A DNA stretch of 12,206 nucleotides from Thermoproteota archaeon (lineage in GTDB: Archaea > Thermoproteota > EX4484-205 > JAAOZP01). Each line of letters begins with the position of its first letter. Within the stretch, counting starts at the first letter, position 1. The position numbers and the translations under genes were made by a program. Location of the stretch: NCBI GenBank assembly GCA_049700215.1, contig JBNAVT010000042.1, positions 1 through 12,206 of the forward strand, written 5' to 3'. Under the pieces are notes generated by a model. It searched no databases. It was not told the origin of the DNA and saw only the letters and a program-made list of their open reading frames with translations. Positions 1 to 12,206 of this stretch are shown here, piece by piece.

Positions 1-2977
1 GAGCACGCTCGAATGGCTTTCCAAGATGGATAAAGAATTCCTCAGCCAGCACGCTGGCAACTTGATGGAGTACCTTGGGAGCCCACTGCTTAGGTTTAAG
101 CTTAATTCTCTACTGGGGCTTAGCCCCGAGGAAGCGCTGAGCCTCTCACAGAACGTTGGCGGAGATTTTCAACAAATGCTTCGTTTAGCTGAGTTCAGGC
201 AGGCATTCGAGCAGTTCTCAAAGCTAGGCCCGGATATTGCGGGGATACTCAGCATAAGCGGTAATGGAATAGAGGTTGGTGTTGAGGAAAGCCTTGCAGT
301 CAAGCTTTACCCCAATATCCAGAGGGGCACCGTCGTTGAATTCGAGTTCGCCAAGGGAAGCATAGTCCTCAAAGGCTTGCTGGCCTACGCTGGTGAAAGA
401 ACTCTGGGAGAAAGCGATTACATGGTTTTCGAGTTCAAGGCTGAGGAGCGCATACCCGCTGTTTTCGAGCTCCTTAAAGAAGACCTTCAAAGCGTCAAGG
501 TTGTCCCGGGGCAGCAGGCTGAGAAAACATTCGGGTTCAACGCTTTCAGCCTCTCAGACGGAAAGCTCAGCATGGATAAGGGAAGCCTGAGCATGGACGG
601 CTCAGTGAGGTTCGGCGACGGAATGGTCCTCAGGCTAGAAGACCCCTCAATCAGGCTTGTGCCAAGCGAGAACCCGTTTGAAACGGGGGAGCTGAACAAA
701 ATGCTACTCGGCGGAAGAATAAGTGGGACGAGCATACTCATCGGCGAGGACGGTGGGGTTAAAGCATTCTACGGGGGAAGCTATCTACCTGCGGTTGTGA
801 CAGCAAGCACGCTGGGGCTCCAGCTCGGGCTTTTAGCTAAGCCAAGCGGGGAAACGCTGACGATAACCCAGATGGATCTGGCTCAGAGGGGCGTAGCCGA
901 CTCAGGTCTCTTAAACATCGTCTACCCGAGCGGGGAAACGTCGACGATCATCTACACCGGCAAGGACCTTCAAACACCATTATTCTCATACTCCTCAGGT
1001 GCATTCGTAGGGATCCAAGCGGTTGAGACAAGAGTAGTGTGGACTGGCGTCGATAGGAAAGCGTTCTACACTCAAATAGCTAGCGTAAGCGAGCTCTTAG
1101 CAGGCATCCTAGGAACGGGTTTCAAGGAGGAGCTTGTTAAAACGGTTCTGCTCAGCGGCCTAACTGACTCGCAGGCACTGGATGTAGTAAACACTTTGGC
1201 GAAGAACGTTGAGTGGATTAAGACGTTAAGCGGAAAGGGCAGAGTTGAAGCAGTCAGAAAAATAACGGACTATGTTAAGAAAGGGGAGACGGCTGAAGAA
1301 GCCGCCAAGAGGGTTAAGGGGGAGAGCGAGGAGTACGTCAAGACCCTTGAGCTTGAGATAGCAGGGTTCTGCAGCTCCATCTCCGACACCATGCTCGCGA
1401 ACGAGGTTGAGGACTTTCTGAGACACGTTCTGAACACCCTTGGGCCCGATGGTGCGAAATGGCTCCTGAACCTTCTTAGGAACGTTTACTATGGAGCATT
1501 AACCCAGTCTCACGGCAATAGCGAGTTTGCGAACGATAAGCTTAGAAGCGTTGTTGAAAAGGTGTTCAAGTACCCCGAGAGCAAGTCGCACGGCTGCAGG
1601 CTGACCTCCGTTAAAACGTTGCAGCTGATGAGCCTTGAGGAGGAAACTCTAAGGAGAATACTGGAGGAGTCTCTAAGCTCAGAGGGCGAGGAGATAGTAG
1701 TCGACAGGTTTGAGAAAACAATACCCGAGTCTGGACGTGTAAGAGGCAGGGAGAAGCTTGAAAAAGGCCTCTACCTGGTTAGGGTGACTAGGAAGGAGGA
1801 TGGAAAGGTATTCGAATGGTCGAGCAGGAAGGATGAGGACAGCGATGTCTTCAACACTTGGGTTCCCGAGAGATTTTTGAAGGAGCTAGCCGGAAAAGAA
1901 GTGGAAATAGCCATTGTCAAATACGATTACTCACTACACTTCAAATCCAAAGGCTCAAACCTCTACTTCAGCCCTGGGGAGGGGTTAACTGTTGAGGGAA
2001 AGGAGATAGAGTTAGAGAGGGTTGAGCCGCAGAGCTGGAGCGAGAGGCACGGAGCATCAATGATGGTTAAGCTTGCAGAAAGGAGCACATACGGGGCTGA
2101 AATATACCTCATGTTCTTCGAGGACGGAGACTTCGGCGTTCTTTTCGGAGAATACACAGATAAAGGAGCACGTAATGTTGCATTGAGCGTTGAGGGAAAC
2201 CTGCTGATAATAGAGTACGAAGGACATAAGTCAATCGTCCCGATCGTCGTACAAGAATGGAAGGAAGGGGAGAAGTATTACCTTAACATTCCATTAGAAG
2301 AACGAGGAAGGATTAGGCTGGTTGAGGAGCTGAGGAAAATATTCGGATACTACAATGTTGAAGAACTGAGGAAAAAGATTGGAGAAGGCGAGCTGATGCT
2401 GGTAGCGTACTTCGACAACGGTAGGCGTGCTTTCTGTGGCACTGGGAGGCTTGAGATCAACGTGCCTGAAGGTGCTGAAACATTAAAATACGTTGAAATT
2501 TTGTCTCGCCCCGAATTCTCATGCTCAGAAAATCTGAGCGATGAAAAAGTTGAAGAGATAAAGAAAGCTTCCAAAGCAATGGTGGGGAAATATGGGAGGG
2601 ACGTGGCTAAAGCATACGTGCAGGATGGCCAGATCGCTGAAATTGGAAAAGCGGAATTCATAAGAAAGGAGGTTAAAATTAAAGTTGTGGATGAAAGAGT
2701 AGACCTGGTTTTCAAGACAGAGGACAATCGCCTCATAATCGTAGAGGTTAAATCGAGTAAAACTTCTGAAAAGGAACTGGCAGGTCATATTGTGGAAGGC
2801 TTAGAACAATTAGAGAGTTATAAAAACCATATTCAAGAATACGGCTTGGACTTAACTGAAGAAGGTCTGGGCATCGAGAAGGGAGAGAACATTAAGGCTT
2901 ACATAGTTGTCTACGTTTACTTCGACTTGGGGAATAAGGAGGTAAAAGTGGGATATGAACGGTTATCGAGTAGCTAA
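1..2977 (+). CDS. Large multidomain protein (5'-partial, about 990 aa visible) with C-terminal PD-(D/E)XK restriction-endonuclease-like nuclease domain; polymorphic-toxin-like
   Basis: The frame of the 26..2977 ORF is open back to the window edge (nt 2-25 = STLEWLSK, no stop). The C-terminus has RVDLVF (D893) ... IIVEVKS (E907, K909) ... GLEQLESY (Q928xxxY932), numbered from the ATG at 26. Stop TAA at 2975-2977. Confidence 0.8.
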   Translation, partial: STLEWLSKMDKEFLSQHAGNLMEYLGSPLLRFKLNSLLGLSPEEALSLSQNVGGDFQQMLRLAEFRQAFEQFSKLGPDIAGILSISGNGIEVGVEESLAVKLYPNIQRGTVVEFEFAKGSIVLKGLLAYAGERTLGESDYMVFEFKAEERIPAVFELLKEDLQSVKVVPGQQAEKTFGFNAFSLSDGKLSMDKGSLSMDGSVRFGDGMVLRLEDPSIRLVPSENPFETGELNKMLLGGRISGTSILIGEDGGVKAFYGGSYLPAVVTASTLGLQLGLLAKPSGETLTITQMDLAQRGVADSGLLNIVYPSGETSTIIYTGKDLQTPLFSYSSGAFVGIQAVETRVVWTGVDRKAFYTQIASVSELLAGILGTGFKEELVKTVLLSGLTDSQALDVVNTLAKNVEWIKTLSGKGRVEAVRKITDYVKKGETAEEAAKRVKGESEEYVKTLELEIAGFCSSISDTMLANEVEDFLRHVLNTLGPDGAKWLLNLLRNVYYGALTQSHGNSEFANDKLRSVVEKVFKYPESKSHGCRLTSVKTLQLMSLEEETLRRILEESLSSEGEEIVVDRFEKTIPESGRVRGREKLEKGLYLVRVTRKEDGKVFEWSSRKDEDSDVFNTWVPERFLKELAGKEVEIAIVKYDYSLHFKSKGSNLYFSPGEGLTVEGKEIELERVEPQSWSERHGASMMVKLAERSTYGAEIYLMFFEDGDFGVLFGEYTDKGARNVALSVEGNLLIIEYEGHKSIVPIVVQEWKEGEKYYLNIPLEERGRIRLVEELRKIFGYYNVEELRKKIGEGELMLVAYFDNGRRAFCGTGRLEINVPEGAETLKYVEILSRPEFSCSENLSDEKVEEIKKASKAMVGKYGRDVAKAYVQDGQIAEIGKAEFIRKEVKIKVVDERVDLVFKTEDNRLIIVEVKSSKTSEKELAGHIVEGLEQLESYKNHIQEYGLDLTEEGLGIEKGENIKAYIVVYVYFDLGNKEVKVGYERLSSS

Positions 2978-3630
2978 AGGATAGTCAACGGGAACTTCCA
3001 GCCCCTCTCCTTCTTCAGCCTCTCGGCTTCCTCCTTCGTTAATACGACAACCATTATAAATCCATCTTCAATCTGATAGTATTGGTAGCCTGTGTCTTCG
3101 ATGATATCGTTCAACTGCTCCAAACCCATGTCCTCGATGTAATCGTATCGTAGGGCAATCTCAATAGCATGCCTCTTGCCCTCGAAATCGAAGCTAACCT
3201 CCTGTATTGACCATTTCGTTCCTCCGGGCGTCAGCCACCTCGAGCTTATATTCGTAGGCTGGAAAACACCCCTAGATATCCTTGCAAGCCTCTTCAAGAT
3301 AACCGTCCCCATTTCACTATCTATGTTCGTTTCAACGTCTTCCACTATAACCCTCTTAGTGTCGAAGGGTATCAATTCGCGATCTATTTCGAAATCGCTC
3401 GCTTTCATCCAGCGTCCCCTGTGCTCATAAATGTCCACAATTATGTACTTTCCATGCGGATGTAAATGTCCCTCCTTTTCACATAGCCAGCCAAGTGGAT
3501 AACCGATCTCGCCCTCAAGAATCTTCTCAAGAATCTCCTCCGAAGACGAATTGGAATAGTCTTGAAAGAAACCCATCTGGCGAAGATACTCCATCGAATC
3601 CACGAACCGCTTTCTAAGCTTATGGTTCAT
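2974..3630 (-). CDS. Acidic cytoplasmic hypothetical protein (218 aa), candidate immunity protein
   Basis: The track start at 3798 lies inside tRNA-Lys, so the real start is more likely ATG 3630 (MNHKLRKRF; GTG 3633 is an alternative), about 25 nt below a TATA-like CTTAAAA. No signal peptide or TM segment. Its end overlaps the end of the large gene by 4 nt. Confidence 0.75.
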   Translation of the reverse strand: MNHKLRKRFVDSMEYLRQMGFFQDYSNSSSEEILEKILEGEIGYPLGWLCEKEGHLHPHGKYIIVDIYEHRGRWMKASDFEIDRELIPFDTKRVIVEDVETNIDSEMGTVILKRLARISRGVFQPTNISSRWLTPGGTKWSIQEVSFDFEGKRHAIEIALRYDYIEDMGLEQLNDIIEDTGYQYYQIEDGFIMVVVLTKEEAERLKKERGWKFPLTIL

Positions 3631-3654
3631 CACACTATTATTCAAACCAGGGCA

Positions 3655-3667
3655 TTTTAAGCATAAC
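3655..3667 (-). promoter_or_regulatory. TATA-like element for the 3630 gene (leaderless transcript)
   Basis: Minus strand GTTATGCTTAAAA sits about 25 nt upstream of ATG 3630. Confidence 0.4.
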
Positions 3668-3717
3668 TGTGAATTCGAAAAGAGCAAGCGCAGTACGTAT
3701 GTTATGGAAGCGCGCGC

Positions 3718-3751
3718 TAAATAAAAAGACCGAATTAGTGTGCCACTAGTT
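3718..3751 (-). terminator. Hairpin plus oligo-T tract downstream of tRNA-Lys
   Basis: Minus strand reads AACTAGTG-GCA-CACTAATT followed by CGGTCTTTTTATTT. Confidence 0.45.
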
Positions 3752-3768
3752 GGGAGATAAGAATCACG

Positions 3769-3843
3769 CGGACCCGGCGGGAATTGAACCCGCAACATCT
3801 AGGTTAAAAGCCTAGCGCTCTAACCAGGTTGAGCTACGGGTCC
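3769..3843 (-). tRNA. tRNA-Lys(UUU), intronless, CCA not encoded
   Basis: GGACCCG TA GCTC AACCTGGTTA GAGC G CTAGG CT-TTT-AA CCTAG ATGTT GCGGG TTCAATT CCCGC CGGGTCC G. All four stems pair. Confidence 0.97.
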
Positions 3844-3867
3844 TCGCTTGCTCAGTGTTCCAGGGTG

Positions 3868-3883
3868 GATAAAAATATTTCCT
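3868..3883 (-). promoter_or_regulatory. BRE/TATA promoter of tRNA-Lys
   Basis: Minus strand AGGAAATATTTTTATC lies about 25-40 nt upstream of the mature 5' end. Confidence 0.5.
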
Positions 3884-3941
3884 TTAAACCGTTTTCAACC
3901 GTTAATCTAGACTTCTTGAAGGTTCACAATACTTTTTCCTT

Positions 3942-4484
3942 CTATGCTCTCTTTCTAAGGATTTCTTGGAAAAACTCGTCTAACTCTTCAAGCCTTCTTA
4001 TCGCAGGATGGTCTGCACCCAGCTTATTCTTGAAGTATTTCAGGGTCTCCGCGAACTCTACTCTCCTGTCGCCGTCTACAAGCTTGTCAGCGTAGCAGAC
4101 TATTTTCTCCTCGATAGTCTCGGGGATCAGGCTTACAGAGCCTAGTTTCAGCTTCACAGCCTCCTCCTCACTTATTCCTGCTCCCACGTGTCTCTCAACT
4201 ATTTTCGCAAGCCTCTCGTCCAGCTTCCTCCTCCTCACTATTTGCCCGCCTATTACTCCGTGTGAAACATCGTGGGTAACTGCTCTCCCAATATCGTGGA
4301 GCAGTGCTCCTGCTGCAACCAGCTTCTTATCAACACGGTATCCTTTCGACTCTACTTTGCCAGCTAAGTCTTTAGCCATCTCGCTGACTTTCAAGACGTG
4401 TCTAAGAACATTGCTGTTAACTCCTTCCTCTAAAAGAATCTCCACGCATTTCTCCTCACTCGGTATTCTACTCTTTCTCTTCAT
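3942..4484 (-). CDS. HDIG-type HD-superfamily metal-dependent phosphohydrolase (TIGR00295-like)
   Basis: Motifs: LRHVLKV, GALLHDIGR, HGVIGG, ERHVGAG, EEKIVCYADKL. ATG 4484 (TTG 4490 is an alternative). It follows tfe, a common archaeal arrangement. Confidence 0.92.
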   Translation of the reverse strand: MKRKSRIPSEEKCVEILLEEGVNSNVLRHVLKVSEMAKDLAGKVESKGYRVDKKLVAAGALLHDIGRAVTHDVSHGVIGGQIVRRRKLDERLAKIVERHVGAGISEEEAVKLKLGSVSLIPETIEEKIVCYADKLVDGDRRVEFAETLKYFKNKLGADHPAIRRLEELDEFFQEILRKRA

Positions 4485-4995
4485 TTTCAATTGTTTTTAT
4501 CAGCGTATTCAGCTTCCTCAAGTATTCCTCCTTATCCATTCTGAACAAGGGTTCGCCGCACACGGGGCATTTGAAAAGGTTTTCAACAGCCTCGTCGAAA
4601 ACAAGTATTTTATGACCCTCCTTCCCACAATGGTAGAGCTCATTACCCTCGACGAAGGCAAGTTTCTCTCTGAGCTTCTGCAGAATCATCCTCCTGTAGT
4701 TTGTAGCTATCCCCTCAACCTGGTCTATGAGCGGCATCCATAGGAATATACTCTTTATCCTATCCCCTTCCTCCTTCTTCAATTCCTCGTAGGTTATCAA
4801 AGCCTTCTCGTAAAGCTTGAAAAGTATTTTCCTAACGTCTCCCACTCTCAACCCGGTTTTAGAGGATATCTGCTCCTCGCTCGCCTTCTTAAGCTGTATC
4901 AATGCCTCCGCAACCTCTATCGCCTCATCCCCCCCTATCAGGCCTACGATCTGCGTGTAAAGATGACTTATGGCGTCAAACCTATCCTCGCCCAA
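4468..4995 (-). CDS. tfe: Transcription factor E (TFE-alpha)
   Basis: Winged helix (SEEQISSKTGLRVGDVRKILFKLYE) plus zinc ribbon (YHCGKEGH...FDEAVENLFKCPVCGEPL). TTG start with GGAGGAG ribosome-binding site at about 5001-5008. Confidence 0.95.
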   Translation of the reverse strand: MGEDRFDAISHLYTQIVGLIGGDEAIEVAEALIQLKKASEEQISSKTGLRVGDVRKILFKLYEKALITYEELKKEEGDRIKSIFLWMPLIDQVEGIATNYRRMILQKLREKLAFVEGNELYHCGKEGHKILVFDEAVENLFKCPVCGEPLFRMDKEEYLRKLNTLIKTIENEEKE

Positions 4996-5557
4996 CTTTC
5001 TCCTCCTCCTTATAAAGCGGGTTCCTACATATTACTTTTCCCCTAGGCGAGGGAACCACGAAGACCCTTGCCTTATAATGCTGCAGATAGAGCTCCCTAC
5101 CCTTGAAAAACCTGTCTAAGAATATTGCGAGCGCAGCTATCTCTGAATGAGGCTGGTTTGTTATCGCAACATTATAGTCGGAGACTTCGTAGGCCTCGCG
5201 GGGAACCTTCCGGCCACCGATTATCACTAGGAGCCTGCTCACCCCTCTGACGTGCTCAATAACGTTTTCAACAGGCATGCCGTACATCGTGAGGTGGACG
5301 ACCAGGCTCCCCCTGCTCCTCCACTCCTCAACCGTTTTCAACCAGTTTCCACTGTAGTCAATGCTTATTCTTCCACCCCAATCCCTAACAATCCTCCTGG
5401 CTTTCTCCTCAAGCTTAGAATCCCTGTCCCCGTGAATGATGAATGATGTTGCCCCGAAGGCTCTTGAAACAAGGAAAGCATGCATAGTCACCCTCTTATC
5501 CCTGAATATCCTGTGGCCGAGACGGAGAACCCCTATTTCGCAATACTCCTGCATCAT
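4982..5557 (-). CDS. trm56: tRNA (cytidine(56)-2'-O)-methyltransferase aTrm56 (SPOUT)
   Basis: Motifs: VLRLGHRIFRDKRVT-H, VHLTMYG, IIGGRKVP, VAITNQPHSEIAALAIFLDR. Confidence 0.96.
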   Translation of the reverse strand: MMQEYCEIGVLRLGHRIFRDKRVTMHAFLVSRAFGATSFIIHGDRDSKLEEKARRIVRDWGGRISIDYSGNWLKTVEEWRSRGSLVVHLTMYGMPVENVIEHVRGVSRLLVIIGGRKVPREAYEVSDYNVAITNQPHSEIAALAIFLDRFFKGRELYLQHYKARVFVVPSPRGKVICRNPLYKEEEKVGRG

Positions 5558-5565
5558 GCCCAGAA

Positions 5566-6111
5566 CTAGCCTCTCACTGTTTCCTCAACCTCGTCGCGCA
5601 GGATGTCCCCCAGGGTTAAGGTTGAGGAAGGCTTCTTGACGATGTGCTTAGCTGGGAGCGCCTCTCCCTGCACAGAACTCGTCTTAAGCAGCTTTATTTT
5701 TAAAGCGTCCTCAATCTTCCTAGTGTCAACTACCGAGGGAGTTATTCTACCAGACTCTATCTTCTTTATAAGAGAGGTTTTCAAACCGGTTTTCTCCCCC
5801 AGGTCCTCCTCGCTCCAGCCGAGCTCCCTCCTCCTATTCTTAATAAGCTCCCTGAAATTGGCTACAAGCTCCACGGACTCTGCTAGAGAAACGTTTTCAA
5901 CACGGCTCTTCGCCTCAACCTTCTTAACTGCAACAGGTTTAGCAGCCACCGTTTTCTTCACCACTTTTCCACCGGGCTTAGCAAAAACGCTTTCAACAGG
6001 AGCCTTCTTAGTAAGGGTGGCGAAACAATCCGGGCAAACATTCATAATACTGCCCTCAACAACCACTCTCCTAAGCTTCGGCGCCCTTTCCCCACATATC
6101 TCGCACACCAT
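5566..6111 (-). CDS. mbf1: Archaeal multiprotein bridging factor aMBF1
   Basis: N-terminal zinc ribbon CEICG...VEGSIMNVCPDC; HTH RRRELGWSEEDLG...IKKIESG; C-terminal TLTLGD motif. Confidence 0.95.
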   Translation of the reverse strand: MVCEICGERAPKLRRVVVEGSIMNVCPDCFATLTKKAPVESVFAKPGGKVVKKTVAAKPVAVKKVEAKSRVENVSLAESVELVANFRELIKNRRRELGWSEEDLGEKTGLKTSLIKKIESGRITPSVVDTRKIEDALKIKLLKTSSVQGEALPAKHIVKKPSSTLTLGDILRDEVEETVRG

Positions 6112-6157
6112 TTTTAAAGACCCTAGGAAAACACGGGGAAGATAAATATGCCTTTCC

Positions 6158-6511
6158 CTAGCGGCCTGATTGGAGCAGAACTATTGCTTGAGCAATATCC
6201 CCCTCAGTCGTTATCAATGCTTTCCTGGCTTCCTCAACGCTCCTACCAGTCTGCTTCGCCACCAGCAGAACATCCTCCTCCAGCGGAACATACTCCTCCT
6301 TCTCCTTCTTCTCAACCACAGACTCCCCGATAACCTGGTATATCTCCTGGGCACCACCAACCATTTTAGTCACGGTCGGAGAGTCGAAAACAATCCTCTC
6401 GCTATCAGTCTCTATAACGACGCTTCTCACGCCCTGCAGCTCCTCAAGCCTTATTCCAAGCCTCTTGAGCAGACGCTCCTGCTCCCTCTTAGACCCGAAC
6501 CTCAGTCCCAT
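6158..6511 (-). CDS. nac: Nascent polypeptide-associated complex protein (aeNAC)
   Basis: NAC domain (LLKRLGI...IYQVIG) plus UBA-like tail (EEDVLLVAKQTG...EEARKAL...GDIAQAI). Confidence 0.95.
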   Translation of the reverse strand: MGLRFGSKREQERLLKRLGIRLEELQGVRSVVIETDSERIVFDSPTVTKMVGGAQEIYQVIGESVVEKKEKEEYVPLEEDVLLVAKQTGRSVEEARKALITTEGDIAQAIVLLQSGR

Positions 6512-6553
6512 CGCTACAGTTCACGATACTCTTCATCAGGCTCGGCTTAAACT

Positions 6554-6796
6554 TTACTTGGAGAAGCCCTCAATAGGCATCAGCGTAAGAGTATTCCTCA
6601 CACCCTCAATCTTCCTAATGTACCGGCTTATGAACTCCTTAAGCTTCTCACTGTTCTCAGCCTCAACCTTGGTAATAATATCGTAAACACCGAAAACAAT
6701 CCAGGACTCGACAACCCCAGGAGTCTCCTTAAGCCTATTCAGAACATCGTTCTCAGTCCCTATCTCAACGTTCATCAAAACATACGCGTGGACCAT
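6554..6796 (-). CDS. Stand-alone Lrp/AsnC ligand-binding (RAM) domain protein
   Basis: AYVLMNVEIG...VFGVYDIITKVE...IRKIEGVRNTLTL; 80 aa with no HTH. Confidence 0.92.
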   Translation of the reverse strand: MVHAYVLMNVEIGTENDVLNRLKETPGVVESWIVFGVYDIITKVEAENSEKLKEFISRYIRKIEGVRNTLTLMPIEGFSK

Positions 6797-6825
6797 TTCT
6801 CATCCAATGTTTAAACAGCGTAACT

Positions 6826-6843
6826 CCTTAATAAAACCTTCCC
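6826..6843 (-). promoter_or_regulatory. BRE/TATA promoter for the Lrp-nac-mbf1 block
   Basis: Minus strand GGGAAGGTTTTATTAAGG lies about 30 nt upstream of ATG 6796. Confidence 0.55.
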
Positions 6844-6945
6844 CACTCCCAATACTGCTTAAGCCTAACCAGGATTAAATAAACGTAAAACCCGCGAATA
6901 CCCGTTGAAAACACCAGGACAGCCAAACCAGCCGACTAACAAGAA

Positions 6946-6961
6946 CGAAAAACCTTAAAAA
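6946..6961 (+). promoter_or_regulatory. BRE/TATA promoter of tRNA-Trp
   Basis: CGAAAAAC-CTTAAAAA lies about 30 nt upstream of 6990. Confidence 0.6.
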
Positions 6962-6989
6962 TCCTCCTTTTAAAAGAAACAACGGGAGA

Positions 6990-7146
6990 GGGGCCATAGT
7001 CTAAAGTCTGACGGGACGGATAATCAGGCAGGACGGCGGGCTCCAGCCACATGCAGCTAGCGATCCCAGCGAGGGAGATGAGGAGAGGTTGGAGCTAGGA
7101 ATGTGAGAGATACCCGTGAATGGGCGTTCAAATCGCCCTGGCCCCA
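6990..7146 (+). tRNA. tRNA-Trp(CCA) with two introns: 7005-7023 (19 nt, position 15/16) and 7047-7111 (65 nt, position 37/38)
   Basis: Acceptor GGGGCCA/TGGCCCC+A; D-stem GTCT/GGAC; anticodon arm GCGGG CT-CCA-G|A CCCGT; T-arm GGGCG TTCAAAT CGCCC. Removing both introns gives a 73-nt cloverleaf, and both junctions form BHB-like motifs. Confidence 0.93.
7047..7111 (+). ncRNA. Intron-encoded box C/D-like guide RNA targeting C34 of tRNA-Trp
   Basis: Box C ATGAGGA (7078-7084). Guide GGTTGGAGCT (7087-7096) pairs with GGCTCCAGCC (7039-7048) using two G-U pairs. A degenerate D' box AGGA (7097-7100) puts C34 at the +5 position. Candidate D box GCGA (7060-7063) precedes a TCCC/GGGA stem. Confidence 0.65.
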
Positions 7147-7168
7147 CTCCTCATTTTGGGAGCGCACA

Positions 7169-7399
7169 CTAGCTAAAATCGCTCTGCCTCGCTTCTAATT
7201 TTGAATTCCATGACTTCACTTCAGCGAGTAAATGCAGGCTGAACAGCGTTATCTCTTCAAGGAGAGTATTTTTAACAGATCGCTTACTTTTAGCCTTGCT
7301 CAATTCTTCCCATGACTTCAACACTATCCTATCGCCCTCTAAAAACAATTGACCATCAGGCGTGTAGACCCTTCCCCCTATCTTGAAGCGATCAATCAC
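7169..7399 (-). CDS. Small hypothetical protein, possible degenerate AbrB/MazE-type antitoxin remnant
   Basis: 76-aa GTG-start ORF with a purine-rich upstream region. TPDGQL and LEGDRIVLK weakly resemble the two ends of an AbrB fold. Confidence 0.3.
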   Translation of the reverse strand: MIDRFKIGGRVYTPDGQLFLEGDRIVLKSWEELSKAKSKRSVKNTLLEEITLFSLHLLAEVKSWNSKLEARQSDFS

Positions 7400-7469
7400 C
7401 CCATCCTGTCATTTCCTCCCCCTTCTTCTGGTCTCCGAGCTTTATCGGCCAGTCTATCAACAGCCACGC

Positions 7470-7489
7470 TTTTTTTTTAAAAAAAGAAA
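7470..7489. terminator. T9/A7 tract, potential bidirectional oligo-T terminator
   Basis: T9 (7470-7478) directly abuts A7 (7479-7485). On the minus strand TTTCTTTTTTT begins about 10 nt after the TAG at 7499-7501. Confidence 0.55.
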
Positions 7490-7498
7490 CTGGACGAT

Positions 7499-8479
7499 CT
7501 ATTGCATATGAAACTGCCTTACTGAGGCTGCGGCGACCCAACAATAGAATGCTGAAGCATCAAAATATGAAAAATCCCAATAATATGTTACCTGCGTTCC
7601 CTCGGGTGCTGAAAATTGCCTACTACCTACCGTCATCCATTTGCTTAAAGTCACGCTGTAAGCATATAATGTCACGAAAATATTGGGAGGAGAAGCCCAA
7701 ACTTGGATTCCGATTGGTTTGGCAGTGCCTTGTTCACCAATTTCTTCCCATCCCTGCTGGCCGTAGCAGGGATATGTTCCTGCATTCAGATATGGCCCAC
7801 CTGTGTCACTAACATCGGCAGATGCGAGCTCTATAAGACCTAATTAATTTTTAGCTAAAGCAGTTTGTAATGGATTGAACCGTGTTCTGTTGCTGAACAT
7901 GATGATTCGGCGATTCGATAAACCGGGAATCGTGTTTTCTGGCTCTGGCAGCTCCGGTACTGGATAACTACTGGGATTATTAATTAGCGTCTTCTTGTGA
8001 ATGTGTGCTGCTTGTGGCAGCTTTTCCCTAATTACAATTCCCTCCACTACGAATATGCTGACTTTTACCACGTGTTCGCAATCCCTTAACTCAGAAATTG
8101 GTAGTCTAATCTTGTCGATGCTGATTTGAATTTGAGGGTCATTCTCACCCTTGCAGCTTTGACACTTTATGGTGGACCAGACTGGCATGTAAGCAATAGT
8201 TGGACCCAGAACCAATTTCCCTCCCTCTTCTTCAACCGTGTAATTGTACCCCATTAACTTTAAATCACTACCTAGCTCCTTTATCCTGAACTCGGTATTG
8301 ATAGTTATGTAAATTGTAGCATAGTCTCTCTCCACAGTAATCTTAAGAGAGCCTCCAGCGAATTCTTCTTGAATTGCTTCCACTACTTCACGTGGCTGTG
8401 CACCTATCCCTATGCCTACTGATAAGACTGTGAAAACGATAATGATAAGCATTATTCCCCCATATCTTATTCTTCCCAT
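7499..8479 (-). pseudogene. Secreted/surface protein gene (about 326 codons) interrupted by one in-frame TAA at 7844-7846
   Basis: N-terminal signal/TM segment (MGRIRYGGIMLIIIVFTVLSVGIGIGA), a CQSC motif and a Pro-rich linker. After the TAA the same frame stays open for 114 codons (LGLIELASADVSDTGGPY...YYWDFSYFDASAFYCWVAAASVRQFHMQ) to TAG 7499-7501. ATG 8479 has a GGGGGT RBS; ATG 8497 is an alternative start. Confidence 0.7.
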
Positions 8480-8518
8480 CTTACCCCCTACTTTCATCGA
8501 GAGATGTCTAAAGTGCAA

Positions 8519-8532
8519 TATATAAACCTTAT
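8519..8532 (-). promoter_or_regulatory. BRE/TATA promoter of the interrupted secreted-protein gene
   Basis: Minus strand ATAAGG-TTTATATA. Confidence 0.6.
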
Positions 8533-8584
8533 TTCTAGACCTGATTCAGTGTACTATATTCGGCTTGTCTAGAATTCTAGACCT
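8533..8584. repeat. Operator-like repeats: TTCTAGACCT twice (8533-8542, 8575-8584) and perfect 16-bp palindrome GTCTAGAATTCTAGAC (8567-8582)
   Basis: Read directly from the sequence; lies in the intergenic region between divergent genes. Confidence 0.7.
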
Positions 8585-8668
8585 CTAGTGTGCGGAGGTG
8601 GTATTTTAATTTCTTGCTGTTAGTATTGTCGTCTTATATTTGGCTGGATATGCGTATTTCATTATTAT

Positions 8669-8683
8669 GAAAAAATATATAAT
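8669..8683 (+). promoter_or_regulatory. BRE/TATA promoter of the peptidase operon
   Basis: GAAAAAA-TATATAAT lies about 30 nt upstream of ATG 8712. Confidence 0.6.
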
Positions 8684-8711
8684 AGGAAGTTTTAACTTTT
8701 AACTAAAGAAT

Positions 8712-9422
8712 ATGAAAAATGGGGATGTGTATTTAGGGAGGGCTAATATTAAGCAACAGGGGTGGATGATTGAGCAGGCGATTATAGTGACATTGTTGAT
8801 AGCGGTTTTATCGTTAATCTGCGTCACGTTAACCACCGCCCAAGGCGTTAGGTACTATGCAGGATACACTTTTTACGGTTACGAGGGCACTTCACCACCT
8901 TATGGAGTATCCGCCAGAATATATACCATAAATAAGAACGTGCCCACGGGCCATTTCTACGCGCAATGGCCTACTATCATACTCAGTTATGTCTACGGGT
9001 TTTGGGTTCAGGTAGGCTATACTAAAGGTTGGGACACCAACTATCAGCTGACATGGTACGCGGAGAAGAATGACTGGAACGGTTGGGAAATTCACTGGAT
9101 TGGCACCCCGAGCGTTGGGGCCACGTATAATTATTGGATAGAGAGATATGAGAATAGCGACGTCTGGGTCGGCGGTGTCTCTGGCTATTGGATCTGGGAC
9201 TTCGGGACACTTAATCCCAACACGGCGGTGGATTACCAAGCATTCAGCGAAACCACAACCACTGGAATAAATATCGATGGAACGCGCTTCAGCAACCTAT
9301 GCATCCTTAGCTACAATGGGATCGACTGGATCCCTTGGTTTAGGCATGTGCCCAAGCATGATCCTCCTTACTGGCTTACACAAGTCTCCGATTGCGAGTT
9401 TTACGCTTGGGGTGGTGGCTGA
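8712..9422 (+). CDS. Secreted beta-sandwich protein, putative glutamic peptidase (neprosin/G3-like fold with G1-type Q/E dyad)
   Basis: Signal peptide (IIVTLLIAVLSLICVTLTTAQG). Motifs YGVSARI, WVQVGY (Q100), TWYAE, QAFSET (E180), TRFSNL and C-terminal FYAWGGG. Trp/Tyr/Gly-rich. Alternative start ATG 8766. Confidence 0.65.
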   Translation: MKNGDVYLGRANIKQQGWMIEQAIIVTLLIAVLSLICVTLTTAQGVRYYAGYTFYGYEGTSPPYGVSARIYTINKNVPTGHFYAQWPTIILSYVYGFWVQVGYTKGWDTNYQLTWYAEKNDWNGWEIHWIGTPSVGATYNYWIERYENSDVWVGGVSGYWIWDFGTLNPNTAVDYQAFSETTTTGINIDGTRFSNLCILSYNGIDWIPWFRHVPKHDPPYWLTQVSDCEFYAWGGG

Positions 9423-10042
9423 TGACTCGAGTTGGGAATATGCTCCTTATAGTGCTTTTGGCAGTCATGGCTATGGGTGTAATCGTAGGGAACTACATTG
9501 TGCCCAAGCAATCCGCGAACACGGCTCCAGATTCTACTGCATATGAAGCTTCCCCAAGAGGCCCCGCACCCTTCCCCGGTGAGATTGTTCCCCTGGATAC
9601 TGTAGTCAGCCAGCTGGCCAAGAAGGGGTTTACGCTTCACCTGCCCACGAAGACGATGAGGGGAATGAAGCTCACAGCCGTGTGGGCTAAGGTCCTCGAC
9701 GGGCAGGTTAGCTTCCCCATAATAGTGCTCTACAGTGACACTGGAGACAAAGATATTTCAACGGCGGAAATCGCTATAGAAATAGCACCCATGCCTGAAA
9801 TCCCCTTCCGTGTAGTCAACAGCTCAACCGACAGATTCGATAGGGTAGGCGGGTGGATGGCATTCATCTCCAGCAGAGCACCAACGGGTTACAGAGAATA
9901 CTATCTGAAGTATGGCACGGAGTACGCATATCTTGTAGATATAAAGATCGGTCCCTTGAACTATCTCTTTAGGTTCGCACCCGTCTTAACAGAGGAGGAA
10001 ATTATGGAAATCTGTACAAGCATGAAGCCTGCAACTCCATAG
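9422..10042 (+). CDS. Membrane-anchored extracytoplasmic protein (206 aa), DUF4367/RseB-C-like by motif
   Basis: ATG 9422 overlaps the upstream stop (TGATG), with GGTGGTGG RBS at 9411-9418. It has an N-terminal TM helix, a P/S/T linker, GFTLHLPT...GMKL, and a C-terminal amphipathic helix LTEEEIMEICTSMK. Confidence 0.7.
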   Translation: MTRVGNMLLIVLLAVMAMGVIVGNYIVPKQSANTAPDSTAYEASPRGPAPFPGEIVPLDTVVSQLAKKGFTLHLPTKTMRGMKLTAVWAKVLDGQVSFPIIVLYSDTGDKDISTAEIAIEIAPMPEIPFRVVNSSTDRFDRVGGWMAFISSRAPTGYREYYLKYGTEYAYLVDIKIGPLNYLFRFAPVLTEEEIMEICTSMKPATP

Positions 10043-10086
10043 AAATAACTGGAATACGCTTGATTAAGACTCATCCCTGTATGCTG

Positions 10087-11373
10087 CTATTTTAGTATGC
10101 CTACTACTCCTCCAAAGCCCTTGTAGAGCATCACTCCCTCCTCGGTGGCTGTTGATATTAGTTCCAGCTGGATGTTTTTCTGAGAGGCTGTTTCAATGAA
10201 GCGGTCTAAGAGGCTCTCCTTCTCAGCAACATAAAGGCTTGTCGCGCCGCATTTTGGGCATGGTGTCGAGGATATTTTAGCTGGGAGCGTAATCAGCTCT
10301 TGAAACGGGTGTTGCTCAACAGCATCGTAGCCGCATCTGCCGCACTTAATCTTAACCATGAATATGTCGAGAGCCTCTGAGAAAAGTATGAGCCTAACCT
10401 TTCCGCTTTGAACCGCGTTCTCAACCTCTTTAAGCCCGTAGACAACCTTGTCTGGCTCGGTGCTCACAAGCTTAAGGAAGCTGCCTACCAGGTTCCTCTC
10501 CTTTATCAAGTCAAGCTCCTGAAGCTTTTCAGACGCTTTTCCCAGTATCTCCTTTATGCCCTGGTGACCAGTGTATGAAGTGTCCACCACTGTCAGTATC
10601 TTTTTCCTAAGCTCGTAATGAATGAAATCCTTTTCGAGGAACATTTCCTTCGTCGGCCCAGGCCCACCAACTATCAACCCTTTAACATCAGTGTTCTGAA
10701 GATAGATCTCGTTCAGACGCTCAGCGACACGCCTGTAGAAATCGTTTAGCTCCATCTCCCTAAGCCTTTCAAACCTTCTAGCCGACTGGCCTCCCTTGCT
10801 CGTCTTACCAGGGACGCCGGAGGTCAACTCGTCTTTCACGTCAATATTCCTACCCGTTGCGAGGGCAATCGTCGCCTCAGAATTATCAATGGACAGGATT
10901 AGATACTTATCCTTCTTCTCAAGCATCTCTTTAAGAGGCTCAACGTAAAACTTGTCGTCGCAGCCATAGTATGAGAGAGTTATTTTCTCAGGAGGCTCTA
11001 TCACGTGGATCTCAATGTTCTCCGAACCAGGAGCTTCTCCCGGGATGGCTCCGCAGAATATGACGAGCCCGTTTTCAGGAGCCTCGTCGTAGAGCTTAAG
11101 CCTCTGCTGAACCCTTACTATAGCGTCCTGAACATTCTTCCTCGTTGTTCTAGACTTAATGTTAGACGCCTTCCCATACTCCTCCCTGAGGTTCGTCATC
11201 ACCTCGCTTATCCGTCTCCCCGGGGGTATGTAGAGGCTAATCAGCTCCGTTCCACGACCCCTTTTTTCAGAGAGCTCTCTAAGAGTCCTCCTCGAAATAT
11301 ACTCCTTCACCGAGGTTGCAAGTGTTTTTCCGCTCAAAACAGGGTTCTCCAGGGAGACCTCGCTAAACCCCAT
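10087..11373 (-). CDS. prf1: Peptide chain release factor aRF1
   Basis: Motifs GRGTELISLYIPP, ASNIKS, YGCD, KGGQSARRF and a C-domain zinc-ribbon insert (CGRCG...CPKCG). The true start may be TTG 11337. Confidence 0.98.
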   Translation of the reverse strand: MGFSEVSLENPVLSGKTLATSVKEYISRRTLRELSEKRGRGTELISLYIPPGRRISEVMTNLREEYGKASNIKSRTTRKNVQDAIVRVQQRLKLYDEAPENGLVIFCGAIPGEAPGSENIEIHVIEPPEKITLSYYGCDDKFYVEPLKEMLEKKDKYLILSIDNSEATIALATGRNIDVKDELTSGVPGKTSKGGQSARRFERLREMELNDFYRRVAERLNEIYLQNTDVKGLIVGGPGPTKEMFLEKDFIHYELRKKILTVVDTSYTGHQGIKEILGKASEKLQELDLIKERNLVGSFLKLVSTEPDKVVYGLKEVENAVQSGKVRLILFSEALDIFMVKIKCGRCGYDAVEQHPFQELITLPAKISSTPCPKCGATSLYVAEKESLLDRFIETASQKNIQLELISTATEEGVMLYKGFGGVVGILK

Positions 11374-11389
11374 ATATTAATATTTCACT
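11374..11389. promoter_or_regulatory. Palindromic TATA element between prf1 and pyrH
   Basis: ATATTAATAT (11374-11383) is self-complementary. The minus strand reads GTGAAA-TATTAATA. It lies about 30 nt upstream of the pyrH ATG. Confidence 0.5.
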
Positions 11390-11410
11390 CCCTGGGGGAA
11401 TAAGGGAGAA

Positions 11411-12103
11411 ATGAGGATCGTGTTGAAAATAGGGCACGCTCTCTTCAAGGGGCGTTCGATAGACCTGGAGAAGATTCGAGGCACTGCTGACGCGGTCCTA
11501 AGGTTGCACAACGCGGGGCATAGGGTGGTTGTTGTAGTGGGTGGCGGTGAGCCCAGCAGGACCTACATAAAGGCGGCTAGAAGCCTCGGGGCGGACCACG
11601 CTACTTGCGATGAGATAGGAATAATGGTCACCCGGCTGAACGCCCTCCTGCTCTCCATAGCTTTTGGAGAGGCCGCGAGCAGGAACATTATAAGCGGCTT
11701 TGAAGATCTTGAGAAACAGCTGGACGCGGCTGGGAGTAAAATAATTGTCGGGGGAGGCTTCACGCCGGCGCAGTCGACAGACGCTGTAGCCGCGCTAATA
11801 GCTGAAAGAATGAAAGCCGATCTTCTGATAAAGACTACTGACGTCGACGGCGTTTACAACGCTGATCCTGATGAAAACCCGAATGCAAAACTGCTTAGAG
11901 AAGTAAGCATAAGAAGGCTCAGGAAAATACTTAGCAAGGGGGAGTCGAAGCCAGGGGAATACAGGCTTCTAGACCAGGTTTCCCTTTCGATACTTGAAAG
12001 GTCAAGAATACCGGTTGTAATCGTAAACGGTTCTGACCCTGAAAACATCATTAGAGCAGCCTCAGGGGAGAAAGTAGGCACGAGAATAACCTATTCCGGA
12101 TGA
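11411..12103 (+). CDS. pyrH: Uridylate kinase (archaeal UMP kinase)
   Basis: Motifs IVLKIG, VVVGGG, DEIGIMVTRLNA, PAQSTDAVAA, TDVDGVYNADP, LLDQVS, VGTRI. Confidence 0.96.
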   Translation: MRIVLKIGHALFKGRSIDLEKIRGTADAVLRLHNAGHRVVVVVGGGEPSRTYIKAARSLGADHATCDEIGIMVTRLNALLLSIAFGEAASRNIISGFEDLEKQLDAAGSKIIVGGGFTPAQSTDAVAALIAERMKADLLIKTTDVDGVYNADPDENPNAKLLREVSIRRLRKILSKGESKPGEYRLLDQVSLSILERSRIPVVIVNGSDPENIIRAASGEKVGTRITYSG

Positions 12104-12206
12104 ACAATATTCGTAGCGCACGCTATGTTTATGACTATCCTGAGAGGATGATTGAAAGTTTCAGTGCGTGACAACCCGTGATATTTAAACTTCGGAAATT
12201 TTCGCT

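Follow-up and report, generated by a model that had tools for sequence, protein, structure and literature searches.

An exchangeable, predicted nuclease cassette with an immunity-like partner at the end of a giant Brockarchaeota membrane protein: a candidate polymorphic toxin

We describe a giant archaeal gene that ends in a predicted nuclease and meets a small convergent gene at its stop codon, a pair to which we give about an even chance of being a polymorphic nuclease toxin particular to Brockarchaeota and its immunity-like partner. By analogy, the layout resembles that of bacterial toxin-immunity weapons, and its parts match no known family. Bacterial polymorphic toxin systems have been studied in depth. 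Passages of two papers present archaeal polymorphic toxin systems as predicted, rare and without experimental characterisation (PMC8416519, PMC3482391), and in the second of these most immunity superfamilies are given as absent from archaea and classical systems as rare there (PMC3482391).

The window, a stretch of 12,206 nucleotides, forms the start of contig C42 in an assembly of 85 contigs; its source is an uncultured hot-spring archaeal lineage. As the initial annotation had noted, the giant frame (2..2977, + strand) runs open past the left edge: it is open at the first base of the window. Because the window starts the contig, this edge is an assembly break and not a gene start. The frame holds 991 codons (translation P0001; 983 if counted from the ATG at 26). 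Exact contig-end overlaps (C69-C81, 55 nt; C81-C80, 33 nt; C80-C42, 30 nt), with contigs C80 and C78 open in frame across their full lengths, make the window ORF about the last 40% of a membrane protein of ~2,450 aa. Since these joins are inferred from overlaps of 30-55 nt and the genome holds two paralogues, a piece of one copy could have been assigned to the other. The giant size proposed earlier is borne out by complete orthologues of 2,448, 2,394, 2,357 and 2,364 aa, all without a Pfam domain. The features of the locus are collected in Table 1.

Table 1. Coordinates of the giant gene, its partner and the bounding tRNA gene in the window.
Feature	Position	Strand	Basis
Conserved post-membrane body of the giant, P0001 aa 1-555	2..1666	+	identity to orthologues, AlphaFold2 model
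Cassette first part, small beta domains and short helical linker, P0001 aa 556-835	1667..2506	+	identity drop, AlphaFold2 model
C-terminal predicted PD-(D/E)XK nuclease domain, P0001 aa 836-991	2507..2974	+	residues, structure matches
Catalytic candidate D901	2702-2704	+	motif D...ExK
Catalytic candidate E915	2744-2746	+	motif D...ExK
Catalytic candidate K917	2750-2752	+	motif D...ExK
Giant gene stop TAA	2975-2977	+	sequence
fam6 partner gene, 218 aa	2974..3630 including stop (coding 2977..3630)	-	convergent with giant gene
tRNA-Lys(TTT), right bound of locus	3768..3843	-	ARAGORN; Rfam RF00005, 74.3 bits

Extending the gene leftwards, as the initial annotation had proposed, added about seven N-terminal TM helices and no known delivery domain. 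The protein further comprises a conserved ectodomain of ~1,000 aa (aa ~270-1270), in which glycosylation sequons are more frequent than in the C-terminal half, a weak and marginally hydrophobic glycine-zipper segment, and a C-terminal half of ~1,050 aa; a secreted protein of ~510-550 aa is encoded immediately upstream. Among the genomes searched, the giant is nearly confined to one Brockarchaeota genus, and of the 400 other genomes searched in the phylum, just 15 had a member of the family. ESM Atlas searches with the ectodomain led only to Big_1 and CBM_4_9, each at a score below 0.8. The 7-TM region was also searched for a PrsW-like protease, a candidate we rejected: there was no Pfam match and no conserved acidic or histidine pattern (EExxK or His, which we take to be that of PrsW). 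In the window, the body (aa 1-547) is 63-75% identical to same-genus orthologues and is modelled at pLDDT 87.5 as a helical segment (aa 1-73), beta-rich domains (aa 80-341) and a helical bundle (aa 352-559). Fold searches with residues 1-560 gave no informative match, with designed helical proteins as the best VIA-align wide result (Z 7.7) and a best Foldseek TM of 0.11; as the helical part filled the match list, these searches say little about the beta part (aa 80-341).

The last ~150 aa of the giant are, by their predicted structure, a PD-(D/E)XK restriction-endonuclease fold. AlphaFold2 modelled P0001 556-991 with a mean pLDDT of 93.8 and a pTM of 0.84, and we compared this model with 48,161 chains (VIA-align wide). 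In 48 of the 50 best rows, model residues 283-436 align to solved nucleases or resolvases, which we take, going by their titles, to be PD-(D/E)XK fold members. The best Z, 7.2, is shared by Exo5 (7lw7; rmsd 2.8, 95 aligned) and a phage exonuclease (3k93); the list also includes XisH (Z 7.1), the HsdR N-terminus (6.9) and the archaeal nucleases NucS (2vld, 6.9) and Hjc (1gef, 6.8). Defence nucleases (Shedu SduA 8ps4, Z 6.0; Hachiman HamA 8vxy, 5.7; Card1 6wxw, 5.2) and the toxin CdiA-CT (4g6u; Z 5.8, rmsd 3.8, 117 aligned) also matched. As all Z values lie below 8, the case for the fold rests on this uniform match list and not on any single score. Foldseek matched two-domain proteins: NucS (2vld_A, prob 0.98), EndoMS (5gke, 0.84) and SfsA (4dav, 0.77).

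The motif named in the initial annotation (D893, E907, K909, Q928 and Y932 in its numbering) is present in full as P0001 D901, E915, K917, Q936 and Y940, and the restriction-endonuclease fold that it had proposed agrees with the model and both structure searches. The 27 cassettes that we examined share one terminal fold, so that the variants do not amount to different types of toxin. Of the 27 aligned, 24 keep the (D/E)xK motif, the exceptions being ExE in two (L053, L059) and SxK in one (L056). Sequence profiles fell short of known families. Pfam gave nothing above its cut-offs on the 991 aa, with sub-cut-off matches to the SfsA restriction-endonuclease domain (aa 867-925, E=3e-4, 21.0 bits vs a cut-off of 22.8) and HSDR_N_2 (E=0.2, 12.2 bits vs 25), and in paralogous cassettes to HSDR_N (19.4 vs 25.1) and PDDEXK_9 (16.1 vs 25.5). 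The Tox-REase models, presumably part of Pfam-A, were not among the matches of P0001 at E<=1. A PDB sequence search with the cassette profile had E=0.13 as its best result, with Shedu SduA at E=0.67. PADLOC-DB v2 contained no family at E<=0.01 for P0001; its single match on the nuclease domain was CARF4--CARF_PDDEXK (E=0.011, 13 bits), and the partner, the upstream gene and one complete orthologue had no match in it.

The nuclease forms the end of a cassette that spans the last ~435 aa of the giant and begins with small beta domains. In the AlphaFold2 model this first part exceeds pLDDT 90, and model residues 9-89 are similar to PHS018 (2glw; Z 7.1, rmsd 3.5, 78 aligned); other large proteins of the same genome end in modules weakly similar to it. 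The initial annotation had suggested asking whether homologues have different C-termini, and they do: they share the body and change abruptly past the conserved helical region, with identity dropping right after a '...KYPES..GC..' stretch. The cassettes are discrete, very divergent types joined at a single fixed junction. Across four complete proteins, mean pairwise identity is 0.5-0.8 over aa 286-1240, 0.48-0.63 over aa 1753-1987 and 0.14-0.29 beyond aa 1988; conservation of the giant is highest in its surface part.

A sister species has a different cassette at its syntenic locus (L036), a swap between loci that are otherwise near-identical. Seven flanking genes there are 92-100% identical to those of the window, the giant body is 73% and the partner 41% identical, and the two cassettes do not match at E<=1e-5. 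The window's own genome carries two N-terminal parts, two middle parts and at least six cassette ends (C42, C8, C9, C85, C57, C15). The end on C9 is a stand-alone cassette, a 556-aa ORF with its own ATG, internal to the contig and downstream of RNA polymerase genes; a comparable stand-alone ORF, L062, has 562 aa. Such stand-alone cassettes start inside the conserved body region and retain its helical bundle. Cassettes also occur on at least three other carrier types, the same junction joining them to TM-less proteins of 727-855 aa and to one signal-plus-TM protein of 1,717 aa; some carriers have neither a TM segment nor a signal peptide. Between the paralogues of the own genome, nuclease (51%) and partner (56%) are less identical than body (77%) and middle module (78%). 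In a second hot-spring sample, one contig matches the window to position 1583, near the junction, and then continues in different sequence, a population-level hint of variation at this place. In the window, the neighbouring genes are housekeeping genes, with no repair or restriction genes and no defence island; neither a repair or restriction context nor a uniform C-terminus, which the initial annotation had named as grounds against its reading, was found.

The gene adjoining the nuclease had gone unnoticed in the initial annotation. Its product, fam6, has no TM segment and no signal peptide and might inhibit the nuclease as an immunity protein. The two genes overlap at their stop codons, TAG (2974-2976) for fam6 and TAA for the giant, and a longer fam6 reading of 274 aa (to 3798) overruns the tRNA gene. 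Among sequencing runs, none of RNA is listed for window positions 1-3800. Homologues of fam6 adjoin the 3' ends of cassettes on contigs C8, C9, C85 and C10 of the same genome and in other genomes; in their alignment 43 columns are invariant, and the proteins begin with a conserved MNxxLRKRF. A protein search returned 92 clusters, the named ones all 'hypothetical' and from Brockarchaeota or other archaeal MAGs. Each cassette pairs with one of two cytoplasmic partner families, the convergent fam6 or the co-directional fam7, neither of which matched a Pfam family. Only one informative recombinant, G031a, ties partner family to nuclease type; it has a middle module of the window's type, a nuclease of another type and a fam7 partner. 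Treating fam6 and fam7 as one superfamily was rejected (hhalign probability 0.08%). ESM Atlas placed the partner nearest to clusters of unnamed bacterial hypothetical proteins. DUF6630 was likewise discarded as its identity, with an ESM Atlas score of only 0.78 and a Pfam match in one of eight partner proteins (E=0.16); we found no mention of it in the literature searched.

Among 28 fam6 loci counted from named MAGs, the partner adjoins a cassette in 22, as an intact convergent ORF of at least 500 aa in 14 and as a decayed remnant in eight; the other six have neither. Across 19 pairs, partner and nuclease identities are correlated (Mantel r=0.75, reached in none of 2,000 permutations), a correlation that is expected from linkage alone. 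Mean identity is 43% for fam6 and 26% for the nuclease. Partner genes or their fragments lie at 26 places in the 2.09-Mb genome. A complex prediction of the nuclease (model residues 283-436) with fam6 returned 'no answer' with a score of 0.00 in two runs without controls and is uninformative.

Several lines of evidence bear on the side of the membrane at which the cassette resides. The initial annotation had seen no HINT, RHS or other delivery motif, and Pfam likewise found none of these or other trafficking families in the window part or on C78 and C80 at E<=1, nor any trafficking or processing family in the four complete orthologues at E<=0.1. No signal of a known export route, releasing peptidase or repeat scaffold was found in the giant, and an N-terminal polytopic anchor is all that we saw. 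By composition, the C-terminal half looks cytoplasmic. The charge content of the cassette is 0.30-0.35, against 0.26-0.34 in housekeeping proteins, and the C-terminal halves of the giants hold 0-1 sequons where 2.7-4.2 are expected, against 7-16 in the ectodomains. Genome-wide, the ratio of observed to expected sequons is 0.84 in cytoplasmic-like and 1.74 in secreted-like ORFs. Since 18 of 45 long cytoplasmic-like proteins likewise have 0-1 sequons, and 19 cassettes taken alone have 13 against 21.1 expected, we rejected sequon depletion as a test of topology or a sign of export.

Among known systems, CdiA-CT/CdiI offers a close parallel: the carrier is very large, its body is conserved and its C-terminal nuclease is exchangeable and sharply bounded; a small cytoplasmic partner is encoded in the adjacent gene, and stand-alone ('orphan') cassettes retain a piece of the conserved region. 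The CdiA-CT that aligned to the giant's nuclease domain is the PD-(D/E)XK DNase of E. coli EC869. Unlike CdiA, the giant has no TPS domain, FHA repeats or VENN motif by Pfam and is anchored by about seven TM helices; to our knowledge its host has no outer membrane. Unlike CdiI, fam6 is convergent and not downstream on the same strand, and unlike CdiA-CT variants, all giant cassettes share one fold. Our literature search on Brockarchaeota toxins found no related description; the survey of Makarova et al. 2019 (mBio), reportedly the main one of archaeal polymorphic toxins, may list related families.

Tox-REase polymorphic toxins likewise end in a restriction-endonuclease fold, as described in passages of Zhang et al. 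2012 (PMC3482391), where the Tox-REase-6 motif is listed as 'E, D, ExK, Q, Y', a pattern of the same kind as D901, E915-x-K917, Q936 and Y940. Two features that these passages associate with polymorphic toxins are present in the giant: a variable C-terminus on a conserved body, with variants that differ here in sequence type and not in fold, and recombination with stand-alone cassettes, of which C9, L062 and the eight decayed remnants are instances. The Sec, T5SS, T6SS or T7SS, RHS/FHA and HINT/PrsW modules named there were not found by Pfam. The same source describes certain bacterial Tox-REase forms fused to a multi-TM PrsW peptidase, and thus with a polytopic membrane N-terminus; unlike these, the giant has no such Pfam models (E<=1 in the window part, E<=0.1 in the orthologues). 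Within archaea, VARTIG of Thermococcales is also a lineage-restricted large surface protein with a recombination-driven, hypervariable C-terminal part, and passages of the paper show its authors likening it to polymorphic toxin systems too (PMC8416519). Its variable part is an Ig domain and its downstream genes encode small membrane proteins, in contrast to the nuclease cassette and cytoplasmic partner here, and we saw no sequence relation to VARTIG as those passages present it. NucS/EndoMS, SfsA and Hjc resemble the last ~150 aa in fold and in catalytic motif, and NucS and SfsA also have a beta domain ahead of the nuclease. These enzymes of repair or resolution are small, cytoplasmic, stand-alone and conserved across archaea, whereas the giant's nuclease lies at the end of a membrane protein of 2,450 aa, is hypervariable and comes with a partner of its own.

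If the locus is a toxin system, the nuclease would cut nucleic acid and the partner would bind and block it in the manner of an immunity protein. Cassette-partner pairs would be exchanged by recombination within the conserved helical stretch that precedes the junction, so that strains would differ in the targets they attack and resist, and the membrane and ectodomain part, with the secreted upstream protein, might present or deliver the cassette to neighbouring cells. The exchangeable cassette, the orphan copies and the linked partner lend partial support to the polymorphic toxin proposed in the initial annotation. That proposal fits less well with one fold throughout, where classic polymorphic toxins swap unrelated folds, with the missing delivery and processing domains, with a C-terminal half that is cytoplasm-like in charge and poor in sequons, and with carriers that have no TM segment or signal peptide. 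The better conservation of fam6 than of the nuclease reverses the order in many toxin-immunity pairs, and a convergent orientation is unusual for an immunity gene.

The main rival, which we consider unlikely, is a system of defence or abortive infection anchored in the membrane: the ectodomain, together with the secreted protein encoded upstream, would sense a surface event such as virus attachment or envelope damage, and a cytoplasmic nuclease, inhibited by its partner until triggered, would act in the producer on incoming or own DNA. The cytoplasm-like C-terminal half beneath a sequon-rich ectodomain, the TM-less carriers of the same cassette, the similar Z values of SduA, HamA and Card1 and the weak CARF_PDDEXK match are consistent with this, and rapid divergence with many paralogues is also typical of defence genes. 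Against it, no PADLOC family reached E<=0.01, the neighbourhood is housekeeping, and a surface part that is the most conserved of all is unexpected for a virus sensor. Moreover, stand-alone cassettes that keep an upstream stretch, together with decayed cassettes beside intact partners, are a signature of toxin-immunity exchange; we know of neither in sensor-effector defence genes. A housekeeping-type membrane machine for DNA processing (uptake, intercellular exchange or scavenging of eDNA), with a NucS/SfsA-like nuclease and the partner as its cofactor, would suit the two-domain Foldseek matches to repair and processing enzymes, the best Pfam match, and the membrane anchor and ectodomain. It is made quite improbable by a sister-species cassette replaced by a type without a match at E<=1e-5 between flanking genes that are 92-100% identical, by at least six copies plus decayed remnants in a 2-Mb genome, and by the narrow distribution of the family. 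That the terminal domain instead serves a surface or envelope protein for binding or as a scaffold, without catalysis, and that the partner is a mere neighbour, would accord with the three cassettes that depart from the canonical motif and with the want of any family-level HMM match above cut-off; we think it very improbable, given a (D/E)xK motif kept in the other 24 despite 26% mean identity, and a partner that adjoins the cassette in most fam6 loci and overlaps its stop codon in the window.

The polymorphic toxin reading could take a more specific form, a contact-dependent weapon or kin-recognition system of Brockarchaeota's own, without sequence relation to the bacterial ones. Here the 7-TM-anchored carrier of 2,450 aa would store the cassette on the cytoplasmic side, a private inhibitor would restrain the nuclease, and the cassette would pass its own and the neighbour's membrane through the glycine-zipper segment. 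We hold this combination of 7-TM carrier, cytoplasmic cassette and glycine-zipper passage to be doubtful; if true, it would mean a new archaeal route of export and delivery, as well as two immunity families and a pre-toxin module not known before.

The locus offers a concrete, testable archaeal case, with a high-confidence nuclease model and named catalytic residues, a defined partner, a natural swap between sister species and about two dozen partner copies in a 2-Mb genome. It also maps, as one functional unit, about 2,000 residues that are confidently folded and unclassifiable, two partner families and a secreted upstream protein. Should the cassette be delivered between cells, the mechanism would be new, since no known export module is present; should the nuclease instead act inside the cell that makes it, it would represent a defence nuclease of a new, membrane-coupled kind.

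The reading frame at the left edge of the window (2..2977, plus strand) runs for 991 codons (translation P0001), is open at the first base and has no upstream boundary in the window, as the initial annotation had described. The C-terminal residues singled out there are all present (D901, E915, K917, Q936 and Y940 in P0001 numbering). A Pfam search gave a nuclease match below threshold, to the SfsA RE domain (E=3e-4), whose 21.0 bits fall short of the cut-off at 22.8, and Pfam and NCBIfam together added sub-threshold matches to HSDR_N_2 (E=0.2) and TIGR00230 (E=0.086). These searches of P0001 returned no HINT, RHS or similar family, in keeping with the earlier impression that no intein, HINT or RHS motif is visible.

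Structural prediction of P0001 556–991, hereafter the cassette, yielded a mean pLDDT of 93.8 and a pTM of 0.84 from a 38-row alignment. When this model was searched against 48,161 chains, 48 of the 50 matches listed aligned to model residues 283–436; all 48 are nucleases or resolvases that we take to be PD-(D/E)XK members. They include Exo5 (7lw7; Z 7.2, rmsd 2.8, 95 aligned), 3k93 (Z 7.2), XisH (2okf; Z 7.1), AF1548 (Z 7.0), NucS (2vld; Z 6.9), the HsdR N-terminus (Z 6.9), Hjc (1gef; Z 6.8) and CdiA-CT (4g6u; Z 5.8), every listed Z being at most 8. The other two matches aligned a small beta domain (model residues 9–89) with PHS018 and PG0164. Foldseek also recovered NucS (2vld_A, probability 0.98); the multidomain query keeps the global TM low. 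The restriction-endonuclease-like C-terminus proposed initially is thus supported by the predicted fold, and the nuclease assignment rests on the uniformity of the list, the motif and weak matches of four nuclease Pfam families on different cassettes. The preceding part (P0001 1–560, pLDDT 87.5) is predicted to pass from helices through beta domains to a helical bundle, and fold searches with it gave no informative structure match.

The window begins contig C42 of a 2.09-Mb genome in 85 contigs that is 94.6% complete. Two other contigs, C80 (2,831 nt) and C78 (3,325 nt), are each one open frame throughout (943 and 1,108 aa), and their C-terminal residues match the first residues of the window frame. 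Exact contig-end overlaps join C69 to C81 (55 nt), C81 to C80 (33 nt) and C80 to C42 (30 nt); C81 holds an N-terminal 552-aa piece of the resulting giant protein, preceded by the end of another gene. Given these short overlaps and a second paralogous chain (C64–C84, C78, C8; 75–80% identity), some pieces could belong to the other chain. Even so, complete ORFs of 2,448, 2,394, 2,357 and 2,364 aa in same-genus genomes confirm the architecture.

In the numbering of one orthologue (L031), the giant opens with about seven hydrophobic helices (aa 1–270), and the basic loops between them suggest that its N-terminus is inside. A soluble region of ~1,000 aa with 7–9 N-x-S/T sequons follows and is the most conserved part (mean pairwise identity 0.6–0.8). 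Next comes a Gly/Ala-rich segment (aa ~1283–1400) with only weak Gly-zipper_Omp matches (E=0.02–0.13), in which 0–3 stretches exceed the hydropathy threshold across four orthologues. Beyond it the protein is moderately variable, then conserved at aa ~1750–1990 (P0001 ~295–535), then variable to its end. Chance-level rows aside, the four complete giants matched no Pfam family at E≤0.1. Of the delivery region supposed by the initial annotation, leftward extension recovered N-terminal helices in orthologues and no delivery domain recognised by Pfam. The gene directly upstream of the giant is conserved (~510–550 aa) and encodes a hydrophobic stretch at the N-terminus followed by a body rich in beta structure and sequons; its product is presumably secreted or anchored. 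A further copy (C48, L035) has no giant gene after it, and a small gene and a partner gene of the fam7 family come next.

The family is narrowly distributed: among 401 genomes from the phylum, 16 gave a match to P0001, its own included; leaving that one aside, the matches lie in 14 of 16 genomes of the same genus, one of six of a second family and none in other families. Only 74 of 1.84 billion representative proteins matched at E≤0.001, and the relatives come from Candidatus Brockarchaeota or unclassified Thermoproteota MAGs.

Ten aligned C-termini are well conserved up to '...VVEKxFKYPES..GC.LAS' and beyond it fall into at least three discrete types; across this junction the mean identity of the four complete giants drops from 0.48–0.63 to 0.14–0.29. 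Homologues differ in C-terminal type past a fixed point, a matter the initial annotation had asked about, and agree in fold: all 27 aligned cassette ends share one, with (D/E)xK kept in 24. Two of the exceptions (L053, L059) read ExE and are otherwise intact, a third (L056) reads SxK, and these nucleases may be inactivated.

The clearest case of cassette change at a syntenic locus is L036, from another species. Its flanking genes are nearly identical to those of the window (TFE 100%, aRF1 96.5%, PyrH 96.5%, NAC 95.7%, MBF1-like 94.4%, Trm56 93.7% and HD 92.1% identical), its giant body is 73% and its partner 41% identical, and no match to P0001 556–991 was found at E≤1e-5. The window's own genome carries two N-terminal parts, two middle parts and cassette ends on six contigs (C42, C8, C9, C85, C57 and C15), besides a 39–58-aa cassette scrap on C19. 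The C9 cassette is contig-internal, has its own ATG within the conserved pre-junction region and lies downstream of RNA polymerase genes, separated from them by a ribosomal protein gene that we take from its sequence, not a family search, to be S12. A contig from a second hot-spring sample tracks the window as far as position 1583 and departs from it thereafter; window 1–2030 splits into many variant unitigs in the main sample, where 2029–3617 is a single clean contig.

Other proteins carry the same cassette or a C-terminal nuclease of the same kind (see table). Five short carriers (L052, L053, L055, L066 and L068; 727–855 aa) join it at the giant's junction to an N-terminal domain of ~380–410 aa that is extremely rich in E, K and R and starts 'MGQFSAELNYERRL...'; TM segments, signal peptides and Pfam matches were absent from all five. 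A 1,717-aa carrier (L056) has a signal peptide, a TM segment and the cassette at the giant's junction. A second large-protein family in the genome (1,711, 1,704 and 1,621 aa on C1, C15 and C10) combines a signal peptide, TM segments near aa 750–980, 9–16 ectodomain sequons against 3.6–3.7 expected and a C-terminal PD...E-x-K domain, with fam7 genes next. Within the window, three ORFs in its lowest-GC stretch (0.405–0.44) each read as having a hydrophobic N-terminal segment; the middle one looks secreted, as only 13% of its residues are charged.

Coordinates of carriers, neighbouring genes and other features
Sequence	Positions	Strand	Feature
Window	3768-3843	-	tRNA-Lys(TTT), between partner gene and HD-domain gene
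Window	7844-8518	-	ORF without Pfam match
Window	8712-9422	+	ORF without Pfam match
Window	9392-10042	+	ORF without Pfam match
L053	9705-12179	-	Short carrier
L055	5868-8432	-	Short carrier
L066	9023-11203	-	Short carrier
C1	89511-94643		Second large-protein family
C15	13486-18597		Second large-protein family
C10	51786-56648		Second large-protein family
C11	2623-9915		Anaerobic ribonucleotide reductase (NrdD) frame, 2,431 aa, with intein splicing and LAGLIDADG domains
C48	~8044-10206		Extra copy of gene found upstream of giant
L035	6282-9319		Extra copy of gene found upstream of giant

Directly past the giant's stop lies a convergent partner gene of the fam6 family, its stop codon overlapping the giant's, which starts at the ATG at 3630 and encodes 218 aa. 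A longer 274-aa frame (2974..3798) overlies the tRNA-Lys gene, so its first 56 codons are spurious. In other genomes, as on C8, C9, C85 and C10, cassettes are adjoined by fam6 homologues; at other cassettes a co-directional fam7 gene of ~200–250 aa comes next. No relationship links the two families (hhalign probability 0.08%), and neither has a TM segment, signal peptide or Pfam match. At 14 of 28 fam6 loci from named MAGs the convergent ORF is intact and at least 500 aa long; at 8 a decayed cassette remnant takes its place, and 6 have neither, one of these having only 770 nt of room.

Over 19 intact pairs (the 14 named-MAG loci and 5 from the own genome), identity between partners was correlated with identity between nucleases (Mantel r=0.75, 0 of 2,000 permutations), as linkage alone would also yield; the mean was 43% among partners, 26% among nucleases and 27% among middle modules. 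The two own paralogues are less alike in nuclease (51% identity) and partner (56%) than in body (77%) and middle module (78%), and a single recombinant cassette (G031a) combines a middle module of the window's type with a nuclease of another type and a fam7 partner. Partner genes or fragments occur at 26 places in the own genome; fam6 forms 92 clusters in a large protein collection, all named ones "hypothetical", and locus tags place three to six copies in several MAGs. Three double-length fam6 proteins (P0076–P0078, 443–465 aa) are presumably tandem fusions. Each of the two hot-spring runs has short contigs that match only the ~97 nt of window 3572–3668, where the partner gene has its leader and opening codons, with differing flanks on both sides and a summed depth of 38 against 14 nearby, a pattern that probably reflects a conserved 5' end common to many partner paralogues.

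Against simple membership of the polymorphic toxins stand the single toxin fold, the lack of a recognised trafficking or processing module, and the convergent, relatively conserved fam6 partner. The giant's C-terminal half, moreover, is probably inside the producer, judging by its cytoplasm-like charge and few sequons; the sequon argument is weak, since 18 of 45 long cytoplasmic proteins also have 0–1. A membrane-coupled defence nuclease acting inside the producer, the main alternative, would account for this topology and for the TM-less carriers; it leaves the orphan cassettes unexplained, and we regard it as rather unlikely. That the locus serves DNA processing seems improbable, and a non-catalytic role for the terminal domain very improbable.

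We found no literature on this family; Makarova et al. 2019, a key survey, may list related families. Passages of PMC8416519 describe the polymorphic toxin systems of archaea as predicted and uncharacterised, and passages of PMC3482391 describe classical systems and immunity families as rare in archaea. We place the chance that the locus is a toxin–immunity system at about even. CdiA-CT/CdiI is the closest analogue, and the fixed junction, syntenic swap, stand-alone and decayed cassettes, two unrelated families of dedicated partners, many partner copies and several carriers together agree with the genomic behaviour that defines polymorphic toxin–immunity systems, as passages of PMC3482391 set it out.
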